Virus record (IMG/VR): IMGVR_UViG_2706795462_000001
Reading direction: 5' to 3' (one strand)
Length of the DNA: 64,000 nt
Origin: a virus
Taxonomy: Duplodnaviria > Heunggongvirae > Uroviricota > Caudoviricetes > Herelleviridae
The notes under the pieces were generated by a model. The model saw only the letters and a list, made by a program, of their open reading frames with translations. It made no database searches and had not been told where the DNA came from. Numbering within the stretch: position 1 is the first letter of the stretch; each line of letters opens with the position of its first letter. Below, one piece after another: positions 1-64,000 of this stretch. The position numbers and the translations under genes are program-made.

Positions 1-67
1 CACAAGGAATTATTAGAGCAGGAGAAATAAAAGTAGAATTAAAGTAAAGAGAGGTGAAACTTAAGTC

Positions 68-3000
68 GTGGCTAATTTTTTAAAGAATCTTCATCCATTA
101 TTAAGAAGAGATAGAAATAAAAAAGATAATCAAGACCCTAACTTTGCTCTGATAGATGCACTCAATGAAGAGATGAATCAAGTAGAGAAAGATGCTATAG
201 AAAGCAAGTTACAATCTTCTCTAAAGACAGCAACGAGTGAATATTTAGACAAATTTGGAGATTGGTTTGGGGTTTATAGAAAGACCGATGAAAAAGATGA
301 TGTTTATAGAGCAAGAATTATAAAATACTTACTCTTGAAAAGAGGAACTAACAATGCTATAATAGATGCTATAAGAGATTATTTAGGTAAGGATGATATT
401 GATGTAAGCGTGTATGAACCCTTTACCAATATTTTCTATACTAACAAATCATACTTAAATGGTGAAGACCATTTAATGGGATACTATTATAGATTTGCTG
501 TTATAAATGTTTCTATAGGTGACTATTTCCCTATAGAGATTATAGATGTAATTAACGAATTTAAACCTGCAGGTGTAACATTATATGTTACTTATGATGG
601 AGCTTCTACTATCAGAGGTGGAGCAATTATTAAGTGGTTAGATGGACTACCTAAAATTGAAACATATCAAGAGTTTGATAGGTTTACAGGTTATGATGAT
701 ACATTTTATGGTCATATTAATATGAATCAAAGTAAAGATACTGATAATAGTTCATCAGACATTTTTAAAACAAATCATAGTTTAATTAATAGTTTAGATG
801 TTTTAACAGGTTCCTCTAGTGTAGGTAGACAATATGTTAACTATGGATATGTAACATCATATGTTTATAATCCAGGTATGACATCTTCTGTAAACCAAAT
901 AAGTGCTAGTACAGAAGGTAGAGGTCAGGAAGTACCTACTGATTATTATATGTATACTAGTACCAAGAATAATAATACAGTAGAACTTAATATGCAAACT
1001 ACTTCCGGTGTATCTTATCTCTATAATAACTTTAATTTTAGAGATTATATGAGTAAGTATAGACCTCAAGTAGATTTACAATCTGATGAGGCTAGAAGAA
1101 TTGTATCTGATTATATAAAAGAATTAAGTATTGATTATTATCTCAGTGCTGTTATACCTCCTGACGAAAGTATAGAAATTAAATTACAAGTTTATGACTT
1201 TTCTATTAATAGATGGCTTACAGTATCAATTAGTAACTTATCTTTCTATGAAAAAAATATTGGTAGCAATATAGGTTATATAAAAGATTATTTAAATAGT
1301 GAATTAAATATGTTTACTAGATTAGAGATAAATGCAGGTAAAAGAGACTCAGTAGATATTAAAGTTAACTATCTAGATTTAATGTTTTATTACTATGAAC
1401 GAGGAATTTACACAATAAAACCTTATAAAGCATTAGTAGAAAATTACTTAGATATATCTAGAGAGACTTATGTAGAGGCGTTTAAAATAGCATCATTATT
1501 GAATGGAGACATTATAACTAAAACAGGTTTCCAACCTATAGGATACTTAAAATTAGTTGGTAGTTATGAGAATACAAGACCTAGCGCAGTAAACATAGTA
1601 GCTAAAGATACAGATAATAATCCTATAGAATCTACTGAGTTAGATGTGTATAGTACAATAGAAAACAGGAATCTATTACAGTCTTATAAAGGTGTAAATA
1701 ATATAGCTAGAGAAATAACATCTACGGAAGAGTTTACCGTATCAGGATGGGCTAAAGAGATATATTCAACTAATTATTTGTCTAAAGTACTAAAACCAGG
1801 TAAAGTATACACTTTATCTTTCGATATGGAAATAACAAATAATGACCTGACTCTTAAATCTTATTCTGATAATCATGGTATATATTTATACAGTAATACC
1901 AAAGGAATTGTTGTTAATGGTGTTAAATCTATGGAGCGCACCGTAGGTAACAAAGTATCTATAACTCAGACTTTTACAGCACCTACTATTACCGACCACA
2001 GGTTATTAATTTATACTGGAAGATATACATCTGATGGGAAAGCATCAACCCCTCCAGTGTTCTTTAATACAGTTAAAATTACTGAACTAAAATTATCTGA
2101 AGGTGACTCTAAATTAGCTTACTCACCTGCCCCTGAAGATAAACCTAATGTAATAGAAAAAGGAATTCAATTTAATAATATCAAAACTAATATACAGACT
2201 TTAAATATCAATTCAGATATTAATCTAAAGAATGTAACTTTATACTATTCTTACTATGGTGATAGTTGGGTAGAATTAAAAACTATAGGTAATATTAGTA
2301 CAGGAGAAACAACAGAAACTAATAATTTAATAGATTTATATGGATTACAGACAGTAGATTACTCTAACATAAATCCAATGTCAAAAGTATCATTACGTTC
2401 TATTTGGAATGTTAAATTAGGTGAACTTAATAATCAAGAAGGTTCTTTATCTAATATGCCTAATGATTATTTTAATGCTGTATGGCAAGACATAGATAAA
2501 CTATCAGATATTGATTTAGGTTCTATGAGAATGGTCAAAGACACTGAAGGTGGAGTATTTGATGGAGCTACAGGTGAAATTATTAAGGCTACTTTATTTA
2601 ACGTTGGTGTTTATACTGATTTAGATATGTTAGCTTATACTTTGACTAATTACACTGAACCATTAACTTTAGGTTCTAGTAGATTGATAAGTGAGCTAAA
2701 AGAAGAATTACTAACATCAGAATCATTTAATGTTGATAATAGAATTAAAGTAATTGACTCAATCTCTGAGCAATTACCTAATAATAATATATTGAGTAAC
2801 TCTTATCAAACACAAACGATTACACAGAATGGATTTGCTAAATATAATTTGAAAGAACCTATAGAACAAAGAAAACAATACAACCTAAGAATACATGGAG
2901 ATTTTAAAGAAGGACTAGAAAGATTAGCTATAGGTAATTCTAATGGGTCATTTAATGAAGTATTTGTTTATCCTGAAAATATTAAAGATGGTATAGTAGA

Positions 3001-3133
3001 TATTACTTATACTTCTAGAGATGATAATTATGCAGAAGGAAAACAAAGACTTAATAATGATTATAGAGTTTATGCTCAACCATATGATAGTGGTGTAGTT
3101 ACAATTTACAGTCTAGAGTTAATAAAAGTTTAA
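68..3133 (+). CDS. Large baseplate wedge/virion structural protein (1021 aa) with a carbohydrate-binding-like C-terminal module
   Basis: GTG start after AGAGGTG. N-terminal YLDKFGDWFGVYR..E.DD.YRARI resembles baseplate wedge/tail-I-type domains; CBM-like segment ends in AYSPAPED. Size and position match the Kayvirus baseplate module. Confidence 0.8.
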   Translation: MANFLKNLHPLLRRDRNKKDNQDPNFALIDALNEEMNQVEKDAIESKLQSSLKTATSEYLDKFGDWFGVYRKTDEKDDVYRARIIKYLLLKRGTNNAIIDAIRDYLGKDDIDVSVYEPFTNIFYTNKSYLNGEDHLMGYYYRFAVINVSIGDYFPIEIIDVINEFKPAGVTLYVTYDGASTIRGGAIIKWLDGLPKIETYQEFDRFTGYDDTFYGHINMNQSKDTDNSSSDIFKTNHSLINSLDVLTGSSSVGRQYVNYGYVTSYVYNPGMTSSVNQISASTEGRGQEVPTDYYMYTSTKNNNTVELNMQTTSGVSYLYNNFNFRDYMSKYRPQVDLQSDEARRIVSDYIKELSIDYYLSAVIPPDESIEIKLQVYDFSINRWLTVSISNLSFYEKNIGSNIGYIKDYLNSELNMFTRLEINAGKRDSVDIKVNYLDLMFYYYERGIYTIKPYKALVENYLDISRETYVEAFKIASLLNGDIITKTGFQPIGYLKLVGSYENTRPSAVNIVAKDTDNNPIESTELDVYSTIENRNLLQSYKGVNNIAREITSTEEFTVSGWAKEIYSTNYLSKVLKPGKVYTLSFDMEITNNDLTLKSYSDNHGIYLYSNTKGIVVNGVKSMERTVGNKVSITQTFTAPTITDHRLLIYTGRYTSDGKASTPPVFFNTVKITELKLSEGDSKLAYSPAPEDKPNVIEKGIQFNNIKTNIQTLNINSDINLKNVTLYYSYYGDSWVELKTIGNISTGETTETNNLIDLYGLQTVDYSNINPMSKVSLRSIWNVKLGELNNQEGSLSNMPNDYFNAVWQDIDKLSDIDLGSMRMVKDTEGGVFDGATGEIIKATLFNVGVYTDLDMLAYTLTNYTEPLTLGSSRLISELKEELLTSESFNVDNRIKVIDSISEQLPNNNILSNSYQTQTITQNGFAKYNLKEPIEQRKQYNLRIHGDFKEGLERLAIGNSNGSFNEVFVYPENIKDGIVDITYTSRDDNYAEGKQRLNNDYRVYAQPYDSGVVTIYSLELIKV

Positions 3134-3141
3134 TAAATAAG

Positions 3142-3170
3142 TTGACAGAAAGTTAATAATATGGTATACT
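3142..3170 (+). promoter_or_regulatory. sigmaA-type promoter
   Basis: TTGACA-N17-TATACT with TGG before the -10. Confidence 0.75.
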
Positions 3171-3198
3171 TATAAAGTAATATTTAGTGGGTATACCA

Positions 3199-3208
3199 TG
3201 TTATATTA
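3199..3208 (+). promoter_or_regulatory. Putative phage late-promoter motif TGTTATATTA
   Basis: The identical 10-mer occurs at 36167-36176, also upstream of virion genes. Confidence 0.55.
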
Positions 3209-3228
3209 ATAAAGAAAACAACAGATGA

Positions 3229-3765
<537 letters not shown>

Positions 3766-3785
3766 AGAAAGGGAGATAATTCTAA

Positions 3786-6700
3786 ATGGCAATTAATTTT
3801 AAAGGTTCACCTTATTTAGATAGATTTGACCCGTCTAAAGATAGAACAAAAGTATTATTTAATCCTGATAGACCTCTACAACAGGCAGAATTAAATGAAA
3901 TGCAGTCTATAGACCAATATTATTTAAAAAATCTAGGAGACGCTATTTTTAAAGACGGAGATAAGCAATCAGGACTTGGATTCACATTGTCTGAAGATAA
4001 TGTATTGACAGTAAACCCTGGTTATGTATATATCAACGGTAAAATAAGATATTACGATAATGATGATTCAGTTAAAATAACTGGTGTAGGTAAAGAAACT
4101 ATCGGTATTAAGTTAACAGAACGTATTGTTACACCTGATGAAGATGCTAGCCTATTAGACCAAACTAGTGGGGTACCAAGTTACTTCTCCAAAGGTGCAG
4201 ATAGATTAGAAGAAAAGATGTCATTAACAGTTAATGACCCTACTTCAGCAACTATTTATACTTTCATGGATGGAGATTTATATATCCAATCAACTAATGC
4301 TGAAATGGATAAAATCAATAAAGTATTAGCTGAACGTACTTACGATGAGTCAGGTTCATATAAAGTAAATGGTTTTGAGTTATTCTCAGAAGGTAACGCT
4401 GAGGATGATGACCACGTTTCTGTAGTTGTAGATGCAGGTAAAGCATACGTAAAAGGTTTTAAAGTAGATAAACCAGTATCAACAAGAATTAGTGTACCTA
4501 AATCTTATGACCTAGGAACAGCAGAAAACGAAAGTACTATATTTAATAAGTCTAATAATTCTATTAGTTTAGCTAATAGCCCTGTAAAAGAAATTAGACG
4601 TGTTACAGGTCAAGTACTTATTGAAAAAGAACGAGTTACAAGAGGAGCTCAAGGTGATGGTCAAGACTTTCTTTCAAATAACACAGCATTTGAAATTGTA
4701 AAAGTTTGGACTGAAACAAGTCCTGGAGTTACTACAAAAGAGTATAAACAAGGAGAAGACTTCAGATTAACAGATGGTCAAACTATTGACTGGTCACCTC
4801 AAGGTCAAGAACCTTCAGGCGGTACCTCATACTATGTTTCTTATAAATATAATAAACGTATGGAAGCCGGTAAAGATTATGAAGTAACAACACAGGGTGA
4901 AGGGTTAAGTAAGAAATGGTACATTAACTTTACACCTTCAAATGGAGCTAAACCTATTGACCAAACAGTAGTATTAGTAGACTATACTTACTACCTGGCT
5001 CGTAAAGATTCAGTGTTTATTAATAAGTATGGTGATATTGCAATACTACCTGGTGAACCTAATATTATGAGATTAGTGACACCACCGTTAAATACAGACC
5101 CTGAGAATTTACAATTAGGTACGGTTACAGTATTACCTGATTCAGATGAAGCAGTATGTATTTCGTTTGCAATCACTAGATTGTCTATGGAAGACTTACA
5201 GAAAGTTAAAACAAGAGTAGATAACTTAGAGTATAACCAAGCAGTAAATGCTCTAGATGATGGTGCTATGGAAGGACAGAACCCTTTAACGCTACGTTCA
5301 GTATTTAGTGAAGGTTTCATTAGTCTTGACAAAGCAGATATTACACATCCTGACTTCGGAATTGTATTTAGTTTTGAAGACGCAGAAGCTACTCTAGCGT
5401 ATACAGAAGCAGTTAACCAACCTAAGATTATTACTGGAGATACAACAGCTCATATTTGGGGTAGATTAATTTCAGCACCATTTACTGAGGAACGTACAAT
5501 CTATCAAGGTCAAGCATCAGAAACATTAAATGTTAACCCTTATAATATCCCTAATAAACAAGGTGTACTTAAGTTAACACCTAGTGAGGATAACTGGATT
5601 GATACTGAAAATGTTACAATAACTGAACAAAAAACTAAGAAAGTAACTATGAAACGATTTTGGAGACACAACGAAAGTTACTATGGTGAGACTGAACATT
5701 ACTTGTATTCTAATTTACAATTAGATGCAGGACAAAAGTGGAAAGGTGAAACTTACGCTTACGATAGAGAGCATGGACGTACTGGTACTTTATTAGAATC
5801 AGGAGGACAGCGTACTCTAGAAGAAATGATTGAATTCATTAGAATTAGAGATGTATCCTTCGAGGTTAAAGGTCTAAACCCTAATGATAATAACTTATAT
5901 TTATTATTTGATGGTGTAAGATGCCCTATTACCCCTGCAACTGGTTACAGAAAAGGTTCTGAAGATGGAACTATTATGACAGATGCAAAAGGAACAGCTA
6001 AAGGTAAATTTACTATTCCTGCAGGTATTCGTTGTGGTAACCGAGAAGTTACACTCAAGAATGCTAACTCTACAAGTGCTACAACTTACACAGCTCAAGG
6101 ACGTAAAAAAATCGTTCAAGATATTATTATTAGAACTCGTGTAACAGTAAACTTAGTAGACCCATTAGCACAATCATTCCAGTATGATGAGAACAGAACT
6201 ATATCATCACTAGGGTTATACTTTGCTTCTAAAGGTGATAAACAATCTAACGTTGTTATCCAAATTAGAGGTATGGGTGACCAAGGTTATCCTAATAAAA
6301 CAATCTATGCAGAGACAGTTATGAATGCAGATGACATTAAAGTATCTAATAATGCTAGTGCTGAAACTAGAGTATACTTTGATGACCCTATGATGGCTGA
6401 AGGCGGTAAAGAATACGCTATTGTTATTATTACTGAGAACAGTGATTATACAATGTGGGTAGGTACTAGAACTAAGCCTAAGATTGATAAACCTAATGAG
6501 GTTATCTCAGGTAACCCATATCTTCAAGGTGTGTTATTCAGTTCATCAAACGCATCAACATGGACTCCTCATCAAAACTCTGACCTTAAATTTGGTATCT
6601 ATACTTCTAAATTTAATGAAACAGCAACAATTGAATTCGAACCAATTAAAGATGTATCTGCAGATAGAATCGTTCTTATGTCTACGTACTTAACTCCTGA

Positions 6701-7244
6701 GAGAACAGGATGTACATGGGAAATGAAATTAATTCTAGATGATATGGCATCTTCTACAACATTCGACCAGTTGAAATGGGAGCCTATCGGTAACTATCAA
6801 GACTTAGATGTTTTAGGTCTAGCAAGACAAGTTAAACTAAGAGCAACTTTTGAATCAAATAGATATATCTCACCATTAATGAGTTCTAGTGATTTAACAT
6901 TCACTACATTCTTAACAGAATTAACAGGTTCATATGTTGGTAGAGCTATTGATATGACAGAGGCTCCTTACAATACAATAAGATTTAGTTATGAAGCTTT
7001 CTTACCTAAAGGTACTAAAGTTGTTCCTAAGTATTCTGCAGACGATGGAAAAACTTGGAAAACATTTACTAAATCCCCTACAACTACTAGAGCCAATAAT
7101 GAGTTTACACGCTATGTCATTGACGAGAAAGTAAAATCATCAGGAACAAATACTAAACTACAAGTTAGATTAGATTTATCAACTGAAAATAGCTTTTTAC
7201 GTCCTCGTGTTCGTAGACTTATGGTTACTACTAGGGATGAATAA
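3786..7244 (+). CDS. Adsorption-associated baseplate/tail protein, DUF4815-like (1152 aa)
   Basis: N-terminal PYLDRFDP...VLFNPDRPLQQAELNEMQS motif; 1152 aa as in Kayviruses. Confidence 0.85.
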   Translation: MAINFKGSPYLDRFDPSKDRTKVLFNPDRPLQQAELNEMQSIDQYYLKNLGDAIFKDGDKQSGLGFTLSEDNVLTVNPGYVYINGKIRYYDNDDSVKITGVGKETIGIKLTERIVTPDEDASLLDQTSGVPSYFSKGADRLEEKMSLTVNDPTSATIYTFMDGDLYIQSTNAEMDKINKVLAERTYDESGSYKVNGFELFSEGNAEDDDHVSVVVDAGKAYVKGFKVDKPVSTRISVPKSYDLGTAENESTIFNKSNNSISLANSPVKEIRRVTGQVLIEKERVTRGAQGDGQDFLSNNTAFEIVKVWTETSPGVTTKEYKQGEDFRLTDGQTIDWSPQGQEPSGGTSYYVSYKYNKRMEAGKDYEVTTQGEGLSKKWYINFTPSNGAKPIDQTVVLVDYTYYLARKDSVFINKYGDIAILPGEPNIMRLVTPPLNTDPENLQLGTVTVLPDSDEAVCISFAITRLSMEDLQKVKTRVDNLEYNQAVNALDDGAMEGQNPLTLRSVFSEGFISLDKADITHPDFGIVFSFEDAEATLAYTEAVNQPKIITGDTTAHIWGRLISAPFTEERTIYQGQASETLNVNPYNIPNKQGVLKLTPSEDNWIDTENVTITEQKTKKVTMKRFWRHNESYYGETEHYLYSNLQLDAGQKWKGETYAYDREHGRTGTLLESGGQRTLEEMIEFIRIRDVSFEVKGLNPNDNNLYLLFDGVRCPITPATGYRKGSEDGTIMTDAKGTAKGKFTIPAGIRCGNREVTLKNANSTSATTYTAQGRKKIVQDIIIRTRVTVNLVDPLAQSFQYDENRTISSLGLYFASKGDKQSNVVIQIRGMGDQGYPNKTIYAETVMNADDIKVSNNASAETRVYFDDPMMAEGGKEYAIVIITENSDYTMWVGTRTKPKIDKPNEVISGNPYLQGVLFSSSNASTWTPHQNSDLKFGIYTSKFNETATIEFEPIKDVSADRIVLMSTYLTPERTGCTWEMKLILDDMASSTTFDQLKWEPIGNYQDLDVLGLARQVKLRATFESNRYISPLMSSSDLTFTTFLTELTGSYVGRAIDMTEAPYNTIRFSYEAFLPKGTKVVPKYSADDGKTWKTFTKSPTTTRANNEFTRYVIDEKVKSSGTNTKLQVRLDLSTENSFLRPRVRRLMVTTRDE

Positions 7245-7247
7245 ACT

Positions 7248-7275
7248 AGAGGGGTTGATTGACCCCTCTTTATTT
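7248..7275 (+). terminator. Intrinsic terminator
   Basis: AGAGGGGT-tgattg-ACCCCTCT followed by TTATTT. Confidence 0.75.
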
Positions 7276-7292
7276 AATAAGGAGAGATTTAT

Positions 7293-7451
7293 ATGCCTAG
7301 AGAAGTTAGAGACCCTTATTCTCAAGCTAAGCTATTTATACCTACAGTTGAAGAAAAATCAATTAAGGAATTAGAAAGAACATATAAGGAAAAAATTAAT
7401 GAAGTTGATAGACTTCTTAATGAATTAAAGAAAGAGAGAGGAGAAAAATAG
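7293..7451 (+). CDS. Small 52-aa protein (MPREVRDPYSQAKLFIPTVEEK...), tail/baseplate module; absent from the ORF track
   Basis: RBS AAGGAG; ATG 7293 to TAG 7451, abutting the next ATG. Confidence 0.8.
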   Translation: MPREVRDPYSQAKLFIPTVEEKSIKELERTYKEKINEVDRLLNELKKERGEK

Positions 7452-9374
7452 ATGGCATTTAATTACACGCCTCTTACTGAAACACAAAAGTTAAAAGATA
7501 TGTACCCGAAGGTAAATGATATTGGTAACTTTTTAAAAACAGAGGTTAACCTTAGTGATGTAAAACAGATATCACAGCCTGATTTTAATAATATTTTATC
7601 ATCTATACCTGATAGCGGTAACTATTATGTAACTAATTCAAGAAATGCTCCTGCAGGAGAAGCAACAGCAGGATTTGTAAGATTAGATAAAAGAAATGTA
7701 AATTATTACAAAATATATTATTCACCTTATAGCAGTAATAAAATGTATATTAAGACTTATGCTAATGGAACAGTATATGATTGGATTAGTTTTAAATTAG
7801 ATGAAGGTAGTTTATATAATGAGGGTAATACTATTAACGTCAAAGAACTTACTGAATCTACAACACAATATGCAACACTAGTTAATCCTCCTAAAGAGAA
7901 CTTAAACACTGGATGGGTTAATTATAAAGAAAGTAAGAATGGTGTTTCTTCTTTAGTAGAATTTAATCCAGTTAACTCTACTTCAACTTTTAAAATGATA
8001 AGAAAACTACCAGTACAAGAGCAAAAACCTAACTTACTTAGAGATAGTTTATTTGTTTATCCTGAAACAAGCTCTTCTAACATTAAAACGGATAATTGGG
8101 CTACACCTCCATTTTGGGGATATACAGCTAATAGTGGTCGTTCAGGAGTTAGATTTAGAGGAGAAAACACTATACAGATTGATGATGGTAATAGCACATA
8201 CCCTACAGCAATGACTAATAGATTTAAAATGGGTAATGAGCTTTCTGTAGGGGATACTATAACTGTATCAGTATATGCTAAAATTAATGACCCTGCTTTA
8301 CTTAAAGATAACTTAGTTTATTTTGAACTGGCAGGATATGATACTGTAGATAGAACAGATAATCCTTATACAGGTGGTCGAAGAGAAATAACAGCAAGTG
8401 AAATAACTACTGAGTGGAAAAAGTATTCATTTACATTTACAATACCTGAAAATACGATTGGTGCGTCAGGTGTTAAAGTTAATTATGTGTCACTACTTTT
8501 ACGAATGAATTGTTCTTCTAGTAAAGGAAATGGTGCAGTAGTATATTATGCTTTACCTAAATTAGAGAAATCATCTAAAGTAACTCCGTTTATTACACAT
8601 GTAAACGATGTTCGTAAATATGATGAGATTTGGTCTAATTGGCAGGAAGTTATTAGTAAAGATGAATTAAAGGGTCATTCCCCTGTAGACATTGAGTATA
8701 ATGATTACTTCAAGTACCAATGGTGGAAGTCAGAAGTTAATGAGAAAAACTTAAAAGATTTAGCTATGACTGTACCTCAAGGCTATCATACTTTCTATTG
8801 TCAAGGTTCTATTGAAGGGACACCTAAAGGACGCTCTATTAGAGGAACTATACAAGTGGATTATGATAAAGGTGACCCTTATAGAGCTAATAAGTTTGTT
8901 AAGTTATTATTTACAGATACAGAAGGTATACCATATACATTATATTATGGTGGTTACAACCAAGGTTGGAAGCCTTTAAAACAGCAAAGAACATCTACAA
9001 TACTTTGGGAAGGCACTTTGGATTACGGTTCAAAAGATACTATTCCTTTAAATGATTCATGGACTAACTATGACTTATTAGAAGTTGTATATCTGACTCA
9101 ATCAGCGGGACATTATAAAACAATGTTTTTAGATTTAAGAATACCTACGACTCCGTATTTATATATAAGAGATTTTAATTTATCTAACAACTCTACAGGT
9201 TCAGGAGTAGACTTCTTTGAAGGATATTTAACTTTCCCTACAAATACTTCAGCAACACCAACTATGGTTAAAAAGGTTACTTTAAATGGGTCTACTAATA
9301 CAACATCTGTAACAGATTTTAATGCACAAGGAATAATAACTATATATAGAATAGCAGGAATTAACACACTTTAG
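7452..9374 (+). CDS. Receptor-binding protein with carbohydrate-binding domain (640 aa)
   Basis: Central CBM-like region (TITVSVYAK...WKKYSFTFTIP...PKLEK); C-terminal domain shared with 9769-11145; matches Kayvirus WTA-binding RBP size and position. Confidence 0.8.
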   Translation: MAFNYTPLTETQKLKDMYPKVNDIGNFLKTEVNLSDVKQISQPDFNNILSSIPDSGNYYVTNSRNAPAGEATAGFVRLDKRNVNYYKIYYSPYSSNKMYIKTYANGTVYDWISFKLDEGSLYNEGNTINVKELTESTTQYATLVNPPKENLNTGWVNYKESKNGVSSLVEFNPVNSTSTFKMIRKLPVQEQKPNLLRDSLFVYPETSSSNIKTDNWATPPFWGYTANSGRSGVRFRGENTIQIDDGNSTYPTAMTNRFKMGNELSVGDTITVSVYAKINDPALLKDNLVYFELAGYDTVDRTDNPYTGGRREITASEITTEWKKYSFTFTIPENTIGASGVKVNYVSLLLRMNCSSSKGNGAVVYYALPKLEKSSKVTPFITHVNDVRKYDEIWSNWQEVISKDELKGHSPVDIEYNDYFKYQWWKSEVNEKNLKDLAMTVPQGYHTFYCQGSIEGTPKGRSIRGTIQVDYDKGDPYRANKFVKLLFTDTEGIPYTLYYGGYNQGWKPLKQQRTSTILWEGTLDYGSKDTIPLNDSWTNYDLLEVVYLTQSAGHYKTMFLDLRIPTTPYLYIRDFNLSNNSTGSGVDFFEGYLTFPTNTSATPTMVKKVTLNGSTNTTSVTDFNAQGIITIYRIAGINTL

Positions 9375-9387
9375 GAGGTTAGATAAA

Positions 9388-9762
9388 ATGGCTAGACAAT
9401 TTGATATTGGTAGAGACGAAATAGTATTACACCTTAGAGATGGTAAATATATTACAGGATTTACAACGGCAGGAGCTTATGATGAAGACTTTGGTCAGGT
9501 TAAGGTTAATAGAGAAATTTTACCTGCTTACTTCTTTGATAACTTTGCTCTTGATAGATACCTATACTATAAAAAACCGGAAGAGGTTATAGAGAATAAA
9601 AACTATGTACCTCCTCAAATTAATAATAGTGATGAGGAATCTCAACAAAATACTGTACCTAAAGAACAATATGATAGTTTAAAAGAAGAGCTAGAACTTA
9701 TGAGACAGCAACAAGAAGCTATGATGAAAATGCTTCAACAACTCTTAGGTCAAAAGGGGTAA
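9388..9762 (+). CDS. 124-aa protein, probable RBP assembly chaperone (DUF2977-like)
   Basis: Lies between two RBPs; C-terminal coiled coil; strong RBS AGGAGG. Confidence 0.65.
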   Translation: MARQFDIGRDEIVLHLRDGKYITGFTTAGAYDEDFGQVKVNREILPAYFFDNFALDRYLYYKKPEEVIENKNYVPPQINNSDEESQQNTVPKEQYDSLKEELELMRQQQEAMMKMLQQLLGQKG

Positions 9763-9768
9763 TAATAA

Positions 9769-11145
9769 ATGGCATTAAATTTTACTACAATAACGGAAAA
9801 CAATGTTATTAGAGACCTGACTATTCAGGTCAATAACATTGGAGAAGAATTAACAAAAGAAAGAAATATATTTGACATTACGGATGATTTAGTTTATAAT
9901 TTTAATAAATCACAAAAAGTTAAATTAACAGATGATAAGGGTTTATCTAAATCTTATGGGAATATAACTGTAATTAGGGATATAAAAGAACCAGGTTATT
10001 ATTATATAAATGCAAGAACATTAGCTACATTATTAGATAAACCTGATATGGAATCAATAGATGTTTTACTTCATGTACTACCTTTAGATTCATCTACTAG
10101 AGTAGTACAGCATATATATACATTGTCTACTAATAACAATCAAATTAAGACATTATATAGGTTTGTTTCGGGAAACTCTAGTTCAGAATGGCAGTTTATA
10201 ACTGGATTACCTAGTAATAAAAATGCTGTTATTTCAGGAACTAATATCCTGGATATATCTTCACCAGGTATTTACTTTGTTATGGGAATGACAGGAGGAA
10301 TGCCAAAAGGTGTAAGTTCGGGATTTTTAGATTTGAATATAGATGCTAATGATAATAGATTAGCTAAGTTAACTGATTCTGAAACAGGTAAAGAATACAC
10401 TAGTATTAAAAAACCTACAGGTGTATACACAGAGTGGAAAAAAGAATTAGAACCTCAAGATATGCAAAAATATTTATTAAGTAGTATCAGGGATGATGGT
10501 AGTGCATCTTTCCCATTACTTGTGTACACTAGTGATAATAAGACTTTTCAACAGGCTGTTATAGACCATATAGATAGAACAGGGCAAACAACCTTTACCT
10601 TTTATGTTCAAGGTGGTGTGACAGGTTCTCCTATGTCTAATAGCTGTAGAGGATTATTCATGTCAGATACACCTAATACATCTAGTTTACATGGTGTTTA
10701 TAATGCAGTAGGTACTGATGGTAGAAATGTAACAGGCTCAGTAGTAGGTAGTAGTTGGACTTTTCCTAAAACATCACCGTCACATAAAGAATTATGGACG
10801 GGAGCACAATCATTCTTATCCACAGGTACTACTAAGAATTTAGCAGATGATATTAGTAATTATTCTTATGTAGAAGTTTATACTAAACATAAGACATCAG
10901 AGAAAACTAAAGGTAATGATGATACAGGTACAATTTGTCATAAATTTTATCTAGACGGTAGTGGTACCTACGTTTGCTCAGGTACATTTGTATCAGGAGA
11001 TAGAACCGATACAAAACCACCAATTACAGAATTTTATAGAGTAGGTGTATCCTTTAAAGGTTCAACATGGACTCTTGTAGATAGCGCAGTGCAAAATAGT
11101 AAAACTCAATATGTTACAAGAATTATAGGTATTAATATGCCATAG
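9769..11145 (+). CDS. Receptor-binding protein (458 aa)
   Basis: C-terminal LWTG...NLADDISNYSYVEV...RIIGIN domain; last gene of the tail module; Kayvirus size. Confidence 0.8.
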   Translation: MALNFTTITENNVIRDLTIQVNNIGEELTKERNIFDITDDLVYNFNKSQKVKLTDDKGLSKSYGNITVIRDIKEPGYYYINARTLATLLDKPDMESIDVLLHVLPLDSSTRVVQHIYTLSTNNNQIKTLYRFVSGNSSSEWQFITGLPSNKNAVISGTNILDISSPGIYFVMGMTGGMPKGVSSGFLDLNIDANDNRLAKLTDSETGKEYTSIKKPTGVYTEWKKELEPQDMQKYLLSSIRDDGSASFPLLVYTSDNKTFQQAVIDHIDRTGQTTFTFYVQGGVTGSPMSNSCRGLFMSDTPNTSSLHGVYNAVGTDGRNVTGSVVGSSWTFPKTSPSHKELWTGAQSFLSTGTTKNLADDISNYSYVEVYTKHKTSEKTKGNDDTGTICHKFYLDGSGTYVCSGTFVSGDRTDTKPPITEFYRVGVSFKGSTWTLVDSAVQNSKTQYVTRIIGINMP

Positions 11146-11173
11146 ACTAGGAAACTTATCCTAGTCTTTTTTT
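11145..11173 (+). terminator. Intrinsic terminator ending the structural module
   Basis: GACTAGGA-aactta-TCCTAGTC followed by T7. Confidence 0.85.
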
Positions 11174-11174
11174 C

Positions 11175-11203
11175 TTGACTTGAGAAGGATTATGTGATAT
11201 ACT
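11175..11203 (+). promoter_or_regulatory. sigmaA-type promoter for the replication module
   Basis: TTGACT-N17-TATACT. Confidence 0.8.
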
Positions 11204-11234
11204 ATAACTCGTGTAAGGATATAAGGAGATTAAA

Positions 11235-12984
11235 ATGAGATTAAGAATTAAGAACTTATATACCTATGTAGAATTTGAGGAGGATGATAAATACTTAAAA
11301 GATATATTTTTAAAGAGAGTTCATACGACTATAGGAGCAAGGCAGGAGGGATTCCAGTATAGCCCTGCTTACAAAAGAGGTAGTTGGGATGGGTATGTAG
11401 ACTTTTATGTTTATGAAGAAGATAAATTTCCCACTGGACTTTTATTTAAGATTGAGTTATTATTAGGGGAGTTACAATCAAGATATAACTTCCAGTTTGA
11501 AACAATTGATGAGCGTGATGAAAGTTTCTTAGCTGAGGAAGATATTGATGATGAAATAACATTACTTGATAATAATATTGGTCAAATTACTTTAAGAGAT
11601 TACCAATATGAAGCAGTATATAATAGCTTAACATTTTACAATGGTATTGCTCACTTAGCCACTAACGGAGGTAAAACGGAAGTTGCTAGTGGTATTATAG
11701 ACCAACTATTACCTCAGTTAGAAAAAGGAGAAAGAGTAGCATTTTTCACAGGCTCTACAGAGATATTCCATCAATCTGCAGATAGATTAAGAGAACGTTT
11801 AAATATTCCTATAGGTAAAGTTGGTGCAGGTAAGTTTGATGTTAAGCAGGTTACAGTTGTAATGATACCTACATTGAATGCAAACCTTAAAGACCCTACA
11901 CAAGGGGTTAAGGTTACACCTAAACAAAATATTAGTAAAAAAAATTGCACAAGAGATATTACCTAAATTTGAAGGTGGTACAAACCAAAAGAAATTATTA
12001 AAAGTATTACTTGATAATACAACACCTAAAACAAAAGTAGAACAAAATGTATTAAATGTTTTAGAATTAATTTACCAAAATAGTAAAACTGATGCAGAGG
12101 TCTTGTTAAACTTAAAAAAACATAATGCACATTTCCAAAAAGTTGTTAGAGAAAAGAATGAAAAGAAATATGATAAATATCAAGATATGAGAGACTTTTT
12201 AGATTCAGTGACTGTTATGATAGTTGATGAAGCACATCACTCTAAATCAGATTCGTGGTATAATAATCTAATGACATGTGAAAAAGCTTTGTATAGGATT
12301 GCATTAACGGGTTCTATAGATAAAAAAGATGAATTACTATGGATGAGATTGCAGGCTCTATTTGGTAATGTTATTGCACGAACTACTAATAAGTTTTTAA
12401 TTGATGAAGGTCATTCTGCTAGACCAACAATAAATATTATACCTGTAGCTAATCCTAATGACATAGATAGAATTGATGATTACAGGGAAGCTTATGATAA
12501 AGGTATAACAAATAATGATTTTAGAAATAAACTTATTGCAAAACTAACAGAAAAGTGGTATAATCAAGATAAAGGGACATTGATTATTGTAAACTTCATC
12601 GAACATGGAGATACAATATCAGAAATGTTAAATGATTTAGATGTAGAGCACTACTTCTTACATGGAGAAATAGACTCTGAAACTCGTAGAGAAAAATTAA
12701 ATGATATGAGAAGTGGTAAGCTTAAAGTAATGATAGCTACATCACTTATTGATGAGGGTGTAGATATATCCGGTATTAATGCGCTAATATTAGGTGCAGG
12801 AGGTAAATCGTTAAGACAAACATTACAACGTATTGGTCGTGCGTTACGTAAGAAGAAAGACGATAATACAACACAAATATTTGATTTTAATGATATGACA
12901 AATAGATTTTTATATACTCATGCTAATGAGCGTAGGAAAATTTATGAAGAGGAAGATTTTGAAATAAAAGACTTAGGAAAATAG
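11235..12984 (+). CDS. SF2 (UvsW-like) DNA helicase, 582 aa if one A is removed from the A8 run at 11937-11944
   Basis: ATNGGKT, DEAHH, LTGS and QRIGR motifs are split over track ORFs 11235-11966 and 11878-12984; removing one base gives a 1749-nt continuous frame. Confidence 0.9.
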
Positions 12985-12995
12985 GAGGGTAAGAG

Positions 12996-14609
12996 ATGGC
13001 AACAAGAACACAACGAAAGTTATACCAATATCTAGAAGAAAATGCTACAGAAAATAAATTTCATATTTCTACTAAGAAAGAGTTAGCAGATTCTCTAGGC
13101 GTTTCCATCTCTGCTTTATCCAATAACCTTAAAAAGTTAGAAGAAGAAAATAAAGTTGTTACTGTTTCTAAAAGAGGAAAAAATGGTGGAGTAATAATAA
13201 CTTTAGTTAGGGAATATGACACAGAAGAATTGAAAGAATTTAATAATTCTACAGATAATATCATTACTTCTGATTTACAGTATGCTAAAGCATTAAGAGA
13301 AAAGCACTTTCCTTCTTATAGATACGAGAGGAAAGAACAGCGTAGACGTACTAAGTTAGAAATGGCACAGTATAATGCTATTAAAGATGAAAAGAGAAGA
13401 ATTATAGCAGATATGAACTTTCATTCAGAAGGTCTTCCTTATCCTTCTAAAGATATATTTAATATGTCTTATGACCCGGAAGGATTTTATAAAGCATACA
13501 TTCTATGTAAGTTATATGACCAATATGCTATTTCTCATATGGATGCTAAACATACAAGCCATCTTAAAGCAATGAGTAAGGCAACAACTAAAGATGAATA
13601 TGATTACCATCAACATATGTCTGAATACTATAGAAATAAAATGATTCAAAATTTACCTAGAAATAGTGTTAGTGATAATTTCTTCGGTAGTAAAATGTTT
13701 AATACTTTCTATAATTTTTATTTAAAAATAAAAGATAAAAATATTAATGTATTTAAATATATGCAAAACGTATTTAAGAATGTAACATTTTATTATGAGA
13801 ATGGTATGCAACCTAATCCAATACCTTCTCCTAACTTCTTTAGTTCAGATAAGTATTTTAAAAACTATAATAATTATATTAAAGGAATAAAAAAAGGTGT
13901 TAATAGTACAAATAGACACTTAGGGGATACAGATAGTATTATTAATTCATCAGATTATGTTAAGAACCCTGCTGTATTACATTTACATCAATTATATACT
14001 ACAGGATTAAATTCTACTTTACATGATATTGATACTATGTTTGAGCAAGCCTTAGACCTTGAGAATGCTTCTTATGGACTATTTGGAGATATGAAACATA
14101 TTATTTTACTACAATATAATTCTATGATTGAAGAAGAAATTAAGAACTTACCTACAGAAGAGAAAAGTATTATTAATAAATATGTAAAACAATGCATAAT
14201 TAATGATTACTCCCCAACAAGCATATCACCATCTGCAAGATTATCAATGTTTACTATGCAGAAAGAGCATATAGTTTATAATAAACAGTTAAACAGAGGA
14301 ATCAAGAGAGAAGATTTATTACCATTAAGTCTAGGAGGTATAGTGAATAAAGATTCACTAAGTGGTATGGATATACAAAACTTAGAGCAGAATGGTAATG
14401 AGTACCTATATATGAGACAACATACTTCAACTTATTATATACTAAGAATGTTTGGTGATTATCTAGGATATGAAGTAAACTTAAGAGAAGTAAAATATAT
14501 TGTAGAGAAATATAATTTAATTGATAAAATACCATTGACAAAAGAGGGTATGTTGGATTATAATAAACTTATACATTTAGTAGAGGAAGAGGTTAATAAC
14601 TATGAGTAA
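12996..14609 (+). CDS. Rep-like replication protein with N-terminal winged HTH (537 aa)
   Basis: KELADSLGVSISALSNNLKKLEEE wHTH; located between two helicases. Confidence 0.65.
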   Translation: MATRTQRKLYQYLEENATENKFHISTKKELADSLGVSISALSNNLKKLEEENKVVTVSKRGKNGGVIITLVREYDTEELKEFNNSTDNIITSDLQYAKALREKHFPSYRYERKEQRRRTKLEMAQYNAIKDEKRRIIADMNFHSEGLPYPSKDIFNMSYDPEGFYKAYILCKLYDQYAISHMDAKHTSHLKAMSKATTKDEYDYHQHMSEYYRNKMIQNLPRNSVSDNFFGSKMFNTFYNFYLKIKDKNINVFKYMQNVFKNVTFYYENGMQPNPIPSPNFFSSDKYFKNYNNYIKGIKKGVNSTNRHLGDTDSIINSSDYVKNPAVLHLHQLYTTGLNSTLHDIDTMFEQALDLENASYGLFGDMKHIILLQYNSMIEEEIKNLPTEEKSIINKYVKQCIINDYSPTSISPSARLSMFTMQKEHIVYNKQLNRGIKREDLLPLSLGGIVNKDSLSGMDIQNLEQNGNEYLYMRQHTSTYYILRMFGDYLGYEVNLREVKYIVEKYNLIDKIPLTKEGMLDYNKLIHLVEEEVNNYE

Positions 14610-16044
14610 GAAGATAAAGGAGCTTATCCTTCATAAATCAATGAAGGATATACATTTTGCAAGAGAAGTACTAGATAACTTACCTAAGAACCTATTTTCA
14701 GCAGAATCTGAAGATATGGGTTACTTATTTACAGCTATAAAAAGAACAGCACATATTTCCGATAAGATGTCTAATGAAGCATTAGCAATTAAAGTAGAAC
14801 AGCTTATGGGAAATAATAAGGAAGATGAAGAAAAAGTAACCAAGACATTGACTTACTTAGAAGATTTATATAAAGTAGATGTTAATGAAAAAGATGAATC
14901 TGTTAATTATGAAATAGAGAAATATATTAAAACAGAAATGTCTAAGGAAGTATTAGTTAAGTTTATTGCAGAAAATAAACAAGAAGACTCAGACAATTTA
15001 CATGAACTTGTAGATAAATTAAAACAAATAGAAGTAAGTGATATTTCAGGAGGTAACGGAGAATTTATTGATTTCTTCGAAGACACTGAAAAGAAACAAG
15101 AATTATTAAGTAATTTAGCTACAAATAAATTCTCTACAGGATTTAACTCTATTGATAATCATATTGAAGGTGGTATAGCAAGAGGAGAGGTTGGATTAAT
15201 TATAGCTCCAACTGGTAGAGGTAAATCATTAATGGCTTCTAACTTAGCTAAAAATTATGTGAAGAGTGGATTAAGTGTTTTATATATTGCATTAGAGGAA
15301 AAAATGGATAGAATGGTATTACGTGCAGAGCAACAAATGGCAGGAGCAGAAAAAAGCCAAATTGTAAACCAAGACATGTCTTTAAACAGTAAAGTTTATG
15401 ATGCAATACAAAACCATTATCAGAAGAATAGAAAGTTACTAGGTGACTTTTATATTTCTAAACATATGCCAGGAGAAGTTACACCAAACCAACTAGAGCA
15501 AATTATTGTTAATACAACAATCAAGAAAGATAAGCATATTGATGTTGTTATTATTGACTACCCTCACTTGATGAGAAATCCATATGCTAAATATCACTCA
15601 GAATCAGATGCAGGAGGAAAACTGTTTGAAGATATTCGTAGATTATCACAGCAATATGGGTTTGTATGTTGGACTTTAGCTCAGACCAACCGTGGAGCTT
15701 ATGGTTCAGATGTTATTACAAGTGAGCATGTAGAAGGTTCTCGTAAGATTGTCAATGCTGTTGAGGTTTCTCTAGCAGTAAACCAAAAAGATGAAGAATT
15801 CAAGAGTGGTTTCCTAAGATTATACTTGGATAAAATTCGTAACAGTTCTAATACAGGGGAACGATTTGTTAATCTTAAGGTAGAACCAACTAAGATGATT
15901 GTAAGAGATGAAACACCGGAAGAAAAACAAGAACATATACAGCTATTATCTGATAATGGAAAAGAAGATACAAGTAAATTCCAAAATAAAGATAATAAAA
16001 TAGAAGCTATAAATAACACATTCGGAGGATTACCGGGAGTTTAA
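14602..16044 (+). CDS. DnaB-like replicative helicase (480 aa)
   Basis: Walker A APTGRGKS, VIIDYPHLM, LAQTNR. Confidence 0.9.
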   Translation: MSKKIKELILHKSMKDIHFAREVLDNLPKNLFSAESEDMGYLFTAIKRTAHISDKMSNEALAIKVEQLMGNNKEDEEKVTKTLTYLEDLYKVDVNEKDESVNYEIEKYIKTEMSKEVLVKFIAENKQEDSDNLHELVDKLKQIEVSDISGGNGEFIDFFEDTEKKQELLSNLATNKFSTGFNSIDNHIEGGIARGEVGLIIAPTGRGKSLMASNLAKNYVKSGLSVLYIALEEKMDRMVLRAEQQMAGAEKSQIVNQDMSLNSKVYDAIQNHYQKNRKLLGDFYISKHMPGEVTPNQLEQIIVNTTIKKDKHIDVVIIDYPHLMRNPYAKYHSESDAGGKLFEDIRRLSQQYGFVCWTLAQTNRGAYGSDVITSEHVEGSRKIVNAVEVSLAVNQKDEEFKSGFLRLYLDKIRNSSNTGERFVNLKVEPTKMIVRDETPEEKQEHIQLLSDNGKEDTSKFQNKDNKIEAINNTFGGLPGV

Positions 16045-16062
16045 ATTTTTACTATATACCAC

Positions 16063-16091
16063 TTGACATTTTATATGTTAGGTGGTATAAT
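16063..16091 (+). promoter_or_regulatory. Consensus sigmaA promoter
   Basis: TTGACA-N17-TATAAT with extended TG. Confidence 0.9.
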
Positions 16092-16122
16092 TATTTTATA
16101 AAGAATAAAAGGAGAGATTAAT

Positions 16123-16542
16123 ATGAAAATTAAACAAATATTACCTAGTAATAATCCAAACAAATATCACCTTTTGATTGAGAGCAAGCTAATACCTAGT
16201 TACTACTCAACAAGAGATGATGTTTATAATGATTACTATGATTTAAATCTATATGGTATGTTTGATGATAATGAAAATTTATTATGTTCATGTTCAATAG
16301 AAAAGTATAATGAATTAGTATTTATGAAAAGGTTTGTTATGGTTGGGGAACATGGTAATGGATATTTTAAACAGATGGTTTCTCTTATAATAAAAGAAGA
16401 ACCTCATATATGTTTAACTATAAATAAAGATAATATTAAAGTAGCTGATATCTTAAATGAACTAGGATTTATTAATGCAGGAGAAGTAATTGATAGAACA
16501 GGAAAGTATACTTATGAATTATACCAAGGAGGAAGAGCTTAA
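16123..16542 (+). CDS. GNAT-like acetyltransferase (139 aa), putative
   Basis: FMKRFVMVGEHGNGYF and LTINKDN..VADILNELGF resemble GNAT motifs A and B. Confidence 0.5.
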   Translation: MKIKQILPSNNPNKYHLLIESKLIPSYYSTRDDVYNDYYDLNLYGMFDDNENLLCSCSIEKYNELVFMKRFVMVGEHGNGYFKQMVSLIIKEEPHICLTINKDNIKVADILNELGFINAGEVIDRTGKYTYELYQGGRA

Positions 16543-17567
16543 TGAAGTTTGTATTTTTTACAGATAGTCATTTTCATTTATTTACAAACTATGCAAAACC
16601 TGATGATGAATTTGTAAATGATAGATTTAAAGAGCAAATAGAAGCATTACAGAAAGTTTTTGATATTGCTAGGAAAGAAAAGGCTAATGTTATTTTCGGA
16701 GGAGATTTATTCCACAAACGTAATTCAGTAGATACTAGAGTATATAACAAAGTATTTAGTACATTTGCTAAAAATAAAGATGTCCCTGTATTATTACTTC
16801 GAGGTAATCATGATGCTACAACTAATTCATTATATACCGATTCAAGTATAGATACATTTGAGTATTTATCTAATGTAAGTGTAATAAAGTCATTAAATAC
16901 AATTTTAAAAGATAATGTTAATATTGTATTTACAGCTTATGGAGATGAAACAGAAGAAATAAAAACCTACATTAACAGTAACTATGATAAAGATATGGTT
17001 AATATACTAGTAGGTCATCTAGGTGTAGAAGGGTCATTAACTGGTAAAGGTTCCCATAGATTAGAAGGAGCCTTTGGATATCAGGACTTATTACCTGATA
17101 AATATGATTTTATTTTACTAGGTCATTATCATCGTAGACAATATTTCCAAAACCCAAACCATTTTTATGGGGGTTCATTAATGCAACAATCATTTTCTGA
17201 TGAACAAGAAGCTAACGGTGTTCACCTAATAGATACAGAAAAGATGACCACAGAATTTATTCCAATTCATACACGTAGATTTATTACTATCCAGGGAGAA
17301 GATATACCTGAAAACTTTGAACAATTAATAGAGGAAGATAATTTTATTAGAGTTATTGGTACCTCAAACCATGCTAAAGTTTTAGAGATGGATGATAGTA
17401 TGAAGGATAAAAACGTTGAAGTTCAAATTAAAAAAGAATATACTGTAGAGAAACGTATAGATAGTGATGTATCTGATGACCCTCTAACAATTGCTAGCAC
17501 TTATGCTAAGCAATACTCACCTGAATCAGAACAAGAAATACTTGAATGTTTGAAGGAGGTTTTATAG
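16542..17567 (+). CDS. SbcD/Mre11-like recombination nuclease (341 aa)
   Basis: DSHFH, GDLFH, GNHD and GHYH metallophosphoesterase motifs. Confidence 0.9.
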   Translation: MKFVFFTDSHFHLFTNYAKPDDEFVNDRFKEQIEALQKVFDIARKEKANVIFGGDLFHKRNSVDTRVYNKVFSTFAKNKDVPVLLLRGNHDATTNSLYTDSSIDTFEYLSNVSVIKSLNTILKDNVNIVFTAYGDETEEIKTYINSNYDKDMVNILVGHLGVEGSLTGKGSHRLEGAFGYQDLLPDKYDFILLGHYHRRQYFQNPNHFYGGSLMQQSFSDEQEANGVHLIDTEKMTTEFIPIHTRRFITIQGEDIPENFEQLIEEDNFIRVIGTSNHAKVLEMDDSMKDKNVEVQIKKEYTVEKRIDSDVSDDPLTIASTYAKQYSPESEQEILECLKEVL

Positions 17568-17944
17568 TGAGAAAATATAAAGAATATCTAAACAAGTCAG
17601 ATGAAGAAAATTTAGCAGAAGATTGGGAACGGATAAAAGAAGATTTATGGAAAGTGTTTAAAGATATGAAACCTAAAATTAATACATTAGACATCAGTAA
17701 TGTAGTAAGTAAAGACTTAGATAAAAGTAAGCCTATTTTACAATTTCAAGATTCAGACAGAGTAATAGAGAACATTTGTAATGTTGAAGGTTTAGAAGAT
17801 GGTTTATCTAAAATGAAAAAGATTTTTGACGATAGTAATTTTGAAAAACATTACTATAATAGAATTGTAGAACATGATGAATATTATTGGATTGATTATG
17901 GTTCTCATCATTGTTTCTTTAGGGTTACGAAAGGAGATAAGTAA
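17567..17944 (+). CDS. Hypothetical protein (125 aa, GTG start)
   Basis: RBS AAGGAGG; GTG overlaps the upstream TAG. Confidence 0.75.
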   Translation: MRKYKEYLNKSDEENLAEDWERIKEDLWKVFKDMKPKINTLDISNVVSKDLDKSKPILQFQDSDRVIENICNVEGLEDGLSKMKKIFDDSNFEKHYYNRIVEHDEYYWIDYGSHHCFFRVTKGDK

Positions 17945-19863
17945 TGGTCGTATTTAAACAAGTAGAAGTTAATAATTTTTTAGCAATTAAAGAGGCTACA
18001 CTAGAGTTAGATAATAGAGGTTTAATACTTATTGAAGGTGAAAATAAATCCAATGAGTCATTCCATTCAAATGGTTCCGGTAAGTCAACTTTAATATCTG
18101 CCATTACTTATGCTTTATATGGTAAAACTGAAAAAGGATTAAAAGCAGATGATGTAGTAAATAATATTGAGAAGAAAAATACATCTGTTAAACTTAAGTT
18201 TGATATTGGAGAAGATAGCTATTTAATTGAACGTTATCGTAAAGATAAAGAGAATAAGAACAAAGTAAAATTATTTGTTAATGATAAAGAAATTACAGGC
18301 TCAACAAATGATGTTACTGATAAACAGATACAGGATTTATTTGGTATTGAGTTTAATACGTATGTTAATGCTATCATGTATGGTCAAGGAGATATTCCTA
18401 TGTTCTCTCAAGCAACAGATAAAGGGAAAAAAGAAATTCTTGAATCTATTACCAAGACAGACGTATATAAACAAGCACAAGATGTAGCAAAAGAGAAAGT
18501 TAAAGAAGTAGAAGAACAACAGAATAATCTAAGACACGAAATAGATAAACTAGGGTATCAGTTATCTACAAAAGATGAATACTTTCAAAAGGAAATTGAA
18601 CAGTATAATCAATATAAAGAACAATTGGCTCAAATAGAAAATAGTAATAAGGAAAAAGATAAATTAAGGGAGCAAGAGGAGAAGCAAATAGAAGCTCAAA
18701 TAGAGCAATTAACTTCACAGATACCAACAATACCTGAAGATGAATTTAAGCACTCAGAGGAGTATAATAAAGCTTCTCAAAGCCTAGATTTACTTTCTAA
18801 TAAATTAACTGAACTAAATCAAGTATATGCAGAGTATAATACTAAAGAGCAGGTACTAAAATCTGAAATAGCTACATTAAGTAATAGCTTAAATCAATTA
18901 GATACAAATGACCATTGTCCGGTTTGTGGTTCTCCTATAGATAATTCTCATAAATTAAAAGAGCAGGAAAATATTAATAATCAGATTGAGAATAAGAAAC
19001 AAGAGATTACTAGTGTACTAGAAATTAAAGATACGTATAAAGAAGCTATTGATAAAGTAAATAATAAATCACAAGAAATTAAAGACAAAATGTCTCAAGA
19101 AGACCAACAAGAACGAGAGCACAACACTAGGATTAATAATATCATTCAAGAGGCTTCCAAGATTAAATCAGATATTAGTTCATTAGAGAATAATAAAACT
19201 TATTTAAAAGTGAAATATCAACATCAATCTGTTCAAGGATTAGAAAGAGAAGAACCAAGTAAAAAGAAACATGAAGAAGATAAAAAAGAATTACAAGAAT
19301 CTATTGACAAACATGAAGAGAATGTAGTACAATTAGAAACTAAGAAAGGTAAGTATCAACAAGCTGTAGACGCTTTTAGTAATAAAGGTATACGTTCAGT
19401 AGTGTTAGACTTTATTACACCCTTCTTAAATGAGAAAGCCAATGAATATCTTCAAACTTTATCAGGTTCAGATATTGAAATAGAGTTTCAAACTCAAGTG
19501 AAGAATGCTAAAGGAGAACTAAAAGATAAGTTTGATGTTATTGTTAAAAATAGTAAAGGTGGAGGCTCATATAAATCAAACTCAGCAGGAGAACAAAAAC
19601 GTATTGACTTAGCAATTAGTTTTGCAATCCAGGATTTAATTATGAGTAAGGATGAGATATCTACAAATATTGCACTTTATGATGAATGTTTTGATGGGTT
19701 AGACACTATAGGGTGTGAAAATGTAATTAAGTTATTAAAGGATAGACTTAATACAGTAGGAACTATATTTGTAATTACCCATAATACAGAACTTAAACCA
19801 CTGTTTGAGCAAACAATTAAAATAGTAAAAGAAAATGGAGTATCAAAACTGGAGGAAAAATAA
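17944..19863 (+). CDS. SbcC/Rad50-like SMC ATPase (639 aa)
   Basis: Walker A NGSGKS, zinc hook CPVC, coiled coils, signature SAGEQ, Walker B LYDE. Confidence 0.92.
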   Translation: MVVFKQVEVNNFLAIKEATLELDNRGLILIEGENKSNESFHSNGSGKSTLISAITYALYGKTEKGLKADDVVNNIEKKNTSVKLKFDIGEDSYLIERYRKDKENKNKVKLFVNDKEITGSTNDVTDKQIQDLFGIEFNTYVNAIMYGQGDIPMFSQATDKGKKEILESITKTDVYKQAQDVAKEKVKEVEEQQNNLRHEIDKLGYQLSTKDEYFQKEIEQYNQYKEQLAQIENSNKEKDKLREQEEKQIEAQIEQLTSQIPTIPEDEFKHSEEYNKASQSLDLLSNKLTELNQVYAEYNTKEQVLKSEIATLSNSLNQLDTNDHCPVCGSPIDNSHKLKEQENINNQIENKKQEITSVLEIKDTYKEAIDKVNNKSQEIKDKMSQEDQQEREHNTRINNIIQEASKIKSDISSLENNKTYLKVKYQHQSVQGLEREEPSKKKHEEDKKELQESIDKHEENVVQLETKKGKYQQAVDAFSNKGIRSVVLDFITPFLNEKANEYLQTLSGSDIEIEFQTQVKNAKGELKDKFDVIVKNSKGGGSYKSNSAGEQKRIDLAISFAIQDLIMSKDEISTNIALYDECFDGLDTIGCENVIKLLKDRLNTVGTIFVITHNTELKPLFEQTIKIVKENGVSKLEEK

Positions 19864-20459
19864 TGAAATTAAAGATTTTAGATAGAGATAATGCAACACT
19901 TAATGTGTTTCATCGTAATAAGGAGCACAAAACGATAGATAATGTACCTACTGCTAACTTAGTTGATTGGTATCCTTTAAGTAATGCTTATGAATATAAG
20001 TTAAGTAGAAATGGAGAGTATTTAGAATTAAAAAGGCTACGTTCTACCTTACCTTCTTCTTATGGCTTAGAGGATAATAACCAAGATATTATTAGAGATA
20101 ATAACCATAGATGTAAAATAGGATATTGGTATAATCCTGCAGTACGTAAAGATAATTTAAAGATTATTGAGAAAGCTAAACAATATGGTTTACCGGTTAT
20201 AACAGAAGAATATGATGCTAATATTGTAGAACAAGGGTTTAGAGACATTGGAGTTATATTCCAAAGTCTTAAAACTATTGTTGTTACTAGATACCTAGAA
20301 GGTAAAACAGAAGAAGAATTGAGAATTTTTAACATGAAATCGGAAGAGTCACAATTAAATGAAGCACTTAAAGAGAGTGATTTTTCGGTAGATTTAACTT
20401 ATAGTGACCTAGGGCAGATTTATAATATGTTACTATTGATGAAAAAAATTAGTAAATAG
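19863..20459 (+). CDS. Anti-sigma factor, phage G1 gp67/ORF67-like (198 aa)
   Basis: Sequence recognised as G1 gp67-like (MKLKILD.DNATLNVFHRNKEHKTIDNVPTANL); synteny. Confidence 0.85.
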   Translation: MKLKILDRDNATLNVFHRNKEHKTIDNVPTANLVDWYPLSNAYEYKLSRNGEYLELKRLRSTLPSSYGLEDNNQDIIRDNNHRCKIGYWYNPAVRKDNLKIIEKAKQYGLPVITEEYDANIVEQGFRDIGVIFQSLKTIVVTRYLEGKTEEELRIFNMKSEESQLNEALKESDFSVDLTYSDLGQIYNMLLLMKKISK

Positions 20460-20473
20460 TAAGGAAGGATATT

Positions 20474-21542
20474 ATGAGGTTTGAAGACTTTTTAACCCAA
20501 GAATTAGGAGAACCAAAAGAAAATACTATAGGTGAACTAAGATACTGTTGTCCGTTTTGCGGAGAAAAAAGTTATAAGTTCTATGTTAAGCAAGCTTTAG
20601 ACTCTAGTAATGGTCAGTATCACTGTAAAAAATGTGATGAATCAGGTAATCCTATTACATTTATGAAGACTTATTATAACATTACAGGTAAACAAGCTTT
20701 TGATTTATTAGAGTCTAAGAATATAGATATAGAGAGAGCCCCTTTACTTACAACTAATAATAAGGATTTAACAGAATCAGAGAAACTTATATTAATGCTT
20801 AGAGGCGTACACCAAGATAAAGGAAACACTAATCTTAAACCTCCTAGATTACCTGAGGGATATAAGTTATTAAAAGATAACTTAAATAATAAAGAGATTA
20901 TACCTTTTTTAAAATACTTAAAAGGCAGAGGTATAACTTTAGAACAAATAATTAATAATAATATAGGTTATGTTATTAATGGGTGCTTCTATAAAGTTGA
21001 TGGAGAATCAAAAGTCTCATTAAGGAATAGCATTATATTTTTTACGTATGATAATGATGGAAACTACCAGTACTGGAATACACGAAGTATAGAGAAGAAC
21101 CCTTATATTAAATCTATCAATGCCCCTGCTAAACAAGATGAAGTAGGAAGAAAAGATGTCATATTTAATTTAAATATAGCAAGAAAGAAAAAAATTCTTA
21201 GTTATAACCGAGGGTGTCTTTGATGCTTTAACCTTTCATGAATATGGAGTAGCAACACTAGGTAAACAAGTAACAGAAAATCAAATAAAAAAAATAATTG
21301 ATTATGTTAGCATAGATACATCAATATATATTATGTTAGATACTGATGCGTTAGATAATAATATAGATTTAGCTTATAAGCTAAAAACGCACTTTAACAA
21401 AGTTTATTTTGTACCGCATGGTGATGAAGATGCAAATGATATGGGAACAAGGAAAGCTTTTGAGCTATTAAAACAGAACCGAGTACTAGTAACACCTGAA
21501 AGTATACAGAGTTACAAAATACAACAAAAACTTAAACTTTAG
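20474..21542 (+). CDS. DNA primase, 355 aa if one A is removed from the A7 run at 21188-21194
   Basis: Zn finger CCPFC...CKKC; TOPRIM EGVFD and DTDA motifs lie in the shifted frame after 21195. Confidence 0.9.
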
Positions 21543-21544
21543 GC

Positions 21545-21573
21545 TTGACCTTAGAGAAGTTTTATGTTATACT
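21545..21573 (+). promoter_or_regulatory. sigmaA-type promoter
   Basis: TTGACC-N17-TATACT with TG. Confidence 0.75.
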
Positions 21574-21606
21574 AATAATTAAGTAATTAATAAAGGAGAA
21601 AAAATA

Positions 21607-21945
21607 ATGTCAAATAATAAAAAAGATATTTTAGAATTTGTAGATGAATACATTACAGCTTTAAGAGTTGGTAATGAGCAACGACAACATCAATTAGAAG
21701 AAATGGGTAAAGAAGAAACAGCAACATTAACAGATGTAGCTAAAGCTATTACTAACCTTATGTTAGGTGTTAATGAGCAAATGACAGACTTGGAATACAA
21801 CAATGAGTTAAATTTAAATATTTTAATTGACGCTTTATATAAAGCAGAACTTATTAATGAAGATGTACTAGATTACATCCAAGAATCAATTGATAAATCA
21901 CAAGAAGAACCTAAAAATGAAGAAGAAAAAGGAGAACAAGAATAA
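21607..21945 (+). CDS. Hypothetical acidic helical protein (112 aa)
   Basis: ORF with RBS AAAGGAG. Confidence 0.8.
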   Translation: MSNNKKDILEFVDEYITALRVGNEQRQHQLEEMGKEETATLTDVAKAITNLMLGVNEQMTDLEYNNELNLNILIDALYKAELINEDVLDYIQESIDKSQEEPKNEEEKGEQE

Positions 21946-22397
21946 TGGAAAAAAATATTAGCACACACACAAAAGGTATTAGTCAAGCAGACATGGAGAA
22001 ATGGATTGAAGCTGTAGTCCAAGGAACTGTTGATGGTAAACAAGTTGATGAAAAAACAGCTAAACAACTAGATAGAATTGGTTCACGCAGTGTTTCTTTA
22101 GAAGAAGCAACTCGTATTGCTAAAGTCATTAATGCTGTTACAGTTCAAGAGATGTCAGGAGATTTTAATGACGCATTTAACGCAATTGACTTAATGATGA
22201 TTGTTATGGAAGATGAGTTAGGAGTAACTCAAGAACAAGTTGGAAAAGCTAAAGATAAGTTAAATGAGAAACGAGAAGCTTATTTAAAAGAGAAGCAAGA
22301 AGAATTACGTCAAAAACAACAAGAAGAGACACAAAAAGAAACTGAATCTGACAGCAATGAAAAAGTAATTCAGTTGAAGAAAAATGACGAACAGTAA
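21945..22397 (+). CDS. Hypothetical protein (150 aa)
   Basis: TAATG stop/start overlap. Confidence 0.8.
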   Translation: MEKNISTHTKGISQADMEKWIEAVVQGTVDGKQVDEKTAKQLDRIGSRSVSLEEATRIAKVINAVTVQEMSGDFNDAFNAIDLMMIVMEDELGVTQEQVGKAKDKLNEKREAYLKEKQEELRQKQQEETQKETESDSNEKVIQLKKNDEQ

Positions 22398-22992
22398 GAA
22401 AAAAGGAGATACATTCGAACGTAAAATAGCTAAAGAATTAACTGCTTGGTGGGGATACCAATTTAATAGGTCTCCTCAATCAGGTGGTGCCTCTTGGGGT
22501 AAAGATAATAATGCTGTCGGAGACATAGTAGTACCTCAGGAAGCTAATTTTCCTTTAGTAGTAGAATGTAAACATAGAGAAGAATGGACTATAGATAACG
22601 TTCTTTTAAACAATAGAGAACCACATACATGGTGGGAACAAGTAATTAATGATAGTAGCAAGGTGAATAAGACACCTTGCTTAATATTTACTAGAAACAG
22701 AGCTCAGAGTTACGTTGCTTTACCTTATGATGAGAAAGTATATGAGGACTTAAGAAATAATGAATATCCTGTTATGAGAACAGATTTTATTATTGATAAT
22801 ATTAGAAAAGATAAATTTTTTTATGATGTCCTTATAACTACCATGAATGGGTTGACCTCATTTACACCTTCTTATATTATATCTTGCTACGACAAAAAAG
22901 ATATAAAACCATACAAGAAGGTTGAGTCTAATTTATCTGAGGTAAGTAAGCATGAAGATGAATTGATTAATGACCTTCTTAATGATATATAA
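22384..22992 (+). CDS. Holliday junction resolvase (202 aa)
   Basis: SKKKG..FER.IAK, GDI and VECKH PD-(D/E)xK motifs. Confidence 0.85.
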   Translation: MTNSKKKGDTFERKIAKELTAWWGYQFNRSPQSGGASWGKDNNAVGDIVVPQEANFPLVVECKHREEWTIDNVLLNNREPHTWWEQVINDSSKVNKTPCLIFTRNRAQSYVALPYDEKVYEDLRNNEYPVMRTDFIIDNIRKDKFFYDVLITTMNGLTSFTPSYIISCYDKKDIKPYKKVESNLSEVSKHEDELINDLLNDI

Positions 22993-23009
22993 GGAAGGGT
23001 AAGATAGGT

Positions 23010-23402
23010 ATGACAAGTAAAGAAAGACCATTAATTGTATATTTTTCAGGTACAGGGCAGACAGAAAGACTAGTAAACAAAATTAATATTAATAACTCAT
23101 TTGAAACGTTTAGGGTTAAGAGTGGAAAAGAGAAAATAAATAAACCTTTTATACTAATAACACCGACTTATATGAAGGGTGCAATACCTAAACAAATAGA
23201 AAGATTCCTAGAAATTAATGGGAGCCCTAAGGAAGTCATTGGTACAGGAAATAAACAATGGGGCTCTAATTTCTGTGGAGCAAGTAAAAAGATTTCAGAG
23301 ATGTTTAAGATTCCTTTAATTGCTAAAGTAGAGCAATCAGGACACTTTAACGAGATACAACCAATATTAGAACACTTTAGTAATAAATATAAAGTAGCGT
23401 AA
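23010..23402 (+). CDS. nrdI: Flavodoxin NrdI
   Basis: YFSGTGQT, ITPTY, GTGNKQWGSNFC. Confidence 0.92.
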   Translation: MTSKERPLIVYFSGTGQTERLVNKININNSFETFRVKSGKEKINKPFILITPTYMKGAIPKQIERFLEINGSPKEVIGTGNKQWGSNFCGASKKISEMFKIPLIAKVEQSGHFNEIQPILEHFSNKYKVA

Positions 23403-23416
23403 AGGATGAGAGATAT

Positions 23417-25531
23417 ATGGCAACATATGGAAAATGGATTGAGTTAAATAATGAAATAACTCAATTAGATGACAATGGAAAAAATAAACTCTATAAAGAC
23501 CAAGAAGCTTTAGATGAGTATTTAAAATATATTGAAGATAATACAAGAAAGTTTAATAATGAAGTAGAAAGAATTAGAGTATTGACAAAAGAAGGAACAT
23601 ATGATAAAATATTTGATAAAGTTCCTGATACTATTATTGATGAAATGACTAAGCTAGCTTACAGTTTTAATTTTAAATTTCCTAGTTTTATGGCAGGGCA
23701 AAAGTTTTATGAGTCTTACGCATCAAAACAGTATGACGAGAATAAAAAACCTATTTTTGTTGAAGACTATGAGCAACATAACGTTCGAGTAGCTTTATAT
23801 TTATTTCAAAATGATTATGTAAAGGCTAGAGAGTTATTAGTACAACTTATGGAGCAAACATTTCAACCATCTACACCTACGTATAATAACTCAGGGCAAG
23901 CTAATAGAGGTGAACTAAGTTCATGTTATCTATTTGTAGTAGATGATTCAATTGAGTCCTTAAATTTTGTTGAGGATAGTGTAGCTAATGCTAGTTCTAA
24001 TGGTGGCGGAGTTGCAATTGATTTAACTAGAATTAGACCGAAAGGTGCTCCAGTACGTAATAGACCTAATTCAAGTAAAGGTGTTATTGCTTTTGCTAAA
24101 GCTATTGAACATAAAGTAAGTATATATGACCAAGGCGGGGTTCGACAAGGTAGTGGTGCAGTCTACCTTAATATATTCCATAATGATATTTTGGATTTAT
24201 TAAGTTCTAAGAAAATAAATGCTAGTGAATCTGTTAGACTTGATAAACTATCTATAGGTGTTACAATACCTAATAAGTTTATGGAATTAGTTAAAGAAGG
24301 TAAACCTTTCTACACGTTTGACACTTACGATATTAACAAAGTATATGGTAAATATTTAGATGAATTAAACATTGATGAGTGGTACGAAGAATTATTAAAT
24401 AATGATAAAATTGGTAAAGTAAAACATGATGCTAGAGAAGTCATGACAGATATTGCTAAAACACAATTAGAATCAGGTTACCCTTATGTATTTTATATTG
24501 ATAATGCTAATGACAATCACCCTCTTAAAAATCTAGGTAAAGTTAAAATGAGTAACTTATGTACAGAAATTTCACAATTACAAGAGGTATCAGAAATTTA
24601 TCCATATTCCTATAGTAATCAGAATGTTATTAATAGAGATGTTGTTTGTACATTAGGTTCACTTAACTTAGTTAATGTGGTTGAAAAAGGTTTATTAAAT
24701 GAGTCCGTAGATATTGGTACAAGAGCACTAACAAAAGTTACTGATATTATGGATTTACCATATCTACCTAGTGTTCAAAAAGCAAATGATGACATTAGAG
24801 CTATCGGTTTAGGTTCAATGAATTTACATGGACTTTTAGCTAAGAATATGATTAGTTATGGTTCTAGGGAAGCTCTAGACCTAGTAAACAGTTTATATAG
24901 TGCTATTAACTTCCAGTCTATTAAGACATCTATGTTAATGGCTAAAGAAACAGGAAAACCATTTAAAGGGTTTGAAAAGTCTGATTATGCTACAGGTGAA
25001 TACTTTGTAAGATATATTAGAGAGTCTAACCAACCTAAAACAGATAAAGCTAAGAAAGTCCTAAGCAAGGTCTATATTCCAACACAAGATGATTGGGATG
25101 AATTAGCTAAAGCAGTTAAAGTATATGGACTGTATAATGGGTATAGAAAAGCAGAAGCACCTACTCAATCTATATCATATGTACAGAATGCTACAAGCTC
25201 AATTATGCCTGTACCTAGTGCTATAGAGAACAGACAATATGGAGACATGGAAACATACTATCCAATGCCTTATTTAAGTCCTATAACTCAGTTTTTCTAT
25301 GAAGGAGAAACAGCTTATAAGATTGATAATAAACGTATTATTAATACAAGTGCAGTAGTGCAAAAACATACAGACCAAGCAGTATCTACTATACTTTATG
25401 TAGAATCAGAAATACCGACTAATAAGTTAGTATCATTATATTACTATGCTTGGGAACAAGGATTAAAATCATTATATTATACACGTTCACGTAAACTTTC
25501 TGTTATTGAATGTGAAACATGTTCGGTTTAG
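23417..25531 (+). CDS. nrdE: Ribonucleotide reductase class Ib alpha subunit (704 aa, no intron)
   Basis: TPTYNN, SCY, QGGVRQGSGAVYL, SNLCTEI, KSLYY, C-terminal CETC. Confidence 0.95.
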   Translation: MATYGKWIELNNEITQLDDNGKNKLYKDQEALDEYLKYIEDNTRKFNNEVERIRVLTKEGTYDKIFDKVPDTIIDEMTKLAYSFNFKFPSFMAGQKFYESYASKQYDENKKPIFVEDYEQHNVRVALYLFQNDYVKARELLVQLMEQTFQPSTPTYNNSGQANRGELSSCYLFVVDDSIESLNFVEDSVANASSNGGGVAIDLTRIRPKGAPVRNRPNSSKGVIAFAKAIEHKVSIYDQGGVRQGSGAVYLNIFHNDILDLLSSKKINASESVRLDKLSIGVTIPNKFMELVKEGKPFYTFDTYDINKVYGKYLDELNIDEWYEELLNNDKIGKVKHDAREVMTDIAKTQLESGYPYVFYIDNANDNHPLKNLGKVKMSNLCTEISQLQEVSEIYPYSYSNQNVINRDVVCTLGSLNLVNVVEKGLLNESVDIGTRALTKVTDIMDLPYLPSVQKANDDIRAIGLGSMNLHGLLAKNMISYGSREALDLVNSLYSAINFQSIKTSMLMAKETGKPFKGFEKSDYATGEYFVRYIRESNQPKTDKAKKVLSKVYIPTQDDWDELAKAVKVYGLYNGYRKAEAPTQSISYVQNATSSIMPVPSAIENRQYGDMETYYPMPYLSPITQFFYEGETAYKIDNKRIINTSAVVQKHTDQAVSTILYVESEIPTNKLVSLYYYAWEQGLKSLYYTRSRKLSVIECETCSV

Positions 25532-25544
25532 AAAGGAAATAGAT

Positions 25545-26594
25545 ATGGATATTACACAAAAAGTAAAACAACATAATAAAAATGCAGTATTAAAGGCAAC
25601 AAATTGGAATATTGAAGATGACGGGATGTCTGATATTTATTGGGAGCAAGGAATCTCCCAATTTTGGACTCCTGAAGAGTTTGATGTATCAAGAGATTTA
25701 AGTTCTTGGAACAGTTTAACTGAGAGTGAAAAGAACACTTATAAGAAAGTCCTTGCAGGGCTCACAGGGCTCGATACGAAGCAAGGAGGGGAAGGTATGA
25801 ACTTAGTATCTTATCATGAACCAAGACCCAAATACCAAGCTGTATTTGCGTTTATGGGTGGTATGGAAGAGATACATGCTAAATCTTATAGTCATATCTT
25901 TACAACACTATTAAGTAATAAAGAAACAAGTTATTTACTAGATACTTGGGTTGAAGAAAATGACTTTTTAAAAGTAAAAGCTCAGTTTATTGGATATTAT
26001 TATGACCAATTATTAAAACCTAATCCTACTGTATTTGATAGATATATGGCTAAAGTAGCTAGTGCCTTTTTAGAAAGTGCATTATTTTACTCAGGATTTT
26101 ATTACCCTTTACTTCTTGCAGGAAGAGGGCAGATGACACAATCAGGAGCTATTATTTATAAAATTACCCAAGATGAAGCTTATCACGGTTCAGCAGTAGG
26201 ATTAACAGCTCAATATGATTACAATCTTTTAACAGAAGAAGAAAAAAAATTAGCAGATAGAGAAACTTATGAATTATTAAATATTCTTTATACTAATGAA
26301 GTAGCGTATACACATAGTCTATATGACCCGCTAGAGTTAAGTGAAGATGTAATTAACTACGTTCAGTATAACTTTAATAGAGCTCTTCAAAACCTTGGAA
26401 GAGAAGACTATTTTAACCCTGAACCTTATAACCCTATTGTAGAAAATCAAACTAATGTAGACAGATTAAGAAATGTTGATTTCTTTAGCGGTAAAGCAGA
26501 CTACGAAAAATCTACAAACATTAAAGATATTAAAGATGAAGATTTCTCATTCTTAGATAGTAAAGAGTATAGTACTGCTAAGGAATTCCTATAA
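25545..26594 (+). CDS. nrdF: Ribonucleotide reductase class Ib beta subunit (349 aa)
   Basis: FWTPEE, EEIHAKSY, LESALFYSGF, DEAYH; ATG 25545 after AAAGGA. Confidence 0.95.
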   Translation: MDITQKVKQHNKNAVLKATNWNIEDDGMSDIYWEQGISQFWTPEEFDVSRDLSSWNSLTESEKNTYKKVLAGLTGLDTKQGGEGMNLVSYHEPRPKYQAVFAFMGGMEEIHAKSYSHIFTTLLSNKETSYLLDTWVEENDFLKVKAQFIGYYYDQLLKPNPTVFDRYMAKVASAFLESALFYSGFYYPLLLAGRGQMTQSGAIIYKITQDEAYHGSAVGLTAQYDYNLLTEEEKKLADRETYELLNILYTNEVAYTHSLYDPLELSEDVINYVQYNFNRALQNLGREDYFNPEPYNPIVENQTNVDRLRNVDFFSGKADYEKSTNIKDIKDEDFSFLDSKEYSTAKEFL

Positions 26595-26611
26595 AAAGGA
26601 GAAAAGATATT

Positions 26612-26941
26612 ATGGATAGAAAAGAAGCAATGGATTTATTAAGTAAAACAGAAATATTATTTAAAAAACATGATGAGTTTTCATGTGTGAGTGATATCAA
26701 TGACCCTATGAAGTTATTTAGTAACTCTAAAGATGCCAAAGCTGATGATACGTCTAAGTCTTTTCAGTTAGAGTTTATGCATGATATGACTATGTATACT
26801 TTATCTTATGGCTCAGGACAGTTAAAACTCATTGATTTATCAGAAGGTTATGAAGCACAAAAAGCTACAGCAGTTAACTCATTTCCCGAAATTATTAAAA
26901 CATTAGAAAAGGATGACTCAGAAGATGGAAAAAATGAATAA
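26612..26941 (+). CDS. Hypothetical protein (109 aa)
   Basis: ORF with RBS AAAGGAG. Confidence 0.8.
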   Translation: MDRKEAMDLLSKTEILFKKHDEFSCVSDINDPMKLFSNSKDAKADDTSKSFQLEFMHDMTMYTLSYGSGQLKLIDLSEGYEAQKATAVNSFPEIIKTLEKDDSEDGKNE

Positions 26942-27245
26942 TTTAGTAGATTTAAATACAGCAATTAGACAAAAGAAAGATGTTATTGTCATGATTACAC
27001 AAGATAATTGTGGTAAGTGTGAAATCTTAAAAAGTGTAATCCCTATGTTCCAGGATTCAGGGGATATTAAGAAACCTATTTTAACACTTAATTTAGATGC
27101 AGAAGATGTAGATAGAGAAAAGGCTGTTAAGTTATTTGATATCATGAGTACACCAGTATTAATTGGGTATAAAGATGGTCAGTTAGTTAAAAAATATGAA
27201 GACCAAGTTACACCAATGCAATTACAAGAATTAGAGTCACTTTAA
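26925..27245 (+). CDS. Thioredoxin/NrdH-like redoxin (106 aa)
   Basis: CGKC motif, MSTP cis-Pro motif; follows nrdEF. Confidence 0.85.
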   Translation: MEKMNNLVDLNTAIRQKKDVIVMITQDNCGKCEILKSVIPMFQDSGDIKKPILTLNLDAEDVDREKAVKLFDIMSTPVLIGYKDGQLVKKYEDQVTPMQLQELESL

Positions 27246-27254
27246 TTTGGAATT

Positions 27255-27303
27255 TCCTACTATCTGTGCTATACTATAATAGTACAAGGTAGTAGGATTT
27301 TTT
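27255..27303 (+). terminator. Long hairpin + U-tract with an embedded extended -10 promoter (TTGGAA-N17-TATACT)
   Basis: 27255-27272 pairs with 27279-27297; T6 follows. Confidence 0.65.
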
Positions 27304-27322
27304 AATGAAAGGAAGATGACAT

Positions 27323-28048
27323 ATCGCAAAGAATAAAACATTAACGATATATAATAGTGATAGATATTTTAATATACACACAAAAGATAAAGATAAAATT
27401 AATGAGGCTATTAAAGTCACACACGGTAATGAAGAAGAAATTGAAAAGAATATGGATGAACTAATATCTAAATCTAGACGATATATTATGAGAGATGAAA
27501 ATCATTATATGTTATTTAATGAGAAATACAATAATGATAGGCTCATAGAGAAAGTATGTAAACATGGTGGTAAAGTTACATACTATACTGATTCAGTATT
27601 ACCTTATTATGTTTTAAAAGACTTATCTAGTCACCCTGATTCAGAAGTTGTTTATCGTATGCGTAACGGCTTTACTGCAAAAGAAGTAGATAATATAGCT
27701 TTATCATTTATGGGAACAAAAGTTATTATTGATATTTCTGTGGTATTTCCTTATGTAAATCCTTATGATATTATTAGAAGTTTACATGATATTAAAACAA
27801 ATGTAGATGAAGTTCATTTATCATTTCCTCGTATATTAGAAGTAGATGAAAAACAAGAAAAATTTTATTTCTTTGATGGTGAAGCTTATGATTTAAAACC
27901 TGAATATAAAGTTGATTTTGCAGATAAAATTAGAGTGTCCCTATCAGTATGGAAAATGTATATCTATATCTTAACAAGTAGTCGTGATTTTGAAGATGTA
28001 GACAATGTAATTACGAAACTAAAACAACAACGAAAGATTAAGATATAA
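27323..28048 (+). CDS. Hypothetical protein; probably 241 aa from a non-canonical ATC start (198 aa from ATG 27452)
   Basis: Frame is open from 27320; RBS AAAGGAAG lies 7 nt before ATC; no good RBS before 27452. Confidence 0.7.
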   Translation: MAKNKTLTIYNSDRYFNIHTKDKDKINEAIKVTHGNEEEIEKNMDELISKSRRYIMRDENHYMLFNEKYNNDRLIEKVCKHGGKVTYYTDSVLPYYVLKDLSSHPDSEVVYRMRNGFTAKEVDNIALSFMGTKVIIDISVVFPYVNPYDIIRSLHDIKTNVDEVHLSFPRILEVDEKQEKFYFFDGEAYDLKPEYKVDFADKIRVSLSVWKMYIYILTSSRDFEDVDNVITKLKQQRKIKI

Positions 28049-28057
28049 GGTGATTAT

Positions 28058-28363
28058 ATGAGTACAGCAAATAGAAGAGATATAGCAAGGAAGATATCAG
28101 AGAACACAGGTTATTATATACAAGATGTAGAAGAGATACTAAGTGCAGAGACAGATGCTATTTCTGACTTACTAGAAGAAGGGTATACTAAAGTAAAGAA
28201 TCATAAATTTATGCAAATAGAAGTTATTGAAAGAAAAGGTAAAAAAGCTTGGGATGGGCTGAATAAAGAATATTTCCATTTACCTAATAGAAAAGCTATA
28301 AAATTTAAACCACTTAAAGAATTAGAAGAGGTTATTGATAGACTTAATGAAGAAGAGAAATAA
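28058..28363 (+). CDS. HU/IHF-like DNA-binding protein (101 aa)
   Basis: RDIARKISENTG...ERKGKKAWDGLNKE...KAIKFKPLKEL HU-fold pattern. Confidence 0.85.
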   Translation: MSTANRRDIARKISENTGYYIQDVEEILSAETDAISDLLEEGYTKVKNHKFMQIEVIERKGKKAWDGLNKEYFHLPNRKAIKFKPLKELEEVIDRLNEEEK

Positions 28364-28408
28364 TTCTCTTCTTTTTTTATTGACAAGATTTAAAATATAT
28401 GGTATAGT
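28351..28408 (+). promoter_or_regulatory. Terminator (28351-28378) followed by a sigmaA promoter (TTGACA 28380, TATAGT 28403)
   Basis: AGAAGAGAA/TTCTCTTCT + T-tract; 17-nt spacer. Confidence 0.8.
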
Positions 28409-28438
28409 ATTATTAAGTTAAAAAAGGAGAGGAATTAA

Positions 28439-31400
28439 ATGAAAGTATTAATCTTATTTGACCACATTAGAGAAGAACATTTTTCTGTAAGTAAAGATGG
28501 GAGTGTGAAATCTAATGTATTAAATACACCTAATGGAAAAACACTTAAGAAATTACTTGAGAAGTGTTCTAACTTAAAGAGAGATAAAACAAACAGAGAC
28601 TATGATATTGATTTTCTCTATAACGCAGTACCTACACCTATTAGAAATGATTATGGTAAAATTATTAAATACCAAGATGTTAAACAAGCAGAAGTAAAAC
28701 CATATTATGAAAGAATGAATAACATTATTATTGATAACTCCTATGATATGATAATTCCTGTTGGTAAACTAGGTGTTAAATACTTATTAAATGTTACAGC
28801 TATAGGTAAAGTAAGAGGAGTACCAAGTAAAGTAACAATTGAAAATGAAATATCTTCTCATGATGTATGGGTACTACCTACGTATAGTATTGAATATACG
28901 AATGTAAATAAAAATAGTGAACGTCATGTTGTATCAGATTTACAAACAGTAGGAAAATTTGTAGAACAAGGTGAAGAAGCATTTAAACCTAAAGAAGTAT
29001 CTTACGAATTAGTAGATAACATTGAAAGAGTAAGGGAAATATTTAATAAGGAAGTAAAGAATGATAATTATGATGGTGTAGATATCACCGCATGGGACTT
29101 AGAGACTAACTCATTAAAGCCTGATAAGGAAGGAAGTAAACCTTTAGTATTATCACTATCATGGAGAAATGGTCAAGGTGTGACTATACCTTTATACAAA
29201 TCGGACTTTAATTGGGAAAATGGTCAAGAAGATATTGATGAAGTACTAGAATTACTTAAGAATTGGTTAGCTAGTAAAGAAGATATTAAGGTGGCACATA
29301 ATGGTAAATATGATATTAAATTTTTAATGAGTACTGAGAACTTTAAAGATTTTGAGAACATTCAAGATACTAAAGTAGGTTGGTATTTAGCTGTCACACA
29401 AGAAGTTAAAGAATCTTTGAGATTATCTGACTTAGCTTACGAGGTAACAGATGTCGGAGGTTATGATAAACCACTAGAAGATTTTAAATTATGGTTTGTT
29501 ACTAAGTTATTAAGATTTTTCTCTGATAAAATTAAAGAAATACAGAAAGAAAATAAAAAAAATTGCTAAGAAAGAGTATGATGTTAAAGCTCCTGAATAC
29601 AAAGAGTGGTTAGAGACTAAATTAAATGAAACAATAGTAGAATTAGATGATACTGAGAAGAAATTTAGAGTTAGTGAATTAGAGAAAAAATACATTCAGT
29701 TAGGTCTTTCACCTGAAATTGTAAACATGAATTTAGTTATGAACAACGATGAATTTATTAGTATTGCAGAGCAATCACCTGAATATATGGGATTATCTGA
29801 TTACGCTAAATCTTACACACTGAATACTGCAATTGATTTAATTAACAAGTATAGAGATGTAAAAGATGTAATTAATGATATTGATGGAGGTAACTTTAAC
29901 TATGATTGGTTCCCTATTGAGTTAATGCACCCGTACGCATCAGGAGACACTGATGTATGTAGAAGAATTCATTGTGATGTTGTTAAGAAACTTAAAGAGC
30001 AAGATAGACCTAAGTCAATGCATTTATTAGAAGTTAATTACCCAAGACTTACTAAATCATTAGCTAGAATTGAATCAAATGGTTTATACTGTGATTTAGA
30101 TTACATGAAAGAAAATGATGAGTCATACGAATCTGAGATGGCTAAGAACCACGCTACTATGAGAGAACATTGGGCTGTTAAAGAATTTGAAGAGTATCAA
30201 TATAACCTTTACCAAATGGCGTTAGAAGAGCATGAGAAAAAGCCAAAAGATAGAGACAAAGAGATTCATCAGTATAGAGATAAGTTTAAAGATGGTAAAT
30301 GGATGTTTTCTCCTAGCTCAGGAGACCATAAAGGTAGAGTAATTTATGATATTTTAGGAATTCAGTTACCTTATGATAAAGAGTATGTTAAAGAAAAACC
30401 ATTTAACGCTAATGTTAAAGAAGCAGACCTTACTTGGCAGGATTATAAAACAGATAAGAAAGCTATTGGTTATGCATTAGATAACTTAGAATTAAAAGAT
30501 GATGTTAAAGAACTTCTTGAATTACTTAAATATCATGCTAGTATGCAGACAAAACGTAACTCATTTACTAAGAAATTACCTAATATGATTAATAAACAAA
30601 AACGAACATTACATGGTTCTTTTTCTGAGACAGGTACAGAGACATCAAGATTAAGTAGTAGTAATCCTAACTTACAAAACTTACCTGCTCATACATCAGA
30701 TGTAAACAAGTTTGATTATAAACATCCAATTAAACGTTCATTTGTTTCTAGATTTGAAAATGGAGTACTACTAGGAGCCGACTATAGTGCCCTAGAGATG
30801 CGTATTATTGGATTATTTACTAAAGACCCTGATATGCTACAATCATTCTTAAATGGTGAGGATATTCATAAGGCTACGGCAAGTATTGTTTATAATAAAC
30901 CAGTAGAAGAAGTAACTAAAGAAGAGAGACAAGCAACTAAAGCAGTTAACTTTGGGCTAGCCTTTGGAGAATCACCATTCTCATTTGCAGGTAAAAATAA
31001 TATGGAAGTAAGTGAAGCAGAAGAAATATTTGAAAAGTACTTCCAAACAAAACCTAGTGTAAAAACTTCTATTGACAATGTACATGAATTTGTGCAACAA
31101 TATGGTTATGTTGATACAATGCACGGTCATAGAAGATTTATACGTTCAGCACAATCAACAGATAAAAAGATAAAAAATGAAGGTCTAAGACAATCATTTA
31201 ATACTATTATCCAGGGTTCAGGTAGTTTCCTAACAAATATGTCTTTAACTTACTTAGATGATTTTATTCAGTCTCGTAACTTGAAATCAAAAGTTATTGC
31301 TACAGTACACGATAGTATCTTAATTGATTGCCCTCCTGAAGAGGCTAAGATTATGGCTAAAGTGACAATTCATATTATGGAGAATTTACCGTTTGATTTC

Positions 31401-31658
31401 TTAAAAGCAGAAATTGACGGGAAAGAAGTACAATACCCAATAGAAGCTGATATGGAAATTGGTTTAAATTATAATGATATGGTTGAATACGATGAAGAAG
31501 AAATTGATACATTTAATTCTTACCAAGGTTATATTAAGTACATGATGAATTTACAGACTTTAGAAGATTATAAAGAGTCAGGTAAATTAACTGATGAACA
31601 ATTTGAAAAAGCTACTAATGTTGTTAAAAGTGAAAAACATATCTATCAAGAAATTTAA
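28439..31658 (+). CDS. polA: Family A DNA polymerase with N-terminal UDG-like and 3'-5' exonuclease domains; 1072 aa if one A is removed from the A8 run at 29555-29562; no intron
   Basis: DLETN exonuclease motif; RLSSSNPNLQN, DYSALEMR, KAVNFGLAFG, TVHDS; the frame between 29563 and 29727 is open. Confidence 0.93.
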
Positions 31659-31666
31659 TAAAAGTA

Positions 31667-31695
31667 TTGACAATATGTTTCACTTATGTTATACT
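31667..31695 (+). promoter_or_regulatory. sigmaA-type promoter
   Basis: TTGACA-N17-TATACT. Confidence 0.85.
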
Positions 31696-31727
31696 ATATA
31701 GGTAATAAGTATAAGGAGGAAAAAAGA

Positions 31728-31970
31728 GTGAATACAGGAGAGATTAGATTTAATCGTTCTATGGATGAATGGATTATAACAAGTATGTACCAGGATGAAT
31801 TAGGTGAAATGAATATTGTTGTTACATTCTATAATAGAGAAGAAAATAAACATGGCTCTACCGTTTTACCAACAGAGTCATCTACTGGAGAAGTAACAGA
31901 AGAATTAGCAAGTCTTGAAGAAGAATATCCTTTAGCTTTACCGTTAAGTAGTATTTCAGTTAATATTTAA
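31728..31970 (+). CDS. Hypothetical protein (80 aa, GTG start)
   Basis: RBS AAGGAGG 8 nt before GTG. Confidence 0.75.
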   Translation: MNTGEIRFNRSMDEWIITSMYQDELGEMNIVVTFYNREENKHGSTVLPTESSTGEVTEELASLEEEYPLALPLSSISVNI

Positions 31971-31986
31971 AAGGAGGAACTGATAA

Positions 31987-32469
31987 ATGGAGATACACAT
32001 TGATTCCCTAGATTTTACAAATTTTACTATTAAAGATAGAAATGGGAACTCACAAGAGTTTGATATTACAGATGAATTAAAGATTACAGAATATACAATA
32101 CAAGAAGATTTTATGCAACAATCAGCTAAGTACGCTTTTTGGGCTTCTATATTAGAGAAGGTCAGAGCATATTCTGAAATGGAGCAAAGAAATTTAGAAA
32201 CAATTGGTAGTAAGCTTAATCTCACAATTAGACAAGAGTATGAACAACAAGGTAAAAAGCCTACTAAAGATATGATTGAGTCTAGTGTGTATATTCATGA
32301 TTCCTATCAACAACAACTTAAAGTTGTTGAGGCTTGGAATTATAAAGTTAAACAACTTCAATATGTTGTAAAAGCTTTTGAAACAAGAAGAGATATGATG
32401 ATTCAATTAGGTGCAGAGTTACGACAAACAAATAAAAATGGTGGAATTACTAACCCATTTTCACATTAA
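31987..32469 (+). CDS. UvsY-like recombination mediator (160 aa), putative
   Basis: Helical; KKPTKDMIES and AFETRRDM pattern; adjacent to SSB and RecA-like genes. Confidence 0.6.
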   Translation: MEIHIDSLDFTNFTIKDRNGNSQEFDITDELKITEYTIQEDFMQQSAKYAFWASILEKVRAYSEMEQRNLETIGSKLNLTIRQEYEQQGKKPTKDMIESSVYIHDSYQQQLKVVEAWNYKVKQLQYVVKAFETRRDMMIQLGAELRQTNKNGGITNPFSH

Positions 32470-32490
32470 AAAAGAAAGTAAAGAATATAA

Positions 32491-32519
32491 TTGACAAATA
32501 TAAAAAACTATGTTATAAT
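32491..32519 (+). promoter_or_regulatory. Consensus sigmaA promoter
   Basis: TTGACA-N17-TATAAT with TG. Confidence 0.9.
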
Positions 32520-32555
32520 AAATAAGTAAATTAATTAAAAGGAGAAAAGATAATT

Positions 32556-33827
32556 ATGGATTTCAATCAATTTATTAACAATGAGGCAAGCAAATTAGAA
32601 AGTAATAACAGTTCTTTTAACAACAATGTAGAGAGCTATAAACCTAAAAACCCTGTATTACGATTAGGTAATATTAAAGATGCAAATGGAAATAAAGTTA
32701 CTAAAGAAAATGCTTTTGTACGAGTATTACCTCCTGCACAAGGAACAAATGTTTTCTTTAAAGAATTTAGAACAACAGGTATTAACTACTCTAAGAAAGA
32801 TGGTTCTCAAGGATTCACAGGACTAACATTACCTGCAGAACCAGGTTCATCTGTCCTTGACCCTTACATTCAGGACTGGATAACAAATGGCGTTCAATTT
32901 AGTAGATTCCCTAATAAACCTGGAGTACGTTATTACATTCATGTTATTGAATACTTTAATAATAACGGACAAATTCAACCTAAAACAGATGAGCAAGGAA
33001 ATGTAATGATTCAACCTATGGAGTTATCAAACACAGGATATAAAGAATTGGTAGCAAACCTTAAGGATACTATGTTAAAACCGTCACCTAATGCACCTCA
33101 TAGTTTTATTTCAGCAAATGAAGCATTCTTAGTTAATATTGCTAAAGCTAAAAAAGGTGAAATGTCATGGAAAGTAAGTGTTTATCCTAATGCTCCTTTA
33201 GGTGCATTACCTCAAGGATGGGAACAACAATTATCAGACTTAGAACAATTAGCAAAACCAACAGAAGAACAAAACCCTAACTTTGTTAACTTCTTAATCA
33301 ATAACGTTAATAACACAGAGTTAAGTCATGATAACTTTAAATTTAACCGTGAGTCTAATGTATTAGGTGAAGAACCTTCAGAACCTAAACAAGCTCCTAC
33401 TCAACAAGATATTGATAGTCAGATGCCAAGTAATATTGGAGGTCAACCTAACCAACCACAACAAGGTCAAGTAGGTCAGTATACTCAACAAGGTCAAAAT
33501 AATGGTCAAGGACAGCAGTTACAAGGTAACCAACAGCCAATTAGTAATACTCAATTTGGTCAAGGAACACCTTCAGGACAACAACCTAATAATACAGGTT
33601 CAGTTGATTGGGATAACTTAGCTCAACAACAATCACAACCGGATTCAAATCCTTTTAATGACTTTGATGTAAACAGTGTTGATGATTCACAAGTACCTTT
33701 TGAGACACAACCTCAAAACACACAACAAGCACCTGAACCACAACAAACTACTCAGGAGCCTCCAAAACAAAAACAAACACAAAGTATTGACGATGTATTA
33801 GGTGGTCTAGACTTAGATAACCTATAA
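32556..33827 (+). CDS. Single-stranded DNA-binding protein with Q/N/P-rich tail (423 aa)
   Basis: gp32-like VRVLPP motif; acidic C-terminus DDVLGGLDLDNL; located before the recombinase. Confidence 0.7.
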   Translation: MDFNQFINNEASKLESNNSSFNNNVESYKPKNPVLRLGNIKDANGNKVTKENAFVRVLPPAQGTNVFFKEFRTTGINYSKKDGSQGFTGLTLPAEPGSSVLDPYIQDWITNGVQFSRFPNKPGVRYYIHVIEYFNNNGQIQPKTDEQGNVMIQPMELSNTGYKELVANLKDTMLKPSPNAPHSFISANEAFLVNIAKAKKGEMSWKVSVYPNAPLGALPQGWEQQLSDLEQLAKPTEEQNPNFVNFLINNVNNTELSHDNFKFNRESNVLGEEPSEPKQAPTQQDIDSQMPSNIGGQPNQPQQGQVGQYTQQGQNNGQGQQLQGNQQPISNTQFGQGTPSGQQPNNTGSVDWDNLAQQQSQPDSNPFNDFDVNSVDDSQVPFETQPQNTQQAPEPQQTTQEPPKQKQTQSIDDVLGGLDLDNL

Positions 33828-33832
33828 GATAT

Positions 33833-33858
33833 AGAGTGCCTTAGAGCACTCTTTTATT
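33833..33858 (+). terminator. Intrinsic terminator
   Basis: AGAGTGC/GCACTCT followed by TTTATTT. Confidence 0.7.
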
Positions 33859-33886
33859 TGAGATATAATTACTAGGAGGATATTAA

Positions 33887-35143
33887 ATGGCAAGAGCAAA
33901 AAAAGGTAAAGAAGTAGATTTAACAGATTTAAATACAATTGATTTAGGTAAAGAATTAGGATTAACATTATTATCAGATACAAATAGAGCAGATATTAAG
34001 AATGTTATACCTACAATGGTACCTCAGTATGACTATATTTTAGGTGGAGGTATACCGTTAGGTAGATTAACAGAGGTTTATGGTTTAACTGGTAGTGGTA
34101 AATCAACATTTGCAGTTCATTTGTCTAGGATTGCAACACAATTAGGTGTTATTACCATTTGGATTGATATTGAAGGAACAGCAGACAATAATCGTATGGA
34201 ACAACTTGGAGTAGATGTTTCAAAATTATTCTCTATTCAATCAGGAGAAGGTAGACTTAAAAATACAGTAGAATTATCTGTAGAGGCTGTAGGTAAAGAA
34301 TTAGAGTACTGGATTGACACATTTAATGAAAAGATACCTGGAGTACCTATTGTGTTTATTTGGGACTCACTAGGAGCTACACGAACTCAGAAAGAGATTG
34401 ACGGCGGTATTGATGAGAAACAAATGGGTCTTAAAGCATCAGCTACTCAAAAAGTAATTAATGCAGTAACACCTAAATTAAATGATACAAATACAGGGTT
34501 AATTGTTATTAATCAAGCACGTGACGATATGAATGCAGGTATGTATGGTGACCCTATTAAGTCTACAGGTGGTAGAGCATTTGAACATAGTGCTAGTTTA
34601 CGTATTAAGGTTCATAAAGCATCACAATTAAAACAAAAAAGTGAATTAACTGGTAAAGATGAATATCATGGTCATATCATGCGTATTGAAACTAAGAAAT
34701 CTAAATTATCGAGACCGGGACAAAAAGCAGAAGCAGACTTACTATCTGATTATATGGTAGGTAAAGAAGATGACCCTATATTATTAAATGGTATTGACTT
34801 AGAACATACTGTATATAAAGAAGCAGTTGAAAGAGGTTTAATTACTAAAGGTGCATGGAGAAACTATGTTACATTGAATGGTGAAGAGATTAAACTTAGA
34901 GATGCTGAATGGGTTCCTGTATTAAAAGATAATAGAGAGTTATATTTAGAATTATTCAGTAGAGTATATGGAGAGCATTTCCCTAACGGTTACTCACCAT
35001 TGCTTAATAATAAAGTAATTGTAACTCAACTAGAAGAGTATCAAGCTCTTGAAAATTACTATAAAGAATGGGCTACAGATAATAAACAAAAGGAACAAGA
35101 GGAAGAACTAAAAGGAGAATCTCAAGAAAAGGATTCTGAATAA
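33887..35143 (+). CDS. recA: RecA/UvsX-like recombinase (418 aa, uninterrupted)
   Basis: GGGIPLGRLTEVYGLTGSGKST, WDSLGA, INQ, GGRAFEHSAS. Confidence 0.92.
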   Translation: MARAKKGKEVDLTDLNTIDLGKELGLTLLSDTNRADIKNVIPTMVPQYDYILGGGIPLGRLTEVYGLTGSGKSTFAVHLSRIATQLGVITIWIDIEGTADNNRMEQLGVDVSKLFSIQSGEGRLKNTVELSVEAVGKELEYWIDTFNEKIPGVPIVFIWDSLGATRTQKEIDGGIDEKQMGLKASATQKVINAVTPKLNDTNTGLIVINQARDDMNAGMYGDPIKSTGGRAFEHSASLRIKVHKASQLKQKSELTGKDEYHGHIMRIETKKSKLSRPGQKAEADLLSDYMVGKEDDPILLNGIDLEHTVYKEAVERGLITKGAWRNYVTLNGEEIKLRDAEWVPVLKDNRELYLELFSRVYGEHFPNGYSPLLNNKVIVTQLEEYQALENYYKEWATDNKQKEQEEELKGESQEKDSE

Positions 35144-35146
35144 TAA

Positions 35147-35500
35147 ATGGATAATTTAATAGATAAAAACATGAATCAGGTAAAAGAATCTTTGGGGAAT
35201 GCAAATTCCTCAGATGTTCTTCCTTTACCTTATAAAGATATAGCAAAGAAATTTGAAGAAGTAAAAGAAAAAGGTGAATCAATTATCATTGAAGAAGGTG
35301 GATTCCCTTACACAGATTCTACAGTGATGTATATAGAACATGTAACAGATAGATGGGCAGGAGGATACTCCTTAATTAGACATGAAGGTGAAGAGGTTAA
35401 AGTGCCTAAAACTATCCATTTCTCTGATATATATGTTAAGGATAAGTCACATAAAGTAAGAATAATCTTCGAGGGGGCTAATCCTTATGAAGAAAGCTAA
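35147..35500 (+). CDS. Hypothetical protein (117 aa)
   Basis: ORF between recA and sigma. Confidence 0.8.
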   Translation: MDNLIDKNMNQVKESLGNANSSDVLPLPYKDIAKKFEEVKEKGESIIIEEGGFPYTDSTVMYIEHVTDRWAGGYSLIRHEGEEVKVPKTIHFSDIYVKDKSHKVRIIFEGANPYEES

Positions 35501-36149
35501 CAATGGTAATAGATATGTAATAGATATAGATGGTATTCCTGTTGATTTTGAAAGAGACTTGGATAGTTTACTTAACAGGTATAAAAACCTTAGATGGTCG
35601 TTGTATCATAGATATGCAGGTATATTATCTAATGACTTTGAAAGACAAGAATTAAGAGAATATATTGATGAGCAATTTATTAAACTAGTTAAAGAATATA
35701 ATATTAGAAGTAAAGTAGATTTTCCAGGGTATATTAAAGCTAAATTAACTTTGAGAGTTCAAAATAGTTATGTTAAAAAGAATGAAAAGTATAAACGTAC
35801 TGAAATTATCGGTAAAAAAGATTATACGGTAGAGTCCTTAACAGAAGATTTAAATGAGGACTTTGAGGATAATCAAATTATGAGTTATGTATTTGATGAT
35901 ATAGAATTTACAGAAGTTCAAAGTGAGCTACTTAAAGAATTACTTATTAATCCTGAAAGAGAAGATGATGCCTTTATAGTTTCTCAAGTAGCGGAGAAGT
36001 TTGATATGAAAAGAAAAGAAGTAGCAAGTGAATTGACAGAATTAAGAGATTATGTTAGATTTAAAATAAATGCATATCATGAGTACTACGCAAAGAAAGA
36101 ATTAAATAATCATAGAGTTAATACTGAAAATCATATTTGGGAAAACTAG
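35487..36149 (+). CDS. Phage RNA polymerase sigma factor (220 aa)
   Basis: Region-2-like ELREYIDEQFIKLVKEY...DFPGYIK; C-terminal HTH-like segment; Herelleviridae synteny. Confidence 0.8.
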   Translation: MKKANNGNRYVIDIDGIPVDFERDLDSLLNRYKNLRWSLYHRYAGILSNDFERQELREYIDEQFIKLVKEYNIRSKVDFPGYIKAKLTLRVQNSYVKKNEKYKRTEIIGKKDYTVESLTEDLNEDFEDNQIMSYVFDDIEFTEVQSELLKELLINPEREDDAFIVSQVAEKFDMKRKEVASELTELRDYVRFKINAYHEYYAKKELNNHRVNTENHIWEN

Positions 36150-36156
36150 TTACAGT

Positions 36157-36217
36157 GCCTTCCTTGTGTTATATTATTATCGAGAATTCAATAATAAAGC
36201 ATAGGGAAGGCTTTTTT
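36157..36217 (+). terminator. Long terminator hairpin containing the late-promoter motif TGTTATATTA (36167-36176)
   Basis: 36157-36178 pairs with 36190-36211; T6 follows. Confidence 0.7.
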
Positions 36218-36276
36218 CTATGTCTTATAGAATGCTTTAAAATAGATTACTAAAATAAAGATTGGAGATTAAGCTT

Positions 36277-36909
36277 ATGGCTAAAAAGAATGTTAATGAT
36301 GTATTACAACAAGAATCTGTTACAGTAGCAGATAAGTATTTACAAGTTAAAGTTAACCGTGACGGTTATACTCGTACACACGAAGGACAATATGCGTACA
36401 AAGTAGTTTCAGAGGGAGAAGAGTTATTCTTATACCCAGTACAAACAGATGGTAAAGGTACATTAAATGTAATGAAGAAATCACCTATTGCTTACACTGA
36501 TGGAGACAATATCCATTTTGTAGTAAATACAGTAGTAGACCCTTATAATCACTCATTTATCCGTACTGAAGATATTAAAGGATTAGATAAAGGTAAACAA
36601 CTTATTCAAGCTTTCTTAGCTTTCGTTGAAGACCGTTTCAAATTTGGTGTTTATAACGTATTTGTTGCAAATAACAAAGAAGATGTATTATCTATCGTAG
36701 ACCCTGCAGATAATGATGCAGATGAAGTTAAAGATAGTTTAGAGCATGCACATGAAGATGTAATTGCGGATTTCCCTGCTAGCCCTGCTCGTAAGGACGT
36801 TAAAGGCGTAGATTCAGGAGAAGGTCAAGGAGACACTTCAGAACCATCAGCACCTAAGAACGTTCAAGTTACTCCTAAGGAAGACGGAGCAGACGTATCA
36901 GCAGAATAA
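36277..36909 (+). CDS. Virion accessory protein (210 aa) ending in an FN3 A/B-strand-like peptide
   Basis: C-terminus PSAPKNVQVTPKEDGADVSAE; downstream of the late motif. Confidence 0.75.
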   Translation: MAKKNVNDVLQQESVTVADKYLQVKVNRDGYTRTHEGQYAYKVVSEGEELFLYPVQTDGKGTLNVMKKSPIAYTDGDNIHFVVNTVVDPYNHSFIRTEDIKGLDKGKQLIQAFLAFVEDRFKFGVYNVFVANNKEDVLSIVDPADNDADEVKDSLEHAHEDVIADFPASPARKDVKGVDSGEGQGDTSEPSAPKNVQVTPKEDGADVSAE

Positions 36910-36930
36910 TATAGATAAAGGATGGTAAAT

Positions 36931-37443
36931 TTGGCTAAGTTAAATTTATACAAAGGTAATGAGTTACTAAACAGCGTAGAGAAAACAGAAGGAAAATCAA
37001 CAATCACGATTGAGAATTTAGATGCTAACACAGATTACCCTAAAGGTACTTTTAAAGTATCATTCTCAAATGATTCAGGAGAATCAGAGAAGGTCGATGT
37101 CCCTCAGTTTAAGACAAAAGCAATTAAAGTTATTTCAGTTACCCTTGACGTTGATAGTTTAGACCTTACAGTTGGAGATACTCACCAACTATCAACAACT
37201 ATCACGCCTAGTGAAGCATCTAACAAAAATGTGTCATTTGAATCAGACAAATCAGGTGTTGCTAGTGTAACATCAGAAGGATTAATTGAAGCAGTTAGTG
37301 CAGGAACAGCTAATATTACTGTAACTACTGAGGATGGTAGTCATACTGATATTGTTGCGGTAACAGTTAAGGAACCTATTCCTGAAGCACCTACAGATGT
37401 AACAGTTGAACCTGGTGAAAATAGCGCAGATATTACTGCATAG
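36931..37443 (+). CDS. Ig-like virion protein (170 aa, TTG start): partial FN3 + Big_2 + FN3 A/B-like peptide
   Basis: Big_2 pattern LTVGDTHQL...PSEASNKNVSFES...VASV..EGLIEAVSAGTANITVTT; RBS AAAGGATGG. Confidence 0.85.
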   Translation: MAKLNLYKGNELLNSVEKTEGKSTITIENLDANTDYPKGTFKVSFSNDSGESEKVDVPQFKTKAIKVISVTLDVDSLDLTVGDTHQLSTTITPSEASNKNVSFESDKSGVASVTSEGLIEAVSAGTANITVTTEDGSHTDIVAVTVKEPIPEAPTDVTVEPGENSADITA

Positions 37444-37457
37444 GAGGACAATAAAGA

Positions 37458-37685
37458 ATGGAAAAGACATTAAAAGTTTATAGTAATGGTGAAGTTGTAG
37501 GCTCTCAAGTAGCTAATAACGATGGAGCTACTACAGTATCTATTACAGGCTTAGAAGCCGGAAAAACTTATGCTAAGGGAGCTTTTAAAGTAGCATTTGC
37601 TAATGATTCAGGTGAATCAGAAAAAGTAGATGTTCCTGAATTTACAACTAAAACTCCTGCTGAAGAACCTTCAGAAGAAGCATAA
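37458..37685 (+). CDS. 75-aa partial-FN3 protein, paralog of the N-terminus of 36931-37443
   Basis: Shares FKV.F.NDSGESEKVDVP.F.TK; RBS AGGAGG. Confidence 0.85.
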   Translation: MEKTLKVYSNGEVVGSQVANNDGATTVSITGLEAGKTYAKGAFKVAFANDSGESEKVDVPEFTTKTPAEEPSEEA

Positions 37686-37690
37686 TAATT

Positions 37691-37749
37691 AAGACCAACT
37701 AAAAAGTTGGTCTTTTTTTATTGACAATTTATAATATCTATGATACACT
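37691..37749 (+). promoter_or_regulatory. Terminator (37691-37720) followed by a sigmaA promoter (TTGACA 37721, TACACT 37744)
   Basis: AAGACCAACT/AGTTGGTCTT + T-tract; 17-nt spacer. Confidence 0.85.
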
Positions 37750-37779
37750 ATATAAGAATTAAGAAAAGGAGGGAAAGTA

Positions 37780-38040
37780 ATGGATATTCCAACAATATTA
37801 TTTAGAAATCCATATGATTACACAAAAGTAAAAAAATTAATGGAAAACAAAGAACAGTACATTGTAGTAAAATTTGATTCAGTTTCTGTTCATAATTTAA
37901 ATGTTCAAGGTATGATGAATGTTATTCAAGATTACCTGCACATCTATGGTTACAGAGTCAAAGAATACGGACAAGAAAATGCTTCTAAAGATGATGAAAG
38001 AGACGTTAAAGGTTACTTATACGAAAGAGTAGGTGAGTAA
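37780..38040 (+). CDS. Hypothetical protein (86 aa)
   Basis: RBS AAAGGAGG. Confidence 0.8.
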   Translation: MDIPTILFRNPYDYTKVKKLMENKEQYIVVKFDSVSVHNLNVQGMMNVIQDYLHIYGYRVKEYGQENASKDDERDVKGYLYERVGE

Positions 38041-38043
38041 GGT

Positions 38044-38799
38044 ATGGGTGTTATAATAAATTCTAACCATATTCAGTCAGATACTTTATATGAGTACGAT
38101 AGTTTTTTTGATATTGAGAAAGTAGATACGTTTGAAGAAGGATTACTATCAATACAGGATGAACCAACTGTTTTAGCAGGATTTATCTATGATGATATTA
38201 CATTTAATAAGGTTATTAACTCTAATTCAAATATTGATAACAATATTAAGAATAATGATATTTATTATGTTTCTGATATAGGGTTACTTCCGGATACTTT
38301 TATCACTGTTGATTCTAATAAAAAATACTATTCATTATTACAGCAGATAGTTGAGTTAAGTAAAGACCCTTTCCCTAAATGGGTAGAAACGGATGCAAAA
38401 GATTTAACTAGGTATTATAACTTTCAAGATTTTGAAGATGTATTCGATTTAAATAGTTTTTATAAAAAAGAAGTTGACATGGTAAGAGAAAAGTGCTATA
38501 ATAATGGTAATGTATATTTATTATATGAAGTCTTGCCTGATTATAAATTACCTCTAGCTTATAGTTTACTTTCAAATAAAGAGCATGGTATTGTTATTAT
38601 CGGTTCACAGACACGTTCTAATAATGATATACTGACTTTTTACGTTAAAGGTATGGATGCTAAGGCAATAGCTAGCATGTTTAATGTAGAACATGATTAT
38701 GATTCTAATATTTTTCATACATTCGTAAATAGTCACATTAATATTTTAGGAAATCAAATAACTAAGTTTATAAGAGAGAAAGGAAGCAGTTATGAGTAA
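38044..38799 (+). CDS. Hypothetical protein (251 aa)
   Basis: Long ORF, coupled to its neighbours. Confidence 0.8.
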   Translation: MGVIINSNHIQSDTLYEYDSFFDIEKVDTFEEGLLSIQDEPTVLAGFIYDDITFNKVINSNSNIDNNIKNNDIYYVSDIGLLPDTFITVDSNKKYYSLLQQIVELSKDPFPKWVETDAKDLTRYYNFQDFEDVFDLNSFYKKEVDMVREKCYNNGNVYLLYEVLPDYKLPLAYSLLSNKEHGIVIIGSQTRSNNDILTFYVKGMDAKAIASMFNVEHDYDSNIFHTFVNSHINILGNQITKFIREKGSSYE

Positions 38800-40042
38800 C
38801 TATAAAACAATAGAAGAAGTACAAGCAGTTATTATCGGAGTATTATTTAAAGATGAAGGTAAAATTGTAACATCTAAGTTTAATAAAATTACTAAAGAGT
38901 TTGGTTTAGATAGAATTGGTAAAGACGACCTTAAAGAAATTGTTGAAGATATTAGACAAGATGCCTATCTAAATGAGCTTAAGAATAAAGCAATTAAAGG
39001 TAAGGTAACTTTAGGAGACCTTAAAGATGTTGCAGATAATCAAGTATTCGAAGGTAATAACTATCATGAAGAAGTCTCTACTTATGTAGTAGCTAAAGAA
39101 AAAGAACTATCTCACTTGAGAGAACAACGTAAGCACAACAGACATACCGCATACCCTCAAATTATGTTTGATGAACTTAAAGAACATATGGTTAAAGAAT
39201 TACAAGGGGAAACATTAGTAGAGCATCATGGAAGTAAAGTTAACATTAATGATACAGAGTTAATTGTATTACTATCAGATTTCCATATTGGAAGTATTGT
39301 ATCCGATATGACTAATGGTAAATATGATTTTGAAGTATTGAAGTCAAGACTAAATCACTTTATTGATACGACAGTTAAAGAGATTGAGGATAGAGAGATT
39401 TCTAATGTAACTGTTTACTTTGTTGGAGACTTAGTAGAACATATTAATATGAGAGACGTTAACCAGGCATTTGAAACAGAGTTTACTTTAGCAGAACAAA
39501 TCTCTAAAGGTACTCGATTACTTATTGATATCTTAAATGTACTATCTAATGTAGTTACAGGAGAATTAAGATTTGGTATTATTGGTGGTAATCATGACCG
39601 TATGCAAGGTAACAAAAATCAGAAGATTTATAATGATAATATTGCTTATGTAGTACTAGACTCTTTATTGCTATTCCAAGAGCAGGGATTATTAAACGGT
39701 ATAGATATTATTGATAATCGTGAAGATATTTATACTATTAGAGATAATTTCGGAGGTAAATCTATTATCATTAACCACGGTGATGGGTTAAAAGGTAAGG
39801 GCAATCATATTAATAAATTTATCTTAGATAGCCATATTGATTTACTAATTACCGGTCATGTACACCATTTCTCAGTAAAACAAGAAGATTTTAATAGAAT
39901 GCATATTGTAGCTTCATCTCCGATGGGATATAATAATTATGCTAAAGAGTTACATCTATCAAAAACTAAACCTTCACAGCAATTATTATTTGTAAATAAA
40001 GAAAATAAAGATATTGATATTAAAACAGTATTTTTAGATTAA
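38792..40042 (+). CDS. Calcineurin-like metallophosphoesterase/nuclease (416 aa)
   Basis: DFHIG, GDLVE, GNHD, HGD, GHVHH. Confidence 0.85.
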   Translation: MSNYKTIEEVQAVIIGVLFKDEGKIVTSKFNKITKEFGLDRIGKDDLKEIVEDIRQDAYLNELKNKAIKGKVTLGDLKDVADNQVFEGNNYHEEVSTYVVAKEKELSHLREQRKHNRHTAYPQIMFDELKEHMVKELQGETLVEHHGSKVNINDTELIVLLSDFHIGSIVSDMTNGKYDFEVLKSRLNHFIDTTVKEIEDREISNVTVYFVGDLVEHINMRDVNQAFETEFTLAEQISKGTRLLIDILNVLSNVVTGELRFGIIGGNHDRMQGNKNQKIYNDNIAYVVLDSLLLFQEQGLLNGIDIIDNREDIYTIRDNFGGKSIIINHGDGLKGKGNHINKFILDSHIDLLITGHVHHFSVKQEDFNRMHIVASSPMGYNNYAKELHLSKTKPSQQLLFVNKENKDIDIKTVFLD

Positions 40043-40055
40043 GGATGGTTAATAA

Positions 40056-40424
40056 ATGGATACAATTTTTATTATAGGTGTAGCGTTTATAACTTTTGCA
40101 ACATTTAATATAGTCTTTAGATTATTTGATTTATGGACTACAGAGAAGAAAATGGTAAGTCAAGGACAACCTCCACTAAGTAATTTTGAGTACTATCATG
40201 TGATAGTACCCTACTTAGTTGGTGTTATTGTTATTATACTGAGTATTATTTTTAGAGATTCCTTGTATTCTGCGCAATCAGGATTTGGTGTTATTATTAC
40301 AAGCTTTATTTATATGCTAGTTTATGTTATAATCGGTCTTGTAGGGTCATTTGTACTTACAATATTCCAAGCTAGAAAGGCTAGACAGTATCAAACACAG
40401 GAGGATAATAATGAAGTTCAATGA
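40056..40424 (+). CDS. Membrane protein (122 aa, about 3 TM)
   Basis: Three hydrophobic stretches. Confidence 0.8.
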   Translation: MDTIFIIGVAFITFATFNIVFRLFDLWTTEKKMVSQGQPPLSNFEYYHVIVPYLVGVIVIILSIIFRDSLYSAQSGFGVIITSFIYMLVYVIIGLVGSFVLTIFQARKARQYQTQEDNNEVQ

Positions 40425-40722
40425 TATTTATGAGCAACTAATTAAAAATGATACAATACAAAACATTCATGAATCTCAAGATGATAAAGGAAATATTTAT
40501 ACAATACAGTTTGATAAAGGTAATGATAAGTATTTATTTAATGTCATCAATGATGGATTCTTGAAAGAAATGACAAATGGTATGGTAGACCATCCTGAAG
40601 GTCAACCATATTCAGTAAGTCTAATCAATAAAGAAACGCCTAGTATGTCAGTGAAACAATATTTAACAGATGTAGAAGATATTGTACCTACTATTAGAAA
40701 AATGGAAAAGGATTTCTTATAG
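40411..40722 (+). CDS. Hypothetical protein (103 aa)
   Basis: RBS AGGAGG before ATG 40411. Confidence 0.8.
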   Translation: MKFNDIYEQLIKNDTIQNIHESQDDKGNIYTIQFDKGNDKYLFNVINDGFLKEMTNGMVDHPEGQPYSVSLINKETPSMSVKQYLTDVEDIVPTIRKMEKDFL

Positions 40723-40765
40723 AGTCAAGTCTTTACTTGACTCTTTTTACTATATATGGTATATT
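40721..40765 (+). promoter_or_regulatory. Terminator-promoter module (TTGACT in the 3' arm; TATATT 40760)
   Basis: AGAGTCAAG/CTTGACTCT + T5; 17-nt spacer; second copy at 46714. Confidence 0.8.
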
Positions 40766-40785
40766 AATATAGAGGTGACTTAAAA

Positions 40786-41322
40786 ATGGATTTTAATTTT
40801 AGTGCTTTTGATAATAGCTCATTAGCAATGAGAATTAGTGAGGGTGTATACTATTTCAATGATACCCCTTATTACTTTATTGAGCATGTAGAAGAAGAAA
40901 TGTCTGAGTATGTTATTGTGTATGACATACATGATAGAGAGGAAAAAGAAAATCCTCAGAAGAAATATAGAGTAGAACCTTACCAACGGACAATACCTGG
41001 AGGTACACCTCTTAGTAATTTGATTAAGAGTATGATGCCTCAACGTAAATATCCTAAGAAGGTTGTAGAAGACCCTATATTTGTAGCTAATGTTATTCCT
41101 TTAGGAACAGATACAGTTACAGGTAAAACTGGAAAAGGTTTTTTTGAAAGAGATAAGGATAGAACTATTTACTCACAGAAAGAACCAACTAAGGTAGTCC
41201 ATGGTCAATACACAGGTGTTTTCATAGGTCTAACAAGTGTTAAATGGAATAGAACATATACTCCTTTAGAAAGTGTTGTTGAGTATTGCAAGAGAGTAAA
41301 AGGAGATAGGTTAAATGTCTAA
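40786..41322 (+). CDS. Hypothetical protein (178 aa)
   Basis: RBS AGAGGTG. Confidence 0.8.
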   Translation: MDFNFSAFDNSSLAMRISEGVYYFNDTPYYFIEHVEEEMSEYVIVYDIHDREEKENPQKKYRVEPYQRTIPGGTPLSNLIKSMMPQRKYPKKVVEDPIFVANVIPLGTDTVTGKTGKGFFERDKDRTIYSQKEPTKVVHGQYTGVFIGLTSVKWNRTYTPLESVVEYCKRVKGDRLNV

Positions 41323-42082
41323 TGATGTAGTTAAGTTTTATGAAAAAGATATTAAAGACCTTATAAGAACTAAAAAACACATGTTTAAAGACGATGAGAT
41401 AACTAGTGATATAAATGATATACGTATCTTTAATGAGAAAGTAATTTGTCAAGGTAAGTGTAGAACAGATTGCTTAGTACTAGACCGTAATGGTACTGTC
41501 ATGGGTATAGAAATAAAAACGGAAAGAGACTCTACACAGAGATTAAATAACCAATTAAAGTATTATAGTTTAGTATGTAAGTATGTATATGTAATGTGTC
41601 ATGATAAACATGTACCTAAAGTAGAGCAGATACTTAAAAGATATAAACATAATCATGTAGGTATAATGAGTTACATTAATTTTAAAGGTAAACCTATTGT
41701 AGGTAAATATAAAGATGCTACACCATCACCACATAGAAGCCCTTATCATACAATGAATATACTATGGAAGACAAATTTAATGACAATACTTAGGTTGATT
41801 AGAGACCCTCATACTTATAGAACAGGGTATAGTTATAATGCTAGTGGTAGATATAGTGGTGGGGAAGGTAACTTCTCTCAAACAACTCAAAGTAAAAGAA
41901 TGAAAAAACCTGCTATTATTAACCAAATAATTCATTATGTAGGGGTAGATAATACTTATAAACTCTTTACAAGAGGTGTTATTTATGGTTATAATAATAG
42001 ATGGGAAGTTATAGAAGAAGATTTCTTTAATACTATGAAAAATGGGGTAAGAGTAATCAATGAGCAAAGACAAACCAAATAG
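41315..42082 (+). CDS. sce7726/MmcB-like PD-(D/E)xK nuclease-fold protein (255 aa)
   Basis: RTDCLVL...GIEIKTERDSTQRL..QL..Y. Confidence 0.65.
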   Translation: MSNDVVKFYEKDIKDLIRTKKHMFKDDEITSDINDIRIFNEKVICQGKCRTDCLVLDRNGTVMGIEIKTERDSTQRLNNQLKYYSLVCKYVYVMCHDKHVPKVEQILKRYKHNHVGIMSYINFKGKPIVGKYKDATPSPHRSPYHTMNILWKTNLMTILRLIRDPHTYRTGYSYNASGRYSGGEGNFSQTTQSKRMKKPAIINQIIHYVGVDNTYKLFTRGVIYGYNNRWEVIEEDFFNTMKNGVRVINEQRQTK

Positions 42083-42506
42083 ACGTAAAGAGATACAGCA
42101 TCAACCTGTTAACTTTGCCCCAACAAATACTTTAACAGGAGCTAATAATAGTTTCTTTGCTAAAAAGCCCTCAGAACCTAAGGATACAACATCTGTTATT
42201 GAATATAGAATACTTTTTATTAAAAGATTTGATAATGTAACAAGTACAGATGTTAAGTTACAAAAAAAATATGCATTAAATCTTATTAGTGAGGCACTTG
42301 ATGTTAAAGAAACTTATCTATCTCTTAAACAAAAAGGAAAGAAAACAGAATCTATTTTACACACAGATAGAGTTTATTATGTGCATAGAGGTAAAAAACT
42401 TATTGGAAAATGTAGTATTAGGGAGCAAAGAACATTTAAAGGTAAACATTTGATATTTATATTTAAGACAAGACATAGAGTTAAAGCAGAAAGGAAAGAT
42501 AAATAA
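42060..42506 (+). CDS. Basic hypothetical protein (148 aa)
   Basis: ORF overlaps both neighbours. Confidence 0.75.
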   Translation: MSKDKPNRRKEIQHQPVNFAPTNTLTGANNSFFAKKPSEPKDTTSVIEYRILFIKRFDNVTSTDVKLQKKYALNLISEALDVKETYLSLKQKGKKTESILHTDRVYYVHRGKKLIGKCSIREQRTFKGKHLIFIFKTRHRVKAERKDK

Positions 42507-43369
42507 TGTTAAAAGGATTTTCAGAACATGTAGATAAACCTACAACTATTAAAACCTTATATAAGACCTTAACAAGTGGTAAAGTAGAATTACTAGGTGT
42601 ATCTTATGGTAGTGATTACTTCCCTTCAGGTGTTACAGTACAAGCTTATATTGAAGATATAGGTAATGAAGATGAAGGTCTGCAGTTTGTTAATAAAGTA
42701 AACGTAGTGGAATCAATGAAACAGGCTGTAGTAGGTATGAACAATCAATTAGGTTCCTCAGGTCTTGGATATGTTAGAACTGAACAACTTAAAAAAGAGC
42801 TAGAAGAAACTGGATTAATGACAGATTTACTTGCTAGAGGTACTAACTTAACTTCTACTAAGAAAGTGGATATTGTAAGTACTTTTATTGAGCCTGAAGT
42901 AACATATCAAGACATTACTATAGCTAAAGATATTAAGTTACGTCTATACAAACTAGAAGAAGAGTCACCATTAAACGGTTATACACATATTGTATATCTT
43001 CTTACTACAGAGAAATTATATGATGGTCAAACACTATTTGGTATGCTATCTAAGAAAGATAAGTTATCTAAAGGAGATACTGATAAATTATTAGCATTCT
43101 TTAGAAATAATAGTTTAATAAGTAAAAGTGTATTTTGTGTTAAGTTATTAAGTAAAGACTACTACTTCAATTTATATAATACACATGAAACAGGTATATT
43201 CTTTTTAGAAGATACGGATATTATTACTATTGCTTGTGGTCAGTCATACGTTAAAGTTAATACTAAAGATATTAAATCTAGTCATGTTAAAATTGAAGAT
43301 GAGACTCATAAATTAACTGAGCTAGTAATTAACTTAAAAGGTGACGACACATTAACTATTTTATTCTAA
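42506..43369 (+). CDS. Hypothetical protein (287 aa)
   Basis: TAATG coupling. Confidence 0.8.
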   Translation: MLKGFSEHVDKPTTIKTLYKTLTSGKVELLGVSYGSDYFPSGVTVQAYIEDIGNEDEGLQFVNKVNVVESMKQAVVGMNNQLGSSGLGYVRTEQLKKELEETGLMTDLLARGTNLTSTKKVDIVSTFIEPEVTYQDITIAKDIKLRLYKLEEESPLNGYTHIVYLLTTEKLYDGQTLFGMLSKKDKLSKGDTDKLLAFFRNNSLISKSVFCVKLLSKDYYFNLYNTHETGIFFLEDTDIITIACGQSYVKVNTKDIKSSHVKIEDETHKLTELVINLKGDDTLTILF

Positions 43370-43740
43370 TAGAATGTTATAAATATGTGATAATTAAGTA
43401 TAAATATACGTTATATAGAAAGTTTTCATAATGTTTTTAATACAGAAACTAGTTAAGTTTTTTACACTTGTCCTAGTTTCTGTGAAATTATATTTATGAA
43501 AAGTTAAAATATCTTTTAGGTAAAGGCTTTGTAAATAGTTAAAAAATATATTAAAATTTTATACAAAGTAGTTAATAAAATTATATTACATTTATATATT
43601 ATGAAATAATAACAGAAATTGTGATATATTATATAGTGTAACCTTGAAACAGTTGATGTTGTAGGGTTTGTTTATGTTCGTTAAACTGGTTTCAGAACAT
43701 CAGTTACCATAAATAAATGACAGTTAAGGAGAGCTATATA
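43370..43740. other. Largest non-coding gap: AT-rich with inverted repeats and a structured 3' segment
   Basis: ACAGAAACTAG (43442-43452)/CTAGTTTCTGT (43473-43483); repeated AGTTAA; complementary blocks within 43638-43717. Confidence 0.7.
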
Positions 43741-44472
43741 ATGGCTAGAAAAAAGAATTTACGAAATAAAAACAGTGATATAAAAGTTGTTCCTGATAAA
43801 GAAAAAGAAAGTATATTATCTAAGCTATACCATAATAAATTACTACGCTCAAAGGTAGATAATGCTTTAGATGAAGATATGAGTTATGATGATATTATAG
43901 AACTATGTAAAGAATATGATTTAGAATTGTCTAAATCAGCTATTACAAGATACAAAAGTAAAAGAAAAGAAGCTATTGAAAATGGTTGGGATTTAGGAGA
44001 ATTAATTGATAAACGTAAAAAAACAAGCGTAAAAGATATTAAGGAAAAAGAAACTCCTATATTAGAAGAGGAGCAACTTTCTCCATTTGAACAATCAAAA
44101 CATCACACACAAACAATCTATGATGATATTCAAGTACTAGATATGATTATTTCTAAAGGTGCAAAAGGATTAGAATTTGTGGAAACTTTAGACCCTGCTT
44201 TAATGATACGTGCAATGGAAACTAAAGATAAGATTACCGGAAACCAATTAAAAGGTATGTCATTTATTGGACTTAGAGAATTACAATTAAAACAAACAGC
44301 TCAAGATACGGCTATGAGTGAAGTATTATTAGAGTTTATACCTGAAGAAAAACATGAAGAGGTATTACAACGATTAGAAGAACTACAAAATGAATTCTAC
44401 AAAAATCTAGATTTAGATGAAGAAAGTAGAAAATTAAAAGAAGCTCTTGATAGAGTAGGCTATACAATTTAG
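43741..44472 (+). CDS. 243-aa DNA-binding protein with an HTH-like N-terminus (DUF3486/TerS-like, tentative)
   Basis: YDDIIELCKEYDLELSKSAITRY; RBS AAGGAG before ATG 43741. Confidence 0.55.
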   Translation: MARKKNLRNKNSDIKVVPDKEKESILSKLYHNKLLRSKVDNALDEDMSYDDIIELCKEYDLELSKSAITRYKSKRKEAIENGWDLGELIDKRKKTSVKDIKEKETPILEEEQLSPFEQSKHHTQTIYDDIQVLDMIISKGAKGLEFVETLDPALMIRAMETKDKITGNQLKGMSFIGLRELQLKQTAQDTAMSEVLLEFIPEEKHEEVLQRLEELQNEFYKNLDLDEESRKLKEALDRVGYTI

Positions 44473-44489
44473 ATAGTGAGGTTAGAGTA

Positions 44490-44948
44490 ATGGCAGATGA
44501 GATTAGTTTAAATCCAATACAAGATGCTAAGCCAATTGATGATATAGTAGATATCATGACATACTTAAAAAACGGAAAAGTACTGAGAGTTAAACAAGAC
44601 AACCAAGGGGATATCCTTGTTAGAATGAGTCCAGGGAAACATAAATTTACTGAAGTATCTAGAGACTTGGATAAAGAATCATTCTACTATAAAAGACATT
44701 GGGTTCTCTATAATGTATCTGTTAACTCTCTTATAACATTTGATGTTTACCTAGATGAAGAATATTCAGAAACAGCTAAGGTTAAGTATCCTAAAGATAC
44801 TATTGTAGAATATACAAGAGAAGACCAAGAAAAAGATGTTGCTATGATTAAAGAAATACTTACAGATAATAATGGTAATTATTTCTATGCACTTACAGGA
44901 GAAACAATGCTCTTTGATGAAAATAAATTAAATAAAGTTAAAGATTAG
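44490..44948 (+). CDS. Hypothetical protein (152 aa)
   Basis: RBS GAGG. Confidence 0.8.
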   Translation: MADEISLNPIQDAKPIDDIVDIMTYLKNGKVLRVKQDNQGDILVRMSPGKHKFTEVSRDLDKESFYYKRHWVLYNVSVNSLITFDVYLDEEYSETAKVKYPKDTIVEYTREDQEKDVAMIKEILTDNNGNYFYALTGETMLFDENKLNKVKD

Positions 44949-44950
44949 GG

Positions 44951-44979
44951 TTGACAGTTCTGAAAGTATATGATATAGT
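44951..44979 (+). promoter_or_regulatory. sigmaA-type promoter
   Basis: TTGACA-N17-TATAGT with TG. Confidence 0.85.
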
Positions 44980-45012
44980 ATATGTATACTAAAAATAAAG
45001 GAGCTAACAATT

Positions 45013-45456
45013 ATGTTTATTTCATTAAATCAAGAAGAGAAAGAATTATTAACTAAAGAGGAAAACAAGTATACACCATTAGAAACATCAAGAGAGTTTA
45101 ACACACCTAAAGAAGAATTCATTGTAACAAGTTATAATGAAGGTAAACCTTTAGATTACATTGCAAAAGAAGCTAAAGTAAGTATGGGATTAATTTACAC
45201 AGTCTTAAACTACTATAAAGTAGGTAAGCGTAACAAGAAATCACCAGTAGAAGAAAGAATTGCACATATCTTAAAGGATAAAGATTTAGTTAAAGAGATT
45301 ATTAAGGATTACCAGTATATGAATTTACAGGACATTTATAGTAAATATAATCTTCATAAGAATGGTTTATATTACATCTTGGATTTATACCATGTGGAAA
45401 GAAAATCTGAACTTAAGGACAAAGCATTGGAAGAGGATAATATTGTCGTTGAGTAA
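45013..45456 (+). CDS. Tandem-HTH DNA-binding protein (147 aa), putative
   Basis: Two repeats: LDYIAKEAKVSMGLIYTVLNYY and LQDIYSKYNLHKNGLYYILDLY. Confidence 0.6.
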   Translation: MFISLNQEEKELLTKEENKYTPLETSREFNTPKEEFIVTSYNEGKPLDYIAKEAKVSMGLIYTVLNYYKVGKRNKKSPVEERIAHILKDKDLVKEIIKDYQYMNLQDIYSKYNLHKNGLYYILDLYHVERKSELKDKALEEDNIVVE

Positions 45457-45472
45457 GTAAAGAGGTTATAAT

Positions 45473-46176
45473 ATGAGAAATAAAAAATCATTTCAAGAGC
45501 AATTAAATGACATGCGTAATAAAGAGAAATGGGTATCTGAAGAGGAGTTCACTGAAGAAGTGACTCCTTCTGAAGAACCTGAAGTAGAAGAAGAAAAGTT
45601 ATATACTTTAAATGAGTTAAAAGAAAATTTATTGGATGCTCAGGGATTAAAAGATGTTGTCGATAATTTTCCTGCATCTAAGCCAGTATATGAATCTAAT
45701 AAGCTTTATATTTGTACAATACCAAAAGGATATCGTTCTACAGAAGTACAACCAGGTCAATATATTGGTATCAGTACAGGGTTATTATCAGAATCAGAAG
45801 ATTTTAGTCATTTAAGAGGTCAAATGCCTAGAAATCTTTATGAACTTCTCATGTTTTAAAACCTTTAGTACGTATTAATAATACAAATCTCGAATATCAA
45901 CAGCATGAGTTACTTGAAGATATTAAAGATGACAAGAAGATATATGATGTTGAATTAGAAGACCTGAGGTTAGTAACAGGAGAAGAAATATCCCATTTAG
46001 AAATTGTCGATAGTAAGTTTTTTGAAAGTCGTATTAATGAAATTCTCGACCGCTATACTGAATTAACGGATTCCGATGATTTGCTTATATACTATAGTAA
46101 ATTACGAGAATTAGTAGGCAGTGACAAAATGATTTATTGCTCACTTCTAGATAAATGTGTTAAAATTATAGATTAA
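45473..46176 (+). CDS. Hypothetical protein, 234 aa if one A is restored at about 45844
   Basis: The shifted frame continues ...HVLKPLVRINNTNLEY...KCVKIID to TAA 46176 with no independent start. Confidence 0.75.
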
Positions 46177-46182
46177 TAGTTA

Positions 46183-46222
46183 GTCTCCTCTTATATTATA
46201 ACTGTAAGAGGAGACATTTTTT
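46183..46222 (+). terminator. Terminator hairpin with a late-promoter-like CTTATATTA at the stem/loop
   Basis: GTCTCCTCTTA/TAAGAGGAGAC followed by A and T6. Confidence 0.7.
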
Positions 46223-46237
46223 ATAGAGGTGTTAATT

Positions 46238-46636
46238 ATGTCAAGAAAAGCAAGTATATTCTATATACTAGTAGTTATTGTTTTGGCTTTTTCTATTTCA
46301 TCTTATTATATATCTTCTTTCATGTATCACGACAAAGCAAAGAATGAAGTCTCTACTGAGTTATCAAACACGGGAAAGATTAAAGAAGAAAAGAACGTAG
46401 AATTTGTCGGTGACTATACACTTAAAAAAGTGGAAAATAATAAAGCTTACTTTATGGAAACATTACCTACTTACCTACCCGGTAGAACAGGAGATAACAG
46501 CATAGATATGAGGTACTACAAAACAAGTAGATTTAAAGAAGGGGTAAATTTCAAGCTTATTAGGGTATATACTGAAGATGGGGAAGATAATCCAATTCAT
46601 AAGTATAGGTTTGAAGCAGTACCAACCAAAAAGTAA
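46238..46636 (+). CDS. N-terminally membrane-anchored protein (132 aa)
   Basis: Hydrophobic N-terminus; RBS AGAGGTG. Confidence 0.8.
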   Translation: MSRKASIFYILVVIVLAFSISSYYISSFMYHDKAKNEVSTELSNTGKIKEEKNVEFVGDYTLKKVENNKAYFMETLPTYLPGRTGDNSIDMRYYKTSRFKEGVNFKLIRVYTEDGEDNPIHKYRFEAVPTKK

Positions 46637-46652
46637 TAAGGAGGTGACTTAA

Positions 46653-46715
46653 ATGACAACATTAATTGTCGTCATCTTTATTGCTATCATTTATTACTTA
46701 TGGAACAGTGATTGA
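46653..46715 (+). CDS. 20-aa hydrophobic peptide MTTLIVVIFIAIIYYLWNSD
   Basis: Strong RBS AAGGAGGTGA 5 nt upstream of the ATG. Confidence 0.7.
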   Translation: MTTLIVVIFIAIIYYLWNSD

Positions 46716-46757
46716 GTCAAGTTAATTCTTGACTCTCTTTTTGTTTTATGGTATATT
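46714..46757 (+). promoter_or_regulatory. Terminator-promoter module, copy 2 (TTGACT 46729, TATATT 46752)
   Basis: GAGTCAAG/CTTGACTC; near-duplicate of 40721-40765. Confidence 0.8.
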
Positions 46758-46782
46758 AATATATAGAAAGGAGAGATTAATT

Positions 46783-47025
46783 ATGGAAATGGCAGATTTA
46801 GAAAGATTTGATACGTTTGTAAGATTAGTTTCAGACGATGAGCTTTCGGAGGAAAGAATATTAGAATTGAGTGTAGACTTATTAAATCCGATACTAGAAG
46901 GAGGTACAGCTTACCAAGCTAAAAAACGCATTAGAAGTAAGTTCGGTAAAATAGAAGCAAAAAACTTTAAAAGAAATTATAAATTCTTACTCAAGTCGAT
47001 AGCTCAAATAGACCAAGGGAGATAG
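46783..47025 (+). CDS. Hypothetical protein (80 aa)
   Basis: RBS AAAGGAG before ATG 46783. Confidence 0.8.
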   Translation: MEMADLERFDTFVRLVSDDELSEERILELSVDLLNPILEGGTAYQAKKRIRSKFGKIEAKNFKRNYKFLLKSIAQIDQGR

Positions 47026-47029
47026 GACA

Positions 47030-47587
47030 ATGACAGAAAGGGAAAAGTTAGTTAAAGAGATTGAAGATGCTAATAGGGACATACAATTAAGGTTAAAAGA
47101 AGTAGATGATTATAAGGATAGTATACGTTCTAAAGGAACAAGAAACTATGTATCTACTAAGGTATTAGATTCAGTTATGGTAGGGCTAATTATAAGTTTC
47201 TTTATTCTTGTAATGTTACGTGTACTTGAATATTTTGTAACAGGTAATGCTGTTTATTCACCTTTAGCGCCTGCAGTTATTATTATGTTTGTTTTAGCCT
47301 TAGGTACATGGAAAGTAAGTAAAATGAATAAAATAGTATCCTACAGGGGAACTATTAAAATGTATTGGGAATTAAGTAATGCTGAGCAGAACCAAGCTAA
47401 GATATTTAAGTATCCTAATGATGAAGTAGATATCGTATCAAAACATAACTTAAGACAAATAACTTTTAGTGAGATTAATATCCTTCATCTTAAATATATG
47501 AGATATAATAAGGCAGTAGAACAGCATACTAAGTTATCTAAAGAACTTTTTAAAAAAGATAAAGAAACTGTTGACAAGAACAAATAA
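47030..47587 (+). CDS. Membrane protein (185 aa, 2 TM)
   Basis: Two central hydrophobic helices. Confidence 0.8.
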   Translation: MTEREKLVKEIEDANRDIQLRLKEVDDYKDSIRSKGTRNYVSTKVLDSVMVGLIISFFILVMLRVLEYFVTGNAVYSPLAPAVIIMFVLALGTWKVSKMNKIVSYRGTIKMYWELSNAEQNQAKIFKYPNDEVDIVSKHNLRQITFSEINILHLKYMRYNKAVEQHTKLSKELFKKDKETVDKNK

Positions 47588-47599
47588 GTGTAGTATAGT
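47571..47599 (+). promoter_or_regulatory. sigmaA-type promoter overlapping the upstream gene end
   Basis: TTGACA-N17-TATAGT. Confidence 0.8.
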
Positions 47600-47622
47600 A
47601 TTACTAAAGGAGGAGAGATATT

Positions 47623-47799
47623 ATGGTTATACCTAGTATTAAAGCACAAAACAAATTCAAGAATGAATTAGAGTATTATAAGCAAGGTCACATTAGTGAA
47701 AGTAAAATGTTAGAATTAGCTTTTGATTACATCCAAGAACTAGAACAAAATAATGAATACGTTACTAATTTGCTAGAAGAGGAGAGATATGGTGAGTAA
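47623..47799 (+). CDS. Hypothetical protein (58 aa, MVIPSIKAQNKFKNELEYYK...)
   Basis: RBS AAAGGAGGAG; not in the ORF track. Confidence 0.8.
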   Translation: MVIPSIKAQNKFKNELEYYKQGHISESKMLELAFDYIQELEQNNEYVTNLLEEERYGE

Positions 47800-48040
47800 A
47801 TTTATCGGAGTGTACTTATTTAATTTATTAGTAGTAGCACTAATTTATACAATAGGATTTTTATTCTTTTACGGTGTAGCTAGTTTAGTTATTATTATAA
47901 CTCATGCCACTATTGACCCGTTTGTATTAGCTACTTTCTTAGGAATAGGATTCTTAGTTATTAGAACTGCACACAGAATCATGGCACGAGTAATTAATGA
48001 TGCAGTAGCCCAAGCCATTAAGGATAAAGAAAATGAATAA
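47789..48040 (+). CDS. Membrane protein (83 aa)
   Basis: Two TM helices. Confidence 0.8.
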   Translation: MVSKFIGVYLFNLLVVALIYTIGFLFFYGVASLVIIITHATIDPFVLATFLGIGFLVIRTAHRIMARVINDAVAQAIKDKENE

Positions 48041-48266
48041 AGGGGAATTTATTATGGATAAAACATTACCAAAGTTTAGTGTATATGAAGTTATTGTAAA
48101 GACTGTAATTATGACACCAACAGAAGGAAGTTCTGACCGAGAATCATTTTACTTTTCAACCCAAGAGTTAGCAGAAAGATTTGTTAAAGAAAACCAAGTA
48201 GAAACAAAAGATGGGAAACGTGTATCTTTTTCTATTAAAGAACGTAAAGTAAATCAACCAGGCTAA
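48033..48266 (+). CDS. Hypothetical protein (77 aa)
   Basis: ORF overlapping the upstream stop. Confidence 0.75.
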   Translation: MNKGEFIMDKTLPKFSVYEVIVKTVIMTPTEGSSDRESFYFSTQELAERFVKENQVETKDGKRVSFSIKERKVNQPG

Positions 48267-48318
48267 CATTAATTTGTTAGCTTTTTTTATTGACAAATCA
48301 TTTTATATAGTGTATAGT
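48262..48318 (+). promoter_or_regulatory. Terminator followed by a sigmaA promoter (TTGACA 48290, TATAGT 48313)
   Basis: GCTAACA/TGTTAGC + T7; 17-nt spacer. Confidence 0.85.
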
Positions 48319-48346
48319 AATATTATACAGAAAAGGAGGAATTATT

Positions 48347-48991
48347 ATGAAAGTTTCAGAAGAAGTAAAACAGAGCTACTTAGAGAATAAAGCTAATACT
48401 AAAATGGATAAGATAAGTTGGTCTGAGTTAAGGTCTAGTCCTGCAGGTATTACCTTAGGTGATATTATATTTTATAGTGTAGTTATTATAGATAATATTA
48501 TAGCTATTATTCTAACTTTAGCCTTAATAGGTACTATTACTGACTCAATTGAGAGTACTATAGCTCAAATAATTGTAGGGATGTTCATAATCATTACTGT
48601 ATATGGAATACTATCGGCTTTAATACCTATACTAATATTTAAATCTGTATTTCCTGGATGGAGATATACTGAATGGAATGAATCCTACTACATCAGATTA
48701 CCTGGAGAAGATAACTATAAATATTATAGTAAATGGTATTTAGATTTATTAGGGGTTAAAGAATTTTATTATAAAAGAGACAGTGGAGAAGAAGTTAAAG
48801 AAACAAATATATCATGGGCTTTCCAAGCTGAAGTAAAAAGACCTGAGGATATTGACCATTGGAAAAATCAATTAATAACTAATAGACCTTTAACTATTTC
48901 TGAGTACAAAAAACTAAAGAAACTAGATAAAGAAAGTGAAATTAGAAAACAAGAAGATTTAGAAGAATATAAACAATACAATAGTAATTAA
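48347..48991 (+). CDS. Membrane protein (214 aa)
   Basis: Two TM helices plus a soluble C-terminus; RBS AAAGGAGG. Confidence 0.8.
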   Translation: MKVSEEVKQSYLENKANTKMDKISWSELRSSPAGITLGDIIFYSVVIIDNIIAIILTLALIGTITDSIESTIAQIIVGMFIIITVYGILSALIPILIFKSVFPGWRYTEWNESYYIRLPGEDNYKYYSKWYLDLLGVKEFYYKRDSGEEVKETNISWAFQAEVKRPEDIDHWKNQLITNRPLTISEYKKLKKLDKESEIRKQEDLEEYKQYNSN

Positions 48992-49006
48992 AGAGGTGAA
49001 AAACCA

Positions 49007-49255
49007 ATGATAAGTTCATTTGATAGTGTATTACTTGTAATATACATTATTATAGCTTTTGCAGTAGCTATGGCAATACTTTATTTAGTATTTAAGGGTT
49101 TGACTCTTTTACTAGATAAATTAATGATGATGTTATTAAGTAAAACTACTTTAGATGTAGAAGCTTGCTCTATGATAATGGCAGTTATCAGTACAATTGT
49201 GTTTGGAATTATTGTACTTTTAATATGGTTAGCAGTAAACAATATTTTATTATAA
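49007..49255 (+). CDS. Membrane protein (82 aa)
   Basis: Two TM helices. Confidence 0.8.
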   Translation: MISSFDSVLLVIYIIIAFAVAMAILYLVFKGLTLLLDKLMMMLLSKTTLDVEACSMIMAVISTIVFGIIVLLIWLAVNNILL

Positions 49256-49266
49256 GGAGTTTTACT

Positions 49267-49444
49267 ATGGATTTTAATGACTTTATAAACAGTGAATCAG
49301 ATAGGGTAGGTAAACCTAAACAAAAGAAGAAGGTAGAAAATAAACTACCTTCTTCTACTCCTATTGAAGAGAAGGAAAAAAATGTTGAAAAGAATAAGAG
49401 AAAAATCATTATACATTGATTTAAGGAGAAAAAGAAATGACTAA
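49267..49444 (+). CDS. Basic 58-aa protein (MDFNDFINSESDRVGK...), apparent +1 A in the run 49376-49382
   Basis: RBS AAGGAG; the corrected frame ends ...YIDLRRKRND and overlaps the next ATG. Confidence 0.65.
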
Positions 49445-49733
49445 AGAAACAAATGTACTTTACAAAGATAAGTATAGAGATTATACTATAGTTGTAAGAC
49501 TAGCAGGTAATATTATTGTTACTGAAGTAGATAAGAAGCATAAAACAAAATTTTCACCTATTATATTTGATAATGGTCGAGAAGGTGTAGAGCTTGTAAT
49601 GCGTATCGGCTCAGAAGAACTTGATATGAAAAAACTTAGAGAATTTACTAAAGAGGTATCAACAGCTCAGAAAGCTTTAGAATATTTTAATAAAAAACTT
49701 TACATTAAAGGCTTGACAGATGAAGCCTTTTAA
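49437..49733 (+). CDS. Hypothetical protein (98 aa)
   Basis: RBS AAGGAG. Confidence 0.8.
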   Translation: MTKETNVLYKDKYRDYTIVVRLAGNIIVTEVDKKHKTKFSPIIFDNGREGVELVMRIGSEELDMKKLREFTKEVSTAQKALEYFNKKLYIKGLTDEAF

Positions 49734-49741
49734 TATATACT
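49713..49741 (+). promoter_or_regulatory. sigmaA-type promoter
   Basis: TTGACA-N17-TATACT; flanked by GGCTT/AAGCC. Confidence 0.8.
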
Positions 49742-49779
49742 AAGATTATAAATAAAAAAAGAAAAGAGGAATGATTATT

Positions 49780-49962
49780 ATGTTATTAGGAATTTTATGG
49801 TTTATATGGGGATTTGTATCTTACTTTGTAGTGATGTTTGGGATTGAGTTTTGGAAAGATAGATGGATGCCTGGAGTTATAGGTGCAGGAGCCTTATTAC
49901 TATTCTTATTTTGGATTATGAAGTCTATTCATAATGCTATGACAGTAGTTTACTTGTATTAG
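49780..49962 (+). CDS. Membrane protein (60 aa)
   Basis: Two TM helices; RBS spacing favours ATG 49780. Confidence 0.75.
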   Translation: MLLGILWFIWGFVSYFVVMFGIEFWKDRWMPGVIGAGALLLFLFWIMKSIHNAMTVVYLY

Positions 49963-49974
49963 GAGGTAATATAG

Positions 49975-50343
49975 ATGAATATATTAGTTATCCATTATGA
50001 AGAAACAAATAAACGAGTTCTAAAAGAAACAATAAAAACAATACAAAATCATTTAAATGATGAACATGGTTTGGTTAAAATGACAACAACAAGACTTAGT
50101 AGAAAAGCCATAGAAGAAGAGTTTAATGATTACAATATAGTTATTGCAGAAAATGACCCTGATAGTTTTTACAGCTACTCAGATGCAGTAGACGATGTAG
50201 ATTTTGTTATAGATATACCAATTTCATATTTAGATATACATGCAGGTGTAGAGTGGGATGTTGATAATCCTGTAGATATGCTAGATAGGAACCCTGATTT
50301 TATAGAAGCTATGAATCAATTAAACGAGGACTTAATGTTATAA
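49975..50343 (+). CDS. Acidic hypothetical protein (122 aa)
   Basis: RBS AGGAGG. Confidence 0.8.
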   Translation: MNILVIHYEETNKRVLKETIKTIQNHLNDEHGLVKMTTTRLSRKAIEEEFNDYNIVIAENDPDSFYSYSDAVDDVDFVIDIPISYLDIHAGVEWDVDNPVDMLDRNPDFIEAMNQLNEDLML

Positions 50344-50355
50344 GGAGGAAATAAA

Positions 50356-50704
50356 ATGTTAAATGAAAAACTAAAAAAATTTAGAAGATACGAAAGTGTA
50401 TATGATTAATAGTATTGCAAGTTTACTAAGTGCAAGTACAGGTAAATCAAGTAAAGTATTTTTTGATGAAGGAACTATTAAAATTGTAAGTGGTGATACA
50501 AAAGCAGTAGAAGTTATTGATAATTTAGTTCACCCTCATTCAGGACGTTTACCTATTAAAACAACAGAACGTATTGCTCTTGGTAGACTAACAGATTCTT
50601 TACAGTTTGTTATTTCAGAAATAGAGTCGGTTAAAGACCAAATTATAGATGAAGAAAATGAAGCTTACATTGATTTTGTAATGGAAGACTGGAATTGGGA
50701 TTAA
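50356..50704 (+). CDS. Hypothetical protein, 115 aa if one A is removed from the A7 run at 50373-50379
   Basis: RBS AAGGAGG before ATG 50356; corrected N-terminus MLNEKLKNLEDTKVYMINS. Confidence 0.75.
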
Positions 50705-50982
50705 TGCCTATGGACTTAATGACAATAGCTTCTGTTGCCTTTATAGCTGTCGTTATTATTGATTTAATTAATGATGATATGAGCTATATGTTAACTGGTA
50801 CTGCAATATTAATAAACATTTGGGCAGGTTTTTATGGGTGGTTCTTTTTACTACAAGCAGGTATGCTACTTTTCTTACTCTTAGCTAGAAAAGTTAAAGA
50901 TGATAAGGAATCAATACTATACTCAGGTGCTTCGTTAATATGTGCATTAGGGATGATAATAAATCTTCTTATATTTTCTTAA
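50704..50982 (+). CDS. Membrane protein (92 aa)
   Basis: Three or four hydrophobic helices; TAATG overlap. Confidence 0.75.
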   Translation: MPMDLMTIASVAFIAVVIIDLINDDMSYMLTGTAILINIWAGFYGWFFLLQAGMLLFLLLARKVKDDKESILYSGASLICALGMIINLLIFS

Positions 50983-50991
50983 AAATAAGTG

Positions 50992-51020
50992 TTGACACTT
51001 CTAAACTTTTGTATTATACT
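50992..51020 (+). promoter_or_regulatory. sigmaA-type promoter; -35 lies within the palindrome AAGTGTTGACACTT
   Basis: TTGACA-N17-TATACT. Confidence 0.85.
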
Positions 51021-51051
51021 ATAAGTATAACAAGTACAGGAGATGATTAAT

Positions 51052-51357
51052 ATGAGTAAAGAAACAATTAGAAGACAATTTTCAAACGCAATTGAGATTA
51101 TGGCAACAACTAAAGAATGGTGGAATTTTCCTAAAAGTTTTAATACAAGTAAAGAGTTTAAAATTAAAACTTTTAAAAATGACACACTTGTATTTGAAGT
51201 TCGAGAAGGTAATAGAAACTTAGGAAGCTTTGTAGTTTTCACATGTATTGATTTTGATTATGATAAACTTGAAGGAACTTCAACACAGTATATGATTAAT
51301 TACTTTGCTAAGAAATTAACTAAAGATATGTTTAACTATCATAAGTTACAACTATAG
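51052..51357 (+). CDS. Hypothetical protein (101 aa)
   Basis: RBS AGGAG. Confidence 0.8.
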   Translation: MSKETIRRQFSNAIEIMATTKEWWNFPKSFNTSKEFKIKTFKNDTLVFEVREGNRNLGSFVVFTCIDFDYDKLEGTSTQYMINYFAKKLTKDMFNYHKLQL

Positions 51358-51371
51358 TAGGAGGTGGAAAG

Positions 51372-51722
51372 ATGAGAGAGGAATTAAAACCTTTTAATAG
51401 AAAACAAGTTAATGTTAAAGGGTACTTAGATGATGTTAAGTACTCAAAGCGTAGAAGACATAAAGGTAATCAACATGGCTGTGTAAAAATAACAGTTACT
51501 GATGTAAAGATTAATGGTATATCTATTGACCATGTTAATATTGAAGTTGGAATTTCTTTTTACGAAAAACTAAAGGAATTACAGGGAAAAAGAATTCAAT
51601 TTGTAGGTACTGTCTACAAATACGTTAAACATGCTAGAGGTCATAAAGGTAGAATTAAAGGATTTTATAAAGAGGATTATAGTGTAACTTTGGATAAGAA
51701 GTTACAAAAGGAGGAAAAATAA
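51372..51722 (+). CDS. Basic hypothetical protein (116 aa), OB-fold-like
   Basis: Beta-rich and basic; RBS AGGAGGTG. Confidence 0.75.
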   Translation: MREELKPFNRKQVNVKGYLDDVKYSKRRRHKGNQHGCVKITVTDVKINGISIDHVNIEVGISFYEKLKELQGKRIQFVGTVYKYVKHARGHKGRIKGFYKEDYSVTLDKKLQKEEK

Positions 51723-52324
51723 TGATTAAAAGAAGAAAACATTTAGACCATACAGTACAACCTGAGAAAGGATGGAGAACAGTACCTTTTAATGGTTACT
51801 ATGAAGCCCACCCTTCAGGTTTAATTAGAAATAAAGTAACAAGAAAACTAATTAAAGGAACACAGACAAGGAAAAATCATCCTAAGTGGACTGCTCATGA
51901 GATTGTATATTTAATTAACCCTAAGAAAACAAGTTATTCACGAGGTGTTGTTATTGCACATACCTTTCCTGAAATGATTAGCCAATCACGAGGAGACCTT
52001 AAGAACGGTCACGTATGTTTTAAAGATGGTGACAGAAGTAATTGTCATGTAAATAATATGTTTATTGGTAAAGGTAATGTTAATAAGAATATCTACAAAT
52101 TAAATGATTCCTATTTGACTAGAAAAGATATTGAAGAGGATATCAACAACTTAGTTAATGAGAGACTATTCTCTCAGTTAGAGTTACTTATTAAGAAAAA
52201 TGAACCTGAAAGAATTACACCTAGCAATCACTTTATTAAAAGAGATAATAATGTATTCAGTATCACGGATTTATCTAAAAACTCTTTAGTAGAATTTGAA
52301 TTAGAAATCAAAAATATTAAATAA
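51722..52324 (+). CDS. NUMOD4/HNH-like protein with a degenerate active site (200 aa)
   Basis: WRTVPFNGYYEAHPSGLIRN (NUMOD4-like); VCFKDGDRSNCHVNNM versus consensus VxHxDGxxxNNxxxNL. Confidence 0.65.
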   Translation: MIKRRKHLDHTVQPEKGWRTVPFNGYYEAHPSGLIRNKVTRKLIKGTQTRKNHPKWTAHEIVYLINPKKTSYSRGVVIAHTFPEMISQSRGDLKNGHVCFKDGDRSNCHVNNMFIGKGNVNKNIYKLNDSYLTRKDIEEDINNLVNERLFSQLELLIKKNEPERITPSNHFIKRDNNVFSITDLSKNSLVEFELEIKNIK

Positions 52325-52337
52325 GGTGGCTATATAA

Positions 52338-52517
52338 ATGAATGAGTGGTATGCTTTATGTTACTATGATAAAGTAGGTAAAAAGAAAATACCTAGGCAA
52401 GTTAGAGCACACAGAGATATTTCAGTATTAGAAGAGCTAAAAGAAAGATTAGAAGAAAGAAATCCTAGTACAGAATACTCTATAAAAACAACAAAAGAAT
52501 TTGATGAGGAGAGATAG
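52338..52517 (+). CDS. Hypothetical protein (59 aa, MNEWYALCYYDK...)
   Basis: RBS AAGGTGG; not in the ORF track. Confidence 0.75.
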   Translation: MNEWYALCYYDKVGKKKIPRQVRAHRDISVLEELKERLEERNPSTEYSIKTTKEFDEER

Positions 52518-52519
52518 GG

Positions 52520-52588
52520 ATGTTAACACCACAGCAAAAAGATTCATTAAAAAAGCAACAAAAGAAATTAAATAAAAAGAAGAAATAA
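52520..52588 (+). CDS. 22-aa Lys/Gln-rich peptide MLTPQQKDSLKKQQKKLNKKKK
   Basis: RBS GAGGAG 8 nt upstream; fills the gap up to the next promoter. Confidence 0.5.
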   Translation: MLTPQQKDSLKKQQKKLNKKKK

Positions 52589-52591
52589 CTG

Positions 52592-52620
52592 TTGACAAAT
52601 GAGTGTACATAGGTTATACT
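52592..52620 (+). promoter_or_regulatory. sigmaA-type promoter
   Basis: TTGACA-N17-TATACT. Confidence 0.85.
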
Positions 52621-52651
52621 TAAGTTAACAAATAAAGAGGAGGTATGACCT

Positions 52652-52726
52652 ATGTTATTCATAATTTTTTTCTTAGCAGTATTCTTTGTATTAGGATTTA
52701 TTAACGGATGGAACTCAGAAGACTAA
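52652..52726 (+). CDS. 24-aa hydrophobic peptide MLFIIFFLAVFFVLGFINGWNSED
   Basis: RBS GAGGAGGT; first ORF after the promoter. Confidence 0.7.
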   Translation: MLFIIFFLAVFFVLGFINGWNSED

Positions 52727-52742
52727 AAAAGGAGTGGTTATA

Positions 52743-53153
52743 GTGAAGTTAGAAGATAAAGTATTAGAAAGAATTGATTCTCTTGGAGGTAAGTTAGGTG
52801 ATATTAGCCAACATGCTTGGGAAGCTTTAGTAAAGTATCAAATTATATATGGTATTATAGACCTTATAGTAGGTATTATAGTTATAGCATTAACTGTATT
52901 TTTATGGAAGTTATTTATTAACCAACATAAAAAGGTAAATGATATAGATAGAGATGATGATTATAGTTTACTATTTGAAGATTGTGAAGATTTATCAGGT
53001 ATAGGTTTGTTTTATGTAATAGCTACATCAATCATATCACTATTTGCATTTATATACTTAGTATATGGAATACCTATGGATATTATAAAAATACTGAACC
53101 CTGAGGTATTTGCAGTAAAAGATTTAATCGAACAAGCTAAAGGAGGAAACTAA
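52743..53153 (+). CDS. Membrane protein (136 aa, GTG start) with NPEVFA motif
   Basis: Two TM helices; paralog of 53465-53752. Confidence 0.75.
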   Translation: MKLEDKVLERIDSLGGKLGDISQHAWEALVKYQIIYGIIDLIVGIIVIALTVFLWKLFINQHKKVNDIDRDDDYSLLFEDCEDLSGIGLFYVIATSIISLFAFIYLVYGIPMDIIKILNPEVFAVKDLIEQAKGGN

Positions 53154-53154
53154 A

Positions 53155-53448
53155 ATGAAACAAAGAGATTTTGAATTTGAGGAAGATTTTGTATTAACTT
53201 ACGAGTGTGAGGATTGCAAACATTTTGAAGATTGGGGTCATGATGAAGAGCCTGAAGAATGTAGTGAATGTGGTAGTAGTGACTTAATTAACAATACAAG
53301 TCATGAAGACACTGAGTGTGACATGTGTAAAGGGTACATTGATATGTGGCAAGATGGATATAGATACATGGGAGATAATAAAGCATACCTTGAAAAAGAA
53401 GATTCAGGTTTAATTTGTGAAGATTGTTATGAGAAATTAGATATTTAA
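53155..53448 (+). CDS. Acidic zinc-ribbon protein (97 aa, four CxxC)
   Basis: CEDC, CSEC, CDMC, CEDC. Confidence 0.8.
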   Translation: MKQRDFEFEEDFVLTYECEDCKHFEDWGHDEEPEECSECGSSDLINNTSHEDTECDMCKGYIDMWQDGYRYMGDNKAYLEKEDSGLICEDCYEKLDI

Positions 53449-53464
53449 TAAGGAGGAAATTAAA

Positions 53465-53752
53465 ATGAACAAAGCAGTAGAGCAAGCAAGTAGTGCATTA
53501 GGGCAAGGTTTTTCAGCTATGGTATGGCACCAGGTGTTAGTAGGTTTAGGATTTATTTTACTAGGGGTGTTATTATCTTTATTAGTTTGGGTACTAGTAA
53601 AAAAATTACAGGTACCATTTAACCATCCAACAGCTTTTGTAGTATACTCAATTATGTTAGTTAGTATTGTTGCTAGTTTTATTTGGGGTGGTTTACACGT
53701 AATTAACCCTGAGTATTATGCTATTTTAGAACTTAAAGGGTTTATAAAGTAG
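53465..53752 (+). CDS. Membrane protein (95 aa) with NPEYYA motif
   Basis: Two TM helices; RBS AAGGAGG. Confidence 0.8.
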   Translation: MNKAVEQASSALGQGFSAMVWHQVLVGLGFILLGVLLSLLVWVLVKKLQVPFNHPTAFVVYSIMLVSIVASFIWGGLHVINPEYYAILELKGFIK

Positions 53753-53762
53753 GAGGAATTCT

Positions 53763-53876
53763 ATGACTAAAGAAGAGTTAGAGCAAAGAGTAAAAGAACT
53801 TGAAGCAGAGAATAAAGAACTTAAAAAACAAATAGAACGTTTTGAAGACGAGGGAGGAAAAACAAAAGATGAATAG
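53763..53876 (+). CDS. 37-aa coiled-coil peptide MTKEELEQRVKELEAENKELKKQIERFE...
   Basis: RBS AGGAGG; heptad pattern; not in the ORF track. Confidence 0.75.
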   Translation: MTKEELEQRVKELEAENKELKKQIERFEDEGGKTKDE

Positions 53877-54138
53877 TAGACAAAAGAAAATTCTAACATT
53901 AACAATAAATAATTTTTTAATGTTAGCCTTAGATACTGTAGCACTAATTAGATATAAAAAAGGTAAAATTAAACAAGAGAACTATAATACAGGACAGATT
54001 ACAAGAACAATAGTTACAACAGCTAACTCATTAGGTATTCTTTACTTAGAAGAACAAGAGCGTAAAGAAGTTAAAGATATTAAAATAGGTACTTTTGAAA
54101 CTGGAGACCTTAAAAGATTTATGAATACAAATAAATAA
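53869..54138 (+). CDS. Hypothetical protein (89 aa)
   Basis: RBS GGAGG before ATG 53869. Confidence 0.75.
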   Translation: MNSRQKKILTLTINNFLMLALDTVALIRYKKGKIKQENYNTGQITRTIVTTANSLGILYLEEQERKEVKDIKIGTFETGDLKRFMNTNK

Positions 54139-54145
54139 AAAGTTT

Positions 54146-54184
54146 AAGAAACCTATTGACATTAGGTTTCTTTTATTATATACT
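54146..54184 (+). promoter_or_regulatory. Hairpin with the -35 in its loop + sigmaA promoter
   Basis: AAGAAACCTA-TTGACAT-TAGGTTTCTT; TATACT at 54179. Confidence 0.85.
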
Positions 54185-54213
54185 AATATTATAAGAAATA
54201 AGGAGGTTAACTT

Positions 54214-54519
54214 ATGAAAGGTATTATTATATTTTACAAAGAAGAGACCAAAGAGGATTTAGGATATTTTCTTGGGTTTATAAACTTTAAGCTAGAAGGA
54301 TTATCTTACACAACTGAAGGTACTTTAGTAGATAATGATGTAGTAGTTTTAAAGGATAACCAAATTAATGAGGATAATTTAGAACAGTTTAGTATGTCAA
54401 ACAATAATTTAGTTATTGGAATACTAGGTCATTCATCTCTTTCAGTACGTATCTATGAAAAAGGTATTAGACAAGAAATTGAAAGAGTAGAAGAATATTT
54501 AGAGGAGTTGAGACAATAA
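54214..54519 (+). CDS. Hypothetical protein (101 aa)
   Basis: RBS AAGGAGG. Confidence 0.8.
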   Translation: MKGIIIFYKEETKEDLGYFLGFINFKLEGLSYTTEGTLVDNDVVVLKDNQINEDNLEQFSMSNNNLVIGILGHSSLSVRIYEKGIRQEIERVEEYLEELRQ

Positions 54520-54926
54520 TGTTAGCAATATTTGCATTAATTTTTGGTTTACTATTTATTTTATCTTTATTAGGTATTTTTATTTATTCTATATTTTTAC
54601 GAAAGAAAAAACAATTAATAGAAGAAAGAGAATCATTTGGTATTTATAATAGAACGAAAGAAAAACTGGGTGATGTAACACGTTTAGGGTATGAGGAAGA
54701 TGTATATAAGTTAATCCATAACCAATCTAATAAGACAATCATAGAGGATAAAAAGAGTAAAGTTGTAGATACAATTAAAAAGATGTATGAATTAGAATTA
54801 ACATCTGTAGATGTTTCTAAGGTAGAAGGATTATCTCCACTCGATACAGAACCTATGACAAATATGAAATTACTTTCATATAAGCTAGATAGAGAAGGAT
54901 TATATAGTTTGAGTAAATTTATTTAG
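54519..54926 (+). CDS. N-terminally anchored membrane protein (135 aa)
   Basis: N-terminal TM; TAATG overlap. Confidence 0.8.
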   Translation: MLAIFALIFGLLFILSLLGIFIYSIFLRKKKQLIEERESFGIYNRTKEKLGDVTRLGYEEDVYKLIHNQSNKTIIEDKKSKVVDTIKKMYELELTSVDVSKVEGLSPLDTEPMTNMKLLSYKLDREGLYSLSKFI

Positions 54927-54936
54927 GAGTGATACA

Positions 54937-55173
54937 ATGGAATTTATAGATAAAAATAATGTGATTAAAGCTTACGATATACCAAATGTTTATTTAAAAG
55001 GTTATGTATTACAGGCATGTGATAAAAATGGAGATACAACAGCTTATGATGGTTATGACCAAATACACTATAAAAAAGGTAGAGTATTAACATTCCCTTT
55101 TGATAAACCATTAAGAAAGATAAATGTACTATCAGGATATTACAAACTATTTAAAAAGGAGGACATAATATGA
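54937..55173 (+). CDS. Hypothetical protein (78 aa)
   Basis: RBS AGGAG. Confidence 0.8.
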   Translation: MEFIDKNNVIKAYDIPNVYLKGYVLQACDKNGDTTAYDGYDQIHYKKGRVLTFPFDKPLRKINVLSGYYKLFKKEDII

Positions 55174-55697
55174 TTTATTTTGTTAGTGATTTACATTTTG
55201 GTCATGATAATATTAGAGAATTTGAAGCACCTACAAGAAGTCACTGGAACTCAGTAGAAGAGATGGATGAAGGTTTAATTGAGTTGTGGAATAATACAAT
55301 TACAAATAACGATATTGTTTATAATATTGGAGACTTCTTTTTCAATATGAAACCGTCTAAAGTAGAAGATATACTTAATAGACTAAATTACAAAGAGATG
55401 ATACTGATTGCAGGTAACCATGACCATAAGAAACTTATAAAACTATATGAACGTAATGGTATTACAGTAAAGTACGCAGATATGATTAAAAAGGATGGTA
55501 AAAGATTTTATCTAAGCCATTACCCTACGCTAATAGGTAGAAAAAACATGTTTAATATTCATGGTCATATACATTCACAGTTAATGGATACAGAGTATCA
55601 CATTAATGTAGGTTATGATGTAGAGGGTAAGATTGCCTATAGTTTTGATGATATTATAAGTAGAGCAGGTGAATATAATGGAGAAATTCAAAGGTAA
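55170..55697 (+). CDS. Calcineurin-like phosphoesterase (175 aa)
   Basis: SDLHFGH, GDFF, GNHD, SHYP, HGHIH. Confidence 0.9.
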   Translation: MIYFVSDLHFGHDNIREFEAPTRSHWNSVEEMDEGLIELWNNTITNNDIVYNIGDFFFNMKPSKVEDILNRLNYKEMILIAGNHDHKKLIKLYERNGITVKYADMIKKDGKRFYLSHYPTLIGRKNMFNIHGHIHSQLMDTEYHINVGYDVEGKIAYSFDDIISRAGEYNGEIQR

Positions 55698-55989
55698 AGA
55701 TTTATATAAAACTAGAATTAGAAAGCAAACAATTAAAAATTTAGTTATAAAAACAGAGAAGCTACATAATAAACATGGAAAGTATAGACCTATCGGTCAT
55801 GTCTATTATTACCCGAAAACAAAAGAGTTTACTTTATCCAAACCTGAGCAGAAAATATTTATAGAGTACATGAAGGCATTAGGTTTTAGTGTTAAACACA
55901 AGAGACGTAAGAAAATAATTATAGTATACAAGAATGTGTTAGATGAATATCTTAGTATGTATCAGGAAGCAATTGAAAGTACGTGTTGA
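55678..55989 (+). CDS. Basic hypothetical protein (103 aa)
   Basis: ORF; RBS GCAGGTG. Confidence 0.75.
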   Translation: MEKFKGKDLYKTRIRKQTIKNLVIKTEKLHNKHGKYRPIGHVYYYPKTKEFTLSKPEQKIFIEYMKALGFSVKHKRRKKIIIVYKNVLDEYLSMYQEAIESTC

Positions 55990-56014
55990 CAATTAAGGTA
56001 TACTATGTTATAGT
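55986..56014 (+). promoter_or_regulatory. sigmaA-type promoter
   Basis: TTGACA-N17-TATAGT with TG. Confidence 0.85.
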
Positions 56015-56034
56015 ATAGAAAAGGAGGTTAACTG

Positions 56035-56214
56035 ATGAAGCATTTTATTTTGATTTTAGGAATTGTAATTCTAGTTATTGCATTAGGTATTGTTTTACCT
56101 GCATGGATTTTACAATTAGTGTTATCTGCATTTGGTGTTAAAGTAAGTATTTGGGTATGTATCGGGATATTTATCTTAATCAGTGCAGTAGGAAGTATGT
56201 TTAGTAGAAATTAA
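56035..56214 (+). CDS. Membrane protein (59 aa, MKHFILILGIVILVIALG...)
   Basis: RBS AAAGGAGGT; not in the ORF track. Confidence 0.8.
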   Translation: MKHFILILGIVILVIALGIVLPAWILQLVLSAFGVKVSIWVCIGIFILISAVGSMFSRN

Positions 56215-56228
56215 AGGAGGAACTATAA

Positions 56229-56492
56229 ATGGCAAAATATGAATCAAATATCAACGGAGAAAATTATATTGCAACACCATCACAAGCTTTAAGAGAGGCA
56301 CTAGCAGAATTAATTAAAGAAGAAAAGAACTTTGCAGATTACCAAACTAAGGGTGAGGAACAGTATGAATCACAGTTACAACTAAGACACTTCGATGCAA
56401 TGATTTCTCAGTATGAAGAAGCTATTCGAGTATTAGAGGATAGATATTTATCTCAGATTTTTATTCCAAAAGATAATAAGGAGGAAAAGTAA
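56229..56492 (+). CDS. Hypothetical protein (87 aa)
   Basis: RBS AAAGGAGG. Confidence 0.8.
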   Translation: MAKYESNINGENYIATPSQALREALAELIKEEKNFADYQTKGEEQYESQLQLRHFDAMISQYEEAIRVLEDRYLSQIFIPKDNKEEK

Positions 56493-56494
56493 TT

Positions 56495-56812
56495 ATGAAA
56501 GCAGAGTCAATAGCACGATTTTTTCAGGATAAGGTATTACAAATAGAAGGGTATAAGGTAAGATTCACTCAAGCTAGTTCATCATATATTTTAGATATAG
56601 ATACTATGGATGAATCAGTATTGTTTTTAGATACTGTAGTTTTCACTCTATCAGGCAAGTACTTATTAGATACACATATTACGATTAATAAACCTGAAAC
56701 ACTAAGCTCTAAGGAATTATACACAGAGATTGGTAATAAACTACAAGAGATTGTAGGAGACCAAACGAAAACAGATATCGAATTAACTCGATACTTTAAG
56801 GAGGTAAAATAA
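56495..56812 (+). CDS. Hypothetical protein (105 aa), paralog of the N-terminus of the next gene
   Basis: KELYTEIGNKLQEIVGDQTKTD versus KEIITQIKDKVLKIVEEQIKTD. Confidence 0.8.
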   Translation: MKAESIARFFQDKVLQIEGYKVRFTQASSSYILDIDTMDESVLFLDTVVFTLSGKYLLDTHITINKPETLSSKELYTEIGNKLQEIVGDQTKTDIELTRYFKEVK

Positions 56813-57466
56813 ATGAAATCAGATGCTATTATAAATTCATTATTAAATATGAAACATATAAATATACAAAAACACAATATAAAAGTAACACTTGAGAAAG
56901 GTAGATATAAGGGTGTAGGGTATCTAATAGAGTTTGAAACCTCAATACAATACAGAAATAATTATAAATTACAATCTCCAATAATTATATCTTACGAAAA
57001 TGAAGAGCCTAAAGAAATCATTACTCAAATTAAAGATAAAGTATTGAAAATTGTAGAAGAGCAGATAAAGACAGATGATTTATTTATTGAAGCAATTGAT
57101 GATATTAATAAGGAGACAGCTCTTAGAAAACTAAAGCCTTATATTAATGAAGAATACTACTCAGTGTTTAAATCATCTATTGATAAGGGAGTACCTGTAG
57201 TTTTACCTTCTGAACTTTTAGATAGATGCACAGGAAAAACATCAACAATGGCTTATTTAGCTATAGAATATGATTTACCTCTTATAGTATCAAACACAGT
57301 CATGGTTAGAGTGCTATTAAATGATTATCCGACTATTAAAGTTACATCGAAAAAAAGAGAAGGTTACAAAGACTCAATAGTGTTAATTGACGAGCCTGAC
57401 TCTGAAATACTAAATCTTTACTTAGGTATGCCTGAGTGTGATATTATTGGTATTACGAAAAAATAA
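56813..57466 (+). CDS. 217-aa protein with a C-terminal minimal P-loop domain
   Basis: RCTGKTST (Walker A-like) and VLIDE (Walker B-like). Confidence 0.65.
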   Translation: MKSDAIINSLLNMKHINIQKHNIKVTLEKGRYKGVGYLIEFETSIQYRNNYKLQSPIIISYENEEPKEIITQIKDKVLKIVEEQIKTDDLFIEAIDDINKETALRKLKPYINEEYYSVFKSSIDKGVPVVLPSELLDRCTGKTSTMAYLAIEYDLPLIVSNTVMVRVLLNDYPTIKVTSKKREGYKDSIVLIDEPDSEILNLYLGMPECDIIGITKK

Positions 57467-57477
57467 ATAAATTTATA

Positions 57478-57514
57478 AATACCTGTTGACAACAGGTATT
57501 TTTTATAGTATACT
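57478..57514 (+). promoter_or_regulatory. Hairpin centred on the -35 + sigmaA promoter
   Basis: AATACCTGTT-GAC-AACAGGTATT + T5; TATACT at 57509. Confidence 0.85.
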
Positions 57515-57543
57515 TTAGATATAAAGAAAAAGGAGAGGTTAAC

Positions 57544-57747
57544 ATGAATAACAAACAAATTGAAAGATTACACAAGAAAGCAAACGAGGTAGTAAGTAAA
57601 TCAGAAGATATTGAAGATTTAGGTTATGTGCAGGCACATAAAATTATTAAAGGATATCTTGATTTACCAGTGTCTGATTTTGAAAAGAGAGATGTAATGA
57701 CTGAATTACTATTAGCGTTAGATAAAGCTAATAAATCTATAGATTAA
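57544..57747 (+). CDS. Hypothetical protein (67 aa)
   Basis: RBS AGGAGAGG. Confidence 0.8.
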   Translation: MNNKQIERLHKKANEVVSKSEDIEDLGYVQAHKIIKGYLDLPVSDFEKRDVMTELLLALDKANKSID

Positions 57748-57762
57748 TAAGGGGGTAGTAAT

Positions 57763-57921
57763 ATGGTAGATATTATAATTTTAATTGTCGGTTTAATATT
57801 ATTTTTAGCTAGCGGATATAAATTAGTTTTAGGTAAATATTATGATAACACAGATTTAAAAATGTTATTTACAATCTTTGGTATCGGTACTATACTATTA
57901 CTTGTAGGATTTATATTATAA
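57763..57921 (+). CDS. Membrane protein (52 aa, MVDIIILIVGLILFLASG...)
   Basis: RBS AAGGGGGT; two TM helices; not in the ORF track. Confidence 0.75.
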   Translation: MVDIIILIVGLILFLASGYKLVLGKYYDNTDLKMLFTIFGIGTILLLVGFIL

Positions 57922-57936
57922 AGGAGGAAATTATAA

Positions 57937-58161
57937 ATGAACTATAAAGAAGTACTAGAAGTTATTAAAAAGAATAAGCCATGTAAGGTTAGATTTACTG
58001 GAAGTATTTTAGCAATTGTTAATAAGGAATTTAACGCAGATACTGATAAAGGTGTGTTACAAATTGATGTATCAAATATTAATAAAAATGACTACATTAA
58101 GTTACAACAGTATTGTTTAGAAAGAGATGATTATACTGTAGCAGGAGCTATTTTATTTTAA
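57937..58161 (+). CDS. Hypothetical protein (74 aa)
   Basis: RBS AAAGGAGG. Confidence 0.8.
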   Translation: MNYKEVLEVIKKNKPCKVRFTGSILAIVNKEFNADTDKGVLQIDVSNINKNDYIKLQQYCLERDDYTVAGAILF

Positions 58162-58173
58162 GGGGGAGTAATT

Positions 58174-58374
58174 ATGAATTATAGAGATTTTATTACGGAT
58201 TGTATTAGCGGGGGTTATAACGTCCACATTAGTGTTACTGAGAAAAGAGTTCATATTATTTCAGAAATGACATCAGCATCTTATCCGAAGAAAGAAATTA
58301 ATTTGGATGAACTGCAAGCTTATGTTTATTATATGAATAATTTTGGAAGTCAGATTACAACGGAGGGATTATAA
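58174..58374 (+). CDS. Hypothetical protein (66 aa)
   Basis: RBS AAGGGGGAG. Confidence 0.8.
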   Translation: MNYRDFITDCISGGYNVHISVTEKRVHIISEMTSASYPKKEINLDELQAYVYYMNNFGSQITTEGL

Positions 58375-58665
58375 ATGGAATTAGTTATTAATATTATAGC
58401 AGTATTAATTGGTATGTACGGTATTTACTTTTATGTTACAAAATTTAGTACTGGTCTATCAGGTATTTTAATTGTACTAGGTATGGCTGTAGGTCTTTAC
58501 TTTTACTTAGATTACTTAAATGTTAGAGAGAATGTTATTCGATTAGTATCTGTAATGTTTGGTGCTTTCTTATTTAGTATCGAGATGATTTATAATAAGA
58601 TTATGTTCGAAATTAAAAAATCTAAGTATGATAAGACTGTTAGAACGTACAGAGGAGACCAATAA
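58375..58665 (+). CDS. Membrane protein (96 aa, about 3 TM)
   Basis: Hydrophobic helices. Confidence 0.8.
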   Translation: MELVINIIAVLIGMYGIYFYVTKFSTGLSGILIVLGMAVGLYFYLDYLNVRENVIRLVSVMFGAFLFSIEMIYNKIMFEIKKSKYDKTVRTYRGDQ

Positions 58666-58679
58666 GAATTTTACTATAA

Positions 58680-58707
58680 AGAGTACTTAAAATAGGTTAA
58701 GTGCTCT
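58680..58707. other. Inverted repeat without U-tract upstream of the NAD operon
   Basis: AGAGTACTTAA-aatagg-TTAAGTGCTCT. Confidence 0.5.
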
Positions 58708-58757
58708 ATATGGTACCTTAAAATGGCTTAGAATTGAGATTAAGGAGATGAAAAGTT

Positions 58758-59051
58758 ATGTATCCTGATATAGGTGAGTTAGCTTATAAATTAAAAAGTA
58801 CTAGAGAAAGACTAGAAGGTATTATGATGGAGGAAGTTTGGGAAATACATCATAGAGAGACAGGAAAATTAGTTTTTAAAGGTGGATACTTAGAAGTAAA
58901 AGAAATATTAAGAAAAATGTATAAGGAGAATTTAACATTAGTAGATGTAGACACAATGTTAAATATCGGTCAAGGGTTTTTTGATGTTGCTAAAAGTATA
59001 TCAGCAGAAAATGTATTTCAAATAAACTATAAAAAGGAGTTACCACGATGA
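58758..59051 (+). CDS. Hypothetical protein (97 aa), translationally coupled to the Prs-like gene
   Basis: RBS AAGGAG; ATGA overlap at 59048. Confidence 0.75.
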   Translation: MYPDIGELAYKLKSTRERLEGIMMEEVWEIHHRETGKLVFKGGYLEVKEILRKMYKENLTLVDVDTMLNIGQGFFDVAKSISAENVFQINYKKELPR

Positions 59052-59956
59052 TTAAAGTATTTTCAGAAATGGATACAAAATATAAAACGATTGTACCGGA
59101 GAAATTCCCTAATGGAGAAATTAATTTTAAATATGATGACCTAAAATATTTAGTAGAAGGAGAACTATGGTTTGATGTTTTCTTTAAATGGGAAACTGAT
59201 GCAGACTTAATGCATTTGTATATGTTTACTAAGTATCTAGAACAATTAGGTATTAAAAATAATGTTTCCTTCCTGGAAATTGCGTATTTACCTTATAGTA
59301 GAATGGATAGAGTAGAAGAAGGTCATAGCAATATGTTTAGTCTTAAGTATATTGCAGAATTTATTAACAATCTTAATTATAAATCTGTGTTGATAGCAGA
59401 AGCTCATAGCCCTGTCACAGAAAATCTAATTAAAAATTCTGTTTCTATAGGTGTCACACTTAAATTATTAGACCAATATATTGAAATGTCTGAAGAACCT
59501 GTAACAATTGTACTACCGGATAAAGGAGCTTATGACAGGTACCTATCTGATGTGGAAGACATCTTAAGGGATTCCAATATTGAAAATTATTCAATTGTAT
59601 ATGGTGAAAAGAAACGTGATTTTGAAACAGGTAAAATTAAAGGTATTAAAATTGTTAAGGATAAAAATACTTTATATGATAACTGTATTATACTAGATGA
59701 TTTAACAAGTTATGGTGGTACATTTGTAGGTTGTAAAAAAGCCCTTGACAATCTTAAGGTAAATAGTGTATCATTAATATTGACCCATGCAGAGAAAGTA
59801 TTTAAAAACGGTAAATTACTCGATTCAGGATTTAAAGATATTATTGTAACAGACTCAATGTTACCTGATAGCCAGTGGGAAAAAGCTATTGCTAAACATA
59901 GAGCACAAGAAAACGGAACAGAATTACAAATAAAGAGTATCGAAAGATATCTATAA
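59048..59956 (+). CDS. Ribose-phosphate pyrophosphokinase-like enzyme (candidate ADPR-PP synthetase, Adps)
   Basis: KFPNGE, YLPYSRMDR, LPDKGA, ILDDLTSYGGTF. Confidence 0.85.
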   Translation: MIKVFSEMDTKYKTIVPEKFPNGEINFKYDDLKYLVEGELWFDVFFKWETDADLMHLYMFTKYLEQLGIKNNVSFLEIAYLPYSRMDRVEEGHSNMFSLKYIAEFINNLNYKSVLIAEAHSPVTENLIKNSVSIGVTLKLLDQYIEMSEEPVTIVLPDKGAYDRYLSDVEDILRDSNIENYSIVYGEKKRDFETGKIKGIKIVKDKNTLYDNCIILDDLTSYGGTFVGCKKALDNLKVNSVSLILTHAEKVFKNGKLLDSGFKDIIVTDSMLPDSQWEKAIAKHRAQENGTELQIKSIERYL

Positions 59957-59973
59957 AAGGAGAAGAATAAACT

Positions 59974-61443
59974 ATGCTAAATCCAACATTAATGTGTGAC
60001 TTTTATAAATTAAGTCACAGAGAACAATACCCTGAAGGTACAGAAATTGTATACAGTACACTTGTACCTAGAAGTAATAAGTACTATGAACATAGTGATA
60101 ATATTGTAGTATTTGGTATTCAATCACTTGTTAAAAAATATTTTATTGATATGTTTAATAAAGAATTCTTTAATAGACCTAAAGAGGAAGTTATTAATGA
60201 ATATAAACGTACAGTTAAATTCACATTAGGACAAGAAAACCCTGACGCTAAACATTTAGAGCAGTTACATGACCTAGGTTACTTACCTATTGATGTAAGA
60301 GCTTTAAAGGAAGGTACAGTAGTTCACCCTAATACACCTGTTATGACAATTGAAAATACTCACTCAGATTTCTTTTGGCTAACTAACTATTTAGAAACTA
60401 TTATTAGTACTCAAACATGGCAAGCAATGACTAGTGCTACACTAGCATATGATATGCGTAAAATGTTAGATAAGTATGCATTAGAAACAGTAGGTAATAT
60501 TGAAGCAGTAGATTTCCAAGGACATGACTTTAGTATGCGTGGAATGAGTTCATTAGAAACAGCTCAATTAAGCTCAGCAGGACATGCAATTAGTTTTAAA
60601 GGTAGTGACACTGTACCTGTAGTAGACTTTTTAGAATCTTACTACAATGCAGATGTAGAAAAAGAAATGGTTGTTGCTTCCATCCCTGCTACTGAACATT
60701 CGGTTATGTGTGCAAATGGTGATTACGAGACAATGGATGAATATGAAACATACAAACGTATGTTAACAGAAATTTATCCAACAGGAGTATTCTCTATTGT
60801 ATCTGATACTTGGGACTTTTGGGGTAATATGACTAAAACTTTACCTAGGTTAAAAGATATTATTATGGAACGTGACGGTAAAGTAGTAATCAGACCTGAT
60901 AGTGGAGACCCTGTTAAGATTATTTGTGGTGACCCTGATGCAGATACTGAGTATGAACGTAAAGGTGCTGTAGAAGTACTTTGGGATACTTTTGGAGGTA
61001 CTGAAACTGAAAAAGGATATAAAGTACTAGATGAACATGTAGGATTAATCTATGGTGATTCTATTAACTATGAGCGTGCTCAGCAAATTTGTGAGGGATT
61101 AAAAGCAAAAGGTTTTGCAAGTATTAACGTTGTATTAGGTGTAGGTAGTTTCTCTTATCAATTTAATACTCGTGATACTCATGGGTTTGCAATCAAAGCA
61201 ACATATGCTAAGATTAAAAATGAAGAGAAACTTATCTATAAGAATCCTAAAACAGACAGTGGTAAACGTTCACATAAAGGTAGAGTAGCTGTTTACAAAG
61301 ATGGTTCATGGGAAGATAACCTAAATCTTCACCAGTGGTTAAATAAACAGAATTTAAATCAATTAGAACGAGTATTTGAAGACGGTAAACTATACAGAGA
61401 CCAGTCACTAAGTGAAATTAGAGAAAGAATTAAAAATAATTAA
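59974..61443 (+). CDS. Nicotinamide phosphoribosyltransferase-like enzyme (NadV/Nampt; candidate Namat)
   Basis: DFYKLSHREQYP, HDFSMRG, ATEHSVM, RPDSGDP, YGDSI, GVGSFSY. Confidence 0.92.
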   Translation: MLNPTLMCDFYKLSHREQYPEGTEIVYSTLVPRSNKYYEHSDNIVVFGIQSLVKKYFIDMFNKEFFNRPKEEVINEYKRTVKFTLGQENPDAKHLEQLHDLGYLPIDVRALKEGTVVHPNTPVMTIENTHSDFFWLTNYLETIISTQTWQAMTSATLAYDMRKMLDKYALETVGNIEAVDFQGHDFSMRGMSSLETAQLSSAGHAISFKGSDTVPVVDFLESYYNADVEKEMVVASIPATEHSVMCANGDYETMDEYETYKRMLTEIYPTGVFSIVSDTWDFWGNMTKTLPRLKDIIMERDGKVVIRPDSGDPVKIICGDPDADTEYERKGAVEVLWDTFGGTETEKGYKVLDEHVGLIYGDSINYERAQQICEGLKAKGFASINVVLGVGSFSYQFNTRDTHGFAIKATYAKIKNEEKLIYKNPKTDSGKRSHKGRVAVYKDGSWEDNLNLHQWLNKQNLNQLERVFEDGKLYRDQSLSEIRERIKNN

Positions 61444-61452
61444 TAAATATTT

Positions 61453-61491
61453 AAACTCCCTATTGACAAAGGGAGTTTTTTATTATATAGT
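61453..61491 (+). promoter_or_regulatory. Terminator hairpin with the -35 in its loop + sigmaA promoter
   Basis: AAACTCCCT-ATTGACAA-AGGGAGTTT + T-tract; TATAGT at 61486. Confidence 0.85.
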
Positions 61492-61521
61492 ATAACTATA
61501 GTAAATAAAGGAGTGAAAGAG

Positions 61522-61767
61522 ATGATTTATAAAATATCAAAACATAATTATTATAGTAGGTTTGAGTATTCTACTTACCCTCCTGATGAAGGGTTTGCGT
61601 ATGTAGATTATGTAGATGTGATTCTTATCGGTGTAGATAATCCTAAGAAAAGAAAGGTTATTACCTTAAAAGTAGATGAGTTCAATTCGGATGACTATAA
61701 AGTAGGTCATAAGTACAATATTATAAAAATACTATGGTTTGAAAAATGGGAATGGTTAAAGCCATAA
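61522..61767 (+). CDS. Hypothetical protein (81 aa)
   Basis: RBS AAAGGAG 8 nt before ATG 61522. Confidence 0.75.
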   Translation: MIYKISKHNYYSRFEYSTYPPDEGFAYVDYVDVILIGVDNPKKRKVITLKVDEFNSDDYKVGHKYNIIKILWFEKWEWLKP

Positions 61768-61786
61768 GTAAAAGGAGAGAAATAAA

Positions 61787-62179
61787 ATGATTATAGATAA
61801 ATTAAATGGAGTTAAACTAGAAATAGGCGGTCATGTTGTATCATTTAGTGTAAGAAAGTTTAATACAATTAATGGTGAGAGACAATTAATAGACTACCAT
61901 CATATTAAAAGAAATAGACAAAAGTACTTTAGAACTACTGAAGAATTTTATAATGAATATAAAGAAATTAAGCCCGATAAAAATGAGATAGATGAAATGT
62001 TTGAATCTCTAGGTTACGTAGATACTGAGTTAGATGATGTAGTAAGGAATCAGGAAAAGGTTATTGAAATATTAGGAGTTAGTGAACAATATTTAAATCA
62101 GTTAGCTTATAAAGCTATAGAGGAGCATGTAGATAGAGTAGTTACATTTGAAATTGAAGAATTGAATGGTACGAAATGA
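61787..62179 (+). CDS. Hypothetical protein (130 aa)
   Basis: RBS AAAGGAG. Confidence 0.8.
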   Translation: MIIDKLNGVKLEIGGHVVSFSVRKFNTINGERQLIDYHHIKRNRQKYFRTTEEFYNEYKEIKPDKNEIDEMFESLGYVDTELDDVVRNQEKVIEILGVSEQYLNQLAYKAIEEHVDRVVTFEIEELNGTK

Positions 62180-62194
62180 GAGGAGAATAATAAA

Positions 62195-62449
62195 ATGATA
62201 TACATTAGAGTATCTGAAAGAGAAAAATTAGTTGTAGGAGATTTAGTCAAATCAAATGAAGATGGTACATGGGGCATTGTAGTAGAAGATAAGCAAGACT
62301 TAAATGTACTTATGTTAGATGAAGAACCTTGGTTATTTTACAAATCAGGTATTAAAAGAGTAGAAGGACAATTAGAAGAGGATTTTAAATTTATTAAAAA
62401 TAAAAGGGAATATAGTATGGATATAGGTGATGAGGCTTATTACGACTAA
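62195..62449 (+). CDS. Hypothetical protein (84 aa)
   Basis: RBS GAGGAG. Confidence 0.75.
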   Translation: MIYIRVSEREKLVVGDLVKSNEDGTWGIVVEDKQDLNVLMLDEEPWLFYKSGIKRVEGQLEEDFKFIKNKREYSMDIGDEAYYD

Positions 62450-62475
62450 ACTAAAAAAAGAAGGAAGTAACGACA

Positions 62476-62682
62476 ATGAAAAAAATGAATAATAACTGGG
62501 AAAAAGAAGGTATCAATTACTGGGAGAATGAGGACTGTCCTAGGGAATACTTAGAGAAAGCATTCATTGACCTAGTAGAATATGTCGAAGGAGTTACAGT
62601 ACCGCCTAAAGATGTTAAGCAGTTAAGAGAAGATAAACTTAGAGAAGATATTGGGTTTTATGAGTATGTAGCTGATAAATAA
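62476..62682 (+). CDS. Hypothetical protein (68 aa)
   Basis: RBS AAGGAAG. Confidence 0.75.
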   Translation: MKKMNNNWEKEGINYWENEDCPREYLEKAFIDLVEYVEGVTVPPKDVKQLREDKLREDIGFYEYVADK

Positions 62683-62688
62683 ATTAAT

Positions 62689-62726
62689 ATCTACCTATTG
62701 ACTTAGGTAGATGCCTATTATATAAT
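62689..62726 (+). promoter_or_regulatory. Hairpin whose loop is exactly the -35 + sigmaA promoter
   Basis: ATCTACCTA-TTGACT-TAGGTAGAT; TATAAT at 62721. Confidence 0.85.
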
Positions 62727-62747
62727 AGTATACAAGGAGATGAAAAT

Positions 62748-63059
62748 ATGAAAAAGTTAATAGTATTACTTACAATTACTATTTCTCTATTACTAGGAGG
62801 TTGCTCTCCTGATAACCATGAAGGTAAAGTAGTAGGAGTAGGTGAATATAGAGAACCAACTACTTATATAAAATCAGGTAGCGTTACTGTACCAGTCATT
62901 GGTGAAATGAAATATTATGTAGATTTAGAGACAGATAAAGGAGAAGACCGTGTATACCTTAATAAAGAGGTCTATCATAAGTTTGATAAAGGTGATGATT
63001 TCTCTAATGTAGGTGAGAAAGTGTATAAGAATGATGAATTAATATACAAAGGAGACTAA
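62748..63059 (+). CDS. Lipoprotein (103 aa)
   Basis: MKK + hydrophobic stretch + lipobox LGGC. Confidence 0.85.
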   Translation: MKKLIVLLTITISLLLGGCSPDNHEGKVVGVGEYREPTTYIKSGSVTVPVIGEMKYYVDLETDKGEDRVYLNKEVYHKFDKGDDFSNVGEKVYKNDELIYKGD

Positions 63060-63061
63060 TT

Positions 63062-63571
63062 ATGTATTTAAATGATTATGTAGGTAAATTTATAAAGGAA
63101 GATAACTATTATGGATACCAATCTACAGACTTAGTATCTAATTATGTTCAAAGATTAACACTAGGTCAGTACAAAACTAAGTTAAATGCTAATAAAATGA
63201 AATATGAGAGATTACCTAGTTCTTGGAAAATAATTAAAGCCAAAGATTTGTTAAAAACAGATGATTATAGAGAAGGGGATATATTTGTATCAGAAAGAAT
63301 CTCTGTATTTGGTTTTAATGGAATCATTGTACGTAATCATGATTTTAACAATGTAACTGTTATTACTCAAAATAGAGATGGTAAGGCTACTAAACCTACA
63401 GAGGAGCATTTATATCCAAAGAAAGATATTGATTATGTTATTAGACCTACCGAGAGGGATTACCTGGAATATTTTAAACAATCTGATTCAAAAGAAAAAG
63501 TAACTCTTTCGAAACAAGAATATAAAAAATTATTAGAGGCTTATAATAAAATGAAGGAAGTGTTTAAGTAA
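63062..63571 (+). CDS. Catalytically dead CHAP-domain protein (169 aa)
   Basis: DNYYGYQ(S)TDL..NA..GDIFV..FG(F)NGI..TVI(T)QN; C-terminal coiled coil. Confidence 0.75.
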   Translation: MYLNDYVGKFIKEDNYYGYQSTDLVSNYVQRLTLGQYKTKLNANKMKYERLPSSWKIIKAKDLLKTDDYREGDIFVSERISVFGFNGIIVRNHDFNNVTVITQNRDGKATKPTEEHLYPKKDIDYVIRPTERDYLEYFKQSDSKEKVTLSKQEYKKLLEAYNKMKEVFK

Positions 63572-63572
63572 T

Positions 63573-63908
63573 ATGAATAGTACAAAATTAGTAGATTATT
63601 TTACAAGTAAACAAGGTAAATATCTAATATTACCTGATGAAACTAAAGTTAGGTTATCTAATGTAGATTTAATGTCTTACATTATGAGACTCACTTTTAC
63701 TTATAACACAGAAGTTGTGTCTATAGATATTGATAAGTTATACTCAGATTCTATAGAAATGCATATACCACAAGGTCTTTATATGACAACTGTTGTTAAA
63801 ATTCCTAATACACAAAGTGTTAGTTCAGTTCTTCACAAGGTATTAGAGGAATGGGTAAGACAAGTACAAAATGATGGTGTATTTGGATTCGTATGGGAGG
63901 AATTATAA
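63573..63908 (+). CDS. Hypothetical protein (111 aa)
   Basis: ORF coupled to its neighbours. Confidence 0.75.
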   Translation: MNSTKLVDYFTSKQGKYLILPDETKVRLSNVDLMSYIMRLTFTYNTEVVSIDIDKLYSDSIEMHIPQGLYMTTVVKIPNTQSVSSVLHKVLEEWVRQVQNDGVFGFVWEEL

Positions 63909-64000
63909 TGAATACAACAAGTTTATTAAGTATAATTGTAAAGAGTTTGAGTATTAAGGGTATTGAACTAACTAATGTTAAAATATATGAGGAAGCAGTA
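63908..64000 (+). CDS. Partial CDS running off the window end (MNTTSLLSIIVKSL...)
   Basis: RBS GGGAGG; TAATG overlap. Confidence 0.65.
   Translation, partial: MNTTSLLSIIVKSLSIKGIELTNVKIYEEAV

What the first reader, a model, noticed from the sequence alone, without database searches (positions are those of the whole stretch)
36277..37685. FN3 domain split across gene boundaries twice: candidate tag/catcher chain for virion decoration (anchor, extender, cap)
Seen: gene 1 ends PSAPKNVQVTPKEDGADVSAE (36844-36906) and gene 2 ends PEAPTDVTVEPGENSADITA (37381-37440). These are 10/20 identical and read like FN3 strands A-B. Gene 2 begins, and gene 3 consists almost entirely of, the complementary remainder (LxxYxG..T(I/V)(T/S)IxxLxAxxxY..FKVxFxNDSGESEKVDVPxFxTK), resembling strands C-G. 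Each gene has its own RBS. Junction 1 is in frame but has two TAA stops; junction 2 changes frame, so simple readthrough cannot explain both. Inference: the fold is completed in trans by strand complementation, as with pilus donor strands. Gene 1 would be the anchor (tag only), gene 2 an extender (catcher-Big_2-tag, able in principle to self-polymerise) and gene 3 a cap (catcher only). This would give a modular Ig fibre whose length is set by stoichiometry, expressed from a late promoter. From unverified memory, staphylococcal siphovirus tail-tube genes end in a similar peptide before a similar ORF, which would make it a portable module.
Basis: partly seen in the sequence, partly recalled or inferred. 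Interest (0 to 1): 0.88.

Follow-up and report, generated by a model that had tools for sequence, protein, structure and literature searches.

The report
Split FN3 plug-and-socket joins virion proteins
Three neighbouring virion genes of this Staphylococcus kayvirus each carry part of a fibronectin-type (FN3) domain cut at the same loop, so the proteins most likely join on the capsid by completing each other's fold, a connector that many Gram-positive phages share and that I could not find described in print.

Summary
The window comes from a Staphylococcus kayvirus (phage K/812 type).

- **Gene 1** (36277-36909) is the head cement protein. It ends in a 20-residue peptide that matches FN3 strands A-B.
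- **Gene 2** starts with FN3 strands C-G, continues into a Big_2 domain and ends in a second A-B peptide. Its true start is probably TTG 36931, not ATG 36922.
- **Gene 3** (37458-37685) is a bare C-G piece.

Unsplit homologues align across the break, which places the cut in the B-C loop. AlphaFold2 folds the in-frame read-through of junction 1 into a full FN3 (pLDDT 90).

Published intact masses from phage 812 virions, which I recomputed, match three separate full-length chains. That argues against recoding and against covalent linkage.

The split is conserved in Twortvirus, Silviavirus and about 30 siphovirus lineages. In most of the siphoviruses the A-B peptide lies in the +1 frame, after a CCC codon at the end of the major tail or major capsid gene, and it sits inside a covarying RNA hairpin.

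Binding in trans remains an inference.

An earlier follow-up in this scan (e1-5384277) reached the same reading on another kayvirus genome. I class this as a new variant of a known kind.

The parts
36277..36909 (+). Gene 1, the anchor: head cement protein, 210 aa (phage 812 gp151)
   Evidence: Residues 2-175 are 99% identical to PDB 9rox/9roz chain A. phrog_1240 E 7.5e-55. The 812 record annotates it as 'head cement protein; structural component of the capsid'. The mass without Met, 23,068 Da, matches the observed 23,070.
36844..36906 (+). Tag 1: FN3 strands A and B at the C-terminus of gene 1
   Evidence: It aligns to the A-B segment of unsplit FN3 homologues. In the AlphaFold2 read-through model, strands lie at model residues 8-14 and 18-24, and residues 11-20 have pLDDT 96. 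This part lies outside the residues present in the PDB chain.
36907..36930 (+). Junction 1: TAA, a 21-nt spacer with an SD-like AAAGGATGG, then the TTG start
   Evidence: Sequence. It is in frame with two TAA stops. Spacer length and frame differ in Twort, Remus and other relatives.
36931..37443 (+). Gene 2, the extender: catcher + Big_2 + tag, 170 aa from the TTG start (phage 812 gp152)
   Evidence: The mass of the TTG-started form without Met is 17,717 Da against 17,718 observed. phrog_341 E 9.8e-60.
36931..37119 (+). Catcher 1: FN3 strands C, C', E, F and G
   Evidence: Catcher HMM E 3.1e-31. The sub-threshold Pfam fn3_2 match covers only profile positions 31-85 of 89. AlphaFold2 places strands at model residues 35-40, 43-49, 54-60 and 73-79.
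37129..37350 (+). Big_2 Ig-like domain
   Evidence: Pfam PF02368, 51.4 bits against a cut-off of 22.8, E 1e-13.
37381..37440 (+). Tag 2: FN3 strands A and B at the C-terminus of gene 2
   Evidence: 10/20 identical to tag 1. It is one of only two motif hits in the window and aligns with the A-B segment of unsplit homologues.
37441..37457 (+). Junction 2: TAG overlapping a strong SD (TAGGAGG), 14-nt spacer, frame change
37458..37685 (+). Gene 3, the cap: a catcher followed by a short acidic tail, 75 aa (phage 812 gp153)
   Evidence: Catcher HMM E 2e-32. The phage 812 homologue weighs 7,817 Da with Met against 7,819 observed, and 96% of its sequence was covered by MS/MS in virions.
37691..37714 (+). 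Intrinsic terminator that closes the three-gene unit
   Evidence: A 10-bp stem followed by a T-run. A terminator is annotated at the same position in Remus.

Best explanation
The three genes encode a non-covalent plug-and-socket chain displayed on the capsid.

The cement protein (gene 1) sits in the capsid lattice. It ends in a flexible linker and a beta-hairpin 'plug', which is FN3 strands A and B. Gene 2 starts with an FN3 'socket' that lacks exactly those two strands. Strands C', C, F and G form one sheet, and strand E is left alone on the other. The socket continues into a Big_2 Ig domain and ends in a second plug. Gene 3 is a bare socket.

Each plug inserts next to strand E of a socket and closes the sandwich. 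The assembled fibre therefore has the topology of cement-FN3-Big_2-FN3 with a nick in each B-C loop.

What is shown and what is inferred:
- Shown by sequence, homology and fold prediction: the fold is split at the B-C loop.
- Shown by published masses that I recomputed: the three products are separate, unprocessed chains in virions.
- Inferred: they bind each other in trans.
- Inferred from strict gene adjacency: plug and socket probably meet as they are translated from one mRNA.
- Inferred from weak plug specificity: the two plugs are nearly identical within Twort and Remus, so the cap may sit on either plug. The extender's conserved TTG start, against the cap's ATG with a strong SD, would favour capping and keep fibres short.
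- Inferred from family knowledge: the displayed Ig-like domains probably give weak adhesion to host surface polymers, as proposed for phage Ig-like domains generally.
For: 1. Unsplit homologues. Tandem-FN3 proteins (P0001, P0022, P0036, P0050, P0056, P0063) carry a tag-like 25-32-residue segment directly before every internal catcher-like segment. The window's tags align to that segment, and the break falls in the B-C loop.
2. Fold prediction. The in-frame read-through of junction 1 (TAA read as Gly) folds with pLDDT 90.2 and pTM 0.78, with both tag strands confident. Every top Foldseek PDB hit is an FN3 domain, with TM 0.65-0.73 over the full length.
3. Separate chains. My computed masses of 23,068, 17,717 and 7,817 Da match the observed 23,070, 17,718 and 7,819 Da in phage 812 K1/420 virions (PMC5923470). 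Initiation is therefore independent, both tags are retained, and no crosslink shows in the detected species.
4. Capsid location. Gene 1's N-domain is modelled in PDB 9rox/9roz, but only up to residue 175. The linker and tag are absent from the chain.
5. Conserved split. The split is present in Kayvirus, Silviavirus, Twortvirus and a phiSA_BS-like lineage. Every catcher ORF in 35 distinct IMG/VR loci has a stop-terminated tag 11-71 nt upstream.
6. Translation of the tag in siphoviruses. The tag lies in the +1 frame behind CCC_TAR, CCC_AGC/TCG_TAA or CCC_ACA at the end of major tail or major head genes. pN/pS is 0.45 in the tag frame against 1.17 and 1.28 in the other two frames. A hairpin with 9 covarying pairs surrounds these tags (z -2.7 to -7.0 in 8 of 8 tested). 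It is absent from all four 0-frame tags tested (z +0.9 to -0.1).
7. Second lineage. A 3A-type +1-frame tag joined through its spacer to its catcher also folds as FN3 (pLDDT 92.2).
8. Modularity. A Twort-like contig (L033) has the anchor followed directly by the cap.
Against: - No direct test of binding was possible.
- A single-chain AlphaFold2 model guided by an alignment that contains unsplit homologues shows that the pieces are compatible. It does not show affinity in trans.
- No solved structure contains a catcher.
- Neither piece reaches Pfam's fn3 threshold.
- MALDI detects the major species only. A minor fused or crosslinked form cannot be excluded.
- The capsid location of gene 2 and gene 3 products is inferred only from the tag on gene 1. 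GenBank records call them tail proteins, apparently by homology.
- The masses are from phage 812 (about 98% nucleotide identity), not from this isolate.
Confidence: 0.72

Rival explanations
1. Recoding: double stop read-through, ribosome hopping or frameshifting makes one long cement-FN3-Big_2-FN3 protein, and the separate ORFs are an annotation artefact.
For: Junction 1 is in frame in Kayvirus, Silviavirus and the L025/L034 lineage. Phage Ig-like domains are often added by recoding (PMC5009743).
Against: Intact virion masses fit three independent chains, with N-terminal Met processing as expected for separate initiation. Junction 1 has two stops. Junction frames and spacer lengths differ between genera, and every junction has its own SD and start codon. 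The window's tag regions have no RNA structure (z +0.9 and +0.06).
Confidence: 0.03
2. Relic of gene fission without complementation. The catchers fold or attach on their own, for example directly to the capsid or tail, and the C-terminal peptides are only leftover linkers.
For: Binding was not tested. Phage 812 has an orphan catcher gene (gp33) with no tag upstream. Some siphovirus extenders end in a tag with no cap gene after them.
Against: A five-strand FN3 lacking A and B has an open hydrophobic core. The tags are conserved across genera, and the +1-frame tags are under purifying selection. Siphoviruses keep a dedicated frameshift cassette that adds only this roughly 20-residue peptide. 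Tag and catcher are adjacent in 35 of 35 loci.
Confidence: 0.12
3. Self-complementation. Gene 2's own C-terminal tag fills its own N-terminal socket, either in cis or in homo-polymers, so the chain does not start from the cement protein.
For: Gene 2 carries both halves. Natural 89-residue catcher-tag proteins exist (L009, P0004).
Against: In cis, the tag would have to reach back past the Big_2 domain and the whole FN3 with a linker of about 8 residues. This is a geometric inference, not a computation. The rival does not explain the tag on gene 1 or the tag-less gene 3. Homo-polymerisation is compatible with the main explanation rather than a replacement for it.
Confidence: 0.08

Closest known systems
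Bacillus phage SPP1 tail tube proteins gp17.1 and gp17.1* (PMC6316719)
   Same: An FN3 domain decorates a virion structural protein. In the siphovirus relatives found here the addition uses the same kind of +1 shift at CCC followed by a stop. Decoration is sub-stoichiometric (3:1 in SPP1) and the domain is non-essential.
   Different: In SPP1 the whole 87-residue FN3 is made in cis by the frameshift. Here only strands A-B are attached to the structural protein, in the 0 frame in this window and in the +1 frame in siphoviruses. The rest of the domain is a separate gene product.
Listeria phage PSA cps and tsh +1 frameshifts (ACA_CCC and CCC_UGA; PMC5009743)
   Same: The siphovirus relatives share the same shift-site context (ACA CCC followed by a stop) at the 3' ends of major capsid and major tail genes, together with a downstream RNA structure.
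   Different: PSA makes long C-terminal extensions in cis. No split domain or downstream 'socket' gene is described. The window itself needs no frameshift.
Donor-strand complementation in chaperone-usher pili
   Same: An incomplete Ig-like fold is completed by a strand from the neighbouring subunit, giving non-covalent head-to-tail chains with a terminating subunit.
   Different: Pilins lack one C-terminal strand (G) and receive an N-terminal extension, with help from a chaperone and an usher. Here two N-terminal strands (A and B) are missing and are supplied as a C-terminal hairpin. No chaperone is evident, and the system is cytoplasmic and viral.
Engineered FN3 fragment complementation and SpyTag/SpyCatcher (from memory, not checked here)
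   Same: A beta-sandwich split into a short peptide and a larger fragment that reassemble.
   Different: Those systems are man-made. SpyTag/SpyCatcher comes from a CnaB domain and forms an isopeptide bond. The virion masses here show no covalent link.
Cement proteins of other Herelleviridae with Big_2 domains in cis (Listeria LP-048 gp145, Enterococcus PEf771 gp190)
   Same: They have a homologous N-terminal cement domain at the same genome position, after the sigma factor gene, and display Ig-like domains.
   Different: There the Ig domains (one to three Big_2) are covalently fused, with no FN3 connector. The Bacillus homologue has no Ig domain at all.

Membership tests
FN3 fold (fibronectin type III beta-sandwich) | A seven-strand sandwich, with sheets A-B-E and C'-C-F-G | tested here: met
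   The joined tag 1 + catcher 1 model has six DSSP strands of three or more residues plus short G-strand bridges. The top 50 Foldseek PDB hits are almost all FN3 domains, with TM up to 0.73. The feature is met only by the two pieces together, not by either gene product alone.
FN3 fold (fibronectin type III beta-sandwich) | A sequence match to Pfam fn3-type models above the gathering score | tested here: not met
   fn3_2 scores 15.6 bits against 27 and fn3 scores 13.4 bits against 25. The matches cover only the later part of each profile (positions 31-85 of 89 and 41-76 of 84), as expected for a domain lacking A-B. The catcher profile hits fibronectin FN3 domains in the PDB only weakly (E 2.5e-4).
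Herelleviridae head cement protein (phrog_1240; PDB 9rox) | A homologous N-terminal domain found in the capsid structure | tested here: met
   Residues 2-175 match the 9rox chain at E 1.4e-112. phrog_1240 E 7.5e-55.
Big_2 (PF02368) | A Pfam match above the gathering score | tested here: met
   Gene 2 residues 70-143 score 51.4 bits against 22.8.
Frameshift-appended FN3/Ig extension (SPP1 gp17.1* type) | The extension is reached by a +1 shift at CCC followed by a stop | tested here: not met
   In the window both tags are in the 0 frame and their regions have no RNA structure. The feature is met in about 25 siphovirus relatives.
Frameshift-appended FN3/Ig extension (SPP1 gp17.1* type) | The whole domain is made in cis on the structural protein | tested here: not met
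   Only strands A-B are on the structural protein. A stop, an SD and a start codon precede strands C-G in every locus examined.
Chaperone-usher donor-strand complementation | The pilin lacks strand G, the donor is an N-terminal extension, and a periplasmic chaperone and an usher are present | tested here: not met
   The missing strands are A and B and the donor is C-terminal. No chaperone or usher genes lie in the operon. It works in a similar way but is not a member.
Isopeptide tag/catcher (SpyTag type) | A covalent bond forms between tag and catcher | tested here: not met
   Virion masses equal those of the free chains within 1-2 Da.
Split-FN3 plug-and-socket (proposed here) | Tag and catcher bind in trans | not testable with these tools
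   No multimer prediction was available for this window, and no solved structure contains a catcher.

The most novel reading that the evidence does not exclude
A natural, non-covalent split-FN3 connector is a portable attachment system of Gram-positive phages. A roughly 20-residue A-B hairpin is placed on cement, major capsid or major tail proteins. It is added either constitutively or to a tunable fraction of subunits through a dedicated CCC +1 frameshift cassette with its own RNA hairpin. Any protein that begins with the C-G socket is then recruited to the virion: Ig fibres, tandem FN3 arrays, or larger cargo such as the 568-residue P0030.
Probability: 0.55. Interest if true: 0.82.

Novelty: new variant of a known kind. 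Interest (0 to 1): 0.72.

Why it matters
**Biology.** This would be a new way for phages to fasten accessory proteins to virions. Instead of an interface between folded proteins, a fold is shared between two chains. It would explain three things:
- why small 'major tail protein' or 'Ig-like' ORFs always follow particular structural genes;
- why those genes are widely mis-annotated;
- what the short +1 frameshift extensions of some capsid and tail genes are for.

**Use.** Kayviruses are leading therapeutic phages for S. aureus. A natural 20-residue plug and a 66-residue socket on the capsid would offer a ready display or labelling handle.

**Recoding.** The hairpin-containing CCC cassette is a candidate new class of frameshift stimulator and has no Rfam family.

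Tried and rejected
Nothing was folded, so there is no multimer result in either direction.
- **The search for homologous proteins, 'longer' setting.** For gene 3 it found nothing. For gene 1 it found one 503-residue protein (P0078) carrying a tail-sheath Pfam domain on a 2.4-kb contig. This is probably a chimeric assembly and I did not follow it.
- **Single-protein search for related loci** found only two close relatives. An alignment query was needed.
- **Literature.** Searches for the phage 812 capsid paper behind 9rox, for strand complementation in phage decoration and for split FN3 found nothing relevant. The phage 812 neck paper does not mention these proteins.
- **No whole genome** is held for this window. 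I therefore searched the rest of the genome in the phage 812 record instead.
- **Junction 2** cannot be read through in one frame, so tag 2 with catcher 2 was not folded. I did not try a four-letter-codon translation.
- **Co-variation** between tags and their cognate catchers was considered and dropped, because linkage in one genome confounds it.
- **Recoding as the main route** was rejected on the mass data.
Full report
**What the window is.** The region 36200-37750 matches 212 Staphylococcus phage records, most at 95-99% identity. They are Kayvirus genomes such as phages K, 812, ISP and Sb-1. The three genes follow the RecA-like recombinase and sigma factor genes. In phage 812 they are gp151 ('head cement protein; structural component of the capsid'), gp152 and gp153. 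A terminator at 37691-37714 closes the unit.

**Checking the observation.** The ORFs and junctions are as described.
- Gene 1 (36277-36909) ends ...PSAPKNVQVTPKEDGADVSAE.
- Gene 2 ends ...PEAPTDVTVEPGENSADITA. The two peptides are 10/20 identical.
- Gene 2's first 66 or so residues and gene 3 align at 48% identity.
- Junction 1 is in frame with two TAA codons. Junction 2 changes frame.
- In a six-frame scan of all 64 kb, the tag motif occurs only at these two stop codons. A catcher HMM hits only these two ORFs, at E 2e-32 and 3e-31.
- Pfam finds Big_2 in gene 2 (51.4 bits). It finds only sub-threshold fn3 matches, and those start about 30-40 positions into the profiles, as expected if the first two strands are missing.

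**The two pieces are one domain.** An exhaustive HMMER search with gene 3 found 77 representative proteins, of two kinds.
- In one kind the match starts at residue 1. These are the split forms.
- The other kind are long tandem-repeat proteins with internal matches.

In the second kind (P0001, P0022, P0036, P0050, P0056, P0063), every internal catcher-like segment is preceded by 25-32 residues that resemble the tags. P0050, for example, reads ...PPTIESVTPTEDGAVVIVVSGNGIDGSTMKVY.... In a joint alignment the window's tags fall on that segment and the break falls in the B-C loop.

I translated junction 1 in frame, reading TAA as Gly, and folded it with that alignment.
- The model has pLDDT 90.2 and pTM 0.78.
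- Strands lie at model residues 8-14 and 18-24 (the tag), then at 35-40, 43-49, 54-60 and 73-79. Only the artificial linker dips in confidence.
- The top PDB matches are FN3 domains over the full length, with TM 0.65-0.73.

The tag is therefore the A-B hairpin and the catcher is C, C', E, F and G. A lone catcher would have the C'-C-F-G sheet, with only strand E covering the core.

*Caveat.* This shows that the pieces are compatible, not that they bind in trans. The alignment contained unsplit homologues. Halves of a split domain tend to be predicted well simply because they resemble solved FN3 structures.

**The chains are separate in virions.** A MALDI-TOF study of intact staphylococcal phages (PMC5923470, Table 3) reports masses for phage 812 K1/420 of 23,070, 17,718 and 7,819 Da. 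It assigns them to these three proteins. I recomputed the masses from the 812 record:

| Protein | Form | Computed (Da) | Observed (Da) |
|---|---|---|---|
| gp151 | without Met | 23,068 | 23,070 |
| gp152 | from the TTG start, without Met | 17,717 | 17,718 |
| gp153 | with Met | 7,817 | 7,819 |

This has four consequences.
- Each protein is initiated independently.
- Both tags are retained on the mature proteins.
- No covalent link appears in the detected species.
- Gene 2 begins at the TTG, which is 36931 in the window. The ATG form would weigh 18.0-18.2 kDa.

The same table lists Twort's gene 3 homologue (7,639 Da observed, 7,638 computed). For siphovirus 3A it lists the major tail protein (23,336 Da) and the downstream 'Ig-like domain' protein (15,857 Da) as separate chains.

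**Where the anchor sits.** Gene 1 residues 2-175 are 99% identical to a chain in PDB 9rox/9roz ('Putative Ig-like protein'). That chain stops at residue 175. The linker and tag are absent from the chain, as expected for a flexible tether. No solved structure contains gene 2, gene 3 or any catcher.

**Conservation in Herelleviridae.** Twort, Remus (Silviavirus), Stab22 and a phiSA_BS-like lineage all have the same three genes and the same cut. Several details vary or are conserved in informative ways.
- Spacers are 11-23 nt, and frames differ between genera.
- The extender always starts with TTG. The cap always starts with ATG behind a strong SD.
- Within Twort the two tags are almost identical (PTNVQVSPGETSADIS), and in Remus they are very similar. 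Plug specificity is therefore probably low.
- A Twort-like IMG/VR contig (L033) has the anchor followed directly by the cap, with no extender.
- Other Herelleviridae carry Ig domains on the cement homologue in cis: Listeria LP-048 has one Big_2 and Enterococcus PEf771 has three. The Bacillus homologue has none.

The staphylococcal phages thus replace a covalent fusion with the split-FN3 connector.

**The same connector in siphoviruses, fed by a frameshift.** tblastn with gene 3 hits 495 phage records from Staphylococcus, Enterococcus, Lactobacillus and Brochothrix. In 80 IMG/VR loci, which give 35 distinct upstream regions, every catcher ORF is preceded by a stop-terminated tag 11-71 nt upstream.
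- *Frame.* Only the Herelleviridae and one siphovirus class (L036) have the tag in the 0 frame. In about 25 classes the upstream gene ends ..TP* or ..LPS*, and the tag lies in the +1 frame.
- *Shift sites.* These are ACA/TCA/ACT CCC TAA/TAG, TTA CCC AGC/TCG TAA, and in one case ACT CCC ACA.
- *Anchors.* They are major tail proteins (phrog_88) or major head proteins (phrog_10 and phrog_544, and the Ef6.1 capsid protein).
- *No independent start.* In L029 the +1 ORF opens just one codon before the shift site, so it cannot be translated on its own.
- *Selection.* pN/pS is 0.45 in the tag frame, against 1.17 and 1.28 in the other two frames.
- *RNA structure.* The tag-coding RNA folds into a hairpin in 8 of 8 classes tested, with z from -2.7 to -7.0. 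The outer stem pairs an invariant CCCC with the GGGG that follows the tag's TAG stop, and a 13-pair inner stem lies inside it. Nine of 17 pairs covary. The hairpin is absent from all four 0-frame tags tested, including both in the window (z +0.9, +0.06, -0.14 and -0.13). No Rfam family matches.
- *Precedent.* CCC followed by a stop is the documented +1 site of SPP1 gp17.1*, which adds a whole 87-residue FN3 in cis at a 3:1 ratio (PMC6316719). ACA_CCC and CCC_UGA are the documented sites of Listeria phage PSA (PMC5009743).
- *Fold.* A 3A-type +1-frame tag, joined through its in-frame spacer to its catcher, also folds as FN3 (pLDDT 92.2).

**Catcher cargoes.** Proteins that start with a catcher come in several forms:
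- a bare catcher of 70-76 residues;
- a catcher followed by one to three Big_2 domains;
- catcher + Big_2 + tag with no cap gene after it (L029, L041, L085);
- an 89-residue catcher-tag (L009, P0004);
- tandem unsplit FN3 arrays (P0001);
- a 568-residue protein with a large central domain (P0030).

**Mechanism proposed.** The assembled chain has the topology of cement-FN3-Big_2-FN3, nicked in each B-C loop. The plug's two ends and the socket's N-terminus lie at the same pole of the domain, so the plug can insert as a hairpin beside strand E.
- Strict adjacency on one mRNA suggests the pieces assemble during translation (inference).
- Low plug specificity, together with the weak TTG start of the extender and the strong start of the cap, suggests short fibres of mixed length (inference).
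- The function is probably weak adhesion through the displayed Ig-like domains, as generally proposed for phage Ig-like domains (family knowledge, not tested).

**Rivals.**
- *Recoding into one polyprotein* is contradicted by the masses, the double stop, the variable junction frames and the lack of RNA structure.
- *A non-functional fission relic* is hard to reconcile with tag conservation, with selection in the +1 frame and with a dedicated frameshift cassette that adds only this peptide.
- *Self-closure of gene 2 in cis* is geometrically unlikely, and it does not explain genes 1 and 3.

**Novelty.** The elements are known: FN3 and Ig decoration of virions, frameshift-added FN3, and fold complementation in pili. 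I found no description of a naturally split FN3 used as a non-covalent connector between virion proteins. The held literature and the PDB contain none. An earlier follow-up in this scan (e1-5384277) reached the same conclusion on another kayvirus genome. I reached mine independently before seeing it.

Noticed in passing
window 36922-36933: Gene 2's start is most likely TTG 36931, not ATG 36922. Only the 170-residue form without Met (17,717 Da) fits the published virion mass of 17,718 Da. All Herelleviridae extenders examined start with TTG, whereas the caps start with ATG.
   Followed up: yes
L016:2393-2477, L024:2398-2482, L042:2393-2477 and 14 other IMG/VR loci: A conserved frameshift cassette in siphovirus relatives. 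The layout is CCC, a stop, about 7 nt, an invariant CCCC-AAAA, a 13-bp covarying stem made of the tag codons, and TAG-GGGG. Nine of 17 pairs covary, z reaches -7.0, and no Rfam family matches. The structure is absent where the tag is in the 0 frame.
   Followed up: partly
L033:1851-2716 (Twort-like 73-kb IMG/VR contig): The anchor gene is followed directly by the 71-residue cap and the extender gene is missing. The surviving tag ends ..ADISVE, as Twort's tag 2 does. This suggests a deletion by recombination between the two tag repeats.
   Followed up: partly
phage 812 KJ206563.2 13275-13592 (minus strand; L093:976-1293), outside the window: A third, orphan catcher gene (gp33, 105 aa, GTG start) with a C-terminal extension of about 40 residues. 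It has no tag upstream and is preceded by a terminator and a TGTTATATTA late-type motif. It is present in many but not all kayviruses (2 or 3 tblastn places per record). It could compete for the same plugs.
   Followed up: partly
P0030 (568 aa), P0001/P0002/P0026 (548-744 aa): Proteins that begin with a bare catcher and continue into a large non-Ig domain or into tandem unsplit FN3 repeats. This suggests the socket recruits varied cargo to virions.
   Followed up: no
L005:1375-1500 (Enterococcus phage Ef6.1): A GC-rich hairpin followed by a T-run lies between the +1-frame tag's stop and the catcher's SD, after the major capsid gene. It may act as an attenuator that sets the capsid-to-catcher ratio.
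   Followed up: no
GenBank records listed: The three genes are annotated inconsistently: 'major tail protein', 'tail morphogenetic protein', 'TmpH/TmpI', 'repressor protein', 'kappa-carrageenase precursor'. Gene 1 is a capsid cement protein. The 'tail' names for genes 2 and 3 appear to come only from Big_2 homology.
   Followed up: partly
P0078 (503 aa, from a 2,368-nt contig): A protein 75% identical to gene 1 over its full length that also carries a tail-sheath Pfam domain (PF04984). It is seen once and is probably an assembly chimera.
   Followed up: no
window 36157-36217: The hairpin and T-run after the sigma factor gene contains TGTTATATTA, the motif another note (e1-5430796) calls a late promoter. 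The same motif precedes the orphan catcher gene in phage 812. This is consistent with late expression of the trio but was not tested.
   Followed up: no
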